64,000 bases of DNA. Origin: Candidatus Omnitrophota bacterium. Lineage in GTDB: Bacteria > Omnitrophota > Omnitrophia > Omnitrophales > Aquincolibacteriaceae. Shown here one piece after another: positions 1 through 64,000 of this stretch. Location: the NCBI GenBank assembly GCA_022709525.1, contig JAKLIQ010000002.1:262003-326002 (forward strand). The letters are read 5' to 3'. The first letter of the stretch is position 1. Each line of letters opens with the position of its first letter. The position numbers and the translations under genes were made by a program. The notes beneath the pieces were generated by a model, which made no database searches, was not told the origin of the DNA, and saw nothing but the letters and a program-made list of their open reading frames with translations.

Positions 1-226
1 GCCGTCGCGGGGCATCCCGTGGGCCTCCAGACAGGCGAAGAGATGCCGCTCTTCCTTGGCGTGATGAAAACGGTCCGCAAACATCCGAAAGAATTCGATC
101 ATGTCGCGCGCCGCGCCACAATCGAGTTTTTTACTGCTTTCGTTCTGATCCGCCATCGTTTCCAGGGCGGAAAGCACCTGCTCGATGATCCGGTGTTCGT
201 TTTCCAGTATTTCCGTGGGTTTCATG
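1..226 (-). CDS. hemerythrin-like (HHE cation-binding) domain protein, 5' part only (runs off window start)
   Basis: Minus-strand frame opening with ATG at 226-224 translates to MKPTEILENEHRIIEQVLSALETMADQNESSKKLDCGAARDMIEFFRMFADRFHHAKEERHLFACLEAHGMPRDG. The H..E / HHAKEE..LF pattern is typical of hemerythrin-like domains. AAGGATGA lies upstream as an RBS. Not in the ORF track because there is no in-window stop. Confidence 0.4.
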
Positions 227-230
227 GAAT

Positions 231-1919
231 TCATCCTTTCGATTTTTTCTTTTTCCCGCCTAAAAGCCCGCTCGTTCTTTTCTTCGCGAGCTTGGGTTTG
301 TTCTTGATCGCGATCCTTAGTCTAGGGATTGCTTTTGCGGAAACGCTGACAGTATGAATGCCGGCCATGATCAATTTTCTCGCATAGACAGGATTTGAGG
401 CTAATTCGCCGCAGATCGAAAGCGGTTTATGATGCTTTTTAGCCGCAGATGCCACATGATGGATCAGCTGCCAGAAAACCTTCCGGTCTGGATGATGGTC
501 ATAAGCGACGAGTTCGTTATCGCGATCGACGGCAAAAAGATACTGGATCAGGTCATTTGTGCCGATGCTCCCGAAATCCGCCTCTTTAAGGATCTCGTCG
601 GCATCAAGACACGCTGAAGGAACCTCGAACATAAGACCGTGTTTGATCTCACCCTGCGGAACATCCGCGGTCACTTCCTCAAAATTTTTCTTTAATTTAC
701 GGAATTGCTCAAGATCGATCACCATGGGATACATCACATGAACACGGCCGTGTTTGGAGGCGCGGGCCAAAGCCCTGGCCTGATCCCTGAAGAGCTCGGG
801 ATGCCCCAAAAGAAACCGGCTCCCCCGAAAGCCCAACACAGGATTTTGTTCTTTGGGGGGTTTTAAAAAATCCGCGGTCTTATCGCCGCCGAGATCAAGC
901 ATTCTGAAATAAACCGGTTTATCTTTCATGGCTCTCAAAACTTCGAGATAAAGGGCGTATTGTTCTTTTTCTCGAAGGATCTCCCCGGCCGCAAAAAATT
1001 CAAATTCGGTCCGGTAAAGCCCGATCCCTTCCGCCTTATGGTCCACGGCCTCCTTGACCTTCTTGGCGAGACTTAAATTGGCAAGCACCTTCAGCCCGGC
1101 GATCGGGTCAACGGGGCGTGCCTCTTCAACGGCTTCTCGGCGGAGGTCGGGATATTGTTCCAACGTTTTTTTATTCGGCCAGATCACGACTTCCCCGGTA
1201 TCCCCATCCACAAGCACTTCGGTGCCGCAAAAGATCATGTCGTGGATCCCGGGAATACCGCTGACAGCGGGGATCTTGAGAGAGCGCGCCAGGATCGCGG
1301 CGTGAGAAGCGATACCGCCGCGGTCGGTCACAAACCCCCGGATGAATTCGGTATTAAGTTCCATGGTAAGACTCGGCGTCAGCTCTTCTGCGATCACAAT
1401 ACGGTTTTTCCCTTTCTGGCAGAACGAATCATTCTGGCATTGAAAAGAAGGGTTCAGATTGGCGAGCGCGTCGAGCATCCGGCGCTTCACTTCGCCGATA
1501 TCCGAAGAACGCTCTTTAAGGTAAGCGTTATCCAATTGAGACAGCTGCTCTTCAAAAAAATCGAGCGAACTGATCACGGCTTTTTCGGCGTTAAAATTCT
1601 TGCTGCGGATATGATCCGTGACCCTTTCGATCAAAGCCGGATCCTCCAGGATCATTCTCTGGGCCGAAAAGATCTCGGCCTCGGCTTTTCCGACCCGCTC
1701 TTCCACTTCTTTTGTAAGAAGCGCGAGTTTCTCCCGGACAAGGGCCAAGGCTTTCCTGAAACGGTCGCCTTCATTGCGCACTTCTTTATCCGTTACATTC
1801 CCGACCGGAATGCTCATATGGCGCCTTTCATTAAAAAGGCAAACGCGCGCCACCGCTACGCCGGGGCTGAGCGGTAGTCCCTTGAACGTTGTTTCAGCAG
1901 ACGCTTGAATGATGGACAT
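231..1919 (-). CDS. ptsI: phosphoenolpyruvate-protein phosphotransferase (PTS enzyme I)
   Basis: 562 aa with the PEP-utilizing enzyme signature GGIASHAAILARSLKIPAV. Also shows the PtsI N-terminal HPr-interaction and C-terminal PEP-binding regions (GTNDLIQY). Confidence 0.85.
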   Translation of the reverse strand: MSIIQASAETTFKGLPLSPGVAVARVCLFNERRHMSIPVGNVTDKEVRNEGDRFRKALALVREKLALLTKEVEERVGKAEAEIFSAQRMILEDPALIERVTDHIRSKNFNAEKAVISSLDFFEEQLSQLDNAYLKERSSDIGEVKRRMLDALANLNPSFQCQNDSFCQKGKNRIVIAEELTPSLTMELNTEFIRGFVTDRGGIASHAAILARSLKIPAVSGIPGIHDMIFCGTEVLVDGDTGEVVIWPNKKTLEQYPDLRREAVEEARPVDPIAGLKVLANLSLAKKVKEAVDHKAEGIGLYRTEFEFFAAGEILREKEQYALYLEVLRAMKDKPVYFRMLDLGGDKTADFLKPPKEQNPVLGFRGSRFLLGHPELFRDQARALARASKHGRVHVMYPMVIDLEQFRKLKKNFEEVTADVPQGEIKHGLMFEVPSACLDADEILKEADFGSIGTNDLIQYLFAVDRDNELVAYDHHPDRKVFWQLIHHVASAAKKHHKPLSICGELASNPVYARKLIMAGIHTVSVSAKAIPRLRIAIKNKPKLAKKRTSGLLGGKKKKSKG

Positions 1920-2352
1920 GGCATTTTCCTTGGTTTGACCGGGCCGGGTGATGACCGTTCCCTAAAGAAGCGATCGAGATCCCGCGGAGCCGCTTCAGGA
2001 CATCCTGCTCGATCGCGTCGATCTCTTTTTTTAACGCGCAATTGTTCCGATTAGGGCAAAGCTTTTTCTTAAAGACGCATTCATTGAGCTGGATCGTATT
2101 TTGAAAAATCCTGATCAGATCCGTCAGCAGGATCTTCTGCGGCGAACGCGACAAGGCAAATCCTCCGCCCTGCCCTTTGGTAGACCTGAGAAGGCCTTCG
2201 CTGCTTAAAGTCTGGAGGATCTTCCTTAAAAAAGGCCTCGGGATCTTAAGCGCCGCGACCATTTCGGCCGCCGAAACGGACTCCTTGCGTTGTTTGGCGA
2301 TATGACACAAGGCCCGCATCGCGTAGTCGGTGTTGCGCGTGATAAGTTTCAT
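1894..2352 (-). CDS. Rrf2-family transcriptional regulator (IscR/NsrR-like)
   Basis: N-terminal wHTH MKLITRNTDYAMRALCHIA and a 3-Cys cluster motif CVFKKKLCPNRNNCALK typical of Fe-S-binding Rrf2 regulators. The ORF tail overlaps the ptsI start by 26 nt. Confidence 0.8.
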   Translation of the reverse strand: MKLITRNTDYAMRALCHIAKQRKESVSAAEMVAALKIPRPFLRKILQTLSSEGLLRSTKGQGGGFALSRSPQKILLTDLIRIFQNTIQLNECVFKKKLCPNRNNCALKKEIDAIEQDVLKRLRGISIASLGNGHHPARSNQGKCHVHHSSVC

Positions 2353-2446
2353 GCGTTAATGATACCATTTGAGTATCATTTGTCAAATAAAAAAATAGGG
2401 CCGCTTCCCGAAAGAAACGGCCCTATCTTAAAGCAGACGCTCGGTC

Positions 2447-3859
2447 TTAGACCAAGCCTTGATCGATCATCGCGTCCGCGACCTTGACGAACCCCGCGAT
2501 ATTGGCGCCGTTGACGTAATTAATGTACTTCGCGTCTTCTTTGCCGTATTTCACGCAGTTCTCGTGGATCGAGATCATGATGTCGTGAAGCTTCTCATCG
2601 ACTTCTTTGCGGGACCAGCGCAGCCGCATGCTGTTCTGGCTCATTTCAAGGCCCGAAGTCGCCACACCGCCGGCATTCGCCGCCTTGCCGGGAGCGTAGA
2701 GGATCTTCGCTTTTTGGAATACCGCGATGCCTTCCGGCGTGGTCGGCATGTTGGCGCCTTCCCCGATCGCGATACAGCCGTTTTTCACAAGGGCCTTCGC
2801 GTCCGCTTCATTGATCTCATTCTGCGTGGCGCTCGGGAAAGCTGCGTCGCACTCGACTTTCCACGGCCTCTGGCCGGCCACATATTCACAGCCGAATTCG
2901 TCGGCGTATTCTTTGATACGGCCGCGACGCACGTTTTTCAGCTCCATGACAAATTCCAGCTTCTTGGCGTCGATGCCTTTTTTGTCGTAGATGTAACCAT
3001 CCGAATCCGACAAGGTCACGACTTTCGCGCCGAGTTGGTTGAGCTTCTCGACAGTGTACTGCGCGACATTCCCGGAACCGGAAACCGCACAGGTCTTCCC
3101 GGCCAAGGACATCTTCCGGGTCTTCATCATTTCCTCGACAAAATAAACGCAGCCGTAACCGGTCGCCTCGGGACGGATCAAACTGCCGCCCCAATTCAGG
3201 GCCTTGCCGGTCAGCACGCCGGTAAACTCATTGCGGAGCCTCTTGTACTGGCCGAACATAAAACCGATCTCGCGGCCACCCACGCCGATATCGCCGGCCG
3301 GCACGTCCGTATCCGGTCCGATATGCCGGGAAAGCTCCGTCATGAAGCTCTGGCAGAATTTCATGACTTCATTGTCGGATTTCCCTTTAGGATCGAAATC
3401 GGAACCGCCTTTGCCGCCGCCCATCGCGAGCGTGGTCAAGCTGTTCTTGAACACTTGTTCGAACGCAAGGAACTTCAGAATGCCGAGGTTGACGCTCGGG
3501 TGAAAGCGAAGGCCGCCTTTGTAGGGGCCGATCGCGCTGTTCATTTCGATGCGGAACCCGCGATTGACCTGGATCTCGCCTTTATCGTCAAGCCAGGGAA
3601 CGCGGAACATAAGAACGCGCTCCGGTTCGACAAGTCTCTCGAGGATCTTTGCATTCTTATATTTATGATGTTTTTCGATGAACGGCGTAACGGATTCCAC
3701 CACTTCGCGGACGGCCTGATGGAATTCCTTTTCACCGGGGTTTCTTGCGATCACCTTCTTCATGAAGGCATCGATCTCTTTTTCTAGAGAAACTCCCCCC
3801 GTTTTGGTGGTCGTCTTTGCGGTGGTCCTTGTGGCGGTTCTTTCCATGGTCATTGTCAT
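2447..3859 (-). CDS. gdhA: NADP-specific glutamate dehydrogenase
   Basis: GdhA-wide similarity, including the Glu/Leu/Phe/Val dehydrogenase motif GGGKGGSDFDPKGKS and an NAD(P) Rossmann fold GSGNVAQY. Start set at the internal ATG 3859 (MTMTMERT...) which has AAGGA 8 nt upstream. The ORF-track start 3910 would lie inside the leader U-tract. Confidence 0.9.
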   Translation of the reverse strand: MTMTMERTATRTTAKTTTKTGGVSLEKEIDAFMKKVIARNPGEKEFHQAVREVVESVTPFIEKHHKYKNAKILERLVEPERVLMFRVPWLDDKGEIQVNRGFRIEMNSAIGPYKGGLRFHPSVNLGILKFLAFEQVFKNSLTTLAMGGGKGGSDFDPKGKSDNEVMKFCQSFMTELSRHIGPDTDVPAGDIGVGGREIGFMFGQYKRLRNEFTGVLTGKALNWGGSLIRPEATGYGCVYFVEEMMKTRKMSLAGKTCAVSGSGNVAQYTVEKLNQLGAKVVTLSDSDGYIYDKKGIDAKKLEFVMELKNVRRGRIKEYADEFGCEYVAGQRPWKVECDAAFPSATQNEINEADAKALVKNGCIAIGEGANMPTTPEGIAVFQKAKILYAPGKAANAGGVATSGLEMSQNSMRLRWSRKEVDEKLHDIMISIHENCVKYGKEDAKYINYVNGANIAGFVKVADAMIDQGLV

Positions 3860-3920
3860 GTTTTTATCCTTTTTCTGATCTTTCAATTGACCGGTTGAAT
3901 CACAATTCAAAGGTTCTTGG

Positions 3921-3962
3921 CAAAAAAAAATCCTTTCCGGCAGATCTTCCTGCCAAAAAGGA
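3921..3962 (-). terminator. intrinsic terminator/attenuator in the gdhA 5' leader
   Basis: Minus-strand RNA UCCUUUUUGGCAG-GAAGAU-CUGCCGGAAAGGA forms a 13-bp stem (including two G.U pairs) with a 6-nt loop, followed by U9. It sits between a predicted promoter and the gdhA SD/ATG. Confidence 0.55.
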
Positions 3963-4024
3963 CGTCATTATCCTGCGCTGCAACGTTGAACCCGCCCGGC
4001 ACTTCCTTTGTACCAGACAGCAGA

Positions 4025-4052
4025 ATTATAGCACGGACACCTTGATTTTCAA
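4025..4052 (-). promoter_or_regulatory. putative sigma70-type promoter for gdhA (-35 TTGAAA, 16-nt spacer, -10 TATAAT)
   Basis: Read on the minus strand. TTGAAA is at 4052-4047 and TATAAT at 4030-4025. It begins 9 nt after the stop of the upstream GAF-ANTAR gene. Confidence 0.3.
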
Positions 4053-4060
4053 TCCTGATT

Positions 4061-4837
4061 TTATTCCCGGCCGGACGAGAATTTCCGCATTTCTTCGCTC
4101 AAAAGGATCGCCTCCGAGACTTCTTTCATGCTCTTGCGGCGGTCCATGCTGTATTTTTGGATAAGCTTATAGGCCTCCTGTTCGTTCAGGTTCTCTCTTT
4201 TCATGAGAAGGCCCTTGGCGCGTTCGATCGCTTTTCTTGATTCCAGCTCTTCCTGGATCACCTGCGATTCGGCGACGAGCCGGAAGTTCTCAATAACGAT
4301 CGCCGCCTGGCTCGCGATCGAACGGATGACCCGGATCTCGTTCTGGGTAAAACGGCGGGGCTTCACGGTATAGCAATTCAGCACGCCGATCACCGTACCC
4401 TTAAAAACAAGCGGCACGCTTAAAAGCGAGCAAAGATTCTCTTTTTTGGCGATGGCTTGGTTCAGGTACCGCGCGTCCTTCCGGACATCAAGGACTGTGA
4501 TCGGTTTTCCCTGCTGGGCCACCCTTCCCGCAATGCCTTCCCCGAGTTTCGCGTTCGGTTTTTTGTTATAGAATTCGCTTATGGATTGCGTCGCTTTGAC
4601 GACAAGTTCGTTCGTGTCTTTATCCAGGAGCATCAGCGAGCATATTTTGGAATGCATGGTCTCGGCCGTGACGGTCACGATCAGCTTGAGGATCTCCTCA
4701 AGATAAAGGTTTGAAATGACGGCATCGCTGATCTTGGCTAACGCGTCGATGACCTGTCTGTTATTAATGGGTTTCATAGATTGAAAGCCTTTCTCCCGCC
4801 CCCGGATTTTCCATATTTTACACGATTCGTGGATCAA
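4061..4837 (-). CDS. GAF domain + ANTAR (RNA-binding antiterminator) regulator
   Basis: Central GAF-like region and a C-terminal ANTAR signature AIERAKGLLMKRENLNEQEAYKLIQKYSMDRRKSMKEVSEAIL. The real start is possibly the internal ATG at 4777 (MKPINN...). Confidence 0.75.
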   Translation of the reverse strand: MIHESCKIWKIRGREKGFQSMKPINNRQVIDALAKISDAVISNLYLEEILKLIVTVTAETMHSKICSLMLLDKDTNELVVKATQSISEFYNKKPNAKLGEGIAGRVAQQGKPITVLDVRKDARYLNQAIAKKENLCSLLSVPLVFKGTVIGVLNCYTVKPRRFTQNEIRVIRSIASQAAIVIENFRLVAESQVIQEELESRKAIERAKGLLMKRENLNEQEAYKLIQKYSMDRRKSMKEVSEAILLSEEMRKFSSGRE

Positions 4838-4851
4838 TGCGGAATAGGATT

Positions 4852-6288
4852 CTATGCCTTCCCCGTTCGATCGTAGGCGAAAAGAGCCCGTTTGCGGGCC
4901 GCATCGTGATCGATGATGGGACGAGGATAGTTTTGACCGAGCTTCACGCCCGCTTTGGTAAGAACCTCCAGCGGCGCCTGCCAGGGCTTATGAATAAATC
5001 TCGAGGGCATCCCGGAAAGCTCCGGGACCCAGCGACGGACGTAGGATCCTTCGGGATCGAATTTCTCGCCTTGCAATACAGGATTGAAGATCCGGAAATA
5101 AGGCGCGGCGTCCGCGCCGCATCCGGCGGTCCATTGCCACCCGAACGTATTATTCGCAAGATCCGCGTCCGCAAGCGTATCCATGAACCAGGCGGCTCCC
5201 GTTTGCCACGGCTGGAGCAGGTCTTTCACCAGAAACGAAGCGACGATCATCCTCACGCGGTTATGCATCCACCCGCTTCCCCACAATTGGCGCATCCCGG
5301 CATCCACGATCGGGTATCCTGTTCCGCCTTTCTGCCACGCGCGCAATACCCGGCGGTTGGTTTTCCACGGGAATTTGGAGAATTCTTTCCGGAGCGGCCT
5401 GGAAACGGTTCCGGGAAAATGATAAAGGAGATAGTAAGAAAATTCCCGCCAAACAAGCTGCCGCAAAAATGCCTCCGAGGATCTTGCCGAGCCGGGCCGG
5501 CGGTCCGAAGCGGCGTGTTTGCGCGTTGCATGCCAGACCTCGCGGATGCTGATCTCGCCGAAATGAAGGTGCGGGGAAAGCCCGGAAGTTCCCTTTACGG
5601 CGGGATTATTATGCTGGATGGGATAATCCTTGATCTTCTTCTTCAGGAATACCCGCAAAGCCGCTAAAGCCCCCTCGCTGCCCGGATCCCAAAACATGGC
5701 GAGTTTGCGGGGCCATTTCCCTTTCGGCCCTAATTTCAGGTCCTTGATCTTTTCAGAACGCGGCCAAACGGAGGGCGAAATCAACCGGCCGTAAGATTGA
5801 AACGGAGCGGAAGGTTCGGTCAAAGACAAGCAGTGATTCCAAAATGGCGTAAAAACCTTGAAGGGTTTGCCTTGCCGGTTGAAGATCCTCGCAGGGTTAA
5901 AAAGAAGGCTGTCATTGATAGAATCGCAAAAGGTCCCTTTCCGGAGAAGCGCGGCACGGATCTTTGCGTCTTCCTTCCGCTGCTCCGGTTCAAAGCTTTC
6001 GTCCCAAAGGACGGCACCAGCTTTTGATTCTTTGATAAGCGCTTGAAGGGCCTTGAGGGCATTTCCTTTACGGAGAATGAGCCGGGAATCCAATGCACGG
6101 AGATCGCGGTCGAGACTTTGAAGCGAACGCTCAAGCCACCATCGGCTTACGCTGCCAACAGCGGGATCATTGCCCCATATATAAACAAGGATCACGGGAC
6201 CGCCGCGACCTGAAGCGGCCTTCAGGATAAGGTTGTCCTTCGCTCTGAGATTCCGGCGAAGCCAAACAAGCGTGGGCGGACGAAGCAT
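4852..6288 (-). CDS. phr: deoxyribodipyrimidine photolyase / cryptochrome-family flavoprotein
   Basis: Photolyase N-terminus LVWLRRNLRAKDN and the FAD-binding C-terminal motifs TGYPIVDAGMRQL and WMHNRVRMIVASFL. Start placed at internal ATG 6288 (MLRPPTLVWLRR...). The ORF-track N-extension overlaps the receiver gene. Confidence 0.85.
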   Translation of the reverse strand: MLRPPTLVWLRRNLRAKDNLILKAASGRGGPVILVYIWGNDPAVGSVSRWWLERSLQSLDRDLRALDSRLILRKGNALKALQALIKESKAGAVLWDESFEPEQRKEDAKIRAALLRKGTFCDSINDSLLFNPARIFNRQGKPFKVFTPFWNHCLSLTEPSAPFQSYGRLISPSVWPRSEKIKDLKLGPKGKWPRKLAMFWDPGSEGALAALRVFLKKKIKDYPIQHNNPAVKGTSGLSPHLHFGEISIREVWHATRKHAASDRRPGSARSSEAFLRQLVWREFSYYLLYHFPGTVSRPLRKEFSKFPWKTNRRVLRAWQKGGTGYPIVDAGMRQLWGSGWMHNRVRMIVASFLVKDLLQPWQTGAAWFMDTLADADLANNTFGWQWTAGCGADAAPYFRIFNPVLQGEKFDPEGSYVRRWVPELSGMPSRFIHKPWQAPLEVLTKAGVKLGQNYPRPIIDHDAARKRALFAYDRTGKA

Positions 6289-6304
6289 TCTGCGGGCTTT
6301 GAAA

Positions 6305-6706
6305 TTATTTTCCGATAAGCCGTCTGATCTTAGCGAGAAGGTCGGCGGAATCGTAGGGTTTGCGGACGCATGCATTCGCGCCGGCGGCAAGGCACGATTT
6401 TTCAACATCATCCGCTCCGGCGGCGGTCGTGGAGACTATCGGTATGGTTTTGGTAACGGGGTTCGCACGAAGCAGGCGGCAGATCTCAAGGCCGTCCATG
6501 CCCGGCAAGATCACATCCAGCAGAATAAGGTCTGGTTTTTCTTCGGCGGCTTTCTTAAGCCCCGTTTCACCGTCCGAGCAGGATATCACTTCGTAACCGT
6601 TCTTTTCGAGGCGAAGCGTGATCATGGTGATCTGATCCGGCTCATCTTCCACAAAAAGGATCTTTTTTTTCCGATCGACCGTTTTTTCAGGCTTCTTTGA
6701 CTGCAT
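6305..6706 (-). CDS. stand-alone response-regulator receiver domain protein (CheY-like)
   Basis: KKILFVEDEPD...LILLDVILPGMDG...K receiver signature with no output domain. The start overlaps the kinase stop by 20 nt. Confidence 0.8.
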   Translation of the reverse strand: MQSKKPEKTVDRKKKILFVEDEPDQITMITLRLEKNGYEVISCSDGETGLKKAAEEKPDLILLDVILPGMDGLEICRLLRANPVTKTIPIVSTTAAGADDVEKSCLAAGANACVRKPYDSADLLAKIRRLIGK

Positions 6707-9700
6707 AAGCGGCTCCGTTCTTTACTTTCGAAATGTCCTTTTTAAAAAGCGGAAGGGTGAACGTGAACTTGGTTCCCTTGCCCCATTCGCTTTGGACCCA
6801 AATACGGCCCCCGTGCATCTCCACGATCCCTTTCGTGATCGGAAGGCCCAACCCGAGCCCTTTCTCGCCTCCGCCCGCAGTCCGGGCGAACTGCTGGAAT
6901 TTTTCGAACATTTTTGACAGATGCTCCTTTGAGATCCCGATCCCCGTATCGCGCACTGCGCATTCGGCTCTCCCCTTCGAGATCTTCGCCGAGATCTCCA
7001 CGGTGCCGTGCTCGGTGAATTTCAATGCGTTGTCTACAAGATTCATGATGACCTGAGTGATCCTGTCCGCATCCGCGAGGACCATGATATTTTCTTCGGG
7101 CAGTTCCAATCGAAGCTCGATTCCCCTCTCCTCAGCTTTTTTCTTGAATTCAAAAACCACATCCCGCGCCAAAACCCCGAGGTCCACCGGACCCTTACGG
7201 AGTTCGATCTTTCCGGTTTCGATCCGCGAAATATCCAGAAGGCTCGAGATCATGCGCGAAAGACGGTTGACGCTTCTCATTACCGTTTCGAGGATCATCT
7301 TCTGCTTTGGCGCGATGGGGCCCAAGGAACCATCCAAAACGAGATTGATGCCTTCCTTTTGGATCGAAAGCGGCGTGCGCAGCTCATGCGAGACGGTCCG
7401 AACAATATCGTTGCGAAATTCTTCCACCTTTTTCTGTTCCGTGACATCCACCGAAACACCCAGAATGCACGGATCTTTCACGCCCGCCAAGTGGAACGGG
7501 ATCTTGATCGTTTGGAGAACATGTTTTTTGCCGTAAGCGTCCGTAAAGCTCTCGGCGGAGATCACCCGGGGCTTACCGTCTTTTAAGATCTCCCGATCAA
7601 TTTGAAGATACTGTTCCAGTTCGGCCGGTACCGTATGGATGTCCGCGCGGCGGATCCCGATAAGCTCCTTCGGCGATTTATTGTAGGCGCGCGCCACTGC
7701 TTGATTGACCAGCAGGAACCGGCTATCCTTATCTTTGGCAAAGATCATGTGGGGCACCGTATCGATGATCTGTAAAAGCTGGTGCCGGTTTTCTCTTAAA
7801 GATTCTTCCATTTTTTTGCGCTGCGTGATATCAAAATTGAATTCAGCGACCATCCATTTTCCGCCGGGGTCACGGAATGGGATCGAATGGACCTCAATGA
7901 TACGGCCTTCCTGAGGAAGGACTTCTTCGGTAATATTGATCTTTTTTGTTCTTAAAGCCCGGGGAATGCCGCAGCCCGGGCATGGCTTTCTCCGGCGCAT
8001 AAAATACCGGTAACACTTTTTGCCAGCCGGATCGCCGTAAACCTTCTGCCATGCGGGATCCACATAATGGAGATTGAAATCGGCATCGATCACGTCGACC
8101 CCGGTCTTGGTGACGCCAAGCAGGTATTCGAGTCTTTCTTTTGTTTCTTTCAGCTGGAGTTCCATGGCCCGGCGCTCGGTAATATCACGGCCAAACCCCG
8201 ACGTCCCGATGATCCTCCGTCGGGCATCATAAACAGGAGTTTTAAAAGTCTCATGCCACTTTAAAGCCTCTCGAGTCTTGACCAGTTCCTCTGTGACAAG
8301 AGATTTTCTTGATCTCATGACTTTTTGATCGTCCGCCCGGTATTTTCTAGCAAGTTTTTCGGGCCAGATATCAAGATCTTTTTTTCCTATGAGCTTCTTT
8401 GGATCCTTATAGCCGCTAGCGTTCGCAAATTTCTCGTTCACGGCGAGGAGCCGACTCGCCCGGTCCTTGAGCCACACCAGGCCAGGCTGGTTCTCAAGAA
8501 TCGCCGACAAGTATGATTCGCGTTGGCTCAAGAGTTCAGTGGCTTTTTTCTGCTCCGTGACATCCCGGAAAATACCCATCATGGCCAACCGGCCGTTATA
8601 GATCAAGGACTGTCCGGTAATATCCGCGTAAAAGATCTTTCCTTTCTTGCAACAGCATGGAACGTTCGTGCTGACTTTTATTTTTTTCTGGAGAAGGCCC
8701 CGGAACTGCCTGAGAATGTGGGTAAGTTCTCTGGAGGGATGAATATCCATAATGGTCTTGCGAAGAATGTCTTTTTGGGAATAGCCGAACATCCGAGCAA
8801 ATTTTTTATTTACATAAAGGAATTTTTTTGTTTTGACGTCCGCGATCGCTAATCCGTCGCTCATCCTATCGGCGATGAGCTCGAGTTGTTCTTTGGATCC
8901 TTTTAAAGCATCCTCTGCCTTTTTGCGCTCCGTAATGTCAAGTTCGATCCCATCCCAATAAACACGCTTGCCGTCTAAGGACAATCTTGGGGCTGAAGCA
9001 AAGCGGCGCCACCTTAAGTCGCCATTGGGAAGTTGAATTCTCGTTTCAACTTCCAGGATCTTCAAAGATCTCGCCGCGCGAGCTTCCGCCCTGGCCACGA
9101 TGGACCGGTCTTTTGAAAATACCTGTCGATAAATTACCCCGGGATCCTCAAGAACCTTTTCCGGAGTTACTCCATGCATCCGCCTAACGGCCGGACTGAT
9201 ATAGGTAAAACGCTTTTTTCTTCCCGCGCGGTCGCTTTCGATCTGATAAACCATCCCGTTGGCTAGATTCTCGCTTAAGGCGCGCAATTGTTCTTTGCTC
9301 TCCCGTAATTGCTTCTCCGATCGCTCCTGCTCCGCGATGTCCTCTCCTGAGCTAAGAATTTCGACGATCTTGCCTTCTTCATTCCTTAAAAAAGTATTGT
9401 GCCAACGGATGAGTCTTTCTTCTTTCTTCCGGGTCAAAACAGGGTTTTCAAAATATTCGCCACCCTTCAGTTGGCCATGCATCAGCTTTCGGAAAATTCT
9501 TCCCGTTTGGAGGCGAATGCTTGGTGGAAGAAACGTTTTAAACCAGGACTTCCCGACGATAGCGCTCCGGGGCCACCCGAGGACTTTGCATCCTTTGCGG
9601 TTGATGAATTTGACATGGCCGCGTCGATCCAGGATCACTATGATGGTATCAACGATCTGGAGGTATTGGCAGGGCTCCAGATGATCTTGGTGGCTATGGT

Positions 9701-9719
9701 GAGAAACGCTTTTGGGCAT
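6687..9719 (-). CDS. multi-PAS/PAC sensor histidine kinase (hybrid-less, 1010 aa)
   Basis: At least four PAS/PAC repeats, an HisKA H-box SHELRTPLS, and HATPase_c N/G boxes (NLVDNALKFT, GTGIGI, GLGLGL). Confidence 0.85.
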   Translation of the reverse strand: MPKSVSHHSHQDHLEPCQYLQIVDTIIVILDRRGHVKFINRKGCKVLGWPRSAIVGKSWFKTFLPPSIRLQTGRIFRKLMHGQLKGGEYFENPVLTRKKEERLIRWHNTFLRNEEGKIVEILSSGEDIAEQERSEKQLRESKEQLRALSENLANGMVYQIESDRAGRKKRFTYISPAVRRMHGVTPEKVLEDPGVIYRQVFSKDRSIVARAEARAARSLKILEVETRIQLPNGDLRWRRFASAPRLSLDGKRVYWDGIELDITERKKAEDALKGSKEQLELIADRMSDGLAIADVKTKKFLYVNKKFARMFGYSQKDILRKTIMDIHPSRELTHILRQFRGLLQKKIKVSTNVPCCCKKGKIFYADITGQSLIYNGRLAMMGIFRDVTEQKKATELLSQRESYLSAILENQPGLVWLKDRASRLLAVNEKFANASGYKDPKKLIGKKDLDIWPEKLARKYRADDQKVMRSRKSLVTEELVKTREALKWHETFKTPVYDARRRIIGTSGFGRDITERRAMELQLKETKERLEYLLGVTKTGVDVIDADFNLHYVDPAWQKVYGDPAGKKCYRYFMRRRKPCPGCGIPRALRTKKINITEEVLPQEGRIIEVHSIPFRDPGGKWMVAEFNFDITQRKKMEESLRENRHQLLQIIDTVPHMIFAKDKDSRFLLVNQAVARAYNKSPKELIGIRRADIHTVPAELEQYLQIDREILKDGKPRVISAESFTDAYGKKHVLQTIKIPFHLAGVKDPCILGVSVDVTEQKKVEEFRNDIVRTVSHELRTPLSIQKEGINLVLDGSLGPIAPKQKMILETVMRSVNRLSRMISSLLDISRIETGKIELRKGPVDLGVLARDVVFEFKKKAEERGIELRLELPEENIMVLADADRITQVIMNLVDNALKFTEHGTVEISAKISKGRAECAVRDTGIGISKEHLSKMFEKFQQFARTAGGGEKGLGLGLPITKGIVEMHGGRIWVQSEWGKGTKFTFTLPLFKKDISKVKNGAAYAVKEA

Positions 9720-9845
9720 GGACGAATGACCCTCCCCCGTTTGTTTTTATTATACTCCAAAATCGCGATCTCCCCCAAGCGCATAATCATGGCGAGGTTA
9801 CTTTCCGGGTTAAAATGCCGATAGTTACGGAGAGGAAAAACGGAC

Positions 9846-11216
9846 ATGGATATCCGCTCACTGCATTTTCTGGCCCAGAACCCTTTTAAAAAAAGTCTGG
9901 ATATCTCCTGGAAAGAAGGCATCGCTGGAAGCGTGATGCAGGCTTCCATGGACGAATACTTGATCCCCCTCGGGCTTTTTCTGGGAGCGACGCCGATGGA
10001 CATCGGATTCCTGGTGGCGATACCCCATCTCCTCGGTTCGTTGTCGCAATTTTTTGCGGTAAAAGCGGCTGAGATCTTCTCAAGCCGCCTTAAGTTCCTC
10101 GTGCGCGCGACATTGCTTCAGGCGCTTTTTCTTCTTCCACTTGCTCTTTTCCCTTTGATCGTTTTTCCGTCGCGGATCCTCGCGCTGATCGTTTTTGTAA
10201 CGCTCTTCCGGGTCCTCGCGAACCTTATCGCAACGGTCTGGGGCAGTCTCGCAAGCGATTATCTTGCTCCCGAAGAGCGCGGCAAGTATTTCGGGTGGCG
10301 GTCCCGCATTACCGGTTTGGCCGGCGTCATCACGGCGATCGCGGGAGGGATCCTGCTTAATATTTCCCGGATATTCTCAACAGCCGTCGGTTTTTGCATC
10401 CTCTTTGCGACGACCGCAAGCGCGCGGTTCATTTCATCGACCCTGATGAGCCAGATGGAGGACGTGCCGGAGCAAAAAAAGCCGGAAGACGCCTTTACGT
10501 TCTTTATGTTCCTGCGGCGGTTCCGGGAAAGCAATTTCGTGAAATTTGTCTTTTATGTCGGAAGTATCACTTTTGCCACCATGCTTGCGGCGCCCTATTT
10601 TAGCGTCTATATGCTGCAAGACCTCAAGTTCAGCTATTTGACCTACATGTTCATTCACATGGGGGCCGTTGCGGCCAGCATCATTTCCTTCCCTCTTTGG
10701 GGAAAACATGCCGACCGCGTCGGAAACGCCAAGATCCTTAAAACGACGAGTTTGCTGATCCCCCTGATCCCGGTCTTGTGGCTTTTCTCATCCAATCTTG
10801 TTTATCTTTTTCTGATCGAGATCTTCGCGGGCTTTGTATGGGGCGGTTTTAACCTTTGTTCTCTCAACTTCATTTACGACGCCGTAAGCCCCGGAAAGCG
10901 GGTGCGTTGTCTCGGCTACTTCAGCTTCATTAACGGCGTCGCCACTTTTGTGGGCGCGGGACTTGGGGGTTACCTTGCCGAACGGCTTCCGATGCTGAAC
11001 GGTTCCCGCATCTTGACGCTTTTCGTGATCTCGGCGTTCTTCCGGCTTCTTTCGCACTTCCTGCTCTCGCGGCAATTCCATGAAGTGAGACCTTCCGCCC
11101 AGAAGATCTCGAGTGTGGAGCTTTTTTTCAGCGTGGTGGGGATACGGCCCTTCCTTGAAAAAGAGCGGGATTGGAGCGTTCTTTCCTTTTTGAAGCGTTC
11201 GCCCTGGAAGGATTAA
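9846..11216 (+). CDS. MFS-family transporter
   Basis: 456 aa with about 12 predicted TM segments and MFS-like loop spacing. No specific subfamily recognised. Confidence 0.65.
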   Translation: MDIRSLHFLAQNPFKKSLDISWKEGIAGSVMQASMDEYLIPLGLFLGATPMDIGFLVAIPHLLGSLSQFFAVKAAEIFSSRLKFLVRATLLQALFLLPLALFPLIVFPSRILALIVFVTLFRVLANLIATVWGSLASDYLAPEERGKYFGWRSRITGLAGVITAIAGGILLNISRIFSTAVGFCILFATTASARFISSTLMSQMEDVPEQKKPEDAFTFFMFLRRFRESNFVKFVFYVGSITFATMLAAPYFSVYMLQDLKFSYLTYMFIHMGAVAASIISFPLWGKHADRVGNAKILKTTSLLIPLIPVLWLFSSNLVYLFLIEIFAGFVWGGFNLCSLNFIYDAVSPGKRVRCLGYFSFINGVATFVGAGLGGYLAERLPMLNGSRILTLFVISAFFRLLSHFLLSRQFHEVRPSAQKISSVELFFSVVGIRPFLEKERDWSVLSFLKRSPWKD

Positions 11217-11234
11217 GAGCTCTGGGCGAGCGGA

Positions 11235-13742
11235 CTATTTGGGCGTCTTGACCGGAATATCCCAGACGTCGCGGCTGTATTCAAGGATGGTGCGATCGCT
11301 TGAGAATTTCCCCGACCTGGCCACGTTCAAAATGGCTTTTTCCGTCCACGCTTCGGGGTCCTGATATTCTTCCGAGATCTTGTCCTGGATCGCGCAATAA
11401 GATTCGAAATCGGCGCAAACAAGATAGGGATCGGACTGCGTCAGATTATTCACAAGCGGCTCAAAGATCCCCGACTCCATGGGCGAAAAGAAGTCCCCGC
11501 GGATCATGGCGAAGATCTCCCGGAGGTGCGGGGATCGCTCGATGAAAGATCCGGGGTTGTAGCCGCCGCGTTTCAAATCCCGGACCTCGTGGGCCTTGAG
11601 CCCGAACATAAAAATGTTCTCGGCTCCCACCGCCTGGGCGATCTCGATATTGGCCCCGTCATGCGTTCCGACCGTGAGCGCCCCGTTCATCATGAATTTC
11701 ATGCAACCCGTCCCCGAGGCCTCGGTGCCCGCCGTGGAGACCTGCTCGGAAAGATCGCTCGCCGGAAAGATCTTTTCGGCCAGCGAAACCCGGTAATTCT
11801 CGAGGAACACGACCTTCAGCTTGTCGCGGTTTACCTTGTCGTGATTGATCACATTCGCCACGTTATTGATGAATTTGATGATCAGTTTCGCCATGTAATA
11901 ACCGGGAGCGGCCTTGCCGCCGAAAATAAAGGTCCGGGGCGCGATGGCGGCCTTGGGATCCTCCCGGAGCTTCAGGTATTGGGAGATGGCGTAAAGAATA
12001 AAAAGGGTCTGACGTTTGTATTCATGGATCCTTTTAACCTGAACGTCGAACATGGAATCGACGTTGACGAGAAGCCCGGTTTGGCTCCGGATGATCTCGG
12101 CCAGGATCTTTTTGTTGTCCAGCTTGACCTGCTGCCATTTTTTCTTAAGAAGCCGGTCTTTTTTGTGGGGAGCCAACTTTTCAAGCTGGTAGAGGTCTTT
12201 TTCCCATCCCTCCCCGATCGCCTCGGTGATAAGCTTGGCGAGAGGACGGTTCGATTTCATCAGCCATCGGCGGTGAGAGATCCCGTTCGTTTTATTATTG
12301 AATTTCTCCGGAAAAACCTCAAAAAAGTCCCTGAAAAGCTGGGTTTTAAGAAGGCTCGAATGCAGTTCGGAAACCCCGTTGACAGAATGAGACCCGATGA
12401 TGGCCAGGTGGGCCATGCGCACCTTTTTAGGATTCCCCTCTTCGATCAGGGACATGCGGCCAAGGCGGTCCGGATCCCCCGGGTATTCGGAGGCAAGTTC
12501 TTTTAAGAACCGGTCGTTGATCTCGTAAATGATTTGCATGTGGCGCGGCAAAAGCTTTTCAAATGTCGGTACCGGCCAGGTTTCAAGCGCCTCCGGCATC
12601 ACCGTGTGGTTCGTGTAAGCGAAAGAACGGACGGTCAGGTCCCAGGCCGTCTCCCAATCCATCTGCTCCTCGTCAAGGAGGATCCTCATGAACTCCACGA
12701 TCGCAAGCGTCGGATGGGTGTCATTGAGCTGGATGACGGCCTTGTCCGGGAAATTCCTGAAAAGCGCGTTGTCCTCCTTGAAACGGCGGATCAGGTCCGC
12801 GACCGACGCCGCGGTAAAAAAATATTCCTGTTTAAGCCGGAGTTCGCGGCCCATGGAGGTCAGATCGTTGGGATAGAGCACTTTGGAGATATTCTCGGAG
12901 AACATTTTTTCATAAACGGCGTGCTCGTAGTCGCCGTCATTGAAATATTTGAGGTCGAATTCTTCGGAACCGCGGGCCGACCAAAGACGGAGCGTGTTGA
13001 CGATATTGTTCTGATATCCCGGAACCGGCATATCGTAGGGCATCGCGATCACATCTTCGGTGTTGACCCACTCCACGCAAAGACGGCCTTTTTTGTCGTG
13101 GTACATGTTGGTGTTGCCGTAAAACTTGATCTTTTGGGCGTATTCGGGCCTGGCAAATTCCCAGGGATTTCCGTGCTTCAGCCATTCGTCCGGCGATTCC
13201 ACCTGATAGCCGTTCACGATCTTTTGATTGAAGATCCCGTAGTCGTAACGGATCCCGTAACCGTGCGCGGCGATGCCCAAGGTGGCCATGGAATCAAGAA
13301 AGCAGGCGGCTAGGCGGCCCAGGCCGCCGTTCCCAAGCCCTGCGTCCACTTCTTCGTCGCGGACTTTTTCAACATCCAGACCGAATTCTTCGAGGGCCTT
13401 CTGGGTCTGATCGGTAAGGCCGAGATTCAGGATGTAGCTCCCCAAAAGACGGCCGATCAGGAACTCCAGGGAAAGATAATAGACGCGTTTGACATTGTCG
13501 CGATGATAGCGCTGCTGGGTCTTGATCCAGCGCTCGACTAAGCGTTCGCGGAGCGCCATGCCGAGCGCCATAAAATTGTCGCGGGGGGTTGCGGTAAAAC
13601 GGTCTTTAGCTAAGCCGTATTGGAGACTCGAGCTGAAGGAATGCTTGATCCCGTCTTTGGTCATATCCTTAGGTTCGAGATGCCAAAGGGCTTGCACCCC
13701 TTTTTCGTCTTCCATCATATTGCTTTTCTTTGATTGCGGCAT
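11235..13742 (-). CDS. glgP: glycogen/alpha-glucan phosphorylase
   Basis: 835 aa with the pyridoxal-phosphate site region EASGTGCMKFMMNGALTVGTHDGANIE and GT35-wide similarity. Confidence 0.9.
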   Translation of the reverse strand: MPQSKKSNMMEDEKGVQALWHLEPKDMTKDGIKHSFSSSLQYGLAKDRFTATPRDNFMALGMALRERLVERWIKTQQRYHRDNVKRVYYLSLEFLIGRLLGSYILNLGLTDQTQKALEEFGLDVEKVRDEEVDAGLGNGGLGRLAACFLDSMATLGIAAHGYGIRYDYGIFNQKIVNGYQVESPDEWLKHGNPWEFARPEYAQKIKFYGNTNMYHDKKGRLCVEWVNTEDVIAMPYDMPVPGYQNNIVNTLRLWSARGSEEFDLKYFNDGDYEHAVYEKMFSENISKVLYPNDLTSMGRELRLKQEYFFTAASVADLIRRFKEDNALFRNFPDKAVIQLNDTHPTLAIVEFMRILLDEEQMDWETAWDLTVRSFAYTNHTVMPEALETWPVPTFEKLLPRHMQIIYEINDRFLKELASEYPGDPDRLGRMSLIEEGNPKKVRMAHLAIIGSHSVNGVSELHSSLLKTQLFRDFFEVFPEKFNNKTNGISHRRWLMKSNRPLAKLITEAIGEGWEKDLYQLEKLAPHKKDRLLKKKWQQVKLDNKKILAEIIRSQTGLLVNVDSMFDVQVKRIHEYKRQTLFILYAISQYLKLREDPKAAIAPRTFIFGGKAAPGYYMAKLIIKFINNVANVINHDKVNRDKLKVVFLENYRVSLAEKIFPASDLSEQVSTAGTEASGTGCMKFMMNGALTVGTHDGANIEIAQAVGAENIFMFGLKAHEVRDLKRGGYNPGSFIERSPHLREIFAMIRGDFFSPMESGIFEPLVNNLTQSDPYLVCADFESYCAIQDKISEEYQDPEAWTEKAILNVARSGKFSSDRTILEYSRDVWDIPVKTPK

Positions 13743-13880
13743 TTCAGCCCCCGCTAGAAATTGTTAAAGGTTCATCCAAGGTTTTATAGTGTAGCAAAAA
13801 GAACGGAATGCTCCAAGCGCGGTTTTAACTGACATCGGTGCATTTTAGCCCGCGAAGGTTCCGGCAAAGTCGCGTCTTGA

Positions 13881-14059
13881 GGCCGTCCGGGCAAGGTGGG
13901 CTGAAGGAACTTCTTGTCAGGTACCGGCGCTTCAGCCGCTCCTGCGGCGGCTGTTCGCCTTGGCTCTCGCCGCTCAAATTCTCGCTACGGCGAGAAACCA
14001 AGCTTTGAGCGGCTCCGAGACATACCTTCCCAAGAAGTTCCTTCAGTCCGAGGACGGTC
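13881..14059. repeat. ~180-nt long imperfect inverted repeat (potential long hairpin / structured RNA or MITE-like element)
   Basis: Perfect 16-nt arms ctgaaggaacttcttg (13901-13916) and caagaagttccttcag (14031-14046). Further nested complementary segments include ggccgtcc/ggacggtc, agccgct/agcggct and ctctcgccg/cggcgagaa. It is non-coding, between glgP and the GH13 gene. Confidence 0.4.
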
Positions 14060-14154
14060 GAAAGCCGAGCGATGACTTTCACGCTGGGAAAGTCGAGCGT
14101 CGGCTGAGCCGGAGGCCTGAGCAAAGGCTAAAAGGTGCAAGGGTCTGGGCGCGC

Positions 14155-15630
14155 TTAGGCCTTGAAGTCGAAGAGGTGGGCTTGCCAGGGTCCGAGGTCC
14201 GCGTAGAGCCCTTTTTCCGAAAGCTCCTGGCCCGTGCGGTCGTAGGTTTTGTCGGTCAAAGCGTCCTTGAACTGGATAAAGAATTTCCGGTTGAGGAATT
14301 CAGGAAGGCGGATAAAGGCCTGGGCGCGGATCAGAGAATAATTGATGACGACAAGCTTCCAGTGCTGGCCTTCGCCCCAAAGCCAGGCGAGGATCGCCTG
14401 ATAAGTCTCGTTCTTTTCCCAGGCGGATTTTGTTTCCAGCAGTATCCAGTCGCCACAACGGGTCACGGACCCTTTCGTGAAACGCAAAAGGCGGCGGTAA
14501 GCGTCGCTGATCACGGGATCCGCCGGCTCCCGGGGTTCGCGCCTTAAGTGGATGGGCGTACGGATCCTTCTTCCCTCAAGCTGGCCGTCGTGAAAAAAAC
14601 GAAGCCCCGGAACGGTCGCGGTGATCATTCCCGCGGCTACGGATTTTTTCTTCCCGAAATTCACCGTTGCCCGCTCCTCATCGTGATTTTCGATGAAGCG
14701 GAGGCACTTATCGCGATAATCCGGTTCCGCCCTTAAATGGTCCCGCACGGAAACAGAAGAATCAAAAAACATCCTGTCATAAAGACGCTTGTCATAGGTA
14801 AAATCAAAACCCAGCTGCTGGAGGGGCCAATCCAGGTCCCAATAAACTTCGGCGATGAAGATAAAATGAGGCGCGGCCTTTTTCACTTCCGGGATCACCT
14901 CCGACCAGAATTCCGTTTCGGGCCGGGTTTCCTGGATGTGCTCGCCCCATACTTTCTGGAATACATCGTTCATGCCCAGCATCGCCATATCGCAACGCAC
15001 GCCGTCGGCGACCTTCGCAAGACTAAGCAGTTGGGTCCGCCAGGCCTCGCGGGCCGCGAGAGACCAGAAATTGATCTGGGCCGTATCGATCCAGGGCGGG
15101 AAATACGGATCGCGGCCATGCGCGATCTTTTTACCGTCAGGCGTGATAAAAGCCCAATCCGGGTGGGCCCGAAGGGTCTCCGGGCGGCAGGAAACGAATA
15201 CCTCTGGCCGCTCCAAGGTCCAGGGATGGTCGATGGCGAGGTGGTTTGGGACAAAATCAAGTACCAATCCGAGCCCGAGGCCGTTTAGCTTTATTTTTAA
15301 GGCCAGCAGGTCCTGTGGCGCGCCGAGATAGGGGTCCAATGTATAACCGTAGATCGCATAGGGGGAACCCGTCACATCCTCTTTTTTCCAATCCGGCAGG
15401 ATAAGATCGTAAGCCCGGCAAAGATTGGGCTCTTTCGCGGCGTGGGCGCGGGCCCAGGGGCTGCGGGTCCAAACACCCATGAGCCAAAGATAATCAAAAC
15501 CCTGGTCCGCAAAAACCTTCCATTCCTCGGCCGGAACGGTCAAAAGCGTCATGCGGCGCCCGTATTTTTCGGACATGCGGGAAACGAAAAAAAAGGCGTT
15601 CAGTTCAAGAAGCTGCGGGTGTTTTTTCAT
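14155..15630 (-). CDS. alpha-amylase-family (GH13) glycoside hydrolase
   Basis: GH13 region I LVLDFVPNHLAIDHPW and further catalytic-domain similarity. Substrate specificity unknown. Confidence 0.7.
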   Translation of the reverse strand: MKKHPQLLELNAFFFVSRMSEKYGRRMTLLTVPAEEWKVFADQGFDYLWLMGVWTRSPWARAHAAKEPNLCRAYDLILPDWKKEDVTGSPYAIYGYTLDPYLGAPQDLLALKIKLNGLGLGLVLDFVPNHLAIDHPWTLERPEVFVSCRPETLRAHPDWAFITPDGKKIAHGRDPYFPPWIDTAQINFWSLAAREAWRTQLLSLAKVADGVRCDMAMLGMNDVFQKVWGEHIQETRPETEFWSEVIPEVKKAAPHFIFIAEVYWDLDWPLQQLGFDFTYDKRLYDRMFFDSSVSVRDHLRAEPDYRDKCLRFIENHDEERATVNFGKKKSVAAGMITATVPGLRFFHDGQLEGRRIRTPIHLRREPREPADPVISDAYRRLLRFTKGSVTRCGDWILLETKSAWEKNETYQAILAWLWGEGQHWKLVVINYSLIRAQAFIRLPEFLNRKFFIQFKDALTDKTYDRTGQELSEKGLYADLGPWQAHLFDFKA

Positions 15631-15713
15631 GGTCCTTTCCCATAAGTCCTGCGACTATGGTTATCGGTCCCCTCTTGGATTTCCTTTATGAATCCTTCGA
15701 AAGACGGCGTTTT

Positions 15714-15760
15714 GAAAATAAAAAAGGCGCGGGCGACAATATCGTCCCGCGCCTTAAAAA
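15714..15760 (-). terminator. intrinsic terminator (usable in both directions) between the wHTH gene and the GH13 gene
   Basis: An 8-bp GC stem GGCGCGGG...CCCGCGCC (15726-15753) is flanked by an A-run on the plus strand. On the minus strand this gives a U-tract UUUUUUAUUUUC. Confidence 0.5.
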
Positions 15761-15782
15761 GATCGCTGGAATCCGTCAGAGT

Positions 15783-16001
15783 TCAGCCCTTAAGGAGGGA
15801 CACCTTAACGCTTTTACCCATTTTGTTGAAATTGATGTTATTTTCGCGGGCGAGCCAGCCGATCGCCTGATAGAACAAACCCTCTTCGACGCCGATCTCT
15901 TTTGAGAGCTTGGCCACTGTCATTTCGCCCTTTTGTTCCAAGGCCTTGTAGATCTTGCCCGCCGTTTCGCCGATCCCGTAATACTGTTCCTGCATGATCA
16001 T
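15783..16001 (-). CDS. small winged-helix DNA-binding protein (72 aa)
   Basis: MTVAKLSKEIGVEEGLFYQAIGWLAREN resembles a winged HTH. It lies between the GH57 and GH13 genes. Weak call. Confidence 0.4.
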   Translation of the reverse strand: MIMQEQYYGIGETAGKIYKALEQKGEMTVAKLSKEIGVEEGLFYQAIGWLARENNINFNKMGKSVKVSLLKG

Positions 16002-16034
16002 TCCCTTTCTGGTGTTTTCTCTAAGTTAGGATGA

Positions 16035-17612
16035 TTAAAAGACCCCGGCATCCACATCCGGAAAGATATTGTCTTTTGATTCCAGTTCCCTGAGCCATCC
16101 TTCATCAAGCCGGTGGTTCATCAGGTCCTCGTAGATCCTGGTAAAGTTCAGGAGGTGGTCCTTGGTCCGCTTGACCGCGTAAGGCACCATCGTGCCCGTG
16201 TGCATGATGAAGGCCCAGTCGCTTGATTGCGCGAGGAAAAGTTCCCTGGCCGCCTGTTTGAGCGCGCGGCCGGCCGTGCCGTTCTGGCCGCGGAATTTTT
16301 CGGTCATCTCGGTCATGCGAAGCGATGCCTTGTGCAGATGCCGGTAGACCCAATCGTTGGCGCCGGAAAGCCAGGTCTCGCTATAGCCCTTCCATCCCCA
16401 GCTGGAAAAGCACGGGGTGGATACCTGGTTGACCGGGTACTCTTTGAAATAATCCGACGGAGCGATCAAGCGGAACATTTTTTGATCGTAGGCCGTCTTC
16501 CGTATGAAGAAATTCAGGAATTCCGGACCTTCATACCACCAGTGGCCGTAAAGCTCCGCGTCGTAGGGCGCGACAATGAGCGGCTTGCGACCCATGAAAT
16601 CATGCAGGTATTCGATCTGTTTTTCGCGGTTGAACATGAAGTTGGCGGCATGGCTCGCGGCTTTCTGCATCGCCCAGCCCCGCACATAAGGTTCTTTGTG
16701 CTCGGTATTGCCGGTGATGCGGTGATATTTGATACCGGTGTTGACGCGCAAACCGTCGGGCGAAATATAAGGACGGATATATTCGAAATCGAGCTCAAAA
16801 CCGATATCGCGGTAGAATTCGCGGTAATCGGGATCGCCCGGATACCCTTCAATGGCCGACCAGACTTGCTTGGAGGATTCCACGTCGCGGCCGAACGCAG
16901 CCACGCCGCTGGGGCAGAAGATCGGAGCGAAGACGCCGTATTTGGGCCGGGGCGAAGCGTGCAGGATGCCGTGCGTATCGGTCAGGAAATAACGGATGCC
17001 TTGTTCTTTCAGGTATTTATCCACACCCGGATAATAACCGCATTCCGGAAGCCAAATACCGATCGGCCTGCGGCCGAGCACTTTTTCGTAAAGTTCCGCG
17101 GCGGTCTTGATCTGGCCCCGCACGGTCCCCTCATTGCGACTGATCAGCGGCAGAAAACCGTGTGTCGCGGCGCAGGTGATGATCTCGAGATGCCCGCGAT
17201 CCTGGAATTTCCGGAAGGCCTGCGTGATGTCTTTATGATAACGGTTCGCGAAGGTATCTTTGGCCCGCGTGAATTCCCAATAATAGTGGAGCGCGGTCTC
17301 GTGGAATTGCGGTTGGAAACGCGTCCGCTCGATTTCCTTGTTGGCCAGCTCGATCAGCTTGTCAAGATGGCGAAGATAGCGGTTCTGCAAAAGTTCGTCG
17401 CGAAGCATTGACATGAGTGAGGGCGTAAGCGACATGGTAAGGCGCCAGGGAACCTGGTCACGCTCAAGCGCTTCGAACATGTGGATGAGCGGAATGTAGG
17501 TCTCGGTGATCGCCTCATAAAGCCAGGCCTCTTCCAGGAAATACTCATGCTCCGGATGGCGGACGAACGGCAGATGCGCATGGAGGACTATGGAAAGAAA
17601 ACCTTTTTCCAT
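16035..17612 (-). CDS. GH57-family 1,4-alpha-glucan branching enzyme
   Basis: N-terminus LSIVLHAHLPFVRHPE and overall GH57 / DUF1957 (C-terminal domain of unknown function) branching-enzyme architecture, 525 aa. Confidence 0.8.
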   Translation of the reverse strand: MEKGFLSIVLHAHLPFVRHPEHEYFLEEAWLYEAITETYIPLIHMFEALERDQVPWRLTMSLTPSLMSMLRDELLQNRYLRHLDKLIELANKEIERTRFQPQFHETALHYYWEFTRAKDTFANRYHKDITQAFRKFQDRGHLEIITCAATHGFLPLISRNEGTVRGQIKTAAELYEKVLGRRPIGIWLPECGYYPGVDKYLKEQGIRYFLTDTHGILHASPRPKYGVFAPIFCPSGVAAFGRDVESSKQVWSAIEGYPGDPDYREFYRDIGFELDFEYIRPYISPDGLRVNTGIKYHRITGNTEHKEPYVRGWAMQKAASHAANFMFNREKQIEYLHDFMGRKPLIVAPYDAELYGHWWYEGPEFLNFFIRKTAYDQKMFRLIAPSDYFKEYPVNQVSTPCFSSWGWKGYSETWLSGANDWVYRHLHKASLRMTEMTEKFRGQNGTAGRALKQAARELFLAQSSDWAFIMHTGTMVPYAVKRTKDHLLNFTRIYEDLMNHRLDEGWLRELESKDNIFPDVDAGVF

Positions 17613-17614
17613 AG

Positions 17615-18613
17615 CTATTTGTGCTTTCCTGCTTTTAGGACAGGCGCGGGCCTTTCTGTATTGCGGCTAACGATCGGGGTGATGACCCTCTCTTCGACGC
17701 CGTCGGCAGATTCGGCGTGACAATCAAAAATGAACTTTCCGTCCGGAAGCCCGTAGCGCAGCGTGAAAGTGCCGTCCGGACGGAGCTGGACGGGCCTTCC
17801 CTGCATCGTGACCTTGGCGTCGGGTTCGGTGCCGCCGTAGATGATAAGCTCGCATTCAAGCCAAAAACGGAAACCGCGCTGCTTGATGCGGACAGGGCTT
17901 GAAAGACTTGAAACGGCGCCGGCTCCCGAGCCCGAGGTGATAGCGCTTTTGAGGCGCTCTTCCATGAGCTTGCGAAGCTCCGCCGAGCTTTTACCGACCT
18001 GAAATCCTCCCGAAAGGGCGTACATCTTGTCAAAATCAATCGACATCCACTGTTCGTCGATCACTTCCGACATGCCGGAGCGGGGGGTCGTGACGCGATT
18101 GGAACGGGCAAGGCAGATAAAGCGGCCGTCGCGGTGCAAGAGGCCGATCTCGACAAAATAGCTCCGGTTCGGCTGCGTATTGATGTACCAGCTTTTGGCC
18201 ATATTCTGAAGGACAATATCAAAAAATGAATGGCTCTTCCCGTCTTCCGTGACATCGTAGACCCGGAGCACGGACACAACGTTCTCCCAATTGCCGCCCA
18301 ACTTTGAAAGATGATGGCGCTGGTGGCCTTCCTGGATCTCCCAGTAAGCATAGATCCAGTAGGGGTCGCGCACGAGCAGGTAGATCTGGTTATCGCCGTA
18401 ATTATCCGGGAGTTCGCGCGGCATTTCTCGGACGGGCTGCGGTTCGAACCTGGGCGGCGCTACGATATTTTCCGGAATATCAAGAACGATCTCTTTGGGT
18501 TTGGGAACGGCTACGGATTTTTTTGTGACGGGGACCCGCTTACGAGTGGATGCGGCTGGTTTTGTCGACGGTTTTTTTTCTGCCCGAATTTTCTTGCGAG
18601 GCGATAGCGCCAT
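17615..18613 (-). CDS. DUF4912-domain protein (commonly adjacent to GH57 glycogen genes)
   Basis: Lys/Pro-rich N-terminus and a conserved core YLLVRDPYWIYAYWEI. Its stop directly abuts the GH57 start. Confidence 0.65.
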   Translation of the reverse strand: MALSPRKKIRAEKKPSTKPAASTRKRVPVTKKSVAVPKPKEIVLDIPENIVAPPRFEPQPVREMPRELPDNYGDNQIYLLVRDPYWIYAYWEIQEGHQRHHLSKLGGNWENVVSVLRVYDVTEDGKSHSFFDIVLQNMAKSWYINTQPNRSYFVEIGLLHRDGRFICLARSNRVTTPRSGMSEVIDEQWMSIDFDKMYALSGGFQVGKSSAELRKLMEERLKSAITSGSGAGAVSSLSSPVRIKQRGFRFWLECELIIYGGTEPDAKVTMQGRPVQLRPDGTFTLRYGLPDGKFIFDCHAESADGVEERVITPIVSRNTERPAPVLKAGKHK

Positions 18614-18836
18614 GGTTCGGTCCTCTATTTAATCATTCCCGCGGTAAAAGCGCCGTTTTAACTTTCACACGCTAGTTCGTGAGCAAAAAAACTATAAATA
18701 AAGACAAAAAGCACAAGCGCCAAAACCCGGCATCAATGACTTATGAAGACCAGATGGGGGGCACCATTAATATACCAAAACCTCGGTCATATAGCAACTG
18801 GCGAAATGGCTTTTTCTCTTTTTTGCCGAAACTTGC

Positions 18837-19445
18837 CTAGAATTTTTCAAAAAGGATCAAATAACACGCCACCAGAACAAGGGTTACGGCGGAAAGACGG
18901 CTGATAAGAGAGTGGTTCTTTTCCGTCCATTGATCGAGCTTTTTGAGGAGAAAGAACGCCAGCGGGACAAACCAGAGCATCGCGCCGATCACAAACCCCC
19001 CGAGGAAAAGCTCCTTGAACCAAGGTTGGCGAGTCTCCGGAAAGCGGGCATGGAGAAAACCGATGATGGCGATCCACATTAAAAAAACAGCCGGGTTGGT
19101 GATCACGACCAGGAAACCGACCAGAAAATTCCGGGTCGGGTTCCGCTTGCTGACCTCTTCGTTCTTCGGGAGCGGTTTGCCGTGGGTCCAAAAAACGCGC
19201 GCCGCCAGGATCAAGAGTATCGAGATGCCGACCCATCGGATGATCCCCCACCATTCCGGATGCTCCAACAGCGGGCGGGTCCCTTTAAAACCGATCCAAA
19301 GAAAGATCATATCGGCCGTGACCGATCCGCATCCGACAAGAAAAGCCGCGATCTTTCCGCGCCGGAGCCCGCGATGGATCATAAGCAGGTCGATCTGCCA
19401 ACCGAAACAAGAAGCGAGAAAACCGGCCACCATACCCAACAACAT
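18837..19445 (-). CDS. LysE/RhtB-type small-molecule exporter (6-TM)
   Basis: About 200 aa with 6 TM segments and a RhtB-like FLVGFLVVITNPAVFLMW motif. Start placed at internal ATG 19445, which overlaps the pssA stop as TAATG. Confidence 0.5.
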   Translation of the reverse strand: MLLGMVAGFLASCFGWQIDLLMIHRGLRRGKIAAFLVGCGSVTADMIFLWIGFKGTRPLLEHPEWWGIIRWVGISILLILAARVFWTHGKPLPKNEEVSKRNPTRNFLVGFLVVITNPAVFLMWIAIIGFLHARFPETRQPWFKELFLGGFVIGAMLWFVPLAFFLLKKLDQWTEKNHSLISRLSAVTLVLVACYLILFEKF

Positions 19446-20194
19446 TACGCGCCTCCTTCTTGCGGCGGAGCGTCGTGATCCCCGTTCGGCAAGAACCGCT
19501 GCGAGGAGATGCAATAAAATGGCGAAAGCACGAGGAATGTCAGAAATACGGCCGCGATCGCGCTTTCGATATTAAGAAAGAAGAACATCGTCGCAAGAAC
19601 GACCACCTGGACAAAAAACAGCGTCCGCCAGGAACGGAATTTTATGGCGGAGATCTTAGGGTAAGGAATGTCGCTGATCATGAGAAATCCGAGAGCGGTC
19701 ATCAAGAATACGACGGTCACAAGAGAGAAAGACCGGTCGGTCCAGTGATTTTTATAGAGAGCCAGCATGGTCATCATAAGCGTCAAGGCCGCGGCGGGGG
19801 TCGGAAGCCCCTCAAAGCATCCGCCGTGAATGGGGTTGACGTTAAAACGCGCCAAACGGAAGATACCCGAGCAGAGATAGAACACCACGATCAGGAGGAA
19901 GACAAAAGAAACATTCAAAAAAAACACTTTCGAGACAAGCATGCAGGGCGCCACCACGAACGAAACGGCGTCGGCTAAGGAATCCAGTTCGCGCCCGAAT
20001 TGGGTCTCGTTGCCGAAGATCCGCGCGACGTGGCCGTCCAGGGAATCCAGGATCAAAGCAAGAAAAACCAGCCAGACCGCGTACTCATATTTTTCCTGGA
20101 CGCTCATCAGGATCGACATGAAGCCCGCGACGAGATTGAGCATGGTGATCATGTTCGGAAAAGCGGCAGTCGTGAAATAGAACCGGTTTTTCAT
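19445..20194 (-). CDS. pssA: CDP-diacylglycerol--serine O-phosphatidyltransferase (phosphatidylserine synthase, CDP-alcohol phosphatidyltransferase family)
   Basis: CDP-OH-P-transferase motif DSLDGHVARIFGNETQFGRELDSLADAVSF and multiple TM segments. 3-nt gap to psd. Confidence 0.85.
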   Translation of the reverse strand: MKNRFYFTTAAFPNMITMLNLVAGFMSILMSVQEKYEYAVWLVFLALILDSLDGHVARIFGNETQFGRELDSLADAVSFVVAPCMLVSKVFFLNVSFVFLLIVVFYLCSGIFRLARFNVNPIHGGCFEGLPTPAAALTLMMTMLALYKNHWTDRSFSLVTVVFLMTALGFLMISDIPYPKISAIKFRSWRTLFFVQVVVLATMFFFLNIESAIAAVFLTFLVLSPFYCISSQRFLPNGDHDAPPQEGGA

Positions 20195-20197
20195 CTT

Positions 20198-20845
20198 TCA
20201 GGCCTCATCGTTCCATTGGCCCAGGACCGTGATGCCGGCCGCAACATGCTGCTTGACCTTGATATCCGCCCGGAACATTTTCGCCGGAATAAAGATCTCG
20301 ACCCCGGACCCGTAGCAGATCATCCCGATCTTTTCGCCGCGGCCCGCGACCTGTCCGATCGTCACATCCGAATAAATGCGCCTCGCGATCGCGCCCGTCA
20401 TTTGGCGCACAAGAACGCGGCGCGCGTGGTTTTCGATCCCGACCCAATTGGATTCATTATGGTCAAAAGCTTCCTTCCGTAAGGCATTCAAAAATTTTCC
20501 TTTAACATAATGTTGGTATTTTACGATGCCGGCCAAAGGCGATCGCGTGACATGCACGTCAAAGATCGAAAGAAAAATGCGGATACGGACCGCCGGACCG
20601 CGGAGAAACCGGTCTTCAAAGACCTCATCGACCCCGAGGACTGTGCCGTCCGCGGGGGCCAACAGGCCTTGGGCTGCGGGCGGGTCGCGGCGCGGGTCGC
20701 GGAAGAAAGCTAAATGCGCGAAAAGAAGAAATCCTAGGGCCGGCAATCCGAATGGAACCGGCCAGACTCTCTCCAAAAGGATCAGAGCGCCGAGGAGGAG
20801 GACTCCCGGCCAAACGCGTTTATCGAAAGGGATCTTGGGTCTCAT
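20198..20845 (-). CDS. psd: phosphatidylserine decarboxylase (short, archaeal-type Psd family proenzyme)
   Basis: 215 aa PSD family with LGS-type self-cleavage-region context (MICYGSGVEIFIP). Its ATG overlaps the stop of the upstream radical-SAM gene as ATGA. Confidence 0.8.
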   Translation of the reverse strand: MRPKIPFDKRVWPGVLLLGALILLERVWPVPFGLPALGFLLFAHLAFFRDPRRDPPAAQGLLAPADGTVLGVDEVFEDRFLRGPAVRIRIFLSIFDVHVTRSPLAGIVKYQHYVKGKFLNALRKEAFDHNESNWVGIENHARRVLVRQMTGAIARRIYSDVTIGQVAGRGEKIGMICYGSGVEIFIPAKMFRADIKVKQHVAAGITVLGQWNDEA

Positions 20846-22461
20846 GGTGCGGCAATAACAGGGGTCTTTTCTTTGTTCTTCGGTTCAAGGTGCTCCGCCG
20901 AAGACCCGTTCGCGTCTTCAAAAGGCGGTTTTTTCGGATCTTGCCCTTCCGGAACCCCCTGAGTTTCGATGACGTATTGCCGAAAAGCGCGATGCGTCCC
21001 GATCCATCTGAAGAATTCCAGCCACTTCCCCATCGAGAACGGTCCGCCCTTGGCCACGCGCCAAAAGGTCCCGGCAAAAAACTTCATGCGCTCAAAATCC
21101 AGGGTCAGCAAATAATAAGCCAGCAATTTGAACAACAAAGAAATAAATTTAAAATCAAGCGACGCGCGCTTATGCTCGGGGTTGAGGTTCCTGAAACGGC
21201 TCAAAGCCGTTACCAAACGGTCGCCATAGGCATCATAACGATAGAGGCACCGGCTCAGCCAGTTATACCCTTGATGGATCTCCTGAAGGGTCATGTTTTT
21301 GGGGATAAAATTACAGTCGGAAGACCCATGCCCGTTCATTTCGGTCCATTCCAGATCCAGCATCCGCCCTTCCGCTTGAAGTCGTTTCATAAGAGGCGTA
21401 TTCGGAAGCGCCATCAGGGTCCCGCAGGTTGTGAACGGGATCCCGAGCTCCTGGAGGAAATCAAAGGTTTCCTTAAAAATACTCTTGTCGTCAGAGTCAA
21501 AACCCACGATCATCCCGGCTACAACGGTCAGGTGATAGGAGTGGATGCGCTTGATATCTTCCAGGACATTTTCCCGGGTGTTCTGCACCTTGCCGGATTC
21601 CAAAAGACTCGCCTTGCGGGGCGACTCGATCCCGATGAAAAGCGCGTAGAAATTGGCCGCCTGAAAAAGCTCCAGAAGGTCCGGATGATGCGCGACATTG
21701 ATGGTCAGCTCGCACGAGAATTCGATCGGATAACCGTTCTTTTTGGAATAATCCGCGAGCGCCTTGAGAAGTTCCCGGGCATAAGGGATATTGCCGATGA
21801 AATTCGCGTCACCAAAAACGATGTAGTGAGCGCCTTGTTTGACGCAGTGATCGACCTCGGCAAGGACTTGGGCGATCGTCTTGGTGCGCGGCACGCGGCC
21901 GTCCATGATGATAATGTCACAGAATTCGCAATTGTAGGGACAGCCGCGGCTTGTCTGAAGCGAGAACATATTGTAAAGATGTCCCCGGATGAGATCGTAG
22001 CGCGGCGCGGGACTTTGGCGGATATCCACTTTTCTTGGGGCCTTGTAGAGCTCGCGCGCCTTCCCAGCTTCAAAATCACGAAGGAATTCCGGCCAAATCT
22101 CTTCGGCTTCTCCGGCGATCCGGTGATCGCATTTACCCTCGAAGGATTCGGGAAAGAGACTGCAATAAGGGCCGCCGACCACCACTTTTTTGCCGCGCTT
22201 GCGGAATTCCGCGATGATCTCAAGCGCCCGGTGATATTGAACATTGAATGCGCTAACGGCAACGAGATCAGCGTCTGTTTCGAAATTGATCGCCTCCACA
22301 TTCTCATCGGCGATCTCGACGTTCCAGGAGGTGGGCGTGAGCGCGGCGACCGTGCAGATCCCCAGCGGGGTGGTGGAGAACTTCGTCCCCGTCAGGGATT
22401 GAAGTCCCTCGAACGACCAGATGGTCGGTTGAAATTTGGGATTAACAATGTAAACTTTCAA
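20842..22461 (-). CDS. class-B (B12-binding domain) radical SAM enzyme with C-terminal DUF4070
   Basis: N-terminal cobalamin-binding Rossmann-like domain (DLVAVSAFNVQYHRALEIIAEFRKRGKKVVVGG) and a radical-SAM cluster motif CPYNCEFC. Long C-terminal domain follows. Confidence 0.85.
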   Translation of the reverse strand: MKVYIVNPKFQPTIWSFEGLQSLTGTKFSTTPLGICTVAALTPTSWNVEIADENVEAINFETDADLVAVSAFNVQYHRALEIIAEFRKRGKKVVVGGPYCSLFPESFEGKCDHRIAGEAEEIWPEFLRDFEAGKARELYKAPRKVDIRQSPAPRYDLIRGHLYNMFSLQTSRGCPYNCEFCDIIIMDGRVPRTKTIAQVLAEVDHCVKQGAHYIVFGDANFIGNIPYARELLKALADYSKKNGYPIEFSCELTINVAHHPDLLELFQAANFYALFIGIESPRKASLLESGKVQNTRENVLEDIKRIHSYHLTVVAGMIVGFDSDDKSIFKETFDFLQELGIPFTTCGTLMALPNTPLMKRLQAEGRMLDLEWTEMNGHGSSDCNFIPKNMTLQEIHQGYNWLSRCLYRYDAYGDRLVTALSRFRNLNPEHKRASLDFKFISLLFKLLAYYLLTLDFERMKFFAGTFWRVAKGGPFSMGKWLEFFRWIGTHRAFRQYVIETQGVPEGQDPKKPPFEDANGSSAEHLEPKNKEKTPVIAAP

Positions 22462-22512
22462 GAAGGATCCGTTCTGTATTTTTTAAAAATCATGGTATCC
22501 ATGGGCGCACGT

Positions 22513-24603
22513 TTAATGTTTTCTCAAAAAGATCCCGGAGATCAGGATGGAAAGCAGGAACCGGACGAACAGGACCGATTCCTCGACCGTTGCAAAAAAA
22601 AGACGGATATAATTGATCCCCCAAATGTTCCCGCGTTTCCAGGCGCTCCCGACATTTTCCCAAAAATGCTGCAGAGGAGCGCGCGTAAAAGTCAGGCGGA
22701 GTGAAAAAATATTCCACTTGTCAAGCCAGAGCCGGAATCCGGAGGGGGTCCGGAACCGGTAGACGCCTTTTTTCTCAAGCGACGCGGCGGCCTTCCGGTA
22801 AAGATTTTGAAGTTCTGAAACGCGAAGGTCGCGCCATTCTTTGGCGCACTGGGTCAGACGAGCGATCTCGGCGATCACTTTTTGTTCCAGCGGCCCGCGG
22901 CGGCGCGTTGCGAGCCAGACCTCTTCAAGCTCCAGCGCCAGTTTCCACCGTCCCCTCATCGCTCGCAGGATGTCGGAACATCTTCGTTTGAAATAGGTCC
23001 AGCGATCCTCGATCGGATAACCCGAGCGACGCTCCAGGCGTCCTTTCAAGCGGAAAAACCCGCAGATCATCGGATGCCCGCCTTCCACGTCGATGGAATT
23101 CTTATACCACATGAAATTCGAAAAAATACCCCAGTAATTATCTCCCTTGAGGTCCCTTGCCAGGATCCGCCTCATATTTTCCGTGCTGTAAAAGGTCTGC
23201 CAGGCGGCTTCATAAGCGGCAAGCCATTCCCCGGGTTTCATTCGGGGATGGCGGTGAGTCTCATGGAATGTGTCGTAGTTATTAAGATCGGCGTCCAGCA
23301 GCATCCCTTTTTCTAAAGCATTTTTGTAATCCATGGAACCCGGGAGCGGCGTCATCATGAAAAATGACGCTTGCCCGGCGCCGAACGACATCAGTTTTTC
23401 AACATCCTGTCTGACCGACTCCGCGGTGTCCAGGGGAAATCCAATGATGTAGGCTAAGTGGCAAACGACATCCACTTCATGAAAGGAATCCACCAGTTTT
23501 TTAAAATTCTCGATATCGTTCTGGTTCTTCTTCGCCGCTTTGAGATTTTCCTGGTTCAAGCTTTCGATGCCGATAAAGACTTGGCGGCAGCCGGCTCGGG
23601 CGGCTTTTTCCACAAAATTAGGTACCGTGTGGGCCTGAGTGTCCAGCTGCATCATGAAATGGAACGGGATCCCCTCTTTTTCCTTCAATTCGATAAGCCG
23701 GTCCAGGATCGTTTCCCAGTTCTTGTGGCGGCAGAAATTATCATCGGTAAAAAAGTAATGCGAAATGTTGTGACGGCGATAATCCTCGCGGATCCTCTGG
23801 ATCAGGAGATCCACGTCGCGGAAGCGCATCTTACGGCCCTGAACATTGATCACGGTGCAGAAACTGCATCCGAAGGGACATCCGCGGCCGCAATCAAGCG
23901 TCCCGAAGTGTTCAAGCGCGTAATGCTTCTGGTGTTTGGGGTTGATCCTCGGGAACGGGGCCTTGGAAATATCCGGGATATCGTTCAGGAAATTATAAAC
24001 GGGGCGGAGGCGGCCTTGCATCGCGTCACGAAGCAATCGCTCCCAGTGACCGCCCTCGGCCTCGCCGGCCACAAGGATCACGCCGGCGTTCTTGAGCGTC
24101 ACAAGTTCCGGGGAAAGATCCGGCAAGGTCGCCATGATGCCGCTGACATGAAACCCTCCGATCAGGACATCGATCCCCGCTTTTCGAAATTTTATCGCGA
24201 TATCGGAGGCGCGCGGAAATTGATTGGACTGGACCCCGACCAGACAGATCACGGTCTTGGTTCCGGCTTGGCGATCCTTCCGGGCGATCTTCCGGTAAGG
24301 GATCTTTTGGACCGTATCATCGATGAGCGTGATATCCCATGCCAGGTCCTTCCCCAGGACCTCGCGCTCACGGACATCCTCACTAAGACCGTTCAGGCAG
24401 GAAAGCGTATTGCTTGGCAGAACGCCCTTCCAGTAACGGATCAAATAGCCCTCGTCATCGTACTTGGAGGGCTTGATCAGATAAAGGCAGAGGCGCTTGT
24501 ATTTGTGAGAACAAGTTCCGGCAGGCCCTTCGCCTTGAGCTTCAAAAGAGGCTCCCGAGGCGCGGCCCAATTCAGAGGTTATGGGATTTTCTCGAATTTG
24601 CAT
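22513..24603 (-). CDS. class-B (B12-binding domain) radical SAM enzyme, long form (~696 aa)
   Basis: B12-binding domain (TKTVICLVGVQSNQFPRASDIAIKFRKAGIDVLIGG), a radical-SAM motif CGRGCPFGCSFC, and a ~250-aa C-terminal extension. The first ~35 residues look non-conserved, so the true start may be internal or non-ATG. Confidence 0.85.
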   Translation of the reverse strand: MQIRENPITSELGRASGASFEAQGEGPAGTCSHKYKRLCLYLIKPSKYDDEGYLIRYWKGVLPSNTLSCLNGLSEDVREREVLGKDLAWDITLIDDTVQKIPYRKIARKDRQAGTKTVICLVGVQSNQFPRASDIAIKFRKAGIDVLIGGFHVSGIMATLPDLSPELVTLKNAGVILVAGEAEGGHWERLLRDAMQGRLRPVYNFLNDIPDISKAPFPRINPKHQKHYALEHFGTLDCGRGCPFGCSFCTVINVQGRKMRFRDVDLLIQRIREDYRRHNISHYFFTDDNFCRHKNWETILDRLIELKEKEGIPFHFMMQLDTQAHTVPNFVEKAARAGCRQVFIGIESLNQENLKAAKKNQNDIENFKKLVDSFHEVDVVCHLAYIIGFPLDTAESVRQDVEKLMSFGAGQASFFMMTPLPGSMDYKNALEKGMLLDADLNNYDTFHETHRHPRMKPGEWLAAYEAAWQTFYSTENMRRILARDLKGDNYWGIFSNFMWYKNSIDVEGGHPMICGFFRLKGRLERRSGYPIEDRWTYFKRRCSDILRAMRGRWKLALELEEVWLATRRRGPLEQKVIAEIARLTQCAKEWRDLRVSELQNLYRKAAASLEKKGVYRFRTPSGFRLWLDKWNIFSLRLTFTRAPLQHFWENVGSAWKRGNIWGINYIRLFFATVEESVLFVRFLLSILISGIFLRKH

Positions 24604-24610
24604 GGGGACG

Positions 24611-24732
24611 GATTATAACCCAATTCCCCACCAACTCCTAGAAATGGTTTCCACCGCACGCCGTACGTGGTAGGTGGTAGGCAGTAGGTCATTTCAATCA
24701 ACCCACCACATACGACTTACCACATACTGTTC
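24611..24732 (-). promoter_or_regulatory. intergenic region with short direct repeats and a -10-like box upstream of the long radical-SAM gene
   Basis: Minus-strand reading shows GTATGTGGT twice (5-nt spacer), CCTAC three times, and TTATAAT 8 nt before the ATG. Confidence 0.3.
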
Positions 24733-25254
24733 CTAAAATTCGACCCCGGGTTGGGCCGGAACACCGCGATCAAAAGGATGCTTCACGCATCTCATTTCGG
24801 TGACAAGATCGGCGGCTTTAAGAAGGGCCTTGGGAGCGCCGCGGCCTGTCAGGATCACATGCTTCGTTTTAGGTCTTCGCCGAAGCGTCCGGATCACGCC
24901 CGGGATGTTCAGGAATTTATATTTAAGGGCAATGTTGATCTCATCAAGGATCACGAGCGCGTACCGGGGATCGCGCAGCAGCTGAACGCATTTTTTCCAG
25001 GCATCCCGCGCGGCTTTGAGATTTTCTTTCCGCGAAGTTTGCCAGGTAAATCCGCCGCCGAAACTCCAAACCTTGAATTGAGTATGCGGCAACATGTGGC
25101 GGCTTGGCGCTTTAAAAAATTGCACCATCGCGACGCGTTTGCCGTGTTTGATCATACGGACGGCCGATCCTACGGCGGCGGTTGTTTTCCCCTTCCCATT
25201 ACCGGTAAAAACCAGGATCAATCCTTGTTCCCGCTTCGCTTGCCGTATTTTCAT
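24733..25254 (-). CDS. cobA: cob(I)yrinic acid a,c-diamide / cob(I)alamin adenosyltransferase (CobA/BtuR/CobO family)
   Basis: Near-colinear with E. coli BtuR: ILVFTGNGKGKTTAA...VQF.K...L...FTW...DE......L....VI.TGRG. 5-nt gap after the TonB-dependent receptor. Confidence 0.85.
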   Translation of the reverse strand: MKIRQAKREQGLILVFTGNGKGKTTAAVGSAVRMIKHGKRVAMVQFFKAPSRHMLPHTQFKVWSFGGGFTWQTSRKENLKAARDAWKKCVQLLRDPRYALVILDEINIALKYKFLNIPGVIRTLRRRPKTKHVILTGRGAPKALLKAADLVTEMRCVKHPFDRGVPAQPGVEF

Positions 25255-25259
25255 TTCTG

Positions 25260-27350
25260 TTAATACTCCAATGAAAGACCGGACACGAATCCGCGCCCTT
25301 GAGCCGGATAATATCCTACCTGATTTGTACCGGAACTGTAACCGGCATATTCGGAATATTTCATATCAAAAAGGTTCGTCAATGACGCCCACGCCGTTAC
25401 CCAACGCCAGTGGTAACGGGCCTTAAGGTCCACGGTCGTATAGGCCTTAACTTTGGCGGCGTTATTGGTCGGATCGCTAATGGCGAAACGGCTGCTTAAG
25501 TGATTCAATTCCGCGGAAACCGTGAACCCCTTGACCGGCTCGGCGACGAATCCTGTCGCGTATTTGAATTCCGGCACGAAAGGAATGATCTTATTGGCGT
25601 AATCCCCGCCTTTAAAGTAGGGCTTTTGGACCGTCAGGTTGAAAAACGGTTTGATGTTGAACCAGCGTTTTTCAAAAAGCTTCAAGGAGGATTCCATTTC
25701 AAAGCCGTAGCGGCGCGTCGGAGAAATATAGTTGGAGTTCGCGAAGGTAAGCGGGTCGTAATAAAGCTCATCTTTGATGTCCGCTAAGAAAACATTCATG
25801 GCGACTTGAAGGGGTTTGTAGGTGTTATCACGAATGCCTAACTCATAATTCATTTCCTGTTGCTGCTTGAGTCCCGAATTCAGACCACCCGCCACCGGGC
25901 CCGTCCAGGAGATATAGGTATTCTGGTAGAATTCTTCGGTGGTCGGCGTTCGGAAAGAACGCGAAATATCAAAATAAGCGATAGAACGTTCGTTGTAACG
26001 GAACCCGATCCCGAAATCGAACGCCGGATCGCGCATGCTCGCCGTGTCGCGATTGGTCAGAGCGGCGGTCTGATTGAACCAGTAATTGGTCCATGCCCCT
26101 CGGAACCCGAGATTCAGAAGAAGTTTGTCCCAGAAAGTCAGGGTTTCGAGGATATAAACGCCGAGCGATTTTTTGGTGATATGAACTTCATCCTGGCCGG
26201 GCGCGCGATTGCCGCTCCGGATGCTGTCTTGGGCCGAAAAAAGATCGATCCCGGTCGTCATCTTGCTTGCCAGCCAATCCGTCAGGCGATACGTCCACTG
26301 GATCTTGGGCTGGAATTCATAAGTATCGATATGATGGATCGTTTCCCAATCGCCCCACGTGGATACAGAACTCCCTTTGCTTTGCCGGCGCCGGAATGAA
26401 TTGAACGCGGAAAGTTCAAAACCGTTCTTTCCAAGTTCAAAGCTCCACTTAGGGTCCGCGGTAAAAAAAGTCTCCTCGGTCCAGCCGCGGTCCTGCGAAT
26501 GCGTGCTGCCCCTGCGACCGATCGATTCAATGTCGTTCATAAAAAGCGCGCCGGGCATACCGTAGCGGTCTTTGTGAAAACCCGCTGTGAGATCCAGTCC
26601 CGCGCCATAAAAGGGCCCGACCCCGAGCTTGCCGAACCAGTCATTGGCCCAATAATCCGTATTGGTGCGCCAGCCGCCGTCCTGCGTATTTTCAAAATGA
26701 AAAGAGCCGCGGGCCCAATCGGTCGCCGCGGACACGGTCCCGCCGTTACGTTTATATTTATGGAGACCGATCTCGGTCTCGGCCTTTGCGTGGATCCCCG
26801 GTTCGATTTTTTTTGTGACGATATTGATCACGCCGCCCGCAGCGTTGTCGCCATATAGCACGGCAGAAGGACCGCGAATGATCTCGATGCGGTCAATGAT
26901 CGAGAGCGGAATCGCCGCCCAATCGGTGCCGGAAAGATCGATCTGATTGGTCCGGCGCCCGTCCACAAGAACAAGCACGTTCGTCCGGCCCGATTCCCCA
27001 AACCCGCGAATGTCGACCGACATGCCTTTGGGATTATCCTCCGTTTTGGTAACGACGATCCCCGCTTTAGATTTCAAAAGGTCGGGCACATAAAGCGCGG
27101 TGGAATTTTGGATCTCCTCCTGATCGATCACGGAGATGCTGCGGGTAATGTAAGAGCTTGAGTCGTCGGAACGGGTCACTTCCAGATGGATCGTATCCTG
27201 CGGGGTTTTTCCTTCTTCGACTTTCTTGGAAGTGTCCTGCGAAGATCCGTTCTCGGCGACCGGTTCCGGTGTTTCTATTTTTGGTTTTTGGGCCCAAACG
27301 GACGGGCTTAGAAAAAAACAAAGGATGCAAACTAAGAAAATCTTTTTCAT
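25260..27350 (-). CDS. TonB-dependent outer-membrane receptor (BtuB-like corrinoid receptor candidate)
   Basis: Signal peptide, a plug domain (IVVTKTEDNPKGMSVDIRGFG..NVLVLVDGRR) and a C-terminal beta-barrel. It is preceded by a cobalamin riboswitch. Confidence 0.8.
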   Translation of the reverse strand: MKKIFLVCILCFFLSPSVWAQKPKIETPEPVAENGSSQDTSKKVEEGKTPQDTIHLEVTRSDDSSSYITRSISVIDQEEIQNSTALYVPDLLKSKAGIVVTKTEDNPKGMSVDIRGFGESGRTNVLVLVDGRRTNQIDLSGTDWAAIPLSIIDRIEIIRGPSAVLYGDNAAGGVINIVTKKIEPGIHAKAETEIGLHKYKRNGGTVSAATDWARGSFHFENTQDGGWRTNTDYWANDWFGKLGVGPFYGAGLDLTAGFHKDRYGMPGALFMNDIESIGRRGSTHSQDRGWTEETFFTADPKWSFELGKNGFELSAFNSFRRRQSKGSSVSTWGDWETIHHIDTYEFQPKIQWTYRLTDWLASKMTTGIDLFSAQDSIRSGNRAPGQDEVHITKKSLGVYILETLTFWDKLLLNLGFRGAWTNYWFNQTAALTNRDTASMRDPAFDFGIGFRYNERSIAYFDISRSFRTPTTEEFYQNTYISWTGPVAGGLNSGLKQQQEMNYELGIRDNTYKPLQVAMNVFLADIKDELYYDPLTFANSNYISPTRRYGFEMESSLKLFEKRWFNIKPFFNLTVQKPYFKGGDYANKIIPFVPEFKYATGFVAEPVKGFTVSAELNHLSSRFAISDPTNNAAKVKAYTTVDLKARYHWRWVTAWASLTNLFDMKYSEYAGYSSGTNQVGYYPAQGRGFVSGLSLEY

Positions 27351-27397
27351 TTTTTACCTTTCACGCGAAGGAAAACCCGGCCGTTGTCTCCTGGCTC

Positions 27398-27520
27398 TTG
27401 GCAACCTACTCTCCGGCCTTCCCGCCTTTTTCAGGCAGTGGCCTCAAGGATTTCGTTCCAAGTTACAGTTGCGCGGCAGCAACGGATTTGCACCGTTTTC
27501 CGAAAACCGTCCGGATCCGC
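27398..27520 (-). promoter_or_regulatory. cobalamin (B12) riboswitch upstream of the TonB-dependent receptor
   Basis: Minus-strand RNA reads GGUGCAAAUCCGUUGCUGCCGCGCAACUGUAA...GAGGCCACUGCCUGAAAAAGGCGGGAAGGCCGGAG. This matches the conserved GGUGC, AAUCC, GCCACUG (B12 box) and GGGAAGGCCGG elements. Confidence 0.75.
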
Positions 27521-27521
27521 T

Positions 27522-28274
27522 TCATGTTCCTTTCTTGAAATAGGTTGAATGTGACGCTACCGAAAAAAATTCCGCGATCCTTTCCGGCCGTAAAAATTCC
27601 CCGGCAGGACCTGTCGCGGCCATTTTCCCCGAGCGGAGCATCACAACACGCCCGAGAAAAGGCTTCAGCCATTCCCATTGATGCGAGATCACGGCCACGG
27701 TCAGCTTTTCGCGCTGCTGTAGCCGCGTCAAAAGTTCAAAAAGGCCGATCTGCTGACGGATATCAAGATTGGAGACCGGCTCGTCTAAAAGAAGGATCTT
27801 AGCCTGCTGGCAGATCGCGCGGGCGATCTCAACGCGCCGCCTTTCGCCGCCGCTTAATTGAAGGATCGAGCGTTTGGCGAAACGCAGGGTGTCGGTCGCT
27901 TCCATCGCCCATGCGGCGCGCTCAAGATCCTCTTTGCGGTTCCAAAAACCGTGGGGCGCGTTCGGGAACCTTCCCATCAGGACCAGCTCCTCGACCGTGA
28001 ACGGAAAAATATAGGCGGCGTCCTGCTCGAGATAAGCCGCTTTGCGCGCGATCTCCAAGGCATTCATTCTTTCAACCGGGTTTTCAAAAAGAAAAGTTTT
28101 TCCCGAACGCGGCCGAAGCCAGCCAAGCGCGAGTTTAAAAAGTGTGGTTTTTCCGGCGCCGTTTTCGCCCAAAAAAAGCGTCATGCTCCCTTCTTCGAGC
28201 GAACATGAGAATGAATCGATATGAAAAGCGCTCCCGTATTGAAAGCTGACATCGCGCCACTCGACAGCGTTCAT
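27522..28274 (-). CDS. btuD: ABC transporter ATP-binding protein (cobalamin/iron-siderophore type)
   Basis: Walker A GENGAGKTT, ABC signature LSGGERRRVEIA and Walker B ILLLDEP. Start at internal ATG 28274, which overlaps the btuC stop as ATGA. Confidence 0.85.
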   Translation of the reverse strand: MNAVEWRDVSFQYGSAFHIDSFSCSLEEGSMTLFLGENGAGKTTLFKLALGWLRPRSGKTFLFENPVERMNALEIARKAAYLEQDAAYIFPFTVEELVLMGRFPNAPHGFWNRKEDLERAAWAMEATDTLRFAKRSILQLSGGERRRVEIARAICQQAKILLLDEPVSNLDIRQQIGLFELLTRLQQREKLTVAVISHQWEWLKPFLGRVVMLRSGKMAATGPAGEFLRPERIAEFFSVASHSTYFKKGT

Positions 28275-29251
28275 GAGATCACCCGTTTTCCTTCGCGCCT
28301 TTTGAGGATGACGATAAAGAACGGAACGCCTAAAAGGGCTGTCACGATCCCGACGGGGATCTCCGAAGGATAGAAAAGAGAACGCGCGAGCATATCGGCT
28401 CCGGCCAAAAGAACACCGCCGGCCCAAGCGCTCACGGGCAGGGAGCGGCGAAGGTCCGAACCGACAAAAAGCCGGGCGACGTGCGGGCTCATCAGCCCCA
28501 CAAAGCTGATCATGCCGCTTAAAGAGACCGCCGCGCCTGTCAGGATCGCGGCGGCGATAAAAAGAAGGATTTGGGTTTTTTCGACGCTTACGCCGAGCGA
28601 ACGGGCGGCGGATTCTCCCAGCGAAAGCAGGTTCAGTTTCGGCGCTTGCCTCATGAAGAAAAACCCCACGATACCGAGCGTGATAAATAAAAAAAGGATC
28701 TGAGCATAACCTGCCATGGACAAATTCCCTAAAAGCCAGTTAAAAGCTGCCGCGGTATCGTCGGAACGGAAAAGCGACTGGCAAAAAAGCATCAGCGACA
28801 CTAAAAAGGAATTGATCATGACGCCGAGAAGAAGCAGCGTGTACATGGAAAGCGCGCCTTTGCGCATGGAGAGCAGGAAAACAAGAAAAAGCACCGCGAG
28901 GGCCCCCAGCCCGGCAAATACGGGGAAAAATGAGAAGGAGAACCCAAACACCGCGCAGATCCATACTCCCGCGCCGGCGCCGGCGGAAACTCCGATCAAA
29001 TGCGGGTCGGCCAGAGGATTCCTGAAAAGGGACTGAAACACGGCGCCCGTCACCGCAAGCGACATCCCGACCCCCCAGGCGAGCAGGAAACGCGGTAATC
29101 TTAAATAAAAAAAGAGGAACCGGTCCTGTTCGCTCGCAAGGTCAAGAAGCCCGCGAGGACCGACAAGATTTAAAAAGAGCAAGCCGGCGGGGATAAACAT
29201 CAAGATGAGAAAACTCCGCAGCGCCCGTTTAGACATGGATCTTCTCCGCAT
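28271..29251 (-). CDS. btuC: FecCD-family ABC permease (BtuC-like)
   Basis: About 9-10 TM segments and FecCD-family similarity. Confidence 0.85.
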   Translation of the reverse strand: MRRRSMSKRALRSFLILMFIPAGLLFLNLVGPRGLLDLASEQDRFLFFYLRLPRFLLAWGVGMSLAVTGAVFQSLFRNPLADPHLIGVSAGAGAGVWICAVFGFSFSFFPVFAGLGALAVLFLVFLLSMRKGALSMYTLLLLGVMINSFLVSLMLFCQSLFRSDDTAAAFNWLLGNLSMAGYAQILFLFITLGIVGFFFMRQAPKLNLLSLGESAARSLGVSVEKTQILLFIAAAILTGAAVSLSGMISFVGLMSPHVARLFVGSDLRRSLPVSAWAGGVLLAGADMLARSLFYPSEIPVGIVTALLGVPFFIVILKRREGKRVIS

Positions 29252-30131
29252 AAGGATTTTCAGGACCCGGCGTGTCTTCAGCCGCTAATGTGACCGTTTC
29301 AAGCCACATCGGCGTTCTGGGGCCCGGTACCGGAAGCGCTTCTTTTTTAAAAAGATAAACACGCCCTTCGCGTACAGCTCTTAGAGCGCGGTATTTCCCC
29401 CAGAATGCGCGGGCTTCTTTCATTTCGTCGGCCCAGGATTTATCCCGCTCAAACGCGCTCGCGTCAAGGATCACATCCGGGTCCTCCCTGAAAACCGCTT
29501 CCATGGTCCATTTGGGATACCGTGTCCGGCTGGATCCTGCGATATTTTGAGCACCGATCGTCCGGAGCGCGTCATCTTCCATGGTTCCCTTGCCCGCGAC
29601 GATCAAAGGGAAACGCCATGCGACATAAAGCGCTTTTATTTTTGGATCCTGAAGGGCGCGATCACGGTATTTTTCTATTTCCCCGGAGATTTTCTGGCGC
29701 GCGGTTTTCGCTTCCCGCTCATGCCCCGAAACTTCCCCCAAAGCTGAAAAACTTTCAAGAAGATCTTCCAAGGAATAAAACGAAACGGAGATAACGGGTT
29801 TGCGGAATTCGACGAACTTTTCATAAATGATCCGCGTTCCCGAATTCGGGGTAACGGTCACAAGATCGGGGCTGCGCGCCAGGATCGCTTCAAGGGAATG
29901 ACGGTCGAATCCGCCGATCCGCGGGATCTTCCGGGCTTCGGGCGGCCAGACGCAGAAATCGGTCACGCCCGCGATCTGAGGGCCCGCGCCGATCGCGAAA
30001 AGGATCTCGGTCGTGGAAGGAGAAAGAGAAACGATTCTTGCCGGACGTTGATCCGCGGATGTTTCCGCAAAACCGCCGGCCGGAAGAAGAAAACAAATCA
30101 AAAATAAAGAACAAAGACCTTTCGGAAACAA
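29229..30131 (-). CDS. btuF: periplasmic cobalamin-binding protein (BtuF-like ABC substrate-binding protein)
   Basis: Signal peptide and a BtuF-like fold (RIVSLSPSTTEILFAIGAG..GVTDFC). The first codon appears to be TTG at 30131-30129, located right after the leader hairpin. Confidence 0.8.
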   Translation of the reverse strand: MFPKGLCSLFLICFLLPAGGFAETSADQRPARIVSLSPSTTEILFAIGAGPQIAGVTDFCVWPPEARKIPRIGGFDRHSLEAILARSPDLVTVTPNSGTRIIYEKFVEFRKPVISVSFYSLEDLLESFSALGEVSGHEREAKTARQKISGEIEKYRDRALQDPKIKALYVAWRFPLIVAGKGTMEDDALRTIGAQNIAGSSRTRYPKWTMEAVFREDPDVILDASAFERDKSWADEMKEARAFWGKYRALRAVREGRVYLFKKEALPVPGPRTPMWLETVTLAAEDTPGPENPYAEKIHV

Positions 30132-30133
30132 AA

Positions 30134-30167
30134 AGCCCTTTCCGCCTCAAAGGGGCAAGAAAGGGCT
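30134..30167 (-). promoter_or_regulatory. riboswitch expression platform: SD-sequestering hairpin / terminator abutting the btuF start
   Basis: Minus-strand RNA AGCCCUUUC-uugccccuuugaggcg-GAAAGGGCU is followed by UUUUUG-UUG(start). The 3' arm contains the SD GAAAGGG. Confidence 0.5.
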
Positions 30168-30264
30168 AGCCTGTCTTGACCTCTGCTCGGAGGCATTTTA
30201 AAAATCTCAAATCTGAAATTTGAAATTTATGGATAATGGGTTGATATTCTGACTAGGCAAGTAC

Positions 30265-30385
30265 AAACCTACTCGCGGCCTTCCCGCCCTTTAATCTTGC
30301 TCGGGGCAGTGGCGATTCGCTTTCGTCCTTACCGACAGCGGCGGCACCGTGGAGTCCCCGCAAAACTCAGCGGGTCTCTCTTCCC
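30265..30385 (-). promoter_or_regulatory. cobalamin (B12) riboswitch upstream of btuF-btuC-btuD
   Basis: Minus-strand RNA reads GGUGCCGCCGCUGUCGGUAAGGACGAAAGCGAAUCGCCACUGCCCCGAGCAAGAUUAAAGGGCGGGAAGGCCGCGAG. It carries the GGUGC, AAUCGCCACUG (B12 box) and GGGAAGGCCGC elements. Confidence 0.75.
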
Positions 30386-30469
30386 AAATGCTCCCATTAT
30401 CATACTTTCTTCAAAGAACGATAATCTTGACGTTCAGTATAAAGAAAAAACTCATCAGCGCAACGTTTT

Positions 30470-31807
30470 TCATTCGCGCGAAAGATCTTTAAGATTTGTT
30501 GCGGATTCCAATCCTTCGATAACCTCCGGGATAATGCCTTTTTCCACATAAACCGGACGCATCTGCCGGCGGATCAAAGGAAGTTTCCTGATGAAAAGAA
30601 GCGCGATCGCCACACAGCAAACGCCCCCGAGTAAAACTGTATAAGGCGCGCCGATCCTGGCGGCCAAAAATCCTCCGAGCAAACTCCCGAAAGGGGCGGT
30701 TCCTAAAAAGGCGACGGTATAAAAACCCATGACTCTGCCCCGTTTGTCCTCATCGACGACGCTTTGAAGGACCGTATTGCAGGCCGCGATATTCACCATG
30801 ATCCCGAACCCCGCGGCCAAAATGACCGGCATCGCAAGCCAAAAATCGTTCAAAAAAGAAAAGAGCGTGATCGAGATCCCAAAAAGAACGGCTGTTCCCG
30901 CGATCACTTTGGAAAGTCCGCGGACATCTTTTCGCGAAGCAAGATAAACGGCGCCGACAAGAGCGCCGAACCCCGACATTCCCATCAAAAGACCCAAGGT
31001 CCCGGGGCCTCCGTGAAAAATATCGCGCGCAAAAACAGGCATCAGGACCTGATAAGGAACGCCCAAGACGCTCATCATCGACAAAAGGATCAGGATCCAC
31101 TTGATGGGGGCGAGCCGGAAGGCATAACCAAGTCCCTCTTTTAACTCGATGAGAATATGGCGTGGCGGCGCGGCAGTTTTGGATGGAGCGATCCGCATCG
31201 CCGCCAAAGCAAAGATCACGGGAATGAAACTGACCGCGTTCAAGAGAAAACAAACACCTTCGCCCGCCGAAGCGATCAGGATCCCCGCAATCGAGGGCCC
31301 GATCAGTCGCGCCGCATTCAGCATTGAAGAATTAAGCGCGATCGCGTTCCCCAGGTCTTCCCTGTCTTCGATCATCTCGACGGTGAATGCCTGACGGATC
31401 GGGATATCAAATGCAAAGATCGCCCCGAGAAAAAAACTTAACGCCATGATGTGCCAGACTTCGATCCGGTTTGAAAGCACCAAAAATGCCAGGATCGAGG
31501 CCTGGATAAAAAAAGAGACTTGTGTCCCGATCAACATGTTCCGTCGGTTGTGGCGATCGGCAAAAACGCCGGCAAAAGGCGTCAGAAAAAAAACAGGGAT
31601 CTGGCTCATGAACATGGCCATACCCAAAAGAAAAGGCGAATTTGTCATGCGATAGACCAGCCAGCTTAACGCGACCTGCTGCATCCAGGTCCCGATCAGG
31701 GACGCACTCTGGCCCCAGAAAAAGATACGGTAATTCCGGTGCCGCAACGCGCGGAACACGAGCTGGAGGTTGGTCTTTTTTTCGGAATGCTGCGCGGCAG
31801 GATCCAT
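30470..31807 (-). CDS. MFS-family transporter (EntS/DHA-like)
   Basis: 445 aa, 12 TM segments, and an MFS motif region GVFADRHNRRNMLIG. Confidence 0.7.
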   Translation of the reverse strand: MDPAAQHSEKKTNLQLVFRALRHRNYRIFFWGQSASLIGTWMQQVALSWLVYRMTNSPFLLGMAMFMSQIPVFFLTPFAGVFADRHNRRNMLIGTQVSFFIQASILAFLVLSNRIEVWHIMALSFFLGAIFAFDIPIRQAFTVEMIEDREDLGNAIALNSSMLNAARLIGPSIAGILIASAGEGVCFLLNAVSFIPVIFALAAMRIAPSKTAAPPRHILIELKEGLGYAFRLAPIKWILILLSMMSVLGVPYQVLMPVFARDIFHGGPGTLGLLMGMSGFGALVGAVYLASRKDVRGLSKVIAGTAVLFGISITLFSFLNDFWLAMPVILAAGFGIMVNIAACNTVLQSVVDEDKRGRVMGFYTVAFLGTAPFGSLLGGFLAARIGAPYTVLLGGVCCVAIALLFIRKLPLIRRQMRPVYVEKGIIPEVIEGLESATNLKDLSRE

Positions 31808-31815
31808 GGGTCTTC

Positions 31816-32562
31816 TTAAAGTTTGAGATCGCCGGCAAGATAGCGAAGAGCATAGTGGGCCGTGACAAGGCCGAACGCTCCGGTCACGGTCGGCAGGCTT
31901 CCGAGTTTTTGACGGCGGCGGCCGCGATCGTAATCCTGCTCTTCGTTAAGGATATTCGTTTTTTGGATGGGTTCTTCGCTGACGGGGGTATCGGAATAAA
32001 TGCAGAAGATCCCTTTTTCGATCCCCCGGCGGCGGAGGCGCGACCGGACATTGCGGGCCAGCGGGCATCCCTGGGTCTTGAAAAGATCCCCTGCCTTGAT
32101 CGAGAAGATGTCCATCCGGAGCGCCGCACCCATGGAGGAGATCACAGGGATCTTTTTTTCGTGGCAATAGGCGAGGATCTGGGTCTTGGGGTTGAGCGAA
32201 TCGACGGCGTCGATCACAAGGTCGGGATCCCCTTCAACGATGCGTTCCATTGTTTCTTCAGCCGCAAACTCCTTTAAGGCCTCGACCTTGCAGTCCGGAT
32301 TGATCTGGGCGATGCGCTCCTTGGCGGCTTCGGCCTTGAGTTTGCCGAGATTGGGCGTGATGGCGAGAATATGACGATTGAAATTGGTCGTCTTGATCGT
32401 GTCGAAATCAACCAAACGCAGGCGGCCGATGCCGGCGCGAGCAAGCGCTTCGGCCGCGTAACTGCCGACCGCTCCGATCCCGATCACGGTCACGAACGCG
32501 CGCTGGAACCTTTTAACCTTCTCCTTGCCGAGCAGGAGTTCCAGACAAAAAAGCCTTTCCAT
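31816..32562 (-). CDS. tcdA: tRNA threonylcarbamoyladenosine dehydratase (ThiF/MoeB-like E1 fold, TcdA/CsdL)
   Basis: Rossmann motif VTVIGIGAVGSYAAEALARAGIG and colinearity with E. coli TcdA. Start at internal ATG 32562 (MERLF...). Confidence 0.7.
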   Translation of the reverse strand: MERLFCLELLLGKEKVKRFQRAFVTVIGIGAVGSYAAEALARAGIGRLRLVDFDTIKTTNFNRHILAITPNLGKLKAEAAKERIAQINPDCKVEALKEFAAEETMERIVEGDPDLVIDAVDSLNPKTQILAYCHEKKIPVISSMGAALRMDIFSIKAGDLFKTQGCPLARNVRSRLRRRGIEKGIFCIYSDTPVSEEPIQKTNILNEEQDYDRGRRRQKLGSLPTVTGAFGLVTAHYALRYLAGDLKL

Positions 32563-33307
32563 TCTCCGATACCGCTTTCTCCAATTCGCTTTCTTCGATC
32601 CCCTTCGCGCGGGCCGCGATCTGGTAAACCCCGCGGATGCATTCAAAATACTGGTCGGCCGTGACCGTCGCTCCGATCTTGCCGGGCTCCGTGTAAGGAA
32701 AATCCGTTTCCAAGAGCAAGCGGTCCAGTGGAACTTGCCGGATGAGCGCCATCATGTCGGGAGTGCCGCCGCGCAGCCATTTCCAGGAAAAAGAAATAAA
32801 ACCGCCGAGCCCGAGAAGTTCGCGGAGGATCTCGGAAGGGCCGTGATAGGAGTGCACCATGAAACGCAGAGAACCTTCCGGAAAATCGCGTAACGCTTTC
32901 AGCAGATCGCCCCACGCTTGCACGCAATGAATGGCAACGGGCCGCGACAATCGAACGGCAAGTCTCAACTGACGCTGGAAAATTCTGGTTTGGGCTTCGA
33001 GGCCGTTGTCCACGCGGGCCTTGTCCAACCCGACCTCGCCGACGCCGGCTTTCCGGTGTTTTAAAAGACTTTCGAGTTCTTTTTCCCATCCTTTGCCGGC
33101 TTTTTCGGCATACCAGGGATGCACACCCCAGAACGGAATGACTCTTTCATCCACGCCCGCGAGTTTTTCTGAAAAGGCCCAGTCTTCCGGGCGGACGGCA
33201 TTGCACCAGAACTGCCCGAGCCCGAAATCCCAGGCGCGACTTAAGATCTCGGCTAAAACTCCCTTGTCCCGGATATCCTGAAAATGAAGGTGCGCGTCAA
33301 GCAACAT
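32513..33307 (-). CDS. tatD: TatD-family metal-dependent hydrolase/DNase
   Basis: N-terminal MLLDAHLHF and TatD-wide similarity (HCVQAW, ETDFPY). The tail overlaps the tcdA start. Confidence 0.8.
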   Translation of the reverse strand: MLLDAHLHFQDIRDKGVLAEILSRAWDFGLGQFWCNAVRPEDWAFSEKLAGVDERVIPFWGVHPWYAEKAGKGWEKELESLLKHRKAGVGEVGLDKARVDNGLEAQTRIFQRQLRLAVRLSRPVAIHCVQAWGDLLKALRDFPEGSLRFMVHSYHGPSEILRELLGLGGFISFSWKWLRGGTPDMMALIRQVPLDRLLLETDFPYTEPGKIGATVTADQYFECIRGVYQIAARAKGIEESELEKAVSENGKAFLSGTPARQGEG

Positions 33308-33390
33308 AGGTGGATTCTAACCCGCCCGGATGGCCGCGTCTACTTTGACTATGGGGAAAAATACATGAGGCGGGCGGCGGATAGCGCCGG

Positions 33391-33804
33391 TCATTCGGGA
33401 GGCGGGGCGTCGCCTTTCAAGCTCGCTATTTCCCGCTTCAGATCATTGACCGCTTCCTGGAGGCCCTTCTGGCCCGCTTCTATCTTTTCAAAACGTTCGT
33501 TCACGCCTTGGAAGGATCTGGCGGCGAATTCCGAGGGGCCTTCCATCACCATGATATCGCCTTTTTTTTCTATCTTCAGCCCCTTCGGCACGATCACATA
33601 AACGCCGCCGGTATTGAGCATTTCCATGCCGGGAGGAATTTCTACCGGCGGAACAAACTTCTTTTTTATGAGCTCATCCTGGTTCACGGCATACGGCGAA
33701 TGATCCTTCTCCGGGCCGTCACTAGTCTGGGCAAAACCGTTGTGAGGAAGGACGGTTGCGAAATAAACACAAACGATAAGGGAAAACAACCTGGTCTTTT
33801 TCAT
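33391..33804 (-). CDS. secreted hypothetical protein (signal peptide)
   Basis: Starts MKKTRLFSLIVCVYFATVLPHNGFAQ (Sec signal). No recognisable domain. Confidence 0.45.
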   Translation of the reverse strand: MKKTRLFSLIVCVYFATVLPHNGFAQTSDGPEKDHSPYAVNQDELIKKKFVPPVEIPPGMEMLNTGGVYVIVPKGLKIEKKGDIMVMEGPSEFAARSFQGVNERFEKIEAGQKGLQEAVNDLKREIASLKGDAPPPE

Positions 33805-33844
33805 CGGGGGTTCTTCCTCCGTTTCAAATACCAAAAACCAAAAC

Positions 33845-33938
33845 CGGACGCCGTCCGCAAAGCCGGACGCCGTCCGAAGGGATATGTCAATTTGACACTG
33901 TAATTATAATTCTAACCTCTCCCCGCGGACGGCGTCCT
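33845..33938. promoter_or_regulatory. three copies of a GC-rich palindrome CGGACG-N-CGTCC(G) plus a TGTCAATTTGACA palindrome in the promoter region of the secreted-protein gene
   Basis: Copies at 33845-33857, 33864-33876 and 33927-33938. The palindrome TGTCAATTTGACA sits at ~33883-33897, followed by TATAAT-like taattataat. Confidence 0.35.
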
Positions 33939-34042
33939 GTTTAGGCGTCCTGTTTATGTTTATTTACTGTTTATGAAAACCGGCGGCAGCCGCCTTCTTG
34001 GCTCTTGTTAGCTTTAAAGGACGAATCTTAAATCGGGCGCGG

Positions 34043-34516
34043 CTATTTCATGCACTCCGTGATCAAGTCAACGTACTCCTGCTCCAGGATATCATTGAAA
34101 CTTCGGCCGTGAATCTCGCCGTCGGTTTTCAATAGCGACGTCACGTCGGAAGACGCCCTGGCGAACCACCGGTCAAAAAGGCCATGGATATCTATTTTTT
34201 TCTTTTTTAATTCTTCTTTAAGCTCCTGCTCCGCTTCGATCCAGTCGTCAAAAGCTGTGCGTAGCGACTTGACCTTTTCTTCCCGGATCGCCCGCGCCCT
34301 CGCCCTGATCTTGGCGATGTCCTCCTTCGTATATTGATCCGGCTTTTTATCCTTAAGGCCGTCGCTTACCGTAAGCTCGCGCTCTGCCTGGAGCCAGTCA
34401 TCGAGGGCAGTATTGAGCGTCTGGCACTTCCGCCTCCAGATCTTGGCTGCCCGCTCCCGTATTTTTTCAAGATCGGTTTTGGAATATTGTTCCTCACTCG
34501 CAGGTTTTTTTGTCAT
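34043..34516 (-). CDS. DUF2934-repeat protein (two tandem DUF2934-like modules)
   Basis: Two repeats of the form ...IRERAAKIWRRKCQTLNTALDDWLQAEREL and ...IRARARAIREEKVKSLRTAFDDWIEAEQEL. Confidence 0.55.
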   Translation of the reverse strand: MTKKPASEEQYSKTDLEKIRERAAKIWRRKCQTLNTALDDWLQAERELTVSDGLKDKKPDQYTKEDIAKIRARARAIREEKVKSLRTAFDDWIEAEQELKEELKKKKIDIHGLFDRWFARASSDVTSLLKTDGEIHGRSFNDILEQEYVDLITECMK

Positions 34517-34880
34517 AACTTATCCTCTCGTTAAAAGACTGGACGCACTGAACTGCTTATAAAGATTTATATGAAGTTTAGCGCAGTCCTAATCGCCATT
34601 CCGGAAAAGAAAGAAGAGATCGGCACGCCGCCCCTGCCTACCGGCAGACAGGCGTAGGGAGACGTCAATCCCCATCCCCTTGCTCTCATCAGATTCTCTG
34701 CCTCTTCGACGGGAGTTTCAAGAAAAATTACCGCATTTTTCAGAAGAGGCACAGAAGAAATAAAACCGGTTAAAACTGCTGACAGTCGCCTTATTGGCCT
34801 TATTGGGCAATCGTAAGTCGGGGATGTGCAAATGAAAATTGGAGATGCCAATTTGGCGCCTCCAATCTTGGTTTTAAACA

Positions 34881-35630
34881 TCAAATGATCGAAAAATCGA
34901 CGCGGACGACCGCGGTGACTTTCTTCCGGAGAGCGCTCGTGTCATTAGAGCCCCAATCGGAGACCTCCGTAGAATTTTCCGGCGTGATCTGGAAAACACC
35001 CGACCGCGCCGAACGCATGGACCCGGCCTTGTTCCCGGTCGCGGCAAGCATCCGCTCGGCCCTCCGCTTCGCGTCCTGCGTCGCTTCCGCCAAAAGTTCG
35101 TGCTTTAGTTCCGAAAGCCGTGTGTAGAAAAATTCCGGCGCATAGGAAATAAATTCGACCCCCTGATCGATCAGTTCCGTGGAACCTCGCGAGATCCCCG
35201 CAATCTTTTCGACATCCTTGGATTTCACCTCGATGTTCTGGCTTACCAGGTAGGCCTCGATATCGTTGGTGTCATTTCCCTTTTCGTTCTTGCGGTAGAG
35301 GATTTTAGTGGCGGCCTGCTGCACGGCGATCTCGTTATCCTTCACTCCTTGGTCGCTGAGGTATTTTTTGACAAGCTCCAGATCATCCTTCAAAAGCCCG
35401 TAAGCTGTCTTAAGATCGGCCGCGCGCCTTGAAAAACCTCCCAACCACACAATCTCGTCGGAAAGGATCTTCCGCTCCGCGGAGCCCGTTACGCCGATCA
35501 TTTCGGTCGTCATCTTTTTTATTTTCATAAAACCTTTGGAAAGGATCACGCTCGAACCGAGCGTCGCGACGGCGATACACAGGCCGAGGATGATGATCTG
35601 AGAGTTCTTGAGAATGTTTTCTTTTTCCAT
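34881..35630 (-). CDS. SIMPL-domain (DUF541) periplasmic/membrane-anchored protein
   Basis: N-terminal TM anchor and a SIMPL-like C-terminus GVFQITPENS...VTAVVRVDF. A hairpin plus U-run sits just downstream (~34835-34875). Confidence 0.6.
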   Translation of the reverse strand: MEKENILKNSQIIILGLCIAVATLGSSVILSKGFMKIKKMTTEMIGVTGSAERKILSDEIVWLGGFSRRAADLKTAYGLLKDDLELVKKYLSDQGVKDNEIAVQQAATKILYRKNEKGNDTNDIEAYLVSQNIEVKSKDVEKIAGISRGSTELIDQGVEFISYAPEFFYTRLSELKHELLAEATQDAKRRAERMLAATGNKAGSMRSARSGVFQITPENSTEVSDWGSNDTSALRKKVTAVVRVDFSII

Positions 35631-35946
35631 GGCGGGCCTCCTGGATGCGGTTTTGTTGCGGTTTTTGTTTTCCTCGGATATTTCCGGGGGGTCAGGTTAT
35701 CGGGGCCTTTGCGTGAAACTGAATATAGCAAAAACTAGCATTTCAGGATAAAGCGGGCGTGGCAAAGGGTGTCGCGAAAAAATGAGGAAGATCAGGATCT
35801 TTTGCCGGATTTGGGAAAGCAACGATTGGCGAAATATTCTTTTCCGGTTCTTGCCGCCGGGTATTTGACCGATCGCTCAAACGCGGGTAGACCCCAACCC
35901 TTTGGTCGGAGTCAACAGGAAGAGAAAACGCCTTCGGGGGCCCGGT

Positions 35947-36162
35947 TTATGCCCGGCCGCCCTTGACGAGTCTTTCGGCCTCAAGCCAGATCTCGAGATC
36001 CTGATTCTGGACACGGCCTCTTTTTTCCCAGATCTCTTTGGCTTTTTGCTGGATGCGAGCGTTGAGCTCTTCTTTGGAAAGCTTGGGCGCGGAAGTCTTG
36101 CTCCACCCAAAATTGGTGTTGAGTTTCGCCATTGCGGATCCCTCCTCTGCGGTTGAATGCAC
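35947..36162 (-). CDS. small DUF2934-like protein (71 aa)
   Basis: KEIWEKRGRVQNQDLEIWLEAERLV matches the DUF2934 core seen in the 34043-34516 protein. Confidence 0.4.
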   Translation of the reverse strand: MHSTAEEGSAMAKLNTNFGWSKTSAPKLSKEELNARIQQKAKEIWEKRGRVQNQDLEIWLEAERLVKGGRA

Positions 36163-36228
36163 AGGATCATGATACTCCTTTATCGCGTACGAATAAAGAA
36201 CGGTTTTATTCCGGGAGCGGGGAAAGAT

Positions 36229-37752
36229 CTATTTTCTCGGAAGGAATTTGGAGATCATCGCCGGAACTTCGGCGGGAAGAGAGCCGCGAAAAACAAGGGA
36301 AAGGCGCCGCTCGGTGATATCTTCGACCGTGCGGGCCATTTCGGTCTCGACGGAATAGACGATCTGCGCCTTGATGACGGGGGGATCGTTCAAGATCCTT
36401 TCTTTAAGAGAGGGGTCCTTTTGCGCGAGCGCAAGGACGTCGCGGTAACGCGCCCCGTAAAGATCCATCAGGAACTGAACCGGCTCTTTGGCGAGGCCGC
36501 AGCGCGCAGCCGCCGTCTCGGCGCTTTCCTGGACCGTTCCGCTGCCATAGATCTTGAACGTTTCTTTTTCATAAACTTTGTGGATGCGGTTCATGCAATC
36601 TTCGGCGACTTTCCGGTAAGTCGTGTATTTACCGCCGACCACGAAAATGACGCCGGAAGGCGCTTCATAAAAAAGGTGCTTGCGCGAAACCTTGCTTGCG
36701 GAACCGCCCTTGCGGATAAGCGGCCGGAGGGCCGCGAATGTCGCGATGATCTTATCGGGGCTGAGATCAAGCGAAGGAAAGATGCGCTTCGATTCGCGGA
36801 TAAGATACTCCAGGTCCCCCTGTTCGACCTTTACCCCGTCCGGGCTCACAATGTAATCGGTGTCTGTCGTGCCGATCAACGAATTCCCCATCCACGGGAT
36901 CAAAAAGAAAATGCGCCGGTCGCTTTGCGAACCCATCAAAACGGCGTGCTTGGAGATCTCGCCTTTATAAACGATGTGGATCCCTTTGGTGGTACGGACC
37001 TTCTTTTTTGCGGCGGGCGTATCAAGCCGGAGAAGCCCGTTCGTCCAGGGGCCCGCAGCGCAAATGACCCGCTTCGCGCGCACCTCAAATTCCTTGATGC
37101 CATGAAGATCGTGCGCCCGCACCCCCGCGACCCGGCCGTTCTCTTTGACGAATGAAACGACTTTGACGTAATTGGCGACATGCGCGCCGTACTGGGCCGC
37201 CATAAGGACGTTTTCAAGGCAAAGGCGCGCGTCATCCATTTGAGCGTCGTAATAAAGCACGCCGCCTTTCAACCCTTTCTGCTCGATGCCCGGTTCGAGT
37301 TTTATCACCTCTTCGCGGGTAAGGTTGCGGTGCGGCTTGATCCGGTAGTGGCCTGCCAAAAGATCGTAGAGAAAAACACCGAGGCGCATCATCCAAAGCG
37401 GCCGTTTGTCGCCTTCATAGACCGGGATCACGAACGGAAGCGCCTTCACAAGATGCGGCGCGACCTCAAGCTGGATGTGGCGCTCGCGAAGGGATTCGTA
37501 GACAAGATCGAATTCGAGATTTTCAAGGTAGCGGATGCCGCCATGGATCAGTTTGGTGGATTTGCTTGAGGTGCCGCTCGCGAAATCGCCTTTTTCAAGA
37601 AGCGCGACCTTCATGCCGCGCTTGGCCGCGAGATGCGCGATGGCGGCCCCGTTGATCCCGCCGCCGATCACAAGAAGATCATAGACCGTCCGCTTGAAAC
37701 GCTCGATATCGCGGATCACGGAAGCATCGTCCGCCGGACGGCCCTCAGCCAT
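36229..37752 (-). CDS. glpD: FAD-dependent glycerol-3-phosphate dehydrogenase
   Basis: DLLVIGGGINGAAIAHLAAKRGMKVALLEKGDFASGTSSKSTKLIHGGIRYLE, matching the GlpD N-terminal FAD-binding region. 507 aa. Confidence 0.85.
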   Translation of the reverse strand: MAEGRPADDASVIRDIERFKRTVYDLLVIGGGINGAAIAHLAAKRGMKVALLEKGDFASGTSSKSTKLIHGGIRYLENLEFDLVYESLRERHIQLEVAPHLVKALPFVIPVYEGDKRPLWMMRLGVFLYDLLAGHYRIKPHRNLTREEVIKLEPGIEQKGLKGGVLYYDAQMDDARLCLENVLMAAQYGAHVANYVKVVSFVKENGRVAGVRAHDLHGIKEFEVRAKRVICAAGPWTNGLLRLDTPAAKKKVRTTKGIHIVYKGEISKHAVLMGSQSDRRIFFLIPWMGNSLIGTTDTDYIVSPDGVKVEQGDLEYLIRESKRIFPSLDLSPDKIIATFAALRPLIRKGGSASKVSRKHLFYEAPSGVIFVVGGKYTTYRKVAEDCMNRIHKVYEKETFKIYGSGTVQESAETAAARCGLAKEPVQFLMDLYGARYRDVLALAQKDPSLKERILNDPPVIKAQIVYSVETEMARTVEDITERRLSLVFRGSLPAEVPAMISKFLPRK

Positions 37753-39212
37753 CCTTTATAAAGCCTGGAACGCACTGCGGGATTCATGGAGGGAACAAAC
37801 ATGCGGTCGATCCGGTGTTGTTTTTTGAGATCGTGGCTCTTTTCCCAAAGCCCCATCGTCACGCCGGCCAAGTGCGCGACCCCGCGCGCCGTCAGCTCGA
37901 TGATCTTAGGGCGGAAGATCCTGGCTTTCAAAATATCGGCTTGGAATTGCATCAGTAGATTATTTTTGCAGGCGCCACCGTCCACTTTGAGCTCCCGGAT
38001 CGGCCGGCCGAACGCTTTTTGCATGATGTCGAAGACATCGCGCGTCTGATAGGCGATCGACTCCAGGCAAGCGCGAATGAGATGCGCTGCGCTTGTTCCC
38101 CGCGTGATGCCGGCGATCAAGCCTCGCGCATCGCTTTTCCAGTAAGGCGCTCCCAATCCGACAAAAGCGGGCACGACATAAACCCCGCCCGTATCTTTCA
38201 AGTCCCCGATCGCTTTTTCGGTATCCGAAGAATTTTTGATCACGCGAAGGCCATCACGCAGCCACTGAACGACCGCTCCCGCGATAAAGACCGATCCTTC
38301 CAGCGCGTAAACGGGCCTTCCTTTGAAATCGCAGGCAAGCGTCGTCAGGAGCCCGTCCTTGGATGTAATGAGTTTTTTGCCCGTGTTAAGCACAATAAAA
38401 CAACCGGTCCCGTAAGTGTTCTTGCTTGCGCCGGCTTCGTAACAACCTTGGCCATAAAGCGCCGCCTGCTGGTCCCCCATCACCCCCGCGATCGGGATCC
38501 CTGCAGGAAGCCCCGCGATGTTTTGCGTTGTCCCGAAAATAGAACCGGAAGGACGAAGTTCGGGAAGAACTTTGGCGGACGCGCCGAAGATCCTTAAAAG
38601 TTTCGGGTCCCATTTTTTTGTCCGGATATTGAGAAGCAGCGTGCGGGAAGCGTTCGTAAGGTCCGTCACATGCGAACGGCCGCCCGTGAGCTTCCAGATA
38701 AGCCAGCTGTCGATCGTTCCGAACGCGATATGGCCTTTGGCTGCGCGCGCGCGAAGCCCCGGCACATGGTCAAGCAGCCACCGGACCTTGGTGCCCGAAA
38801 AATAAGGGTCCAAAACAAGGCCTGTGTGCCGGTGAATATAAGGTTCGTGTCTTTTGAGTTTGCGGCAAAGATCCGCCGTGCGGCGGCACTGCCAGACGAT
38901 CGCGCGGTGAACGGGCCTTGAGGTCTTACGATCCCACAGGACCGTGGTTTCGCGCTGGTTGGTGATCCCGATCGCGAGGATCTCGCCGGGGCGGACCCCG
39001 CTTTTTTTCACCGTCTGCCGGATCACAGCTTCACACGAACGCCAGATCTCCGAAGCATCGTGTTCCACCCAGCCGGGTTTCGGAAAATATTGTTTAAATT
39101 CGCGGTAGGCGCTTGCAACGGCCCTGCCCGCCGCGTCAAAAAGAATGGCGCGCGAACCCGTGGTCCCCTGATCGATCGCGAGGATATGTTTTTTTATCTT
39201 CGTTCCCACCAT
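37716..39212 (-). CDS. glpK: glycerol kinase
   Basis: FGGY-kinase signature and high GlpK similarity throughout (ILAIDQGTTGSRAILFD...). ATG at 39212-39210. Confidence 0.9.
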   Translation of the reverse strand: MVGTKIKKHILAIDQGTTGSRAILFDAAGRAVASAYREFKQYFPKPGWVEHDASEIWRSCEAVIRQTVKKSGVRPGEILAIGITNQRETTVLWDRKTSRPVHRAIVWQCRRTADLCRKLKRHEPYIHRHTGLVLDPYFSGTKVRWLLDHVPGLRARAAKGHIAFGTIDSWLIWKLTGGRSHVTDLTNASRTLLLNIRTKKWDPKLLRIFGASAKVLPELRPSGSIFGTTQNIAGLPAGIPIAGVMGDQQAALYGQGCYEAGASKNTYGTGCFIVLNTGKKLITSKDGLLTTLACDFKGRPVYALEGSVFIAGAVVQWLRDGLRVIKNSSDTEKAIGDLKDTGGVYVVPAFVGLGAPYWKSDARGLIAGITRGTSAAHLIRACLESIAYQTRDVFDIMQKAFGRPIRELKVDGGACKNNLLMQFQADILKARIFRPKIIELTARGVAHLAGVTMGLWEKSHDLKKQHRIDRMFVPSMNPAVRSRLYKGWLRAVRRTMLP

Positions 39213-39266
39213 TTCACACCCCGGGTGTGTGGAACCATTTCACACACCCGGGGTGTGAAATGGTTC
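39208..39266. promoter_or_regulatory. nested direct + inverted repeat element overlapping the glpK start codon and filling the cdaA-glpK gap
   Basis: Perfect 14-bp arms gaaccatttcacac / gtgtgaaatggttc around ACCCGGG (39232-39266). There is also a direct repeat of ccatttcacac(ac)ccggg(g)tgtg at 39209-39229 and 39235-39257. Confidence 0.4.
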
Positions 39267-39275
39267 AGCTGAAAC

Positions 39276-40064
39276 TTACGTCAGATCGTCCAGCACTTTA
39301 GTCGTCACGATAAAATTGGCGTTCTTCAGGCGCAGGATGTTCTTGCCTTTGAGTACCCACTGCAACGTTTTCAAAAATTCCGTGCGATCCGCGATATGGA
39401 CCAGGCAACCGCGATAAGCGATGCTGACCTGGCCGCGTTCTTCGGAAACGACCAGCGCGATCGCGTCGGTTTTTTCGGTGATCCCGATCGCGGCGCGGTG
39501 GCGCGTACCGAAACTCGGCGCAAGGTCCGTCAGGGCGGCGAGCGGAAGGATCCCTTTAACGGCTTGGATGCGGCCTTTGTGAACGATCAACGCCCCGTCA
39601 TGGACAGGAGAAGAGGTCAGGAACAGAGGGACCAGGATCTCAGCTTTGATCTCGCCGTCGAAGGGCATCCCGCCCTTCAGGAAGGGACGAAGCGGCTGTT
39701 TCCGCTGCAGGACGATCAGCGCGCCCACCTTACGCGACGCCATCCGCTCCACGGCCAGCCAGATCTCGAGAAGATAGTGCGGAAGCTGCGGTATTTTCCT
39801 GAAAAGATTGCCCACAAGCTCGCCGAACCACAAAGCCCCGGCAATGAGCATGTCCGCACAAAGCAACCCGCCGGCAACGGCCAAAAAGGCCGTGCCGGTC
39901 AGGCGGATCAGTCCCGGATCGACCGGCGGCGCGGCAAAGAAGAGCGCTCCCCAAAGACAAAATAGGCCGACCAGGTATTTTAAAGAGGCGCGAAGCCAGA
40001 AAACCTTGAGTGGGTAAAGAAAATAGCCGAGCGCGATCGCCGCGGCCGCAACGGTAATGAACAT
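39276..40064 (-). CDS. cdaA: diadenylate cyclase (c-di-AMP synthase, CdaA type)
   Basis: Three N-terminal TM segments and a DAC domain with DGA and GTRHRAAIGITEKTDAIALVVSEERGQVS motifs. Start at internal ATG 40064. Confidence 0.8.
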   Translation of the reverse strand: MFITVAAAAIALGYFLYPLKVFWLRASLKYLVGLFCLWGALFFAAPPVDPGLIRLTGTAFLAVAGGLLCADMLIAGALWFGELVGNLFRKIPQLPHYLLEIWLAVERMASRKVGALIVLQRKQPLRPFLKGGMPFDGEIKAEILVPLFLTSSPVHDGALIVHKGRIQAVKGILPLAALTDLAPSFGTRHRAAIGITEKTDAIALVVSEERGQVSIAYRGCLVHIADRTEFLKTLQWVLKGKNILRLKNANFIVTTKVLDDLT

Positions 40065-40202
40065 ATTCTCCCCTCTGAAAGGTTGTTGATCCTTCAATAT
40101 AGTTACGGCTATTGGGGATTTTAATGAAGTGCGGCGCGCCATGCGCAACGGCCGGCGCGCAACGAATTGACCCCGAGTTTTTTGTTGCGCGCCGCGCGAC
40201 GT

Positions 40203-41096
40203 TCAGGCCGTCTTGCGAACAATGAGCTTGGGAAGATACCGTTTGTGAACGGGACGGGAGTCCGGACGCCGGGCTTTACGGATCAGAATGTCGACGGCGT
40301 CTTTTCCCATTTGGATAAGCGGCTGGTGGACGGTCGTAAGCGGCGGACAAGATTTTTTCGCGCGCTTGTTATCATCAAACCCGATAATTGCGACATCCTG
40401 CGGCGCGCGCTTCCCGGTCTTACGAATCGCCTTAAGCGCGCCGAACGCGAGGTCGTCATTCCCGCAAAGGATCGCCTCAGGAAGCGCCTTCCCCCGAAGC
40501 CATTCTTGCATGACCCTTTCCCCTTCTGATTCGGTATTCGCCAGGCCCGCGCGGATCCATTTTTGATTAATAGGAATTTTTTTGGATCTGAGAGTTTTCA
40601 AAAAACCTTCCCGCTTAAGCCGCGTATCAATAAAGGGGACTCGCGTTATTTTTTTTCCTGTTTTGAAAGCAACGGACATCGGCCCATGCAGCATGCCGAT
40701 CCGCCGGAGGCCTTTTTTTATAAGATGCGACACAGCTTGCCGTATGCCGGCATCCGTATCGGTAGAGACGAGGTTAACGCGAAGGCCCGGAACGGGGTCG
40801 TTGACGACAAGCACTTGGGGATGGCGCGTTTTTTCGATGAGGCGGACGATCGACGGATGGATCCAACGCCAGGTCAGGATCAAAAGCCCGTCTAATTGAT
40901 GGTGTTTGAGGATCTGATCCAGACTTTGATAAGGACAGGACGGCATCATGATGACCTTCAGCTGTCCTTTGAACGCTTTCAGGCGGGGCCGGATGCCGGC
41001 AAGAAGCCCGAGATGGTAGGAAGAACGGAAAATACCCTTCGCCGGCGTGGTCAGGATACCTAAAACAAAGCGGGATCTTTTGAAGCCCTTCTTCAC
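40203..41096 (-). CDS. LacI/periplasmic-binding-protein-type ligand-binding domain protein lacking an N-terminal HTH
   Basis: Peripla_BP_3-like core (ILCGNDDLAFGALKAIRKTGKRAPQDVAIIGFDD) but the N-terminus (MKKGFKRSRFVLG...) has no helix-turn-helix. Confidence 0.55.
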   Translation of the reverse strand: MKKGFKRSRFVLGILTTPAKGIFRSSYHLGLLAGIRPRLKAFKGQLKVIMMPSCPYQSLDQILKHHQLDGLLILTWRWIHPSIVRLIEKTRHPQVLVVNDPVPGLRVNLVSTDTDAGIRQAVSHLIKKGLRRIGMLHGPMSVAFKTGKKITRVPFIDTRLKREGFLKTLRSKKIPINQKWIRAGLANTESEGERVMQEWLRGKALPEAILCGNDDLAFGALKAIRKTGKRAPQDVAIIGFDDNKRAKKSCPPLTTVHQPLIQMGKDAVDILIRKARRPDSRPVHKRYLPKLIVRKTA

Positions 41097-41449
41097 GCAC
41101 CCGCCTCGGCGACCTCGATGGAAACGGCTTTCCAGACATCGTTGGGTTCGTCGTACCGGGCCTCGATCGTGACGTCATCGTTCTGGCGGATATCCTTCAA
41201 GGACTCAACGCCGGAGAAAACGGTGGCATCATCGATCAGGATCTCTACCCTTTCCTCGGCTTCCGTGATCGGGTCGATCTCGCTGATTATGACCGTCCTG
41301 GTTTTTAAATCGACCTTTTTGACTTCGCCGTCAAACCATTCCGCGCGAGCCGCGACCAGAAATGGGAGCATCAACGCAAGGAGTAGGATGAACGTTTTGG
41401 AAGTTTTCATGGTCTTTTTCCTAAAAACGCTGAGGTTAAAAACTGACAA
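41093..41449 (-). CDS. small secreted hypothetical protein
   Basis: Signal-peptide-like MKTSKTFILLLALMLPFLVAARA. Its stop overlaps the downstream gene start by 4 nt. Confidence 0.4.
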   Translation of the reverse strand: MSVFNLSVFRKKTMKTSKTFILLLALMLPFLVAARAEWFDGEVKKVDLKTRTVIISEIDPITEAEERVEILIDDATVFSGVESLKDIRQNDDVTIEARYDEPNDVWKAVSIEVAEAGA

Positions 41450-41479
41450 ACTCTGAGGGATAGGATACCCAAAAAAGAG

Positions 41480-43207
41480 CTAGCCGACAATCAATAAATG
41501 GCAATCCCTGCGAAGGTTATGCGCTAGCGTGCGGAGGACGTCGCCGCGCAACAAATTAATGAGGGCGCTGCGTTTTGTGGCGCCGATCGCGACGGTTTTA
41601 ACATCAAGATCCTGGGCCGCGCGGGCGATCAGCCGCCCGGGGCTCTCCCCGATCTGCCAGATCGGAACAGCCGTGATCCCGTGTTTTTCCATCTCACCTT
41701 GCGCTTTGGCAAGCACTTCCACGGACTCCCGCGACGGCTCGAGTTCCGTCGGCAGCTCGGGAGACGGCGGCGTTTCTTCAACATAGTTCAAATAAACCGA
41801 ATTCTCTCCCATGGCCTTAACGTGAAGCGCGGCCTCTTGAAGCAGTACGGGATTGAAGGATTTAAGCGCCACAAGAGCCGAGCTTTTATAAAGCGACGCG
41901 AGCTCTTTTGCTTCCGCGACGGTCAGCACGTTCACCTCGGAAGCCAGCTCGGGCATCGGCGCCAAGGCGATCTTTTTCGCGGCGTGCCGCAAGGCAAAGC
42001 CGGTTCCCAAAATGATCAATGCAAAGAAAAGAGCATCCCGTTTTTCAATTGCGATCGTTAGCTCGATAAAAATCGTGATAACGGCGCAAACGGCCAGAAG
42101 AACGCGCTCCCAAACTTTAAGCCGCACTGAAAAATTTGTGGCGCTCGTGGCAAGATTAAGCGCGATCGCCCCGACTACACCGATCGCGTAAAGTGCGGCA
42201 AGGTGCATAATGTCGCGCTCTATAATAAGCACAATAACAGGAACCGCCGTCGCAACGATCAGGGAGAACCAGGGCATTCCAAAACGGTTCAGTTTTAAAA
42301 AAATCGGAGGTAGCTCTCTGTCTTTGGCAAGCGTGAATTGAATGCTTACCATGGCGGAAATAGCCGTATTTCCTGCCGAAAGAAGAAGGAATCCGAAAGC
42401 GATGGAAATGAGTTTTCCATACCAGGGACCGATGAAGTGGTTTCCGAGAGCGCGAAGCATGTCTTCGGTGTGCCCGGTCAGCCCGGGAATCGCATTCATC
42501 GCCAAACCTAGAAGAAAGGTCAGAATCGAAACTTCAATTAGCACCGGTACAATCGCGCGGCGGGAAGTCTTCCCGACCGGCTCCACCATAATACCCGTCA
42601 TATTCGCGATCGCTTCGACGCCGGAAATGGCCAAAATGATCCCCACGAACGTCGCCCAGTTTCGCCCCCAATTTAAAGCGGGTAGTTGCAATTCGACATG
42701 CTTTAAATGAGGGACCGTGAAAACAAAAAGAATGATCGCAGCCAACGAGGCAAAAACGGCGATCGCGGCCGCAATGTTGCCTCCTTTGGAAGGGCCAACC
42801 CAGTTAAGAAGCCCTATGAAAAGAATGGTCCCGATAGCCCAAAGTTCCGGATTTGCCACATTGAAATAGTGAAAAGCGTCAAGCACGCTAAGGGCGACTG
42901 TGACTACAAAATTTGCGAAAAGCAAGAAAGCGCCGATCACGGCAAGGGTTTGGGAGCGTTGTTTTACCGAAGAGTAGACGCCGCCGCCGTCGGGGTAGCT
43001 GCGGCAAATGATCGTGTAGCAGACCCCGACCAGCGCCACAAGAAGGGACATGAACCCGAGGAAGAACCAGGAAGCGTGCCCGGCCAGGGCAAAAGCGATA
43101 CCGAGCACATAGGCCTTGCTTGTGCCCCAGTCGCCGTAGAGCATGGCGCCGGCTTGGTACCATTTGAGTTCACGGGGCCGTTCGACCCGTTTGATCATGA
43201 CTGCCAT
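41480..43207 (-). CDS. APC-family amino-acid/polyamine permease fused to a C-terminal universal-stress-protein (UspA) domain
   Basis: About 12 TM segments with an APC-like topology, then a ~140-aa Usp-like alpha/beta domain (VKTVAIGATKRSALINLLRGDVLRTLAH..CHLLIV). Confidence 0.7.
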   Translation of the reverse strand: MAVMIKRVERPRELKWYQAGAMLYGDWGTSKAYVLGIAFALAGHASWFFLGFMSLLVALVGVCYTIICRSYPDGGGVYSSVKQRSQTLAVIGAFLLFANFVVTVALSVLDAFHYFNVANPELWAIGTILFIGLLNWVGPSKGGNIAAAIAVFASLAAIILFVFTVPHLKHVELQLPALNWGRNWATFVGIILAISGVEAIANMTGIMVEPVGKTSRRAIVPVLIEVSILTFLLGLAMNAIPGLTGHTEDMLRALGNHFIGPWYGKLISIAFGFLLLSAGNTAISAMVSIQFTLAKDRELPPIFLKLNRFGMPWFSLIVATAVPVIVLIIERDIMHLAALYAIGVVGAIALNLATSATNFSVRLKVWERVLLAVCAVITIFIELTIAIEKRDALFFALIILGTGFALRHAAKKIALAPMPELASEVNVLTVAEAKELASLYKSSALVALKSFNPVLLQEAALHVKAMGENSVYLNYVEETPPSPELPTELEPSRESVEVLAKAQGEMEKHGITAVPIWQIGESPGRLIARAAQDLDVKTVAIGATKRSALINLLRGDVLRTLAHNLRRDCHLLIVG

Positions 43208-43395
43208 ATGGGGCCCTAATATAGCAGAAGCGGAGAGACAATCAATAGACGCTTGTTTCTTTCATTTAGTATTTTTCCTCCGTTGGCATTAAATTTGGGT
43301 GGCATTTTTTTGTCTTTTTGATATCATAGGGCCCCATTCGAGATTCGTCCTCAAGAATTTCATCAACCTCAAAAATAAAAGATAATTATTAGCTG

Positions 43396-43511
43396 ACCCT
43401 CGAGGTGTTTTCCCCGAGGGAGTCATCCTGAGCGAAGCGAAGGATCTATTATTCTGGATCCTTCGGTAAAGTGCGCCTCAGGATGAGTGGGTCGGAGAAA
43501 ACTTCCCGACC
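43396..43511 (+). promoter_or_regulatory. highly structured 5' leader of hppA (three consecutive hairpins ending 24 nt before the SD)
   Basis: Hairpin 1: CCCTCG...CGAGGG (43398-43421). Hairpin 2 is nested: CATCCTGAG(cg)...CGCCTCAGGATG containing CGAAGGATC...GATCCTTCG (43424-43485). Hairpin 3: GGGTCGG...CCGACCC (43488-43511). Then GGAG and ATG at 43540. Confidence 0.35.
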
Positions 43512-43539
43512 CCTCAGTTACTAATTCGGCTGGAGACAT

Positions 43540-46020
43540 ATGAAAAAACTTTTTTCCCGATTCTTTCTTTTTAGCTCATTCTGCCTGTGGCAAACCGCTG
43601 CGTGGGCCAGCGAAGCGGATCTGAAGATCCCGGATCTTCACGAAGGCCGTTTTGACATGTTTGGCGGCCTCACGGGTTTTGAGATCCTTCTTTACGGTGC
43701 CCTCGTTATCCTAGGAACCGTCGGAGTTGCGCTTTTTCAGTTCTTGAGGGTCAAATCCCTTCCCGCGCATAAATCGATGCTCGACATCGCGGAGACGATC
43801 TTTCAAACCTGCAAGACCTACCTCAAGCAGCAGGTGAAGTTCCTTGCGATCCTGTTCGCGATCATCGCCTCTGCGATGAGTTATTACTTTGTAGGACTCA
43901 AGCACGAACCTCTGGCAACCTTGGGCCTGGTCCTCCTTTTTTCGGTCATTGGTATGGGGGGATCCGCTCTGGTTGCGTACTATGGGATCCGCATCAACAC
44001 CTATGCAAATGCCCGGACAGCTTTCGCCTCCTTGCGCGGAAAACCTTGGGATGTAGTCAATATCCCTTTGCGCTCGGGTATTTCCGTCGGCCTTTTCCTG
44101 ATCTCGGTCGAGTTGGTGATGATGGTGATCATCTTGCTCTTCGTGCCGCGCGAAATCGTGGGCTACTGCTTTTTGGGTTTTGCCATCGGAGAATCGCTCG
44201 GAGCAAGCGCTCTGAGGATCGCGGGTGGTATTTTCACCAAGATCGCCGATATCGGCTCGGACCTCATGAAGATCGTTTTTAATGTCAAAGAGGATGATCC
44301 GCGCAATCCCGGCGTTATCGCCGACTGCACGGGCGATAACGCGGGCGATTCGGTAGGGCCGACCGCCGACGGTTTCGAGACCTACGGCGTGACCGGCGTC
44401 GCGCTTATTTCGTTCATCACCCTCGCGATCAAAGATCCTTCGCTTCAGGCAAAGCTCATCGTCTGGATCTTCGCCATGCGCTTTTTGATGGATTTCATGT
44501 CGGGAGCCGCCTATTTCATCAATCAGGCTATTTCCGAGCGTAAGTACAAGGGCCTGAAGGAATTCGATTTCGAAGAGCCGCTCACGCGCCTGATCAAGAT
44601 TGCTTCAGTCCTCTGCATCTCCACTTCCTACGGAATGTCGTACCTGCTTGTAGGTGATCTTCCCGACCCGACGCTCTGGTGGAAACTTGCCTCAATCATC
44701 ACTTGCGGAACTTTGGCGGCCTACCTCATTCCTGAATTCACCAAGATCTTCACTTCTTCCCACTCGAAGCATGTTCAAGAGATCGTCATCGCTTCACGCG
44801 AAGGCGGAGCGTCGTTGACGATCCTTTCGGGCCTCGTGGCAGGATACTTCTCGGCTTTTTGGAAGGGCATCCTTATCGTGGGCCTGATGTTCGGGGCCTA
44901 CCTGATCGCGGGAATGGGGCTCCAGAACATCATGCCTCACGCCTCTATTTTCGCTTTCGGCCTTGTGGCTTACGGCTTTCTCTGTATGGGCCCCGTCAAT
45001 ATCGCGGTGGATTCTTACGGACCGGTCACAGACAACGCCCAATCGATCTTTGAACTCGCTCAGACAGAATCGATCCCCGGGATCGAAAAAGAGATCGAAA
45101 AAGATTTCGGATTTAGACCCGACTTCAAAATAGGAAAACATTACCTTGAAGCCAATGACTCGGCCGGGAATACTTTCAAAGCGACGGCCAAGCCCGTGCT
45201 GATCGGGACCGCCGTTGCCGGGGCGACCACCATGATCTTTTCGATCATCCTGCTTCTCCAGGAACACCTTCAATCTGCAGCGATCGCCGCGGCGGCAGGC
45301 GGGTTCGTTCCGGAAAATATCGGCCAAATCTTATTAAACGAAAAAGAGTCGCTCACGGCCGCGCCGATCCTCTTGGGAATTCTCTGCGGCGGCGCCGTGA
45401 TCTTTTGGTTCTGCGGTGCTTCCATTCAAGCTGTAGCCACAGGGGCCTACTCCGCCGTCGAGTACATCAAGAAAAACTTCAACCTCGACAAGAAGGAAGC
45501 TAATCGCGCGGATTCGATCAAGGTTGTGCAGATCTGTACCGAGTACGCCCAAAAAGGGATGTGGAATATTTTCGTGGGGCTCCTTATGCTCACGCTCGCC
45601 TTTGCGATGTTCGATCCCTATTTCTTCATTGCCTACCTCATCGCCATCGCCGCCTTCGGGCTTTTTCAGGCGATGTTCATGGCCAATGCAGGCGGTTCGT
45701 GGGATAACGCGAAAAAAGTTGTTGAGGTTGATCTGAGAGAGAAGGGCACGCCGCTTCATGCCGCAACCGTCATTGGCGACACGGTGGGAGATCCCTTCAA
45801 AGACACCACTTCAGTCTCGCTCAATCCTATCATTAAGTTCTCAACGCTCTTCGGTATGCTTGCCGTCGAGATCGCGATCAAGATGAACCCAACCACTACC
45901 ACCATTAGCGGAGCGGTCTTCTTTATTGCGGGGCTGTATTTTGTCTGGAGATCTTTTTACAAAATGCGGATCCCGCAGCTGAAGGTCCCGCTCGCGACAG
46001 AAAAAGCGGTCATTGTATAG
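43540..46020 (+). CDS. hppA: membrane-bound proton/sodium-translocating pyrophosphatase
   Basis: 826 aa, about 16 TM segments, and V-PPase motifs (DCTGDNAGDSVGPTADGFETYG, GGSWDNAKK). The N-terminal signal-like extension is as in the ORF track. Confidence 0.9.
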   Translation: MKKLFSRFFLFSSFCLWQTAAWASEADLKIPDLHEGRFDMFGGLTGFEILLYGALVILGTVGVALFQFLRVKSLPAHKSMLDIAETIFQTCKTYLKQQVKFLAILFAIIASAMSYYFVGLKHEPLATLGLVLLFSVIGMGGSALVAYYGIRINTYANARTAFASLRGKPWDVVNIPLRSGISVGLFLISVELVMMVIILLFVPREIVGYCFLGFAIGESLGASALRIAGGIFTKIADIGSDLMKIVFNVKEDDPRNPGVIADCTGDNAGDSVGPTADGFETYGVTGVALISFITLAIKDPSLQAKLIVWIFAMRFLMDFMSGAAYFINQAISERKYKGLKEFDFEEPLTRLIKIASVLCISTSYGMSYLLVGDLPDPTLWWKLASIITCGTLAAYLIPEFTKIFTSSHSKHVQEIVIASREGGASLTILSGLVAGYFSAFWKGILIVGLMFGAYLIAGMGLQNIMPHASIFAFGLVAYGFLCMGPVNIAVDSYGPVTDNAQSIFELAQTESIPGIEKEIEKDFGFRPDFKIGKHYLEANDSAGNTFKATAKPVLIGTAVAGATTMIFSIILLLQEHLQSAAIAAAAGGFVPENIGQILLNEKESLTAAPILLGILCGGAVIFWFCGASIQAVATGAYSAVEYIKKNFNLDKKEANRADSIKVVQICTEYAQKGMWNIFVGLLMLTLAFAMFDPYFFIAYLIAIAAFGLFQAMFMANAGGSWDNAKKVVEVDLREKGTPLHAATVIGDTVGDPFKDTTSVSLNPIIKFSTLFGMLAVEIAIKMNPTTTTISGAVFFIAGLYFVWRSFYKMRIPQLKVPLATEKAVIV

Positions 46021-46032
46021 AGAGCTCTCATT

Positions 46033-46083
46033 AAAAAAACGCCCTCGCGTTTTCTTGCGGAAGCAAGCGCGGGGGCGTTTTTT
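46033..46083. terminator. bidirectional intrinsic terminator between hppA (+) and the CaCA gene (-)
   Basis: AAAAAAACGCCCTCGCG-ttttcttgcggaagcaa-GCGCGGGGGCGTTTTTT. A GC-rich stem is flanked by an A-run and a T-run. Confidence 0.6.
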
Positions 46084-46086
46084 ATA

Positions 46087-47100
46087 TCAATAGCCGATGA
46101 TCGTGACAACAAGATAGGCCAATAAAAGCAATCCGCCGACCCAGCGCTTCAGGTAATCGCCGCTTAACCATGCGCCAGCGCGGAAAAGCAACAAGATCCC
46201 CAGCATTGCGGGAAAATAGAGAGTGAAAAAAATAACCGGAACTTCTAGGCCGCCTCGGGTTGCGGCCGTGGCCGCACCCGTCACAAAAAGAACGTTCAAG
46301 ATATCCGCGCCGATGATATTCCCCACCGCGATCTCCCCGTGACCGCGCCGGACAGCCGTCAGAGAAGTGACCAACTCAGGCAGCGATGTGCCAAAAGCCA
46401 CAAGCGTGGCGGCCACGATGCTACTCGGCACGCCTATACGCAAAGCTAAAATCTCCACCGCCGTAATGAGCGCTTGGGACGAGATCACTACCAAACCCGC
46501 TCCGCAAACAAGTTTGGCAAAAACCCACGGCATTGAACGCGAGTCCGTCTTAATGAGATCGACGCCATCCGGTAAATTATCCCGCCGGGCCCAAATGATC
46601 GAGATATAGAGGTACGCGGCCAACAAACCAAGCATAAGAAATCCAGCCCATCGCGGAATATTCCCACCGGCCCCAAGAACATCCCGCCACCCCGGGAATG
46701 GAAACGCGAGAACAACAAGAAGCACCGCCGCGGCAACCTGGATAAACCCTTGCCGGTTGACAACGCTTTTAACAAGAGGAAGGGGCGAGATCAGGGTCGC
46801 CAAACCGAGGATGAGCCCGGTATCACAAATAATGGAACCAACGGCGTTGCCGAGCGCTAATCCGGGGTTTCCCTGGACAGCCGCCAGCACAGAGACCGTG
46901 GCCTCAGGCAATGTAGTGCCTAGACTGACTATCGTTGCGCCGATCAGGGCTTTGGGTACGCGCCACCGCTCCGAGAGCGTCACCGCTTCATCGATGAGCC
47001 AGTTGGCCCCTTGGGCTAACGCGTAAAAACTGGCTCCGATCACACCGGCTAAAATTATCAACGGCGCTTGGTCCAATAGGACATGCAACCACGCTTCCAT
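46087..47100 (-). CDS. CaCA-family sodium/calcium (cation) antiporter (YrbG-like)
   Basis: Two alpha-repeat motifs, GTTLPEATVSV and GTSLPELVTSL, with 10 TM segments. Confidence 0.8.
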   Translation of the reverse strand: MEAWLHVLLDQAPLIILAGVIGASFYALAQGANWLIDEAVTLSERWRVPKALIGATIVSLGTTLPEATVSVLAAVQGNPGLALGNAVGSIICDTGLILGLATLISPLPLVKSVVNRQGFIQVAAAVLLVVLAFPFPGWRDVLGAGGNIPRWAGFLMLGLLAAYLYISIIWARRDNLPDGVDLIKTDSRSMPWVFAKLVCGAGLVVISSQALITAVEILALRIGVPSSIVAATLVAFGTSLPELVTSLTAVRRGHGEIAVGNIIGADILNVLFVTGAATAATRGGLEVPVIFFTLYFPAMLGILLLFRAGAWLSGDYLKRWVGGLLLLAYLVVTIIGY

Positions 47101-47139
47101 CCAAATACTCCTTCGCTAAAAACCTGGATTTGGCCCAAC

Positions 47140-47176
47140 AAAAGAAGGCCGATCCCGAAGGACCGGCCTTCTTGCG
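47140..47176 (-). terminator. intrinsic terminator/attenuator hairpin inside the long 5' leader of the CaCA gene
   Basis: Minus-strand RNA AAGAAGGCCG-guccuucgggau-CGGCCUUCUU is followed by UUGUUGGG. 34 nt further on are the SD GAAGGAG and the ATG at 47100. Confidence 0.45.
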
Positions 47177-47199
47177 AGAATTCTACCTTAAATAAAAAC

Positions 47200-47335
47200 A
47201 ATCTGCAACGCCGACGGGATTAGTTCCTGTTCTTTTGGTTCGGACCGCAGATTAGCCCTTCCCGCCAAACATCCGGCAGGATTCACCGTTTGATTTCTCC
47301 CGTTCCCTGCAATAGCAGGTATTAGGCGATCATGC
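47200..47335 (-). ncRNA. candidate riboswitch/structured leader upstream of the CaCA antiporter (possible ydaO/c-di-AMP-class; unverified)
   Basis: Minus-strand RNA contains repeated AAUC-containing blocks (GAAAUCAAACGGUGAAUCCUGCCGG, GGGCUAAUCUGCGGUCCGAACC) and GGGAACGGGAG / GGCGGGAAGGG. These resemble conserved ydaO-motif segments (ACGGGGUGAAUCC, CCGAAC) recalled from memory. Confidence 0.3.
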
Positions 47336-47363
47336 GCCGCGCGTTTCCGCGCCGGAGCAAGTC

Positions 47364-47657
47364 TTACATTTTTGCTTCTTTCAAGGCTTCCTTTTTGGCG
47401 GCCTTGATGTCTTTGATTTCCTGCTTTGCTTCCGTTTTCACTTCTTTAATGGCTTCCTTCGCTTCCGCCTTTATTTCTTTCGCGGTAGCCGGGGCGTAGA
47501 GTTCGTCGACTTCGAAGGCCTCTCCGACCACGTCACCGGTTTCGGCATCTTCCGCCACAAGAAGCGTTTCCTCGACGGCAACGGGTTCCTGTTCGACGGC
47601 CAATGCAAAAGCGGGACAAAGCATGATCGCCACTAAAAACATCGCGATACTTTTCAT
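47364..47657 (-). CDS. small secreted Lys/Glu/Ala-rich protein
   Basis: Signal peptide MKSIAMFLVAIMLCPAFALA, then an acidic stretch and a KEAKEAIKEVKTEAKQEIKDIKAAKKEALKEAK low-complexity tail. Confidence 0.4.
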   Translation of the reverse strand: MKSIAMFLVAIMLCPAFALAVEQEPVAVEETLLVAEDAETGDVVGEAFEVDELYAPATAKEIKAEAKEAIKEVKTEAKQEIKDIKAAKKEALKEAKM

Positions 47658-47757
47658 GCGTTTGGATCTCCTTTCCGCACCCTCAAGTGCTTCGTTCCGG
47701 CATCGTTCCGGTCTTGCGAACAACGCCGTATTTCAAAAGCCAACAGAAAAGCTTGCC

Positions 47758-47979
47758 TTATATTTTAACGTCTTCGGCATCATCATCGTCCGGGTCCACC
47801 GAAGGGCTCGTGAGCTCATCGGTCATCACGATGCCCTCCCCTGCGACATCAGCCGAATCTTCCGTAAATGTCATATCTTCCGCCACAGCAACAATACTGT
47901 TCTCAGACTCGGCGAAAACCAGCCCCTGAGAAAGCAACATGAGGGCCATTAAAATTCCTGCTATCCATTTTGTTTTCAT
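47758..47979 (-). CDS. small secreted acidic protein (paralogue-like of the preceding one)
   Basis: Signal peptide MKTKWIAGILMALMLLSQGLVFA, then an Asp/Glu-rich region with the same VAVAED..A..GE layout as the neighbouring protein. Confidence 0.4.
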   Translation of the reverse strand: MKTKWIAGILMALMLLSQGLVFAESENSIVAVAEDMTFTEDSADVAGEGIVMTDELTSPSVDPDDDDAEDVKI

Positions 47980-48325
47980 TTTTTGATCTCCGGTTGAATA
48001 TGAAAAACGCCTTCCGGTTCCAAGCAATACCCTGCCATTGCCCATGGCAAGCCGTTACCTAAAACTGAAGGCGCCTAATGCCTACTCTCCATCGCTGGTG
48101 GAAAAACCCGCAAGCCCTTCCTGCGCAATGCGTTCGGAGGTGACAAAAAACCTTCCAGGGCACGTTCCGTTTCTCGCTGCGATGCTCTCGAGAAGTCTAC
48201 GCTGAAAGCGGTTTGGTGTCAAATGGACGGAAAGGGCCATAAGCCACAAAGGCCCCTATTTTTGGTATTTGTGCCAAAAAGATCCAAAAGACCTAACTGC
48301 ATGAAAATAAACAGGATAAGACCTG

Positions 48326-49963
48326 CTACTTTCTTCTCTTGTCAGAAACCCAAAATTCCATTCTCCTATTGAGCATAAGACGGGTCTGAGCGTCCAAGGC
48401 CGGTATAGCGCTTAAGAAAACCAGGATCAGGGGGACGAGAAACCACTCAAGGCCGTGAACGATGGTCCAAAGAAATGGAAAGCGCTTCTTTTTCTTGGGC
48501 AAAAGCCAGATACTCATGATGATCGTCCCCAATAAAGCAAGCGTCGAGAGGCCGAAGATCGCGTTCGTGAACCTTCCGGCGCTGTAATAGAGGACCGTAT
48601 TTGAGAACTCCTTATCGGCGGAGATCGCGGGGATCCAGCCGATCACGGTCAGGAGAAGCGGAAGGGTCGCCCAGCTTACGTGCCCCTCAAAGAGTTTGAA
48701 CCCGTGCCGGAGTTTGTTGTAAAGCGAAATCTTTTTATTCGCAAGGAACCCCCGCATAACCAGCGGAAAGTTCTCAACGCCCCACGCCCACCTCCGTTTT
48801 TGCTTATAGAGACTTATCACAGTGCGCCACCAGGAACCGGCATCCACAATATCCATGGAAAGGGTCGTGGGAAGCGGAACGACCTGATATTGGCCGTCAA
48901 AATACAGGTAGGACTTCCAGAAAATGCCGGAATCATCCGAGATCATATCCGCCGGCCAATACCCCACCTCGACAAGGGCCTTGAAACTCATGCTGTGGCT
49001 TGAAAAGGTCACGAGTTTTTCCGGATCCGTGGTTTCAATCAGTTGAAAAAACGAGGACCCCGTTTCGATCACGCGCGCGAAGCCCGGTACCTCCCAAATA
49101 TTGTTATGGAAAACAGGGATCGGCTGAAAGCTCGCCCGGTGACGGTCCGGACAGCTCATAAAACTATAAGTCAGGCATGGGAAGTAATGACAGCTCACGA
49201 CTGTATCCGCATCGAAACAGGAAACGATGATATTCTCAAAAGGAATCCTTTTTTCTTCAAAATATTCGGCAGCAGATCTCGCGGCATAGCTTGTATTGGC
49301 GCCTTTGACGCGCGCTTCGCCTGGGAGACCGTCCGGATGTTCGACGGCAAGAAAGTTCATGAACCGGTCCCGGTATTTATTCACGATCTCGTCCATCCCG
49401 GCCTTCACGGATTCTTCGGCCCTTGCCTCGATCGCCAATATAATGACCATTTGTTTTGCAAGCGTCACATTGTTGGCAATGCTTAGAATATTCGCCTCGA
49501 CCACGGAAGAAGGTTCCTTTGTCACGGGGATCACCACCAAATGAAAGATCTCCGAAGAAAGCGGCGGGACCTCCCCGCTTTTTCTTAAAGTCTCCAGATC
49601 TTTGCGGTGGATCCAATGGGAGATCTTTTTATACCACCCTTTTGCGCGATGGGATTTTTCGATCTCCCGTGAATATTCATGGAAACGGTCCAGGCCGCGG
49701 ATCCTGGCCAGCCAGTCCGTGCTTTTTTCGGCGGAAAGGCGGATGTAAGAAAGCAGAAGAAAGATCGTCAGATAAAAAAGTTTCAAGATCCAAGCCAACA
49801 TGAATGCGATCACGAGGATCACCGAGACAAGCGGGGCCCAGATCGAAAGGGCGATAAGGCCCAACACCATGGTCCAGCTGGCCAGCCCGGGAAGTATCTC
49901 AAAAAAACGCTGTTGGAGGGCATCGCTGCCACTCAGGTTGCAGTGGGAGTAAACAAATTTCAT
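48326..49963 (-). CDS. processive family-2 glycosyltransferase (cellulose/chitin/hyaluronan-synthase-like, membrane-integrated)
   Basis: D,D,D,QxxRW signature (CFDADTVV ... QKRRWAWG) with N- and C-terminal TM bundles. Start at internal ATG 49963, which overlaps the PEGA gene stop as ATGA. Confidence 0.75.
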   Translation of the reverse strand: MKFVYSHCNLSGSDALQQRFFEILPGLASWTMVLGLIALSIWAPLVSVILVIAFMLAWILKLFYLTIFLLLSYIRLSAEKSTDWLARIRGLDRFHEYSREIEKSHRAKGWYKKISHWIHRKDLETLRKSGEVPPLSSEIFHLVVIPVTKEPSSVVEANILSIANNVTLAKQMVIILAIEARAEESVKAGMDEIVNKYRDRFMNFLAVEHPDGLPGEARVKGANTSYAARSAAEYFEEKRIPFENIIVSCFDADTVVSCHYFPCLTYSFMSCPDRHRASFQPIPVFHNNIWEVPGFARVIETGSSFFQLIETTDPEKLVTFSSHSMSFKALVEVGYWPADMISDDSGIFWKSYLYFDGQYQVVPLPTTLSMDIVDAGSWWRTVISLYKQKRRWAWGVENFPLVMRGFLANKKISLYNKLRHGFKLFEGHVSWATLPLLLTVIGWIPAISADKEFSNTVLYYSAGRFTNAIFGLSTLALLGTIIMSIWLLPKKKKRFPFLWTIVHGLEWFLVPLILVFLSAIPALDAQTRLMLNRRMEFWVSDKRRK

Positions 49964-51417
49964 TTCATCATCTCCTGGGTCTCTTTCTCCAGTTCGGTTA
50001 TCAGGCGTGAGAGCTTGATGCCTTCCGGCAGCAACTGCAAAGCCATGAAATGCCCCTGCGAAGGTTCCAGGTAATAAAGGGCCCCTGTCTTTTCTGAGTA
50101 GAAGATCGCGGCCCCTTCGCATATTTTGATCGGCTTCTCGGCGGAACTTCCCTCTTCTTTAACCGGCGCCAAAAATACTTCGCCCCTGTCGCTAAAAAGA
50201 ATATAAGCGGCGTCATAGACAAAATAGGCATCCCGCACATCCGCGGCCCGGTCAAAGACCCATTTGATCTCGGGGCCTCGCTCAAAAAATTCTTTTTTCC
50301 GTTCGGGTTTTTCGAGGTCCAGGATACCGACCCGCCGTTCCTGCCATAGAACGACTTTCCGGCCCTCCGGAGCCGCATGATAACCTCTGACCCCTTCCTC
50401 CACGAACCGATAGGGCAACGCGTTGGAAAAAAACTCGCCCTTTTCGCTGGAGATGCAGATCGTGTTGTGAGAAATGAAATCGATCTTAAATTTCCCGTCT
50501 TCGCGGAAAAGATCCTCTAAAAAAGCGCCGCTTTCCACAAAGGTTTCATCGCCCGGCTTAGCGTTGAAATTTGTTCTTACAATGGAAGGGCCGGAAAGCG
50601 CGTAGATCTTTCCTTTAAAGATCCCGACCCCCCTGACATTCTGGAAAAAGCCGGGCAATACCTTCATCTTCTCCAGATCGATCCTTGAAACGTTGCGATC
50701 GTAGCGGACGAAAAGATAATCGGGTTTGGCTCCTTCCCAGAGGATCTCATCCGGCGCGCGCTCTTTGAAAAGGCCGGAAAGGTCTTGCGCTTCGGATTTA
50801 TCTTTATCAAGCGAATAACCGAGAAATTTCATCCCGCCGGCATGTTCTATTTGAACAAGAATAAATGGGCTCTCGTTGGCCGTAAATATTCTGACGAGCT
50901 TTGCGTTAGCAAAGGGAAAAGGTTTCGGAAAAACCCAAGAAACAGTTTCATTCTTCCAGTCAAACGCCCGGAGGTCGCCCGCCAACTCGGAGCCCTTTAA
51001 CAGGAGAAAGCGGGTTCCGGGAACCGGGTAGAGGCCGGTAAAAGGACCGGTAATCAAGGGCCGAGGATCAAGTTTTCGGGGCACCAATAGAACGTGGGAA
51101 AAACTGGCTGCTTTACCCGGTTCCACCGTAATCCTGCGTATCCAAGGCCTGTGGCCGGCTAAAGAGATCCTGATGTCGTAATCGCCGGCCAGAAGGTTCC
51201 GGATCGTGGCGGGTGTTTTTTCCGAGAAGCGTTTGTTCGCGATCCAGACGGAAGCGCCGGAAGGAAGCGTCTCGACCCGGATGAGGCCGGTCTTAGCGAA
51301 CCCCTCTTCAAGTTTTGGCGTGAAGATGTAACCCAAGGCATAGAAAATAATGAGGGGGCATAAAACGAGGTAGAGTAGAAACAAAAAATAAAAAACGACC
51401 CGCCGGAAAAGATTCAC
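49960..51417 (-). CDS. PEGA-domain membrane protein (EPS-synthase partner)
   Basis: N-terminal TM, then a PEGA domain (GASVWIANKRFSEKTPATIRNLLAGDYDIRISLAGHRPW), then a ~350-aa C-terminal domain of unknown function. Confidence 0.65.
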   Translation of the reverse strand: MNLFRRVVFYFLFLLYLVLCPLIIFYALGYIFTPKLEEGFAKTGLIRVETLPSGASVWIANKRFSEKTPATIRNLLAGDYDIRISLAGHRPWIRRITVEPGKAASFSHVLLVPRKLDPRPLITGPFTGLYPVPGTRFLLLKGSELAGDLRAFDWKNETVSWVFPKPFPFANAKLVRIFTANESPFILVQIEHAGGMKFLGYSLDKDKSEAQDLSGLFKERAPDEILWEGAKPDYLFVRYDRNVSRIDLEKMKVLPGFFQNVRGVGIFKGKIYALSGPSIVRTNFNAKPGDETFVESGAFLEDLFREDGKFKIDFISHNTICISSEKGEFFSNALPYRFVEEGVRGYHAAPEGRKVVLWQERRVGILDLEKPERKKEFFERGPEIKWVFDRAADVRDAYFVYDAAYILFSDRGEVFLAPVKEEGSSAEKPIKICEGAAIFYSEKTGALYYLEPSQGHFMALQLLPEGIKLSRLITELEKETQEMMK

Positions 51418-51601
51418 CCCGTTCGATCCCCCAATACATTAACTCTTCGAAAAAGACGCATTACCCCGAAAATCTCGCTTAGTCAAAAAACACAGAGATC
51501 TAACGGGGTTCATAGGCACATTATGCCACAAAGCATCCTCCTCTCCAAGCGCGAGGCCGGGCGGTAAAGAAGCAATGGTATCCTGCCGATGCTTTAACGC
51601 C

Positions 51602-52234
51602 ATGATGAACTTATGGGACTTCACGGTCCTTTCCTTCACATCTCTTTTCGTCATCGTTGACCCGATCGGGCTTATTCCCTCCTTTCTAGCCATGACCCAG
51701 CGAAATTCTGTGGAGGAGCGGGCCCATATGGCCCGGCTGGCTTCCCTGGTCGCATTTATAATCCTTCTTTTGAGCTTCTTTTTCGGCCAGCGGCTCCTGA
51801 TGGCTTTCGGGATCACTATCCCCGCCTTCGAGATCGCGGGCGGCATCATCCTGCTTTTGGTGGCGCTCGATATGCTCCAGGCGCGCCGCACGGCGCTTAA
51901 AGAAACGCAGGAAGAAAAAGCAGAAGGCATCACCAAAGAAGACGTAGCCGTCACTCCCATGGCCATCCCGATGCTCGCGGGGCCCGGGGCCATTACGGCG
52001 GTTATCCTTTTATCGAACAAGGCAGAAACATTTGCTTTCCACGCGATCTTGGCGGCTGTAATCGTCCTAGTTTCGCTTTTGACCTTCCTGATCCTATGGG
52101 TTGCGGCTCTTCGCTCTAAGCTGCTTAGTGTGATCGCGCTCAAGATCGTCGCCCGTTTGATGGGCCTTATCCTTGCCGCCATTGCTGTTCAGTTCATCCT
52201 GAACGGCGTTCTGGCGGCCCGCATTTTTTCCTAA
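51602..52234 (+). CDS. MarC-family (UPF0056) integral membrane protein
   Basis: 6 TM segments and MarC motifs (FVIVDPIGLIPSFL, AGPGAIT). Start at internal ATG (MMNLWDF). Confidence 0.7.
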   Translation: MMNLWDFTVLSFTSLFVIVDPIGLIPSFLAMTQRNSVEERAHMARLASLVAFIILLLSFFFGQRLLMAFGITIPAFEIAGGIILLLVALDMLQARRTALKETQEEKAEGITKEDVAVTPMAIPMLAGPGAITAVILLSNKAETFAFHAILAAVIVLVSLLTFLILWVAALRSKLLSVIALKIVARLMGLILAAIAVQFILNGVLAARIFS

Positions 52235-52328
52235 AATCCCCTTGCTTTCCCGCCAAAGAGCCATTATACTTCGAAGTGTAAATAGTTAAATATATTAACT
52301 ATTATCAATTTTAACAAAAGAGGCCCCC

Positions 52329-52778
52329 GTGAAACACCGTGATGCGTTTGTCGCGAATTTTAGAGAACTGCACCCGAAATTCTCCCGCATGTACGCGCAG
52401 ATGCTTGACCGGGTCGACCTGACCCTTTCGCAATATTCCCTTCTCTATCAGCTGGCCCTCCTCGGGACTATCTCGATGTCTGAGGTGAGTTCCCGGCTTG
52501 AGATCAGTAAGCCGGCCGTGACAAATCTGGTGGACCGGCTGGAAGAAAAGAAACTGCTCCGGCGGCTCCCCCACCCCAAAGACCGGCGGGTGATCCTATT
52601 GAAGATCCTCCCAAAAGGGGAGAAGGTCATTGAGGATCTCCGGAAGAAAAGTCTTGAAGTGCTTTTGAAGGCCTACGACCAGTTCAATGCCGGCGAACAT
52701 GAAACGATCAGCCGTTTCTATGCAACGGTTTCAAAAGTGATGGATGATTTTTTGTTGAGATTAAAAAATGAAAAATAA
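52329..52778 (+). CDS. MarR-family transcriptional regulator
   Basis: wHTH LTLSQYSLLYQLALLGTISMSEVSSRLEISKPAVTNLVDRLEEKKLLRRLPHPKDRRV. Confidence 0.8.
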   Translation: MKHRDAFVANFRELHPKFSRMYAQMLDRVDLTLSQYSLLYQLALLGTISMSEVSSRLEISKPAVTNLVDRLEEKKLLRRLPHPKDRRVILLKILPKGEKVIEDLRKKSLEVLLKAYDQFNAGEHETISRFYATVSKVMDDFLLRLKNEK

Positions 52779-54072
52779 CCGTATTTTGATCTACGCGCTC
52801 GCTTTTTTCTTTCTTGCCTTGCCGCTTGCCGCCCAGGCGCAGCAAAGCGCCTCCCCGGCCCCAGAAACAAATACACCCGTCTTGACGCTTGAAGAATGTT
52901 ACCGGCTTGCGCTGATCCAAAGCGAAATCGTCGCCATTCAAAAAGAAGCGATTGGCCGCGCCACGGCGCAGATCTTCAATGCTACAAGTCAAGCGCTCGG
53001 CGATGTTGATTTTGTTATCAATCGTTCTTTTCAAGACCATCAAAAAGACAGTTTGACCGGTGATTTTGCATACGACCCCAACATCCGGGAAGACAAATTC
53101 GCGATCAGCCAGCCGCTTTTCCAGGGATTCAAAGCGATCGGAGCCTTGACGGGAGCCGGAAGCTTCCGCAGGGAGCAAACGGAAGCGTGGATCCGCGCCA
53201 AAGAATTACTTTATTTGGACGTCGCCCGCGCTTTCTATAGCGTTCTGCGGTATGAGAGAGACATCAGGATCGGCGAAGATATTTGCGATCTGCTCGGCAA
53301 AAGGATCAAAGAGCTTGAAGAAAGAGAGCGGATCGGCCGGTCCCGTGTCAGCGAAGTGCTCACGATCCAAACCAGGCTCAAGGTAGTTGAGGCCGAAGTG
53401 GCAAGCGCCCGGGGGCTTCTTGCGACGGCCCGGTATTTGCTTGAATTTTTGACGGGAACCGAACTTGGGAATAGCCGTCTCCGGGAAGAGTTGTTCGAAG
53501 AAGTCTCCTCGCAACCGCTCGCCGAACACTTAAAACTAGCCGCAGTGCGCTCCGATGTCAAAGCCGCCGAGCAGGCCGTCAGAACGGCTTGGGGCGGCAT
53601 CGTGGTAGCTCAAAGCGGATTCTGGCCCACGGTCACTTTTACGCATAATCAATACACGCGGCGTGAAGGTACCTTGTCGAACCTGGACTGGGACACCCTC
53701 CTAAAATTCAGCGTTCCCCTTTTCTCCGGGACAGAGACGATCGGCGAGGTTAAAGATGCCATCGGTATTTTAAAACAGAAAAAACTCAGTTTTTCCCTGG
53801 CAAAACGACAGGCGGAGCTGGACATCAAACAAAGTTATCAGGTATGGCTGTCTTCAAAAGAAACGAACGATCTCCTGATGGAGGCCGTGCGCCAGGCGGA
53901 AAAAAATTACAAGGTCCAGTCGGAAGAATATACCCGCAGTCTTGTCAGCAACCTCGATGTGCTGGCGGCGTTGGAATCCCTCCAAAGCACCCGCCAAAAT
54001 CAGAATAGAGTTTATTACATCATGAAACAGGATGAGGCGGCCTTCCGGGTTGCGATCGGGGACGTATCATGA
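52768..54072 (+). CDS. TolC-family outer-membrane efflux protein (OMF)
   Basis: Signal peptide plus duplicated OEP repeats. Overlaps the marR end by 11 nt and the RND start by 4 nt. Confidence 0.75.
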   Translation: MKNNRILIYALAFFFLALPLAAQAQQSASPAPETNTPVLTLEECYRLALIQSEIVAIQKEAIGRATAQIFNATSQALGDVDFVINRSFQDHQKDSLTGDFAYDPNIREDKFAISQPLFQGFKAIGALTGAGSFRREQTEAWIRAKELLYLDVARAFYSVLRYERDIRIGEDICDLLGKRIKELEERERIGRSRVSEVLTIQTRLKVVEAEVASARGLLATARYLLEFLTGTELGNSRLREELFEEVSSQPLAEHLKLAAVRSDVKAAEQAVRTAWGGIVVAQSGFWPTVTFTHNQYTRREGTLSNLDWDTLLKFSVPLFSGTETIGEVKDAIGILKQKKLSFSLAKRQAELDIKQSYQVWLSSKETNDLLMEAVRQAEKNYKVQSEEYTRSLVSNLDVLAALESLQSTRQNQNRVYYIMKQDEAAFRVAIGDVS

Positions 54073-57000
54073 ATTTATCCGAGATCTCCATCAAGAACCC
54101 GGTCTTCGCGTGGATGCTCATGATCGGGCTTATGGTCTTCGGCGTGATCGGCTGTCACGGGATGGGTGTCGGACAAATGCCGGATGTGGACTTTCCCGTC
54201 TTGAATGTAAGCGTGCTTTGGGAAGGCGCCGCGCCCGAGGTTATGGAAAGCGACGTCGTCGACATCATTGAAGACTCTGTTATGGGGATCGAGGGGCTCC
54301 GTGAGATCTCGTCCTCCTCTGCGGAAGGAAAAGCCAGCATCAAGCTCGAGTTCGATCTCGACCGCGATATTGACGTTGCGCTGCAAGAAGTTCAGAGCAA
54401 GATCTCGGAAGCGCGGCGCCGCCTCCCTACGGATGTCGATCCTCCCATCATCCAGAAATTCAATCCCGAAGACCAGCCGATCATGTGGCTTTCGATCACC
54501 TCGCGCCTCCCCCTGAAAGAATTGATGGATTATGTCGACCGGAGCATCAAGGACCGCTTCAAGACCGTACCGGGGGTCGGTGAGATCTTCCTTGGCGGGT
54601 TCCTGGAACGGAATCTCCGCGTGTGGATCGATACCCCGAAACTTGCCGCATACCAGCTGACGGTCGAGGACGTCATTGCCGCGATCCAGACAGAACACGT
54701 TGAGATCCCGGCCGGAAAACTCGAAACCCAGGAAAAAGAATCCGCGGTCCGCGCCATGGGCGAAGCCCAATCCGTCGTGGAATTCGAGAAGATCGTCATC
54801 AATAGCCGTAACGGTAAACCCATTTACCGCCCGATCAAATTAAGCGAGGTTGCCCGGATCGAGGACGGTCTTGCGGACCTTAGAAGGATGTCACGCACCG
54901 GCGGAGAGCCGTCCGTCGGCCTCGGGATCCGGAAACAGCGGGGCGCCAATACCGTCGCCGTAGCCGACGGGGTCAGAAAACGGCTTGCGGAGATCCAACG
55001 CGAACTCCCGACGGATTTTTCGATCGGGATCAATTTCGATTCGAGTAAATTTATCTCGGACAGCGTCCATGAACTGTTCCTGACCCTGATCCTTTCCGCC
55101 GTTCTCACGTCTCTGGTATGCTGGCTTTTTTTAGGGTCGTGGAGTTCGAATATGAACATCCTGCTCGCCATCCCCACCTCGATCCTTGGAACTTTCATCG
55201 TGATGAAAGCATGCAATTTCACCATGAACATATTCACTTTACTCGGCCTCTCGCTCGCCATCGGCATTGTCGTGGATGACGCCATCATGGTGCTTGAAAA
55301 CATCGTCCGTCATCGTGAAATGGGAGAAGGAAAGGTCGATGCCGCCTTAAAAGGGTCGAAAGAGATCACGTTCGCGGCGCTTGCGGCCACCTTAGCTATC
55401 GCGGCGATCTTCATGCCCGTGGTCTATATGCAAGGGATTATCGGGAAATTCTTCCTCCAGTTCGGCATTACGATCACTGCCGCTGTTTTTCTTTCGCTTT
55501 TGGAAGCCCTGACCCTCGCGCCTATGCGATGCTCCCAACTGCTTGAGATTGAAGAGAGAAAAACGCGCTTCGGCAAAGCATTTGAGCATGGCATGATCAA
55601 GCTCAAGGAACTCTATGGAAAAAGCCTGGTCCTGACCCTCAAACATAAATGGAAAATCCTTCTTTTGTCTTTTATCTTTTGTGTTGTCTCTTATATGATC
55701 ACGGCTCCCCTGCTCCGAAAAGAATTCACTCCCCCGCAGGACCAGAGCATGTTCCTGGCGGGGCTGGAAACGCCCATCGGTTCCTCGGTTTATTTTACGA
55801 GTGAAAAATTCAAAGAAGTCGAAGCCTTCGCCATGGCGCACCCCTGCGTTAAACGTTACTTTTGCATCATCGGCGTTCGCATGGGCGGGATCGAAGGTGA
55901 AGTGAACGCGGGTATGCTTTTCGTGACCCTTAAGCAACCGCAGGAACGGCCTTATGATCCGGCGCTCAAACGGCGCCCGACCCAACAGGATGTGATGGAC
56001 CAGTTCAGGGAAGGCCTCAACAAGATCCCGAGCATCCGGGCGACCATGCAAGACCTCTCCACGCGCGGCTTCTCGGCCACGCGTGGGTACCCCGTCGAAT
56101 TTTCGATCCGGGGGCCCAACTGGGACAAGCTGATCGAATACGCCCAGACGATCCAGGACAAGATGAAAAAGAGCCCCTACTTTCAGGATATCGACAGCGA
56201 CTACCGTTCCGGCCTCACGGAAGTGCGGATCACTCCGGACCGCGACAAAGCTTTCGACCATGCCGCGAGCGTCGAAACGATCGCCCGTACGGTGAACGCC
56301 ATGATCGGGGGCGAGCGTGTCGCGAAATATACGCAAGACGGAAGACGCTATGATGTCCGGGTCAAAGCCAACGATCAGGACCGCAATGATGCAGAAGATA
56401 TCAAGGAGCTTTGGATATGGAATAACCGAGGCGAAATGGTCCGGCTCGGGGATGTGGTCAAGGTCACGGAACGCCCCAGCCTTTTAAGTATCACCCGTCA
56501 GGGTCGCGAGCGCGCTATCAGTCTTTACGCCGGTACGGCTAGCGGCCAGTCGCTCGCCACCGCCATTCAGCAGGCCAAAAAGATCGCTGACGAGACGCTG
56601 CCGGCTCCCTATCGGGTCGTTTTCAGCGGAACAAGCCAGACATTCAAGGAATCGATGAGGAGCCTCATCTTCGCGCTTGTGCTCGGCATCGTGGTCGCCT
56701 ACATGATCCTGGCCTCCCAATTCAACCACATCGTTCACCCCATCACGGTGCTTTTGGCGCTTCCTTTCAGCGTCATCGGCGCTTTCTGGGCGCTTTTGAT
56801 CGCCAACCAATCGCTTAATATTTTCAGCTTCATCGCTTTGTTGCTTCTAATGGGCATCGTGAAAAAGAACTCCATCCTGCTTGTGGATTTCACAAATAAA
56901 ATGCGGGAACGCGGCATGAACACTTACGACGCGATCCTTACCGCCTGTCCGATACGGTTGCGCCCCATCATTATGACTTCCATCGCCACCATTGCGGCCG

Positions 57001-57221
57001 CCATCCCGCCGGCCCTTGCGCTCGGCCCGGGCGCGGAGACCCGTATCCCCATGGGTGTCGCGATCATCGGCGGGGTATTAGTCTCAACACTCCTTACCTT
57101 ATTCGTCGTCCCCGCTTTTTATCTGGTCTGCGATAAACTGGAACAAAAAGGCTCGATGAGCGTGATCTTTGGCGAGCTTAAGAACAAAATATTCCTTCGC
57201 TTTGGAAAGAAATCCACGTAA
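54069..57221 (+). CDS. RND-family efflux permease (AcrB/CzcA-like, 1050 aa)
   Basis: 12 TM segments with two large periplasmic loops and ACR_tran-wide similarity (GIVVDDAIMVLENI). Confidence 0.85.
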   Translation: MNLSEISIKNPVFAWMLMIGLMVFGVIGCHGMGVGQMPDVDFPVLNVSVLWEGAAPEVMESDVVDIIEDSVMGIEGLREISSSSAEGKASIKLEFDLDRDIDVALQEVQSKISEARRRLPTDVDPPIIQKFNPEDQPIMWLSITSRLPLKELMDYVDRSIKDRFKTVPGVGEIFLGGFLERNLRVWIDTPKLAAYQLTVEDVIAAIQTEHVEIPAGKLETQEKESAVRAMGEAQSVVEFEKIVINSRNGKPIYRPIKLSEVARIEDGLADLRRMSRTGGEPSVGLGIRKQRGANTVAVADGVRKRLAEIQRELPTDFSIGINFDSSKFISDSVHELFLTLILSAVLTSLVCWLFLGSWSSNMNILLAIPTSILGTFIVMKACNFTMNIFTLLGLSLAIGIVVDDAIMVLENIVRHREMGEGKVDAALKGSKEITFAALAATLAIAAIFMPVVYMQGIIGKFFLQFGITITAAVFLSLLEALTLAPMRCSQLLEIEERKTRFGKAFEHGMIKLKELYGKSLVLTLKHKWKILLLSFIFCVVSYMITAPLLRKEFTPPQDQSMFLAGLETPIGSSVYFTSEKFKEVEAFAMAHPCVKRYFCIIGVRMGGIEGEVNAGMLFVTLKQPQERPYDPALKRRPTQQDVMDQFREGLNKIPSIRATMQDLSTRGFSATRGYPVEFSIRGPNWDKLIEYAQTIQDKMKKSPYFQDIDSDYRSGLTEVRITPDRDKAFDHAASVETIARTVNAMIGGERVAKYTQDGRRYDVRVKANDQDRNDAEDIKELWIWNNRGEMVRLGDVVKVTERPSLLSITRQGRERAISLYAGTASGQSLATAIQQAKKIADETLPAPYRVVFSGTSQTFKESMRSLIFALVLGIVVAYMILASQFNHIVHPITVLLALPFSVIGAFWALLIANQSLNIFSFIALLLLMGIVKKNSILLVDFTNKMRERGMNTYDAILTACPIRLRPIIMTSIATIAAAIPPALALGPGAETRIPMGVAIIGGVLVSTLLTLFVVPAFYLVCDKLEQKGSMSVIFGELKNKIFLRFGKKST

Positions 57222-57230
57222 AAATTCGAT

Positions 57231-57356
57231 TCACCCGTGAAAAGGTCGACCGTTTTTCTTTTTCTTAACGCTTAAAATTTTCCCGTAGGCCAGTACCATG
57301 AGACTTATGATCGCGGTCCATGAAAAGATCATGAAAATCCAGCCGGACCATCTCAT
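57231..57356 (-). CDS. small membrane peptide (41 aa), not in the ORF track
   Basis: AAGGAG-TTTT-ATG lies immediately after the treS stop. Translation: MRWSGWIFMIFSWTAIISLMVLAYGKILSVKKKKNGRPFHG (one TM segment plus a basic tail). Confidence 0.35.
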   Translation of the reverse strand: MRWSGWIFMIFSWTAIISLMVLAYGKILSVKKKKNGRPFHG

Positions 57357-57368
57357 AAAACTCCTTCT

Positions 57369-59012
57369 TTAGGCGGGCTTGCTTAAGCGAAACCAATAAA
57401 AACCGTGAGGCCCTAGAGTCAGAAAATAAGGAAGTTCCCCGATCTTCGGGAACTTCACATTCCCCCACAGCTCTACGGGCTCCAAACCGTTGTATTTTTT
57501 CAGATCCAATTCCACGGGCTGAACGTATCGTGAAAGATTGTTCACGATCAAGAGAGTTTCGTCTTCATAAGCGCGGATATAAGCGAGGATTTTCGGATTT
57601 TTATGCGCCAAAAACTCAAGCGTGCCCCTGCCGAAAGCTCGGAGGCTTTTCCGTACCCGGATCATTCTTTTAGTCCAATTAAGGAGCGATGACTGCGTTT
57701 GCGACTGCGCCTCCACATTGACCGCCTGGTAACCATACACCGGGTCCTCGATCACGGGCGCATAAAGGTTTGCGGGATCCACGGTCGAGAATCCCGCATT
57801 GTGGTCCCGGTTCCACTGCATCGGCGTCCGCACCCCATTACGGTCCCCGAGGTGGAAATTATCCCCCATACCGATCTCATCGCCATAGTAGATCACCGGC
57901 GTCCCGGGGAGACTGAAAAGCAGGCTGCTTAAAAGCTCCATTTGCCTCCGACCGTTGCTCATGAGAGGAGCGAGGCGGCGGCGGATGCCCAGATTCAGCC
58001 TGGCCTTGGGATCGGTGGCATATTCGCGGTACATATAATCCCGCTCCTCCTCGGTCACCATCTCAAGTGTTAGTTCGTCATGATTGCGAAGAAAAAGCGC
58101 CCATTGGCAGTTGTCGGGGATGGCGGGCGTTTGCCGCATGATGTCCAGAATGGGCGTGTTGTCCTCTTTGCGGATCGCCATAAAGATCCTTGGCATCAAG
58201 GGAAAATGGAAGGCCATGTGGCATTCATCCCCGTTCGCGAAATAAGGACGCACATCCGCCGGCCATTGGTTGGCTTCCGCCAAAAGGACCTTCTCCCGGA
58301 ACATCTTGTCCACCTGGGCGCGTATTTTTTTCAGGTAGTCGTGAGTTTCCGGAAGATTCTCGCAACTCGTTCCTTCGCGTTCAAAAAGATAGGGCACCGC
58401 ATCCAGCCGAAAACCGTCAACGCCGGTCAAAAGCCAGAAAAAAAGTATGTCGAGCATGGCCTTCTGGACCGACGGATTGGCGTAATTAAGATCCGGCTGA
58501 TGGCTGAAAAACCGGTGCCAGTAATATTGACCCGATTCCGGATCGAAGGTCCAGTTCGATTTCTCCGTATCGGTGAAAATGATCCTCGCGTCTTTATATT
58601 TTTGCGGGTCATCGCTCCAGATATAAAAGTCTCGTTTGGAGGAATTTTTCGAAGAACGCGCTTCCTTGAACCAGGGATGCTGGTCCGAAGTGTGGTTAAG
58701 CACAAGCTCGATCAGAACCTTGATCCCCCTCCCGTGAGCTGCTTTGACAAAATCCCGGAAATCCTGCATGGTCCCGTATTCCGGAGCCACTTCCTGAAAA
58801 TCGGAGATATCGTAGCCATCATCTTTCATGGGGCTTTTATAAAACGGGAGAAGCCAGATGCAGTTGATGCCGAGATCCCGGAGATAATCGAGTTTCTGGG
58901 TTAGGCCATGAAAATCGCCGAACCCGTTGGCGTTGCTGTCAAAAAAAGTCTTCACATGAAGCTCGTAGATAATGGCATCCTTATACCAAAGACTCTGCTC
59001 ATTCATGAACAA
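57369..59012 (-). CDS. treS: trehalose synthase / maltose alpha-D-glucosyltransferase (GH13)
   Basis: Near-colinear with mycobacterial TreS: WYKDAIIYELHVKTFFDSNANGFGDFHGLTQKLDYLRDLGINCIWLLPFYKSP...LVLNHTSDQHPWF. 547 aa. Confidence 0.8.
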   Translation of the reverse strand: MFMNEQSLWYKDAIIYELHVKTFFDSNANGFGDFHGLTQKLDYLRDLGINCIWLLPFYKSPMKDDGYDISDFQEVAPEYGTMQDFRDFVKAAHGRGIKVLIELVLNHTSDQHPWFKEARSSKNSSKRDFYIWSDDPQKYKDARIIFTDTEKSNWTFDPESGQYYWHRFFSHQPDLNYANPSVQKAMLDILFFWLLTGVDGFRLDAVPYLFEREGTSCENLPETHDYLKKIRAQVDKMFREKVLLAEANQWPADVRPYFANGDECHMAFHFPLMPRIFMAIRKEDNTPILDIMRQTPAIPDNCQWALFLRNHDELTLEMVTEEERDYMYREYATDPKARLNLGIRRRLAPLMSNGRRQMELLSSLLFSLPGTPVIYYGDEIGMGDNFHLGDRNGVRTPMQWNRDHNAGFSTVDPANLYAPVIEDPVYGYQAVNVEAQSQTQSSLLNWTKRMIRVRKSLRAFGRGTLEFLAHKNPKILAYIRAYEDETLLIVNNLSRYVQPVELDLKKYNGLEPVELWGNVKFPKIGELPYFLTLGPHGFYWFRLSKPA

Positions 59013-59818
59013 ATTCCCCTGAAATGGGCCCGGCGGGATTGGATCAAATACCGCAAAAAATCAAACACTTCCGCAGGAGAATGAATGTAATATCTGGCTT
59101 TTGAGACCGCTCTGGGATTTTGAGTCACTTTGACCGTGATCCCGGAACTCGAAAGGGCCCCAAAAGCGTCTTCATCCGTACGATCATCCCCAAAAAACAC
59201 CGGCAAAAAACGCCCTCCTTGGCAGTGTTTTTTAAGAAGCTGTTGTACGATTTTTCCTTTGTGCCAAAGACGGGGACGGAAACGCACTTCCCAGACCTTC
59301 TTCCCCTCCTGGACACGGATCATGCCGAGCCGAAGCCATGGCGCTATCGCCTTCTGGAACTGCGCGTACAAAGAAGCGACTTTGCTCTCCGGAACCAGCC
59401 GGTAGTGCAGACTGATCCCCAGGGTCTTATTTTCAAGCAACATACCCGCGACAGGGCGTATTTTTTTCTTAAGGTCCGCCCGGATCCGGGCCATGACCTT
59501 GGCAGCTTGCTTGGCGGCAGGATAGATCCAATTGAAATCTTTGGACTTTATTTCAAGGCCGTGGTTACCGGCGTAGATAGCCCCCGGGATGGGCCCGGCG
59601 ACACCCTGAAGATCTTTCAAAGAGCGACCGCTCACAATGGCGATTTTTACGCCTTTGAAGCGGCTTAAGGCGCGCAAAGACTCGCGGACATCCTTCTTTA
59701 GAACGGCCTTCTCGGGTCTTTGTACGATCGGTGTCAGCGTTCCGTCATAATCAAAAAAAAAGAAAACTCTCGGAGCGCGCGCGATCTTTTCGGCGAGTTT
59801 GTCGTTAAAACATCGCAT
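59003..59818 (-). CDS. otsB: trehalose-6-phosphate phosphatase (HAD-IIB)
   Basis: HAD motif I FFFDYDGTL and OtsB-like layout. Overlaps treS by 10 nt. Confidence 0.8.
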   Translation of the reverse strand: MRCFNDKLAEKIARAPRVFFFFDYDGTLTPIVQRPEKAVLKKDVRESLRALSRFKGVKIAIVSGRSLKDLQGVAGPIPGAIYAGNHGLEIKSKDFNWIYPAAKQAAKVMARIRADLKKKIRPVAGMLLENKTLGISLHYRLVPESKVASLYAQFQKAIAPWLRLGMIRVQEGKKVWEVRFRPRLWHKGKIVQQLLKKHCQGGRFLPVFFGDDRTDEDAFGALSSSGITVKVTQNPRAVSKARYYIHSPAEVFDFLRYLIQSRRAHFRGICS

Positions 59819-59830
59819 AGTGGATTCCTC

Positions 59831-62053
59831 TCAAAAAGACCTGAGGAGCTCGGTGATCATATCTGCGGCCCAGCGGTAAATATTGTACTCGCGGACGATC
59901 TGACGCATTTTGCGCATTCGTTCTTTTTTCTCTTCGGGATGCATCGTGAGCGCCTGATGGATCGCCTCCGCGGTTCCTTCAACATCATAAGGATTGACCA
60001 AAAGAGCGCTTGAAAATTCATGGCTTGCGCCGGTAAAACGGCTGAGGATCAAAACGCCATTCTCGTCTTCGCGGGATGAAGCGAACTCCTTGGCTACAAG
60101 ATTCATGCCGTCATGAAGCGAACTGACCAGACAGAAATCCGCAAGGCGGTAGAAATCAAAAATGCGTTTCTGATCATGATGTTCTTCAAGAAAAAGTATG
60201 GGACGGTAATTCCCTTTTTGAAAGCGTTGGTTGATCTTCTCTACAAGCTTTTCAACTTCCTTGAGATGGTCCTGATAGCTCCCGATCAGGGTCCGGGAAG
60301 GGGCGCCCAATTCGACGAAAACCAATTCCCCTTGAAGATGGGGGTATTTTTCAAGAACCCGCTCGATCGCCCGGAACCGTTCCAAAAGGCCTTTGGTGTA
60401 ATCAATGCGGTCCACTCCCAAGCCGACTTTCTTGTCCTTCAGCCCGTGATCCTGACGCAATTTCTCAAGCGGATCTTTGCCTGTTTCTTGAGCCGCGGCA
60501 TTTGGCACGCCGGAGATGCTGATGGGAAACGGGCGGACAGCGCTTGTTTTCCCGCCGCGAGTGATTTCAAAATTCGCCCAATTGATCTTACATTCAAGGG
60601 CGCGGTCCACCGTATCAAGGAAATTGTTGCAATGGAACTGCGTGTGAAAACCAACAATATCACTTCCGAGCATACCCTCCAGGATCTCTTCCTGCCAGGG
60701 ACAGATGCCGAATGCCTCCGCGTTGGGCCAGGGAATATGCCAAAAAAGCGCTATTTTCGCATCCGGGCGTTCGTCTTTGATCATTTTGGGTAAAAGCGCG
60801 AAGTGATAATCCTGGATCAGGATCATGGGAGGATCATCGTCAAGCTCTTTAAGAAGCGCATCCGCAAACTTTTGGTTCACCTCTCTGTAACAATGCCAAT
60901 CCTCCATACGGAAAACAGGCCTCACATGGCTGATATGGCAAAGCGGCCACAATCCTTCGTTGGAAAACCCGTAGTAATACCCTTTTTCCTCTTCCTCCGA
61001 AAGCCATACGCGCTTTAAAGTAAAAGAAGGTTTCCACGGCGGCACCGAAACCTTGCTATCTTTATCAACTACCTCCCGGTCGGCATTGCCGGCGGCGTGC
61101 GCGATCCAGAGCCCGCCGGTCGCCTGCAGGACAGGGTCGAGCGCCGTCACAACGCCGCTGGCGGGCGTGATGCACTCGATCTCATTTCCTTTTTTGCGGT
61201 GAATGTACGGCTCACGGTTCGAGACGACAAAAAGCTTCTTCCCGCGAAGCTGGGAATTTAAATAGTCCTTAAGGCGTTCTTTGGTCCAGATAGTCCCCTC
61301 GGCATTGACCGCCCGCGACTGCTCCACTAAGTCTAATCTGGCCGCTTTGAGGCTTGCGGCCATATGGCTCACTCCGTAAAGAAGCTTTTCGATGTCGCCC
61401 TGCTCCTTGTCAGTTTTCGGCTCCACCCCCGTCTCCACCCCGAGGGCTTTTTGGACCATCAGGCCGATCCGCGCGATCGGTCCCGTCACGCTCCAACGGA
61501 TCACGAAGAGCGAAACGATCGAGAGAATGATCGCAAGAATTGAAAAAGTAAGGGCGGAATTTTTCCAGAATTGCCCGATCTGGGCCACGATAAAACCGCG
61601 ATCATGAACAAGGCCTAAGGCGCCGACGATCTGATCTTCTTTAACCAGCGGCACGCCATGGTAATTGACTTTCCGGCCGTTCCATTTACTGTTGATATCA
61701 ACGGGTTTATTTCCTTCAATAACTTTTTCGGATTCTTTTTTAAACAACTCTTCCTGCGTCAATTCGGGCGGCAAAGCGATCCTCTGCCCGTCCTTCATAT
61801 CCACCACAAGTCCGATCAGTCTTGTGTGCCCCTGGAATTTTTCGATAAATCTCTGGATCCGGTCCGGTTGGTCTGTCCGTTCCAAAAAAGATTCGATAGC
61901 TTCTTTGAAAGATTTGGAAAGAACCGTGGTGCGAAGGCGAAGCTCTTCGTTCAGGCGTTTTTCCTCATGCTTCGCCTGAAAATAGGAGAACCCCGCCACA
62001 ACGATGGTGGTAGCAATCAAAAGAGAAAGGATAAGCCGAAGCGTTATTTTCAT
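59831..62053 (-). CDS. otsA: membrane sensor domain::trehalose-6-phosphate synthase (GT20) fusion
   Basis: The C-terminal ~480 aa form a GT20 OtsA domain ([11 protein letters not shown]...[10 protein letters not shown]...). The N-terminal ~270 aa have TM1 ([20 protein letters not shown]), a ~150-aa extracytoplasmic domain, TM2 ([19 protein letters not shown]) and a HAMP-like linker. Start at ATG 62053, overlapping the MscS stop as ATGA. The ORF-track start is TTG at 62101. Confidence 0.75.
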
Positions 62054-62934
62054 GATTTGTCCCCCGAAACGCTTGAGGCCATTTTGGGGCCCGCCCCCCA
62101 ATAAATTTTCCGGTGCGGGAAAGGAATTTCGATGCCTAGCTCATCAAAACGATTTTTAAGCCGACGTCGGTATTCTCTCGCCACCTCCCATTGTTTGATG
62201 GGCAGGGTCTTCATGCGGCATTTAATGATCACGGCAGAATCCATAAAAGCGTCGACCCCGAGCATTTCCATATCCTCCAAGATCAGCTTGCCGAAATAAG
62301 GGTCTTGGCGCATTTCCTGTGCGATCTCTTTCATAACGCGCATGACGTCATCAACCTTTTCCTTATAGGCAATGCCGACATCCAAGAGGGCTTGAGAATG
62401 TCCTTTTGTAAAATTGATGACGGTTTTGATCTCCCCGTTCGGAATATAGATCACCCGGCCTTCCAGATCCCGGAGCTGGGTCACTCGCAGGTTCATCGAT
62501 TCCACCAAACCTCCGAGCTCGCCGATCTTGACGACATCGTTAACGCGGAATTGACCTTCCAAAAGAATAAAAATACCATTGATAAGATCGCGGATGAGGT
62601 ATTGCCCGCCGAAACCGAACGCAAGGCCCACGATACCGGCTCCCGCAAGCAGCGGAGCAACATCGATTCCGAAATTTTCAAGCAATTCATAAAGGCCGAA
62701 ACATACGATAAAGATCGAACCAAGCCATTTAAGCACATGCAAAAAAGTTTTCAGGCGAAGAATGGATTCTTCCTCCCGGAGGACCTCTTTTCGCGAAATG
62801 GCCGCTTCAAGCCTCTTGAGGCCGAATTTTAACGCGAGAAAAAGCCCCCAGCATAAAAGGAGAATAACGAAGGGCTTCCAAAGCTTGTTGGACCATATTC
62901 CTTGGAAAATTTCGTCCCAAGATGCTGCTGACAT
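62050..62934 (-). CDS. MscS-family mechanosensitive channel
   Basis: 3 TM segments and an MscS beta-domain (GLVESMNLRVTQLRDLEGRVIYIPNGEI). Confidence 0.8.
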   Translation of the reverse strand: MSAASWDEIFQGIWSNKLWKPFVILLLCWGLFLALKFGLKRLEAAISRKEVLREEESILRLKTFLHVLKWLGSIFIVCFGLYELLENFGIDVAPLLAGAGIVGLAFGFGGQYLIRDLINGIFILLEGQFRVNDVVKIGELGGLVESMNLRVTQLRDLEGRVIYIPNGEIKTVINFTKGHSQALLDVGIAYKEKVDDVMRVMKEIAQEMRQDPYFGKLILEDMEMLGVDAFMDSAVIIKCRMKTLPIKQWEVAREYRRRLKNRFDELGIEIPFPHRKIYWGAGPKMASSVSGDKS

Positions 62935-62955
62935 TTAATTAACCTCGCTGACCGG

Positions 62956-63060
62956 TTATTTCTTGTTTTGCCGAGAGCGGATGGCGGCAAACACAATGAA
63001 AGCAACAAAAGCGGCAACTCCCGCATAAACTACTAGATCACCGATCCATCTTGTATTCAT
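62956..63060 (-). CDS. small membrane peptide (34 aa), not in the ORF track
   Basis: ATG at 63060 with GAGGGAAA upstream. Translation: MNTRWIGDLVVYAGVAAFVAFIVFAAIRSRQNKK. Same layout (N-terminal RW, one TM segment, basic tail) as the 57231-57356 peptide. Confidence 0.35.
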   Translation of the reverse strand: MNTRWIGDLVVYAGVAAFVAFIVFAAIRSRQNKK

Positions 63061-63246
63061 GTCCGTTTCCCTCTTCATGCCGGGGCCCGCAAAAATGAAA
63101 AGGGCCGCCGTCTGACTTCTGCGTCAGATGGCGGCCCGACCACCCTCAATACCTCTAACGAATCTTTCCGTTAGACCCTTTCCCAAAAATGAATATCGCG
63201 TTCATGCTAGCTCTCTTATTTTAAAAATGCAACTTCCATTTTGATA

Positions 63247-63945
63247 TCACTTGCCGGCAATGCTGCCGGAAACGATATGAAGGTCCCGCTGCGGAAACGG
63301 GATAGCGATCTTCGCAGCGGCAAGCGCTTTATGGATCGCGAGATTTACCGCGCAAAGCGTTTGGAAATATTTGGTCATCGGGATCCAATACCGGCATCCG
63401 ATATTAAGCGAGGACTCCCCGAACTCCTGAAGCCCGACTTGAGGTTTCGGCTCCTTGGCAACTTCGTTGAAGCTCATGATCGTTCTTTCGATAACCTGGA
63501 TCGCTTTTTCAGGATCATCTCCATAAGAAATGCCGACCATATTTTCGACAATCTTGTATTGAAAAGAATTATGGATGATCTCGCCTACGATATGCTTGTT
63601 CGGAATGGTGATCTTCACACCGTCTTCATCGGTCAGGACCGTACACGCCAGCGTTACTTCTTTGACGATCCCAGCTTGACCCTTCACTTGAATGGTATTG
63701 CCTACCACAAAAGGGCGGCCGAGAATAATCGCGAGCCCGGCCCCGTAGTTGGAAAGCGGCCCCTGGATGGCAAAAGTCAAACCGAAAGCGGCGGCCGAGA
63801 GAGCGGCGACGAGAGGGGTGATCGTGATCCCAAATTTTCCGAGCGCGATGAGAACGGCAAAAGCGAGGATAATGATCTTGATACAATTTGCCAAAAATTT
63901 AGAGAGCGTGATGTCGAATTTTTTCTTCTCGAAGAACCGAAGCAT
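63247..63945 (-). CDS. MscS-family mechanosensitive channel (second copy; N-terminus possibly beyond ORF start)
   Basis: Pore-lining helix AAFGLTFAIQGPLSNYGAGLAIIL and an MscS beta-domain (GIVKEVTLACTVLTDEDGVKITIPN). Confidence 0.75.
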   Translation of the reverse strand: MLRFFEKKKFDITLSKFLANCIKIIILAFAVLIALGKFGITITPLVAALSAAAFGLTFAIQGPLSNYGAGLAIILGRPFVVGNTIQVKGQAGIVKEVTLACTVLTDEDGVKITIPNKHIVGEIIHNSFQYKIVENMVGISYGDDPEKAIQVIERTIMSFNEVAKEPKPQVGLQEFGESSLNIGCRYWIPMTKYFQTLCAVNLAIHKALAAAKIAIPFPQRDLHIVSGSIAGK

Positions 63946-64000
63946 TATGTCGTGGACCCATTTCCCGACAAAGTGCCCGATAACAAGGACAATGATGGCG

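Follow-up and report, generated by a model that had tools for sequence, protein, structure and literature searches.

Genes and control elements of the btuF locus

The window, i.e. the whole 64,000-nt stretch of Candidatus Omnitrophota DNA that was analyzed, contains a corrinoid-related locus with the order btuF–btuC–btuD, a riboswitch, a TonB-dependent receptor gene, BtuR and a B12-type radical SAM gene. All features described below are on the minus strand. The first gene (30131–29229) encodes a BtuF-like, periplasmic corrinoid-binding protein of 300 aa, the translation of which begins MFPKGLCSLFLIC and has a signal-peptide-like N-terminus that aligns with the signal peptides of the orthologues. 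Residues 33–264 matched Peripla_BP_2 (PF01497; E = 1.1e-27), and the protein passed the cut-off of the TroA_like subfamily (68.2 bits vs 30). The best NCBIfam match was BtuF (NF002894) with 87.8 bits, which is under the equivalog cut-off of 234, and homologues are named ‘cobalamin-binding protein’ in some sources. The protein is thus best termed BtuF-like, its corrinoid specificity being suggested by the riboswitch and the neighboring genes.

A btuC-like permease and a btuD-like ATPase (29251–27522) with FecCD and ABC_tran domains follow, and their best NCBIfam matches were BtuC and corrinoid/heme ABC ATPases. The likely start codons are ATG 29236 for btuC and ATG 28274 for btuD, the latter in an ATGA overlap, in agreement with the gene lengths in the close relative L001 (321 and 250 aa). 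The overlapping stop and start codons suggest that btuC and btuD may be translationally coupled to btuF.

Another cobalamin riboswitch was found by cmscan before the TonB-dependent receptor gene (27350–25260), at positions 27501–27386 (80.3 bits, covering model positions 47–167 only). An earlier sequence-only reading had described two independent B12 riboswitches at the locus. There are two, but they may not be independent: only 20 nt separate the start of this one from the stop codon of btuD, and it may work within the btuFCD mRNA. Two riboswitches per B12 uptake locus are common among the relatives, and the pair is therefore not a special feature here. The uptake locus would be riboswitch-controlled at two points.

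Upstream of btuF, a candidate sigma-70-like promoter is located at 30463–30436 (-35 TTGCGC at 30463–30458, a 16-nt spacer and -10 TATACT at 30441–30436), just past the stop codon of an MFS gene (30472–30470). L001 and L002 have the arrangement TTGnnn-16-TATACT in the corresponding position. The site was not listed by a stricter promoter scan, and we regard it as a putative promoter.

The same leader layout was found in two close relatives (L001 and L002, the only close relatives of the window lineage in the sample) and, in varied form, in about ten relatives that are more distant, which makes a chance arrangement implausible. A search of genome contigs with the single BtuF protein retrieved no relatives; they were found when an alignment was used as the query.

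A divergent cobalamin aptamer in the btuF leader

Rfam cmscan placed a cobalamin riboswitch aptamer (RF00174) at 30412–30222(-), with a score of 39.9 bits in relation to the gathering score of 31.5 (E = 1.3e-6) and with the model matched in full (positions 1–189). The proposal of the sequence-only reading that a cobalamin riboswitch precedes btuF was thereby confirmed, and all of the sequence that it quoted is present, as the reverse complement. It had assigned the element to 30125–30385; the element is real, but the upper limit was set too low and cuts off P1, since the aptamer was matched up to 30412.

The motifs GGGAAG (GGGAA junction), GCCACUG (30313–30307) and CGGGAAGGC (30286–30278) are present, as are a further core motif, AGUCAG..., and a C-rich L5. 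In other respects the aptamer is a divergent version of RF00174: hardly any of the P2 region is left, P4 forms a larger hairpin in which the usual loop GGUGnnAAUCC is missing, and the cmscan alignment includes several non-canonical model pairs. The B12 box reads AGUCAGAAUAUCAACC vs the consensus AGYCMGGAGACCKGCC, with GAAUAUC in place of GGAGACC. The low score and the deviations in P2, P4 and the B12 box are common to the window, L001 (32.1 bits; CCCACUA where GCCACUG is expected) and L002 (43.2 bits), whereas the aptamers of the more distant relatives scored 68–125 bits. The btuF leader very likely carries a cobalamin aptamer.

P13/L13 and a proposed kissing loop

Downstream of the aptamer, RNAfold predicted a small A/U-rich hairpin (30205–30225) in the linker between P1 and P13. 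This part of the leader is variable, and L001 and L002 have much larger hairpins. It is followed by a hairpin at 30194–30179 (ΔG -5.4 kcal/mol), in which a GCCUC/GAGGU stem encloses the loop CGAGCA (30189–30184). Among eight distinct related sequences, 97.5% of the cells of the stem alignment pair and three of the five pairs have changed on both sides, giving a covariation score that was reached by no shuffle. The stem occurs as GCCUC/GAGGU, GUCUU/AAGAC and AUCUC/GAGAU, and the loop is invariant.

The L5 loop of the aptamer, UGCCG (30342–30346, closed by GG/CC in the Rfam alignment), is complementary to CG(A)GCA in five pairs with one bulged A. An equally good complement to L5 is found in 19 of 4096 random hexaloops (0.46%). 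As L5 and the CGAGCA loop never vary across the related leaders, the proposed kissing loop rests on this complementarity and not on covariation. In Nitrospirales riboswitches with the same L5, the P13 loops start with CGAGC on unrelated P13 stems. From its sequence, the CGAGCA hairpin thus appears to be P13/L13, the kissing-loop partner of L5.

Three other pairings were considered and set aside. A partner of L5 in the loop of the downstream terminator-like hairpin (GGCGG vs CCGCC, in the window lineage) is absent from the distant relatives; the CGAGCA loop, in contrast, occurs in every leader. CGAGCA could also pair with UGCUUG in the 3′ part of the aptamer, but this match is not conserved (window, L087). 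The match between the 5′ arm of the terminator-like hairpin and the purine-rich P6 strand (AAAGGGC:GCCCUUU) is probably a chance purine/pyrimidine complementarity.

The SD hairpin, the U tract and the btuF start codon

A terminator-like hairpin at 30167–30134 is the last structure before the coding sequence. RNAfold gave it -17.7 kcal/mol (z = -3.1), and one of 200 shuffles folded as well. Its 5′ arm is AGCCCUUUC (30167–30159) and its 3′ arm GAAAGGGCU (30142–30134); the stem pairs AGCCCUUUC(U) with (G)GAAAGGGCU and continues apically as GCC...GGC. The purine-rich, SD-like stretch GGAAAGGG (30143–30136) lies within the 3′ arm, as the sequence-only reading had stated. This SD is weak and stands 4 nt from TTG 30131, and the stem ends 2–3 nt before that codon. 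The hairpin was said to follow the aptamer by about 100 nt. Its distance is indeed approximately 110 nt when counted from GGGAAGGCCGC, but only approximately 55 nt from the 3′ end of the aptamer.

Directly past the stem lies the U-rich tail UUUUUGUUU (30126–30134), which holds the start codon. The U5 tract of the sequence-only reading is present at 30134–30130; it does not run into the start codon but overlaps it, since TTG begins with the final two U's of the tract. The hairpin and its tail UUUUUGUUU were picked out by a terminator scan. A generic terminator scan of 20 kb gave only a modest enrichment (48 sites vs 33 ± 6 expected).

The hairpin is kept in L001, L002, L003, L005 and L089. In four of these and in the window (L001, L002, L003, L005 and window, -12.7 to -17.7 kcal/mol) it is followed by 7–8 U in 9 nt, the equivalents of UUUUUGUUU being UUUUUUGUUUU (L001 and L002), UUUUUAUGUUUUU (L003) and UUUUGUGUUU (L005). 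The U tail is short or absent in L004 (GGGCCAUG), L087 (GGGCUUAUG) and L089 (GGGCCUAUG). Covariation of the lower stem was not significant, the stem being mostly invariant with one compensatory pair only, and its conservation could reflect the SD alone. We consider it likely that the hairpin occludes the SD and the start codon, and give real intrinsic termination at UUUUUGUUU about an even chance.

TTG 30131–30129 is the first possible start codon past an in-frame TGA (30149–30147) five codons upstream, and no in-frame ATG or GTG precedes it, as the TGA intervenes. The homologous position after the same hairpin is TTG in L001 and L002, ATG in L003 and GTG in L005, in each case followed by TTT. 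In codons 1–18, L001 and L002 differ by five synonymous and two non-synonymous changes. The earlier assignment of the btuF start to this TTG was upheld by these comparisons, and we regard it as very likely to be the start. It would fix the true start of btuF in this genome and also that of a mis-called orthologue.

Predicted antiterminator

Folding predicted a further structure (30194–30144) that would be formed in the ligand-free state as an antiterminator/antisequestor. In it, the two strands of P13 and the linker CAAGACAGG pair with the 5′ arm and the loop of the terminator-like hairpin (CAGAGG:CCUUUG, CAAGA:UCUUG, AGG:CCU and GCCUC:GAGGC). The antiterminator is the minimum free energy (MFE) fold of the nascent RNA 47–59 nt past the start of P13, with -19.0 kcal/mol at 51 nt. 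For the full-length platform, the antiterminator reached -20.7 kcal/mol and the combination of P13 and terminator -25.3 kcal/mol, so that the OFF fold is the MFE.

Equivalent antiterminators were predicted in six relatives (L001, L002, L003, L005, L089 and L092), and in all group-A relatives the predicted antiterminator is the MFE of the nascent RNA. In three lineages, a change in the P13 stem is accompanied by a change in the sequence with which it would pair. These folding results are consistent with a mutually exclusive antiterminator under the control of the aptamer.

The P13/kissing-loop hairpin and the antiterminator, i.e. the parts that would make the device switchable, had been missed by the sequence-only reading.

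Mode of regulation

The reading that we favor, with a probability of roughly 0.7, is that the uptake operon btuFCD is under the control of an OFF riboswitch for cobalamin (corrinoid), which works by means of a kissing loop, P13, an antiterminator and a hairpin that is both terminator and sequestor. When ligand is bound, L5 (UGCCG) would kiss L13 and lock P13, which would leave the downstream strands free to form the strong hairpin 30167–30134. This hairpin would bury GGAAAGGG and, ending so close to TTG, prevent the 30S subunit from loading. With UUUUUGUUU directly past it, the hairpin would probably also act as an intrinsic terminator, the RNA being released around the start codon. In the absence of ligand, P13 would be only marginally stable, and its strands and the linker could capture the 5′ arm and the loop of the terminator during transcription. 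The resulting antiterminator (approximately -19 to -21 kcal/mol) would let the polymerase read through and leave the SD and TTG exposed.

The main alternative is that the riboswitch acts on translation only, the hairpin being a pure sequestor of the SD and start that causes no significant termination. The U run would then be a by-product of a U-rich spacer and the codons UUG-UUU, and any effect at the mRNA level would be indirect, e.g. through Rho or decay. The classical switches of btuB and env8 act on translation (PMC10327014), and L004, L087 and L089 have an SD-proximal hairpin without a usable U tract. In group B, the antisequestor is the most stable fold (MFE), and the sequestor, which is obtained when P13 is enforced, lies 2.5–5 kcal/mol higher, as expected for a thermodynamic translational switch. 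Termination is thus not a family-wide property. By eye, the second riboswitch of the locus also sets its SD beside a P13-like hairpin, although RNAfold did not predict that hairpin. Against an action on translation only stands the combination of a stable hairpin with 7–8 U in the window, L001, L002, L003 and L005. Furthermore, the full-length RNA favors the OFF fold by approximately 4.6 kcal/mol without ligand. A purely translational switch at equilibrium would then be permanently off, and an OFF fold as the MFE is what a kinetically controlled, transcriptional switch would show. This argument from kinetics to transcription is weakened by L089, which also has the OFF state as its MFE but no U tract. 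On balance, we find translation-only control rather unlikely, although it is the best of the alternatives.

The aptamer could also be degenerate, so that it senses no cobalamin, or senses another corrinoid or ligand, and the hairpin would be a constitutive attenuator or otherwise regulated. Given that the window lineage scored 32–43 bits vs 68–125 bits in the relatives and that the B12 box is altered (GGAGACC to GAAUAUC), ligand binding is indeed not guaranteed, and the missing P2 and the CCCACUA of L001 point in the same direction. However, the score still exceeds the curated threshold, and the lineage has kept L5, P13/L13 and the antiterminator logic. Moreover, the deviations are common to three genomes in which BtuF is only 75–87% identical, and P1 still pairs although its sequence differs, which argues that the aptamer is under selection. 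A degenerate aptamer is thus very improbable.

Translation from another codon, e.g. the second in-frame TTG (30101), which would place the hairpin and the U tract wholly in the 5′ UTR, is hardly credible: TTG is a weak start codon and a gene caller placed the start of the L002 orthologue (P0002) at a later GTG, but a start at 30101 would give a truncated signal peptide without the charged n-region and have no SD at a usable distance, whereas position 30131 is ATG in L003 and GTG in L005 and the frame that it opens encodes a conserved signal peptide, most of the changes between L001 and L002 being synonymous.

Relation to known riboswitch platforms

There are published precedents for cobalamin riboswitches ahead of btuFCD, for two of them at one uptake locus, for a kissing-loop P13 with an antiterminator, and for RBS-containing terminators. 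[quoted passage not shown] The btuF leader likewise has a terminator-like stem-loop with a poly-U tail and the RBS (GGAAAGGG) in its 3′ side, 2–3 nt from the start, and differs in that the start codon TTG is itself inside the U tract. The combined transcriptional and translational OFF control proposed by the sequence-only reading thus matches a published class, with termination itself as the predicted component. This dual character is lineage-specific, since close relatives of the same leader family are without the U tract.

In the metE riboswitch of Priestia megaterium, for which the P13/antiterminator/terminator logic has been demonstrated genetically (Kennedy et al. 2023, PMC10327014), an L5–L13 kissing loop stabilizes a weak P13 and ligand leads to the terminator, as proposed here. 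Unlike metE, the btuF leader has the SD as the 3′ arm of its terminator and the start codon in its U tract, and the linker and the 5′ arm of P13 also take part in its predicted antiterminator. Escherichia coli btuB and env8HyCbl resemble the btuF leader in having a ligand-dependent L5–L13 kissing loop with an unpaired nucleotide that leads to RBS occlusion (predicted in our case). In env8 the RBS is in L13/P13, whereas P13 of the btuF leader is a separate hairpin approximately 12 nt upstream of the SD hairpin and would communicate with it by strand exchange.

Compared with typical RF00174 members upstream of btuF or btuFCD importers, the btuF riboswitch has the motifs GGGAA, GCCACUG, CGGGAAGGC and AGUCAG..., a C-rich L5, a score above the cut-off, a position in the leader of an operon for B12 uptake and the proposed OFF logic in common, and stands apart by its low score, nearly absent P2, enlarged P4 and altered B12 box.

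Possible remodeling of the platform among related leaders

The analysis identified a complete switch, in which the promoter and the antiterminator are predicted and the aptamer, P13/L13 and the terminator-sequestor hairpin are the further parts. It adds little new biology beyond annotation, its wider value being a modest one, as a natural series. Orthologous leaders of uncultivated, Omnitrophota-like bacteria combine the same aptamer and P13 with platforms that extend from the translational to the terminator type, and could be used for studies of platform evolution.

It is a speculative reading, which we consider unlikely, that the platform has been remodeled among orthologous btuF leaders and that the terminator function shapes the choice of start codon. 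One form would be a thermodynamic, translation-only sequestor with a short GC hairpin, no U tract and ATG; the other would be a kinetic terminator-plus-sequestor with a U tract that extends into the coding sequence. The U run at the start is UUUUUAUG in L003 and UUUUGUG in L005, compared with UUUUUUG in L001 and L002. In the window lineage, an ATG/GTG start may have been replaced by TTG, and UUU may have become fixed as codon 2, because the uninterrupted U run is thereby lengthened. The deviant aptamer core of this lineage could reflect an altered corrinoid selectivity.

A variant cobalamin aptamer

The feature upstream of the btuF-like gene is, in our reading, real: a complete predicted cobalamin OFF riboswitch for a TTG-initiated gene. 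When Rfam cmscan was run over the whole window, matches above the gathering score (GA) were obtained in three family entries, two of them Cobalamin and one nhaA-I. The Cobalamin match RF00174 at 30412–30222 (minus strand) covered the full model (39.9 bits, GA 31.5, E 1.3e-6), in agreement with the cobalamin riboswitch proposed in the sequence-only reading. The aptamer motifs quoted there, GGUGCC, AAUCGCCACUG and GGGAAGGCCGC, were all found on the minus strand; only the upper limit of the element needed correction, as the aptamer reaches 30412. By sequence reading, an MFS transporter gene ends with its stop codon at 30472–30470 (minus) and is followed, before the structured leader, by a promoter-like TTGCGC-16 nt-TATACT (30463–30436, minus); the btuF-like ORF (30131–29229, minus) lies 3' of the leader.

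The aptamer scores were 32–43 bits in the window lineage (the window and the close-relative loci L001 and L002) vs 68–125 bits in relatives' btuF riboswitches. P2 is nearly missing in the window, L001 and L002 having instead a larger two-hairpin insert; in the lineage P4 is enlarged and the B12 box is AGUCAGAAUAUC in place of AGCCAGGAGACC. Since these deviations are common to three genomes whose P1 sequences differ yet pair, they argue for a putative functional variant, not decay. We also observed, just 3' of the promoter (30410–30419, minus), the 10-nt motif GUUCUUUGA(A/U), which is kept in every related leader (L001–L005, L083–L092), strictly conserved although the neighbouring P1 sequences differ, and able to pair just 3' of P1, as a P1 extension, in the window and L083.

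The TTG start codon

In the frame of the btuF-like ORF, a TGA (30149–30147) stands five codons upstream of the TTG at 30131–30129, and neither ATG nor GTG occurs in the interval. The closest homologues, P0001 (87% identity) and P0002 (75%, encoded at L002), are metagenomic; the next-closest, at about 42–55% identity, come from Candidatus Omnitrophota MAGs. The gene call of the L001 orthologue uses the same TTG. In L002 (region 5079–5976) the public call, of 280 aa, starts at an internal GTG and is probably truncated, because about 18 codons further upstream the frame contains the identical TTG-TTT, with a complete signal peptide; over codons 1–18, L001 and L002 differ by five synonymous and two non-synonymous changes. 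Among more distant relatives, the homologous start is ATG in L003 (AAAGGGUUUUUAUGUUU), where it immediately follows the same hairpin arm, AAAGGG, and GTG in L005 (AAAGGGCUUUUGUGUUU), and the signal-peptide N-termini of the orthologues align. The TTG start claimed earlier thus appears well supported.

The expression platform

The hairpin at 30167–30134 (minus; −17.7 kcal/mol, z = −3.1) has the 5' arm AGCCCUUUC (30167–30159), the 3' arm GAAAGGGCU (30142–30134) and apical GCC/GGC pairs. As the sequence-only reading had it, the SD is buried: the SD-like GGAAAGGG lies in the 3' arm and the stem ends 2–3 nt before the start. Many ATGs in the window, among them that of the receptor gene behind the other riboswitch, have an SD of the GAAAGG or GGAG type in front of them, so hairpin formation would very likely occlude initiation. 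Directly 3' of the hairpin lies UUUUUGUUU, a site flagged by the terminator scan. The U5 tract described earlier is present, but it runs into the start codon instead of ending before it: its last two U are at the same time positions 1 and 2 of the TTG.

Missing from that description was a small hairpin (30194–30179, minus), with an invariant hexaloop, CGAGCA, in all related leaders (13 loci, 8 distinct sequences). The window lineage has the stem GCCUC/GAGGU, most Omnitrophota relatives have GUCUU/AAGAC and L092 has AUCUC/GAGAU; in the alignment 97.5% of cells are paired, three of the five pairs have changed on both sides, and no shuffle reached the covariation score. L5, placed by the Rfam alignment at 30346–30342, is UGCCG and invariant within the family. 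With CG(A)GCA it forms five Watson-Crick pairs with one bulged A, a match equalled by only 19 of 4096 random hexaloops; three pairs can suffice for a functional L5–L13 kissing loop (PMC10327014). In the loci retrieved, Nitrospirales riboswitches share this L5, and their P13 loops likewise begin with CGAGC; the stems of these P13 hairpins (CCCUU/AAGGG) are unrelated and themselves contain the SD. On the basis of the covariation, the L5 complementarity and the Nitrospirales loops, we assign the hairpin as putative P13/L13.

Five such Nitrospirales MAG loci (L019, L024, L030, L060 and L062, near 4640–5520) hold high-scoring cobalamin riboswitches before TonB receptor genes, with the L5 sequence GGUGCCGCC in common. 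Their P13 is CCCUU[CGAGC..]AAGGG, with AAGGGAGG as SD 5–8 nt before the ATG, and the same L5/L13 pair appears to serve a different, direct RBS-in-P13 platform there.

Nascent platform RNA was folded at increasing lengths. P13 formed first; at 47–59 nt the MFE was a long-range helix (CAGAGG/CAAGA/AGG/GCCUC with CCUUUG/UCUUG/CCU/GAGGC; −19.0 kcal/mol at 51 nt), a predicted antiterminator in which the terminator's 5' arm and loop are taken up by the P13 strands and linker. After addition of the 3' arm, P13 plus terminator was favoured (−23.4 and lower). For the full platform the energies were −25.3 (OFF state), −20.7 (antiterminator) and −12.0 (P13 and small linker hairpin only). The same succession was predicted in L001, L002, L003, L005, L089 and L092, and the antiterminator partner changes with the P13 stem across lineages: most relatives have GCAAAGACA:UGUCUUUGC, L092 has GAGAU:AUCUC and the window lineage has AGAGG/GCCUC:CCUUU/GAGGC. 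For the Priestia megaterium metE riboswitch it was shown genetically that a kissing-loop-stabilised P13 permits the terminator and that free P13 strands act as antiterminator (PMC10327014). The logic here, taken from predicted folds, is the same, and the mechanism would parallel this dissected example.

Termination or translation

Barrick and Breaker (2007, PMC2258182) use 'dual transcription and translation attenuation' for platforms in which the 3' side of a terminator contains the RBS and at most 10 nt separate the hairpin from the start codon. By its sequence the window platform, with its hairpin 2–3 nt from the start, would fall under this definition, and hence in a described class, with or without real termination. 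The strong stem is followed by 8 U in 9 nt, and for the full-length RNA the OFF fold is favoured whether or not ligand is present, consistent with a decision taken kinetically during transcription; we put real intrinsic termination at about 0.5. These same two features speak against a switch acting on translation only, with an SD-proximal hairpin and no significant intrinsic termination, which we consider unlikely. In its favour, and against real termination, L004 (GGGCCAUG), L087 (GGGCUUAUG) and L089 (GGGCCUAUG) keep the SD-proximal hairpin with no usable U tract, L089 even with an OFF-state MFE. For L083-type (group B) Omnitrophota leaders, folding without constraints gives the antisequestor as MFE, and with P13 enforced the sequestor lies only 2.5–5 kcal/mol higher, so that these are modelled as a thermodynamic translational switch. 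The lower terminator stem showed no significant covariation in the related leaders. The combined transcriptional and translational OFF control proposed earlier holds as architecture. That the family shows recent translational/terminator platform conversion, TTG being favoured as extending the terminator U run, seems quite improbable.

Gene context and the second riboswitch

The ORF product is a Peripla_BP_2 protein (PF01497, E 1.1e-27); its best NCBIfam match, BtuF, does not reach the equivalog cut-off (87.8 vs 234 bits); the TroA_like subfamily cut-off is exceeded. On the same strand follow a FecCD permease (best match BtuC; ORF as called 28271–29251, likely start ATG 29236), an ABC ATPase (btuD; 27522–28427, likely start ATG 28274), the second riboswitch, a TonB-dependent receptor, BtuR/CobO and a B12-type radical SAM protein, an order that points to a locus for corrinoid uptake and utilisation. 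The two likely starts match gene lengths in L001, the mechanical ORF starts being too long. The btuD ATG overlaps the btuC stop (ATGA) and the btuC ATG overlaps btuF by 8 nt, which suggests translational coupling along btuF-C-D. The BtuR/CobO adenosyltransferase and the 696-aa radical SAM protein lie directly 3' of the receptor gene (22513–25254, minus); the best matches of the latter are B12-binding radical SAM methyltransferases, none of them scoring anywhere near its cut-off, and the protein is a possible B12-dependent consumer encoded within the uptake locus.

The second Cobalamin match (27501–27386, minus; 80.3 bits, model positions 47–167 only) lies between btuD and the receptor gene, 20 nt from the stop of the former and 35 nt from the ATG of the latter. 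Two riboswitches within 3 kb are thus present as claimed; their independence is not established, because the second may act inside the polycistronic operon mRNA. L001 has the same pair, and in group B the btuD–receptor gap is only 17 nt (L083, 5888–8874), too small for a riboswitch; the second riboswitch would be an insertion at this place (27350–27522 in the window), shared by the window and L001. Pairs of cobalamin riboswitches with a spacing of about 3 kb also occur in L007, L012, L019 and L020, so the double arrangement appears common, not special.

By eye, the platform of the second riboswitch (to 27348) contains CCUU[CGCGUGA]AAGG, a hairpin whose 3' arm includes the SD GAAAGGU and whose loop CGCG is complementary to the L5 of that riboswitch (CCGCG); it was not among the RNAfold predictions. 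Elsewhere in the window, a full-length nhaA-I RNA, a Na+-responsive riboswitch candidate family, was matched by Rfam at 63178–63126 (minus; 48.9 bits, GA 37), upstream of the minus-strand ORFs 62934–62050 and 62101–59831.

Follow-up and report, generated by a model that had tools for sequence, protein, structure and literature searches.

A divergent ydaO/c-di-AMP-type riboswitch predicted to gate read-through into a cation exporter gene in Omnitrophota

We analysed a 64,000-nt stretch of an Omnitrophota genome (hereafter, the window) and found that, judging from homology and conserved structure, the leader of its CaCA-family cation antiporter gene carries a terminator hairpin preceded by a genuine c-di-AMP (ydaO) riboswitch, one that diverges unusually far from the rest of its family. 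The function predicted as most likely is that of an OFF switch gating transcriptional read-through into the cation exporter gene. The features of this leader exceed chance, and its overall fold has a z score of -3.66 against dinucleotide shuffles.

The non-coding leader occupies positions 47101-47363 of the minus strand, between a small secreted-protein gene and the CaCA gene. Since the stop codon of the upstream ORF lies at 47364-47366 and the ATG of CaCA at 47100, the leader measures 263 nt, in agreement with the first-pass annotation, which had reported a long non-coding leader of about 260 nt. That annotation had also placed cdaA in the window, and a gene encoding a DAC-domain cyclase is indeed present, indicating that the organism can make c-di-AMP. 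The locus comprises the following features:

48194-48222, minus strand: candidate sigma-70 promoter TTGACA-17-TAGACT (10/12 consensus match; putative function)
47758-47982, minus strand: called gene for a small predicted secreted protein of 74 aa, first gene of the unit
47364-47657, minus strand: called gene for a small K/E-rich predicted secreted protein of 97 aa
47333-47359, minus strand: P0, a GC-rich hairpin without U-tract directly 5' of the aptamer, specific to the sub-class described below
47195-47336, minus strand: ydaO/c-di-AMP-type aptamer (RF00379, sub-class model R1, covariation)
46087-47100, minus strand: CaCA-family cation antiporter of 337 aa, putative regulated gene (PF01699, two repeats, 167.9 bits)
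39279-40202, minus strand: CdaA-like diadenylate cyclase (PF02457 DAC, 126.3 bits, RHRAA motif)

NCBI names the CaCA protein "sodium:calcium antiporter, Candidatus Omnitrophota". No Pfam family was found for either the 74-aa or the 97-aa small protein. A homologue of the former directly precedes the leader in L086, L087 and L094, and a homologue of the latter (52-76% identity) lies next to the riboswitch, on its 5' side, in L095, L096, L098, L099, L102 and L104; in the window, the stop codon of the 97-aa gene is located 4 nt before the P0 hairpin. A homologous TTGACA-17-TACACT element precedes the small gene of L102, and the candidate promoter at 48194-48222 is likely the start of a unit consisting of the small genes, the riboswitch and CaCA.

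The kinship with ydaO/c-di-AMP riboswitches guessed at by the first-pass annotation is supported, as RF00379 was the sole meaningful Rfam match of the leader. In the Rfam search that it had proposed, RF00379 aligned over its full length (model positions 1-134), with a score of 32.4 bits that falls below the gathering score of 38 bits, an operational threshold rather than a structural feature. The corresponding E value was 8.2e-6 in a 501-nt search, or about 1e-3 when extrapolated to the whole window. The models for yybP-ykoY (RF00080), ykoK (M-box, RF00380), Na+/Li+ and the terC motif returned no match at E <= 10 in 47000-47500. We also observed an nhaA-I element at 63126-63178, the only such match in the window, which is 16 kb away and unrelated to CaCA.

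Low RF00379 scores are shared by the relatives of the window element, as L087 scored 34.8 bits and 11 others (within L093-L104) 24.2-37.4 bits. All 12 close members of the sub-class, i.e. the window and its 11 closest relatives, remained below the gathering score. In contrast, L107, a more distant syntenic orthologue with the same locus and the same P7, pseudoknot and J5/3 sequences as the sub-class, exceeded it with 50.0 bits. A classical ydaO riboswitch (L100) scored 99.1 bits and was recognised in return by the sub-class model R1 (36.4 bits), which gave 138.9 bits on the leader as its only match in the window. Therefore, we assign the leader to the family despite its sub-threshold score on the basis of the homologous leaders, the covariation of aptamer and terminator, the pseudoknot, the score of L107 and the reciprocal match of R1.

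The elements of the aptamer are placed as follows:

47328-47325 / 47212-47209, minus strand: P1 (model alignment)
47319-47306, minus strand: P2 (model alignment)
47303-47298 / 47219-47214, minus strand: P3 (model alignment)
47287-47286 / 47238-47237, minus strand: P5 (only 2 bp)
47281-47260, minus strand: P6 (model alignment)
47258-47242, minus strand: P7 (model alignment)
47247-47253, minus strand: AAUCUGC in the loop of P7, the 5' strand of the pseudoknot, able to form 7 Watson-Crick bp with 47200-47206
47200-47206, minus strand: pseudoknot 3' strand GCAGAUU just 3' of P1, complement to 47247-47253

The motifs quoted by the first-pass annotation are real and can be located at 47287-47279 (GGUGAAUCC), about 47258-47245 (GGGCUAAUCUGCGG), 47243-47237 (CCGAACC) and 47303-47297 (ACGGGAG). 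The window aptamer forms the two three-way junctions of the class, P1-P2-P3 and P5-P6-P7, in pseudo-two-fold arrangement, and 12 homologous leaders show the same fold with covariation. Across 14 sequences, 97.4% of the cells at aptamer pairs, those of the pseudoknot included, were paired, and 15 compensatory pairs were counted versus 5.2 +/- 1.5 in shuffles (0/500) and 3-6 in slid controls. L105 was left out of these counts because the covariance model (CM) put its 87-nt insertion into the P7 loop, and CM-based alignments were used because MAFFT mis-registered the 5' half when a classical ydaO sequence was included. P2 and P6 covary within the sub-class, and P1 and P7 are compensatory relative to L100; P3 and P5 are uninformative since both are invariant, P3 being moreover fixed by the search pattern.

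The pseudoknot that defines the class can form between the loop of P7 and the sequence 3' of P1, a match of at least 7 bp that arose in 7 of 20,000 shuffles. This helix is 97-98% paired, with three double changes relative to L100 and an A-U to G-U change in L103, and the alignment was not fitted to it since the pseudoknot is absent from both CMs. In the classical family, P3 and P5 enclose ligand site 1, whereas site 2 is found between P1 and P7, where it is capped by the pseudoknot, the element that responds to the ligand (PMC11963983). The window retains each of the four A-rich junction strands of the family (gAA after P1, UGAAU after P5, GAA after P7 and CUAA before P3') in the form of UAAU, UGAAU, GAA and CUAA; no member deviates from GAA or CUAA, and UGAA(U/C) was found in 10/12 members of the sub-class. 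The preceding P0 hairpin has a dG of -12 to -18 kcal/mol in 12/12 members despite their differing sequences, and RNAalifold returned it as a consensus hairpin with three compensatory pairs, a count made on an imperfect MAFFT alignment.

Downstream of the aptamer, the leader contains three further elements:

47175-47199, minus strand: AU-rich linker GUUUUUAUUUAAGGUAGAAUUCUCG, 25 nt, between aptamer and terminator
47137-47173, minus strand: intrinsic-terminator-like hairpin (47173-47142, UUCG loop) and U-rich tract
47108-47113, minus strand: Shine-Dalgarno sequence AAGGAG, 7 nt before the ATG

The hairpin AAGAAGGCCGGUCC-UUCG-GGAUCGGCCUUCUU has 14 bp (dG -25.8 kcal/mol) and is followed by UUGUU, the U-rich run UUCUUUUGUU ending at 47137. 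The first-pass annotation had rightly recognised a GC hairpin with a U-tract before the Shine-Dalgarno sequence and the ATG; the GC core is 9 bp long, and the distance to the ATG is 36 nt, not 34. The hairpin was absent from the output of a simple terminator scan and is supported by RNAfold and by covariation, as 98.2% of its cells are paired in 8 members, with 12 double-change cells versus 3.6 +/- 1.9 in shuffles (0/500). The hairpin is thus under structural selection and conserved by compensatory changes. Furthermore, the linker measures 25 nt in 8/12 members, placing the terminator at a fixed distance from the aptamer. An aptamer followed at fixed distance by a covarying terminator is consistent with the transcription-attenuation layout proposed by the first-pass annotation. 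Conversely, its opposing scenario, a CaCA promoter 3' of the hairpin, is ruled out for the window, where the 36 nt between hairpin and ATG leave no space and the promoter scan found no promoter-like site; this scenario seems to hold in the aptamer-less relative L086.

How the aptamer would communicate with the terminator was addressed with three candidate switching helices, none of which was statistically supported as an antiterminator against shuffled controls. Pairing of the P6-3'/P7 region with the 5' arm of the terminator was the top partner in 8/12 members, yet did not stand out from shuffled arms, a fraction of 0.04-0.52 of which paired equally well or better. Pairing of the pseudoknot tail UUGCAGAUU with AAUC-nn-GCAA at the base of the terminator reached only -2 to -6 kcal/mol (equalled or surpassed by a fraction of 0.03-0.94 of the shuffles), and pairing of the 5' flank or P0 5' strand with the linker was matched or bettered by a fraction of 0.055-0.89 of the shuffles. 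Progressive-transcript minimum free energy (MFE) folds revealed no structure competing with the terminator, which stays folded regardless.

These features together make it probable, in our assessment of the sequence, that the leader is a c-di-AMP OFF switch acting by termination before CaCA. Transcription would start upstream of the small secreted-protein genes (48222-48194) and proceed through them into the aptamer (47336-47195), and the nascent RNA would adopt the class fold with its pair of three-way junctions, P1-P3 and P5-P7. The ligand, presumably two molecules of c-di-AMP from the CdaA-type cyclase encoded 7 kb away, would lock the pseudoknot between the P7 loop and the 3' tail, and RNA polymerase would then stop at the GC hairpin and U-tract (47173-47137), leaving the antiporter gene untranscribed. 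At low c-di-AMP, a state that bacteria studied so far reach under hyperosmotic or K+-limited conditions, read-through would allow the exporter to be expressed. This layout of aptamer then terminator matches the validated OFF switch of B. thuringiensis kdp (PMC6488665). Furthermore, upon osmotic upshift of B. subtilis, c-di-AMP falls while divalent cations are expelled (PMC8844918).

CaCA follows the leader in the window and in L087, and TerC does so in 13 relatives, making TerC rather than CaCA the usual downstream gene of the element; L087 has the arrangement CaCA-TerC, the window CaCA only. The syntenic relatives L086 and L106 have no aptamer, and L086 retains the hairpin after its small gene, with a promoter-like element downstream. 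The aptamer having been lost in L086 and being absent from L106, the locus can do without it. Moreover, neither a ydaO-core regular expression nor the sub-class CM gave a match at 80 CaCA-orthologue loci (GTDB representatives, 51-64% identity), showing that the element is not general to CaCA genes. CaCA and TerC do not fit the typical ydaO regulon of K+ transport, osmoprotectant or amino-acid transport and cell-wall remodelling, and are not among the ydaO targets given in PMC7266159, PMC9960051 and PMC5737381. TerC is a target of the Mn2+ riboswitch (PMC5737381).

The aptamer also departs from the classical family in ways that bear on what it senses. U replaces G before AA in J1/2 and C replaces A between P3' and P1', the nucleotides flanking P1 being U/C in 12/12 sub-class members versus G/A in the Rfam consensus as well as in L107 and L100. 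The concerted change adjoins ligand site 2 (located according to PMC11963983). Neither P4 nor the classical CGuCAG junction is present, and J5/3 has turned into a variable insertion site (+9 nt in the window, +87 nt in L105). Together with the scores of the close members, all below the gathering score against 99 bits for the classical example, and with the atypical association with TerC and CaCA, these changes could indicate that the same fold senses differently, as a specificity or stoichiometry variant tuned to divalent-cation exporters rather than K+/osmolyte genes. Such a variant might bind one c-di-AMP at site 1 only, or pApA, 3'3'-cGAMP or ATP, and weakening of P1 and site 2 leaves site-1 binding functional (PMC11963983). 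We nevertheless hold different sensing to be unlikely, as conservation extends to all four A-rich junction strands and to P3, P7 and the pseudoknot, L107 passes the Rfam threshold with the same locus and the same P7, pseudoknot and J5/3 sequences, the host encodes a diadenylate cyclase, and no specificity variant of ydaO was found in the literature searched. There is a small but appreciable chance that the Omnitrophota sub-class as such, far from being the product of mere drift, represents a ydaO fold of altered function dedicated to divalent-cation export by TerC/CaCA; the P1-flank change, the remodelled J5/3 and the added P0 would then have altered site 2, and the RNA would respond to c-di-AMP at another stoichiometry or threshold, or to another adenine nucleotide. 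The sub-threshold scores and the aptamer-less loci, which manage without it, would also be expected if the element were a relic in decay, once a ydaO riboswitch but now unable to bind ligand and kept only as a structured spacer with a terminator. This is highly improbable given that the core is nearly invariant although the flanking proteins are only 73-90% identical among relatives, that compensatory changes are found in P2, P6 and the terminator, and that insertions are confined to tolerant loops and junctions.

Other readings retain the aptamer and assign the hairpin or the switch another role. Together with TTGCAG at 47208-47203, the linker makes up a promoter-like TTGCAG-N17-TAGAAT (TAGAAT at 47185-47180), whose -10-like element is possibly a pause site, a part of the expression platform or an internal promoter. 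CaCA might thus be transcribed from the linker, with a start at about 47173-47176, the hairpin serving mainly as terminator of the small-gene transcript or as 5' stabiliser and the aptamer affecting only 3'-end formation of the upstream mRNA or adding minor read-through. The -10-like hexamer indeed lies exactly 17 nt past TTGCAG in 10/14 members while the spacer sequence varies; L099 and L107, which lack it, carry TTCCCA-N17-T(T/A)(T/A)AAT with a TGn extension 3' of the hairpin and have the best U-tracts, and the arrangement in L086 is of the same kind. However, the -35 matches at only 3/6 positions and is already fixed as a pseudoknot strand, the promoter scan reported nothing at the linker, firing into a -26 kcal/mol hairpin with a U-tract would be self-defeating, and the member counts are non-independent since they come from close relatives. 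A conserved, covarying aptamer immediately before a terminator is moreover the canonical attenuator design, and we regard a linker promoter as improbable. Even less probable is a post-transcriptional action on translation or mRNA stability, e.g. by long-range occlusion of the Shine-Dalgarno sequence. Translational ydaO switches exist in Thermoanaerobacter and Corynebacterium (PMC11963983, PMC9960051), no antiterminator was found among the three candidates, several relatives have weak U-tracts, and the whole-leader MFE structure pairs the 5' flank UUGCUCC with the Shine-Dalgarno region GGAGUA. Yet this pairing is not conserved, as the downstream genes and Shine-Dalgarno contexts of the relatives differ, the pseudoknot 3' strand lies about 90 nt from the Shine-Dalgarno sequence, and the hairpin is structurally selected at a fixed distance from the aptamer.

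The Rfam gathering threshold thus misses a coherent lineage of c-di-AMP-type riboswitches in an uncultivated phylum, whose 12 close members all score below 38 bits. What makes the window riboswitch of interest is its phylum, its target genes and the altered nucleotides beside ligand site 2. Control by c-di-AMP may also extend to exporters of divalent cations (CaCA in the window, TerC in relatives). If the ligand is c-di-AMP, its regulon would extend from K+, osmolyte and cell-wall genes to these predicted exporters, which would agree with an emerging view of osmoadaptation as including the efflux of divalent cations (PMC8844918) and would hint at what two little-understood families of transporters do in Omnitrophota. 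Should the sub-class be a functional variant, it would connect cyclic-dinucleotide signalling with Ca2+/Mn2+ homeostasis in a way not recognised before. Furthermore, the altered nucleotides near site 2 and the insertion-tolerant J5/3 provide leads on how the ydaO fold can be retuned, and loci with aptamer and TerC, aptamer and CaCA-TerC, aptamer and CaCA, or CaCA without aptamer form a natural series for the contribution of the aptamer.

Among known systems, the yybP-ykoY Mn2+ riboswitch (RF00080) and the orphan terC motif (PMC5737381) share with the sub-class the 5'-leader position and, in relatives, the association with TerC, a divalent-cation exporter, whereas their folds are unrelated, with no match to the leader at E <= 10, and their ligands are metal ions rather than a dinucleotide. 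The Dehalobacter tandem Na+/c-di-AMP riboswitch (PMC9337991) likewise combines a c-di-AMP aptamer and its own terminator into an OFF gate on an ion/osmotic-stress gene; the window leader differs in having no second aptamer, the nhaA-I-type element of the window being 16 kb off. The c-di-AMP riboswitch of Thermoanaerobacter pseudethanolicus (PDB 4QLM/4QLN; PMC5393176, PMC11963983) has the same architecture and a pseudoknot of similar length at the same position, of entirely different sequence (CUCCUUCG/CGAAGGAG vs AAUCUGC/GCAGAUU in the window). There, the pseudoknot is the ligand-sensitive regulatory element and its 3' strand overlaps the Shine-Dalgarno sequence for translational control (PMC11963983, PMC5393176), whereas in the window this strand is about 90 nt from the Shine-Dalgarno sequence and 25 nt before the terminator. 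Compared with the ydaO/kimA family at large (RF00379; B. subtilis kimA, B. thuringiensis kdpFABC leader, PMC6488665), the window element scores 32.4 bits against a threshold of 38, has U/C instead of G/A flanking P1, is without P4, has a variable A-rich linker in place of CGuCAG, a P5 of 2 bp and the extra 5' hairpin P0. It also occupies an intergenic position instead of following a mapped promoter, has no antiterminator among the three candidates examined, and has CaCA/TerC in the phylum Omnitrophota as putative targets rather than K+, osmolyte or cell-wall genes. What it shares with this family is the set of helices P1-P3 and P5-P7 arranged in two three-way junctions, the pseudoknot between the P7 loop and the 3' tail with the A-rich junction strands, a separate intrinsic terminator directly after the aptamer, and a position upstream of an ion transporter gene in a host with a diadenylate cyclase.

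The CaCA antiporter gene of this Candidatus Omnitrophota MAG (PF01699, two repeats, 167.9 bits; ATG at 47100, minus strand) is separated from a 97-aa small-protein ORF directly upstream (end at 47364-47366, minus strand) by 263 nt of non-coding leader. The first-pass annotation had described a long leader here. The region folds at -102.8 kcal/mol, more stably than dinucleotide shuffles (z = -3.66; 0/200 as good), and contains every sequence block quoted there. The following features were located:

47173-47142, minus strand: terminator-like hairpin AAGAAGGCCGGUCC-UUCG-GGAUCGGCCUUCUU, dG -25.8 kcal/mol
end at 47137, minus strand: U-rich tract 3' of the hairpin, 36 nt from the CaCA ATG
47113-47108, minus strand: SD AAGGAG
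39279-40202: CdaA-like diadenylate cyclase gene (PF02457, 126 bits)

The strong SD and the cdaA gene had both been correctly recognized, as had the hairpin and U-tract, except that the distance to the ATG had been put at 34 nt. CaCA (46087-47100, minus strand) is convergent with a membrane H+/Na+-pyrophosphatase gene (43540-46020, plus strand), with 66 nt between the stop codons.

At gathering thresholds, an Rfam scan of the whole window gave no match in this leader and returned only two cobalamin riboswitches and one nhaA-I element. A permissive scan of 47000-47500 revealed a single meaningful match, to the c-di-AMP/ydaO family RF00379 (47194-47338, minus strand; E = 8.2e-6). The alignment is full length (model positions 1-134 of 134), but its 32.4 bits fall below the gathering score of 38 bits; the other classes named in the first-pass annotation (yybP-ykoY, ykoK, Na+/Li+ motifs) had no match at E <= 10 in the same interval. 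The RF00379 covariance model (CM) does not score the pseudoknot characteristic of the class. In the window, such a pseudoknot can form without a mismatch between AAUCUGC of the P7 loop (47253-47247) and GCAGAUU (47206-47200), which directly follows P1 on its 3' side; 7 bp or more arose in 7/20,000 shuffles of loop and tail. Elsewhere in the window, cobalamin aptamers (RF00174) lie at 27386-27501 (minus strand, 80.3 bits, model positions 47-167 only) and 30222-30412 (minus strand, 39.9 bits), and the nhaA-I RNA (RF03057; 63126-63178, minus strand; 48.9 vs a gathering score of 37 bits) is a second ion-related riboswitch. The nhaA-I class includes Li+/Na+-sensing riboswitches.

CaCA orthologues in 80 species-representative genomes (51-64% identity) had no such element by regex or CM. 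The protein collection supplied closer relatives. The leader recurs in L087, whose CaCA is 84% identical (RF00379, 34.8 bits); L086 (CaCA 86% identical) is without the aptamer and retains a 5' hairpin and a homologous terminator hairpin. In this aptamer-less allele (L086:368-470), a long P0-like hairpin comes after the small gene and the terminator homologue (dG -29.8 kcal/mol) directly after that; about 100 nt with a promoter-like element, TGATTTAAT, separate the terminator homologue from CaCA. A metagenome scan using one pattern that fixed only the junction cores and P3 yielded 12 loci, 11 of which share the window architecture and align with RF00379 over its full length, all below threshold (24.2-37.4 bits); the same scan caught a classical ydaO, L100 (99.1 bits). 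TerC orthologues at 63-75% identity were also sampled. No aptamer was found in L106 and L108-L110. L107, the syntenic locus of a more distant relative, exceeded the gathering score of RF00379 with 50.0 bits; its score was 93.4 bits with R1, a CM built for the sub-class of close members to which the window belongs. In the window, R1 detects a single copy (47195-47336, 138.9 bits), and it in turn recognizes classical L100 (36.4 bits, E about 2e-6). These scores make L107 the decisive bridge between the sub-class and the Rfam family.

We used a CM-based alignment of 14 sequences (the 12 sub-class members, L107 and L100), also analyzed without L107. The ydaO-type structure plus pseudoknot is 97.4% paired in this alignment, which was fitted to the nested helices and thus favors them; the pseudoknot, absent from the model, is still 97% paired. 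Double-sided changes affect 15 pairs, compared to 5.2 +/- 1.5 in column shuffles (0/500 reach 15) and 3-6 when the 3' partners were slid 1-3 columns. P2 and P6 covary within the sub-class; P1, P7 and the pseudoknot show compensatory changes when compared with L100. P3 and P5 are uninformative because they are invariant, P3 having been fixed by the search pattern. The fold agrees with the published ydaO architecture of two three-way junctions, with site 1 between P3 and P5 and with the pseudoknot, the ligand-responsive element, capping site 2 between P1 and P7 (PMC11963983).

Unlike classical ydaO, the sub-class lacks P4, has a short A-rich linker (J5/3) instead of the conserved CGuCAG between P5' and CUAA, and has a P5 of effectively 2 bp. 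Because L107 shares these differences (no P4, CGuCAG replaced, 2-bp P5) yet passes the Rfam threshold, the sub-threshold scores reflect a few extra substitutions, not a different fold. Insertions are tolerated in this linker: the window and L095 have +9 nt there, and the intact aptamer of L105 has +87 nt. The L105 insertion (2285-2372, about 87 nt) is hairpin-forming and occupies the same junction as the 9 extra nt of the window (47236-47224) and L095. P0, a GC-rich hairpin (47359-47333 in the window), lies immediately 5' of the aptamer in all members, with differing sequences (dG -12 to -18 kcal/mol). Three consecutive GC hairpins lie between the small gene and the aptamer in L098 (2615-2690), one resembling P0 of L101 and the last being its own P0.

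The nucleotides flanking P1 (47324 and 47213, minus strand, in the window; alignment columns 13 and 136) adjoin site 2 and change together: all 12 sub-class members have U and C there; L107, L100 and the Rfam consensus have G and A. This flank, the remodelled junction and the atypical regulon could point to an altered ligand or stoichiometry in the sub-class, a reading that we consider unlikely as all four A-rich strands are conserved and L107 bridges to the family. The core is under purifying selection and compensatory changes occur; both contradict the reading of the riboswitch as a relic, which is extremely improbable. We conclude from sequence comparison that the leader element belongs to the c-di-AMP riboswitch family as a new and divergent member, missed by the Rfam threshold, with c-di-AMP as its presumed ligand. 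As to family and layout, the ydaO/c-di-AMP-type riboswitch initially proposed is supported by RF00379, covariation, the pseudoknot and L107.

A GC hairpin of 28-36 nt (dG -22 to -30 kcal/mol), longer in L094, L095 and L103, occurs in every member; it is A-rich at its 5' base and U-rich on its 3' side and lies 25 nt after the pseudoknot in 8/12 members. Its arms are 98.2% paired, with 12 double-change cells vs 3.6 +/- 1.9 expected (0/500) and 5 compensatory pairs vs 1-2 in slid controls. Structured insertions of about 75-80 nt between the arms in L094 (about 1960-2040) and L095 (about 2150-2235) extend the hairpins to 110-113 nt (dG -52 to -56 kcal/mol), and may be a small mobile/MITE-like element or an added domain. 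An aptamer of roughly 140 nt followed by a separate terminator is also the layout of the kdp OFF switch of Bacillus thuringiensis, validated by experiment (PMC6488665). Transcription attenuation, as proposed earlier, is the probable mode of action. Translational or stability control appears very unlikely. Three candidate coupling helices would pair the terminator 5' arm with the P7 region, AAUC-nn-GCAA at the base of the terminator with the pseudoknot tail, and the linker with the 5' flank; none did better than shuffled controls, and the terminator stays intact in MFE folds. We infer OFF polarity from the family (PMC9960051, PMC6488665, PMC9337991), not from the window sequence.

The first-pass annotation had also named a CaCA promoter downstream of the hairpin, as an alternative to its own proposal. 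No promoter-like site was found in the window from the upstream gene to the CaCA ATG, and the U-tract and the ATG are just 36 nt apart; transcription of CaCA must therefore pass through the hairpin. An internal promoter in the linker, TTGCAG-N17-TAGAAT (47180-47208, minus strand, spanning the pseudoknot 3' strand and linker), is suggested by its retention in 10/14 members, by a TAGAAT hexamer invariant in 8 members despite a variable spacer, and by a downstream TTCCCA-N17-T(T/A)(T/A)AAT in L099 and L107, which clearly lack the linker element, and in aptamer-less L086. However, the members are not independent, the -35 matches at only 3/6 positions and is fixed anyway as a pseudoknot strand, and transcription from such a promoter would run directly into the terminator; we find it distinctly unlikely. 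A motif conserved downstream of the hairpin, GTTCCCAAAG...TTTTCTG(A/C)TT(T/A)AATA(C/A)GC (L107:2424-2455, the equivalent place in L099 and L096, L086:about 470-500), resembles an extended -10 promoter (TGnT(T/A)(T/A)AAT, with TTCCCA 17 nt upstream); the window and L087 have only a degenerate remnant (TTTTAGCG, about 47124-47117 in the window). Upstream of the first small gene, TTGACA-17-TAGACT (48222-48194) is a good promoter match with a counterpart in L102. With this site, transcription through the hairpin and a P0 devoid of a U-tract, the most economical unit spans promoter to transporter, and would comprise the promoter, small gene(s), P0, aptamer, terminator and transporter.

L093, L095, L097, L098, L099, L102, L105 and L107 share the order (PEGA -) GT2 - small gene - riboswitch - TerC - convergent H+-PPase, the latter about 90% identical to the window PPase. 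The order is riboswitch - CaCA - TerC in L087 and riboswitch - CaCA - convergent PPase in the window, where no TerC occurs anywhere within the 64 kb. In the simplest history, the riboswitch first controlled TerC, CaCA was inserted behind it, and TerC was then lost in the window lineage. This Omnitrophota element presumably gates CaCA in the window and TerC in relatives.

In the accessible literature, ydaO is reported to control transporters for K+, amino acids and osmoprotectants as well as cell-wall enzymes (PMC7266159, PMC9960051), and Mn2+ riboswitches and the orphan terC motif have TerC as their most frequent target (PMC5737381). This literature contained no ydaO report on Omnitrophota, CaCA or TerC. 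CaCA and TerC are both predicted to export divalent cations. In Bacillus subtilis under hyperosmotic shock, c-di-AMP falls while divalent cations are expelled (PMC8844918). By analogy, an OFF switch on an exporter would give rise to such a coupling.

Follow-up and report, generated by a model that had tools for sequence, protein, structure and literature searches.

Near one end of the 64,000-nt window, the whole stretch of Candidatus Omnitrophota DNA that was analysed, lies a single uninterrupted minus-strand gene (62053..59831, 740 aa) in which a trehalose-6-phosphate synthase, OtsA, is joined to an N-terminal membrane module (Table 1). The encoded protein runs from a first transmembrane helix (TM1) through an extracytoplasmic domain, a second transmembrane helix (TM2), a HAMP domain and a conserved junction helix to a complete GT20 (OtsA) domain. 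The initial annotation had described a transmembrane helix, a ~150-aa periplasmic domain, a second helix and a HAMP-like linker; that architecture stands, with the length of the domain corrected to ~140 aa (residues 26-165). The otsB gene starts 12 nt after otsA, and at the otsB stop its frame shares 4 nt with that of treS, which opens with an ATG there (gene calls on contig L001: 3887-4702 and 4699-6336); TIGR00685 and TIGR02456 both score above their cut-offs, which supports the presence of these two genes downstream of the fusion. On the other side, the fused otsA ATG (62053-62051) overlaps the mscS-1 TGA (62052-50), where the text reads 'AAATCATGAAAATA', in agreement with the ATGA coupling first noted here. 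In mscS-1 the TM2/3, beta-domain and C-terminal domain all score above Pfam cut-offs, and NCBIfam MscS models match it below theirs. A second MscS gene does lie just beyond, as had been reported, but not with a start at 63945, since its reading frame continues unbroken up to the edge of the window; it encodes 297 aa on contig L002, 25% identical to mscS-1. Nor is it part of the operon: between the two lie 312 nt with a riboswitch, its terminator hairpin and a small ORF, and mscS-2 is a separate transcription unit.

Table 1. Features at the fused otsA locus, with positions counted from the first nucleotide of the window.
Feature	Position	Strand	Basis
treS, maltose alpha-D-glucosyltransferase / trehalose synthase	57369..59006	-	TIGR02456, 931 bits (cut-off 678)
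otsB, trehalose-6-phosphate phosphatase	59003..59818	-	TIGR00685, 163 bits (cut-off 68); PF02358 (Trehalose_PPase)
Fused OtsA aa 273-740 + stop: GT20 trehalose-6-phosphate synthase catalytic domain (predicted)	59831..61237	-	PF00982
Fused OtsA aa 253-272: junction helix, signature W256-T257-x-E-R260-L261, into strand beta-1 of GT20	61238..61297	-	Conservation and AF2
Fused OtsA aa 186-252: HAMP domain, AS1 with invariant P192, connector, AS2 continuing as helix	61298..61498	-	hhalign and conservation
Fused OtsA aa 166-185: TM2	61499..61558	-	Hydrophobic stretch, within AF2 helix 153-203
Fused OtsA aa 26-165: extracytoplasmic single-Cache/PDC-like sensor domain (predicted)	61559..61978	-	AF2 and Foldseek
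Fused OtsA aa 1-25: short basic N-terminus (K2, R6) and TM1	61979..62053	-	Hydrophobic stretch L7-F25
mscS-1, small-conductance mechanosensitive channel, 294 aa	62050..62934	-	PF21088, 31 bits; PF00924, 69 bits; PF21082, 35 bits
34-aa single-TM mini-ORF (MNTRWIGDLVVYAGVAAFVAFIVFAAIRSRQNKK), between riboswitch and mscS-1	62956..63060	-	Sequence and homologues
Expression platform: 14-bp hairpin (63137..63102) and U-run UUUUCAUUUUU	63091..63137	-	Fold and sequence
nhaA-I-class (Li+-I / Na+-II type) riboswitch aptamer (predicted)	63126..63178	-	Rfam RF03057
mscS-2, upstream MscS-family gene, truncated by window end	63247..64000	-	Pfam MS_channel 1st/2nd/3rd domains

Translation of the window yields a minus-strand ORF (59831..62101) without any in-frame stop. 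Within it, the true start is the ATG at 62053 rather than the TTG (62101): this ATG follows a GGGGGA Shine-Dalgarno sequence at a distance of 5 nt, all homologues open with MKITLRL, and gene callers also give 740 aa. The initial annotation had seen no stop between this ATG and the GT20 domain, while allowing that a wrong start could leave the sensor region as a separate ORF; the frame proves open throughout, and the ATG is upheld. That the fusion is an artefact, whether of a misassigned start, an overlooked stop codon or a chimera in the assembly, has a negligible chance of being correct. Nothing was found in its favour, and it is refuted by the open frame, by more than 335 clusters of homologues of 739-760 aa, by the presence of module and GT20 in one unbroken frame at 79 of 80 GTDB loci, each from a species genome, and by the exact 740-aa protein being encoded on six independently assembled contigs; this last finding rules out an assembly artefact. 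The survey of GT20 proteins with transmembrane sensor extensions that had been suggested for this locus finds the fusion in no fewer than 536 species genomes of GTDB, spread over some eight phyla and including dominant uncultured soil Terriglobales, so it is not unusual in occurrence. The otsB gene accompanies it almost without exception; direct adjacency was counted in at least 44 of the 80 loci, a minimum that reflects the shortness of many contigs. A literature search on the sensor-fused OtsA architecture found no published study.

The catalytic portion matches its family model over the full length. Residues 273-736 align to PF00982 over profile positions 2-471 of 473 (E 8.5e-122; 407.7 bits, cut-off 32.5), and PDB OtsA/Tps1 structures were matched at E 2e-79. 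Using an E. coli OtsA reference sequence checked to be identical to 2wtx_A, we compared 11 residues, whose roles we take to be those seen in structures 1GZ5/1UQT. The equivalents of R9, G22, Y76, W85, D130, H154, R262, R300, D361 and E369 are kept in all 126 family sequences, and that of K267 in 125 of 126; the window protein has every substrate-binding and catalytic residue checked. By this conservation, the GT20 domain is predicted to be catalytically intact. Arg280 is taken to be the counterpart of E. coli Arg9, which presumably binds the phosphate of glucose-6-phosphate, and the junction helix ends ~20 residues ahead of it. The fused protein reaches neither the NCBIfam OtsA equivalog cut-off (TIGR02400; 427.7 vs 564.85) nor that of PRK14501 (484.6 vs 634). 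We therefore assign it to GT20 and infer OtsA function from its residues and its otsB neighbour. The score below the equivalog cut-off, together with a secondary match to the GgpS model (306.9 bits), would also fit an enzyme that does not serve bulk trehalose synthesis, either by making another product (e.g. glucosylglycerol-phosphate) or by making trehalose-6-phosphate mainly as a signal metabolite. This we regard as highly improbable, given that the best NCBIfam models are OtsA and OtsA-OtsB, that every trehalose-6-phosphate synthase substrate residue is kept, and that a trehalose-phosphatase above cut-off adjoins, accompanied by TreS here and by TreT in other lineages.

Ahead of this enzyme lies what the initial annotation recognized as the input architecture of a sensor kinase, and structure prediction and profile comparison agree. 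The AF2 model of the whole N-terminal module has a pLDDT of 87.5, rising to about 90 or higher in the sensor domain, and its helix 2-59 runs unbroken from TM1 into that domain, as in sensor kinases. The best Foldseek match of the module is the full WalK model (TM 0.70, 272 columns, E 1.4e-10). In its build, with a long N-terminal helix and then an alpha/beta core set between the transmembrane helices, the sensor domain resembles solved Cache/PDC members; it matches the WalK extracellular domain 4ywz (TM 0.75, rmsd 2.8, E 1e-5) and the Cache domains of Tlp3, PctC and KinD (E 3e-5 to 1e-4). Sequence searches gave fainter signals: weak NCBIfam matches to the WalK and DcuS sensors, sub-threshold Pfam matches of the window protein to SMP_2 (E 0.022) and CusS (E 0.23), and weak matches of a few family members to dCache_1, sCache_3_2 or dCache_3. 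Following TM2, AF2 helices 153-203 and 220/221-252 flank a loop (204-219) in a HAMP-like helix-connector-helix arrangement; the AF2 monomer has low confidence for the connector (aa 205-220) and for aa 245-251. PF00672, the Pfam HAMP model, does not match the window protein even at E up to 10, and it matches 4 of 54 family members (best E 8.2e-6). Profile comparison by hhalign, however, aligns the window clade to the histidine kinase P0092 with a probability of 98.8% over columns 1-240, a span that includes the kinase's own Pfam HAMP (186-237, E 5e-13), to which residues 186-240 of fused OtsA are aligned. The junction helix (258-269 in AF2) then leads into strand 274-278. Searches for HisKA/DHp and HATPase_c domains in fused OtsA found none, the corresponding place being taken by GT20; the protein is thus not a sensor histidine kinase. 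From its WalK-like AF2 model and its profile match to P0092, the N-terminal module is predicted to be a genuine sensor-kinase-type input, and two transmembrane helices, a WalK-like fold and the need of the enzyme for cytoplasmic substrates together suggest that residues 26-165 are extracytoplasmic. A role in membrane anchoring or dimerisation would yield an identical domain map.

The pattern of conservation within the module bears on whether it transmits a signal. Its best-conserved positions are at the end of TM2, in the HAMP domain and in the junction: P192 is found in 100% of 86 family members, W256 and T257 in 98%, L261 in 97% and R260 in 94%. HAMP and junction thereby exceed the sensor domain, where the few conserved positions are mainly structural, and we take this as a sign of selection on signal transmission. 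The family conservation profile reveals no clear conserved polar pocket in the extracytoplasmic domain, and a small-molecule ligand is therefore not indicated. The window clade deviates from the family consensus at several near-invariant HAMP/helix positions (e.g. W199 to M and E227 to G) and replaces the consensus 'ARAAAEEEARLR' by a 12-residue variant stretch; transmission may therefore differ, or be relaxed, in this lineage. These losses, and the poor conservation and missing ligand pocket of the outer domain, are what might be expected if the module were merely an anchor or dimerisation scaffold at the inner membrane face, conveying no signal, with the sensor-like fold an evolutionary leftover and trehalose-6-phosphate synthesis placed at the membrane for, e.g., bilayer protection or product channelling. 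We consider this unlikely, if still a serious contender. A folded 140-aa external domain and a HAMP are needless for an anchor yet have been retained across the species and phyla counted above, no other part of the module is as well conserved as the HAMP and junction, and in P0092 this module is the input of a true histidine kinase. From architecture and conservation, we therefore favour a sensor that regulates its attached enzyme, such that trehalose synthesis may be gated by an envelope signal, as first suggested for this locus.

The suggestion that such gating might act instead of transcriptional control is contradicted by the head of the operon. The aptamer there, passed over in the initial annotation, scores 48.9 bits against RF03057 (gathering score 37, E 1e-8) across the whole model, positions 1-55 of 55. 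The left arm of the terminator hairpin draws on the aptamer loop and on the 3' strand of P2, overlapping the aptamer 3' half. The minimum free energy fold of 63185..63085 is -43.6 kcal/mol (z -4.7). With a riboswitch and terminator directly upstream, the operon has dedicated transcriptional control. Copies of the nhaA-I element (38-53 bits), likewise with hairpin and U-run, precede fused otsA at six further loci (L037, L043, L089, L093, L094 and L095), in Omnitrophota and Elusimicrobiota; the P1 stem varies in sequence between copies while its pairing is kept. The element stays with otsA though what lies upstream varies (PFK in L094, a 1124-aa ORF in L095), and in L089 it lies immediately before the fused otsA start. 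The Pfam search of the 34-aa mini-ORF matched no family, and homologous mini-ORFs occupy the equivalent position in L094 (MRWLGDLIVYVGIAAMVGFFAYVAIKSR...) and L095 (MEWLLRDGPVYFAIIVVVFFFTYVAIRSN...).

The likely ligand of the element is a matter of mixed signs. Li+-I (nhaA-I) riboswitches have been reported as ON switches, and of 944 genes listed downstream of them 16 are otsA and 3 are mscS (White et al. 2022; PMC9646797). The window aptamer passes the Rfam threshold of this class, including its CGGGCC loop and AGGU, and the specificity nucleotide, 5' of CGGGCC, is U in the window and all relatives (GGU-CGGGCC). The Desulfobulbus Na+-II construct, from D. propionicus, instead has C54 (AGC-CGGGCC); with this C changed to U (C54U), it responded to Li+, Na+ and NH4+ (PMC9646797). 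Whereas this nucleotide is Li+-I-like, the leader has the terminator-type ON-switch layout of the Na+-II example. Terminator-bearing variants were found only in Deltaproteobacteria in that study (PMC9646797), in contrast to the window-type copies in Omnitrophota and Elusimicrobiota.

The coupling of the enzyme to a mechanosensitive channel, emphasized in the initial annotation, is real in the window and does not extend to the family. The 4-nt mscS/otsA overlap is also kept in L093 and L095, and MscS recurs in distant trehalose clusters (L011, L033 and L061, with MscS-DUF5752 fusions in L017 and L020), as might be expected if MscS and fused OtsA were a functional pair in which channel gating, or membrane tension sensed by MscS, is relayed to the sensor of OtsA while the ATGA overlap sets their stoichiometry. 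Such a pairing seems improbable to us. MscS is missing beside fused otsA in one of four close relatives (L094), whose orthologue is 79% identical over the N-terminal module, and it occurs within 5 kb at 4 of 80 distant fused-otsA loci, the other 76 having none; furthermore, the window MscS is only 28% identical to that of L011, and the associations therefore arose independently. Co-regulation accounts for the linkage without physical coupling. The MscS link is thus lineage-specific and not a property of the family.

Taken as a whole, the locus is best explained, in our judgement with somewhat more for this account than against it, as a riboswitch-headed operon in which OtsA is a receptor-type metabolic enzyme. 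The riboswitch and terminator, the membrane mini-gene, mscS, fused otsA, otsB and treS would form one minus-strand operon. Going by published work on the riboswitch class, a rise in cytoplasmic Li+/Na+ would stabilise the aptamer, block the overlapping terminator and permit transcription. OtsA would be inserted with both termini in the cytoplasm and the Cache/PDC-like domain outside, and would dimerise via its transmembrane helices and HAMP. A signal at the outer domain or in the membrane, for which osmolarity, ionic strength, envelope state or a small ligand are candidates, may then pass through TM2, the HAMP domain and the WTxERL junction helix to raise or lower trehalose-6-phosphate synthesis post-translationally. 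OtsB would complete trehalose synthesis, TreS would interconvert trehalose and maltose, and the co-translated MscS could serve as a release valve on osmotic down-shift.

Known OtsA/Tps1 enzymes are normally cytosolic. Fused OtsA shares with the soluble enzymes (E. coli 1GZ5/1UQT, Candida 5HUV) the full-length GT-B GT20 domain, the checked substrate residues and the pairing with otsB, but differs in its 272-aa membrane-spanning N-terminal extension and in scoring below the NCBIfam equivalog cut-off. WalK (YycG)-type sensor kinases have the same order of transmembrane helix, single Cache/PAS-like domain, transmembrane helix and HAMP, and the same fold, with a structural match that covers the complete 272-residue N-terminal part; sequence profiles show the module in P0092 as well. 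In place of their DHp/HisKA and HATPase, fused OtsA has a GT20 glycosyltransferase as output, and neither phosphotransfer nor a response regulator takes part. A transmembrane sensor, a HAMP and a catalytic domain are also combined in one polypeptide in HAMP-linked receptor enzymes such as HAMP adenylyl cyclases, GGDEF/EAL proteins and PP2C phosphatases, where the catalytic domain acts by producing or eliminating signalling molecules or phosphoryl groups. The logic is shared, whereas the output of fused OtsA is an enzyme of primary metabolism that supplies a compatible solute. An Arthrobacter OtsA, reportedly without a membrane or sensor module, has been studied in work said to concern morphogenesis. 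That source describes the enzyme as an osmotic stress sensor (PMC5685639), and it likewise ties OtsA itself, beyond its transcription, to osmotic sensing.

Altogether, we tentatively propose, as an idea that could well prove mistaken, a widespread transmembrane receptor family whose output is directly an enzyme of primary metabolism, in which an extracytoplasmic Cache-like sensor and HAMP switch the trehalose-6-phosphate synthase of their own polypeptide on and off, layered under a cation riboswitch in Omnitrophota and Elusimicrobiota. If this is true, bacteria would control compatible-solute synthesis post-translationally from outside the cell, and Omnitrophota and Elusimicrobiota would possess a two-input osmoadaptation circuit that responds to cations inside the cell and to an envelope signal outside it.

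The otsA gene of this Candidatus Omnitrophota locus encodes a trehalose-6-phosphate synthase in which a membrane-spanning sensor module precedes the catalytic GT20 domain, and both parts lie in a single reading frame, the minus strand being open from 62101 to 59831. The initial annotation had proposed this fusion and left its start as TTG or ATG; of the two, the ATG at 62053 stands and the TTG at 62101 does not, since the ATG is preceded at 5 nt by a GGGGGA ribosome-binding site, every fused-OtsA homologue begins with MKITLRL, and independent gene callers give a length of 740 aa. The chance that the fusion is an assembly or start-codon artefact is practically nil, because an identical 740-aa protein is encoded by six contigs of independent assembly. 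As had also been claimed, the start codon of otsA shares bases with the TGA that ends the preceding mscS gene ('...AAATCATGAAAATA...'), and otsB and treS follow downstream, both scoring above their family cut-offs. A second mscS gene does lie upstream, although not with the end at 63945 or the close spacing first described: its frame is open to base 64000 and it measures 297 aa on L002, one of the contigs compared here, so it runs past the end of the window, and 312 nt of regulatory sequence separate it from the operon. Convergent with treS, and downstream of a MarR gene on contig L001, are overlapping genes for an outer-membrane factor and an RND pump, the gene for a periplasmic adaptor being absent between the two.

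Features of the fused-otsA operon, its product and other parts of the window (aa, residues of fused OtsA)
Feature	Position	Strand	Basis or remark
nhaA-I RNA	63178..63126	-	Rfam, 48.9 bits against gathering score 37; full model
14-bp hairpin, then UUUUCAUUUUU	63137..63091	-	directly after aptamer, sharing its loop and 3' stem strand
Mini-ORF	62956..63060	-	34 aa, one TM; between riboswitch terminator and first large gene
mscS-1	62934..62050	-	three MscS domains, all matched (Pfam)
Fused otsA	62053..59831	-	740 aa
otsB	59818..59003	-	TIGR00685, 163 bits, cut-off 68
treS	59006..57369	-	TIGR02456, 931 bits, cut-off 678; start overlaps otsB stop by 4 nt
Outer-membrane factor and RND pump genes	52768..57221	+	434 aa and 1050 aa; 4-nt overlap
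Cobalamin riboswitch aptamer (RF00174)	27386..27501	-	80.3 bits
Cobalamin riboswitch aptamer (RF00174)	30222..30412	-	39.9 bits
Long helix	aa 2-59		TM1 and first sensor helix; AlphaFold
Compact alpha/beta core	aa 63-151		AlphaFold
Second long helix	aa 153-203		TM2 and HAMP helix 1; AlphaFold
Helix, after a loop	aa 221-251		AlphaFold; aa 220-252 in full-length model, followed by a short break
WTKERL helix	aa 258-269		full-length model
Strand beta-1	aa 274-278		full-length model
GT20 domain, full	aa 273-736		Pfam, E 8.5e-122

The N-terminal 272 aa of fused OtsA returned no significant Pfam match, and NCBIfam matched residues 1-209 weakly to sensor kinases (WalK, DcuS/MalK). An AlphaFold model of the module, built from 88 homologues (mean pLDDT 87.5), found its best Foldseek match in the PDB in a full WalK model (9a5d_A; E 1.4e-10, TM 0.70 over 272 columns), followed by the crystal structure of the WalK extracellular domain (4ywz; TM 0.75, rmsd 2.8) and then by the Cache domains of Tlp3, PctC and KinD. 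Among the profile-search matches, the 499-aa protein P0092 is a true histidine kinase, its Pfam domains being HAMP (aa 186-237), HisKA and HATPase_c; the window-clade profile aligns to it over residues 1-240 with 98.8% probability, and the window's 17-residue HAMP stretch falls on the kinase's canonical 'DEIGGLAREFNKMAEKL'. On these structural matches and this alignment, we accept a predicted order of TM, single-Cache/PDC-like domain, TM and HAMP, which is the sensor-kinase type of input that the initial annotation had recognized. That P0092 and fused OtsA have the sensor and HAMP module in common argues that it has been exchanged between kinase and GT20 outputs. Both termini are probably inside and residues 26-165 outside, given a fold like that of WalK, the pair of hydrophobic helices and the substrates, UDP-glucose and glucose-6-phosphate, which the enzyme must take from the cytoplasm. 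A cleavable signal peptide in place of TM1 is unlikely, as the possible site (F-Q-A) has no small residue at -3 and the predicted first helix is unbroken. Another matched protein, P0008 (913 aa), carries two tandem extracytoplasmic sensor domains ahead of TM2, HAMP and GT20.

The pattern of conservation, measured across 86 sequences, bears on whether such a module signals or only holds the enzyme at the membrane. Conservation is concentrated in the transmitter, that is, the end of TM2, HAMP and the junction (R186 91%, W187 90%, P192 100%, W199 95%, R204 97%, E227 97%; at the junction W256 and T257 98%, R260 94% and L261 97%), with the 'ARxAAExEARLR' helix also among the best-conserved N-terminal parts. 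The external domain holds few conserved positions, mostly structural (L38, R41, G81, P135, D151), and in the window clade several of the near-invariant HAMP and helix residues of the family are replaced by others. That the module is a membrane anchor only is a reading we find unlikely, though worth keeping in view; the pattern is the one expected of a signalling protein, not of a mere anchor. On the output side, the counterparts of R9, G22, Y76, W85, D130, H154, R262, R300, D361 and E369 (numbering of the E. coli OtsA sequence, identical to PDB 2wtx_A) are kept in all 126 family sequences, and that of K267 in 125 of them. The GT20 part of fused OtsA thus looks active, and a GT20 domain with a different product or role seems quite improbable. 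In the full-length model (pLDDT 84.1), strand beta-1 ends just short of Arg280.

The fusion belongs to a large family. With the N-terminal profile, a full HMMER scan of 1.84 billion representatives found 695 matches at E of 1e-3 or lower, 237 of them at 1e-10 or lower; nearly all that reach beyond residue 275 run on into GT20, the exceptions being visibly frameshifted fragments and the kinase P0092. A second homologue search returned more than 335 clusters of 739-760-aa proteins, some named by JGI 'trehalose-6-phosphate synthase/HAMP domain-containing protein'. The survey of GT20 proteins with N-terminal TM-sensor extensions that the initial annotation had suggested, made in GTDB with one genome per species and with junction motifs from a 10-sequence alignment of the TM2-to-junction region, confirmed at least 536 fused-otsA loci. 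Module and GT20 share one unbroken frame in 79 of the 80 loci kept, which come from Acidobacteriota (many of them Terriglobia), Ignavibacteriota, Bacteroidota, Elusimicrobiota, Methylomirabilota/NC10, Nitrospirota, Desulfobacterota, Gemmatimonadota and Omnitrophota. In L093, a close relative of the window whose N-terminal module is 77% identical, the reading frame of fused otsA ends after 430 aa and is continued in another ORF; the break is due to a frameshift or an error of assembly, or marks a pseudogene. Many soil-derived Terriglobales sequences were among the matches listed in the homologue searches; in the search from an Acidobacteriaceae MAG protein no cultured carrier was found, the matches listed being uncultured Terriglobales and metagenomes only.

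Across 80 species loci, neighbours within 5 kb included otsB at at least 44, TreT at at least 40, DUF5752 at at least 36, and TreS and MscS at at least 4 each, all of these being lower bounds because many contigs are short. By these counts, fused otsA is a regular member of trehalose clusters. MscS near fused otsA is sporadic but recurrent, lying directly upstream of it (L033), at the head of the cluster (L061) or between otsA and otsB (L011), and with only 28% identity between the window's MscS and that of L011, such links have more than one origin. Among close relatives, mscS is retained with the 4-nt overlap in L093 and in L095 (MscS 81% identical), whereas L094 (79% identity in the N-terminal module) is without it. 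The MscS coupling described initially is therefore real at the window locus yet no defining feature of the fused-OtsA family, and a specific partnership between MscS and OtsA, for which the overlaps speak and the family-wide distribution does not, is improbable. Two MAGs, one of Thermodesulfovibrionia (L017, 7601-8995) and one of Syntrophus (L020, 1796-3256), encode an MscS channel core joined to DUF5752, and as a separate gene DUF5752 adjoins TreT in 36 of the 80 loci; this suggests that DUF5752 is a domain for regulation or binding in connection with trehalose.

The mscS-otsA-otsB-treS operon is headed by an nhaA-I-class (Li+/Na+) riboswitch, overlooked in the initial annotation. The aptamer-hairpin region has a fold energy of -43.6 kcal/mol (z -4.7), and the hairpin with its UUUUCAUUUUU is a predicted terminator competing with the aptamer. 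As a terminator of the upstream mscS gene the hairpin (63137..63102) was rejected, since aptamer and hairpin accompany otsA despite different upstream genes, a PFK gene in L094 and an unrelated 1124-aa ORF in L095. At the Elusimicrobiota locus L089, both lie directly 5' of the fused otsA start. The Rfam model, used because a MAFFT alignment of four aptamers violated the P1 stem, was run on 37 of 94 loci (L001-L094). Positive copies occur at seven distinct loci, four of the window's Omnitrophota clade and three of Elusimicrobiota, and no nhaA-I RNA was found in 30 other loci scanned. The separate aptamer-loop search used an exact 12-mer, blind to variants such as the Desulfobulbus type.

Published nhaA-I RNAs are Li+-responsive ON switches, and Na+-II RNAs are rare, terminator-bearing, Na+-responsive variants from Deltaproteobacteria only; otsA (16) and mscS (3) are among 944 genes downstream of nhaA-I RNAs, and the link from osmotic stress to trehalose is those authors' speculation (White et al. 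2022, PMC9646797). Their constructs place the nucleotide that sets specificity immediately 5' of the CGGGCC loop; Li+-I RNAs have U there and the Na+ variant has C, and changing this C to U gave a response to Li+, Na+ and NH4+ (PMC9646797). The window and its relatives have the U of Li+-I but a terminator platform, and the terminator layout of Na+-II but U, not C; moreover, these copies occur in Omnitrophota and Elusimicrobiota, unlike Na+-II. Judged by sequence, the window-type riboswitch fits neither published subclass exactly. The mini-ORF that follows is conserved in L094 (1363-1479) and L095 (3673-3783), its copies being 34-38 aa long with the pattern RW[IL]xDLxVYxG..A[IV][RK]S; it returned no family match and could be a sensor accessory or a leader peptide. 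Different small TM ORFs, ending LKHVFKLF, occupy this position in Elusimicrobiota L037 and L043. Elsewhere in the window, two cobalamin riboswitch aptamers lie on one strand, ~3 kb apart.

We lean, with some reserve, towards a working model that combines a cation riboswitch, a sensor-adjusted OtsA, OtsB and TreS, and an MscS valve. Cytoplasmic cations would open the riboswitch; OtsA, membrane-inserted and dimeric, would then adjust trehalose-6-phosphate synthesis to a signal at the external domain or in the membrane, relayed by TM2, HAMP and then the WTxERL helix to the N-lobe, where the acceptor binds. The pathway would be completed by OtsB and TreS, and MscS may act as a co-expressed safety valve. 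The parts are all of known kinds (WalK-type input, HAMP, GT20, MscS, nhaA-I riboswitch), and nhaA-I RNAs upstream of otsA have been tabulated before (PMC9646797). Database names of fused-OtsA proteins are routine. The literature searched yielded no paper on an OtsA anchored in the membrane or linked to HAMP, and no description of a TM sensor and HAMP joined to trehalose-6-phosphate synthase or of its wide distribution.

If the module is an anchor only, the finding reduces to an annotation note. To our knowledge, the means of fast, transcription-independent adjustment of compatible-solute synthesis in bacteria are understood for few systems, and a trehalose synthase wired to a TM sensor, if true, would offer an uncomplicated example, open to test, of metabolism under receptor control. 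The locus also extends terminator-type nhaA-I variants past Deltaproteobacteria and is a natural place to address the question, still unsettled, of whether riboswitches of this class are specific for Li+ or for Na+. Given the size of the family, with at least 536 species genomes and many soil-derived Terriglobales, the behaviour of fused OtsA could bear on the survival of soil and sediment communities under drying, rewetting and salinity.
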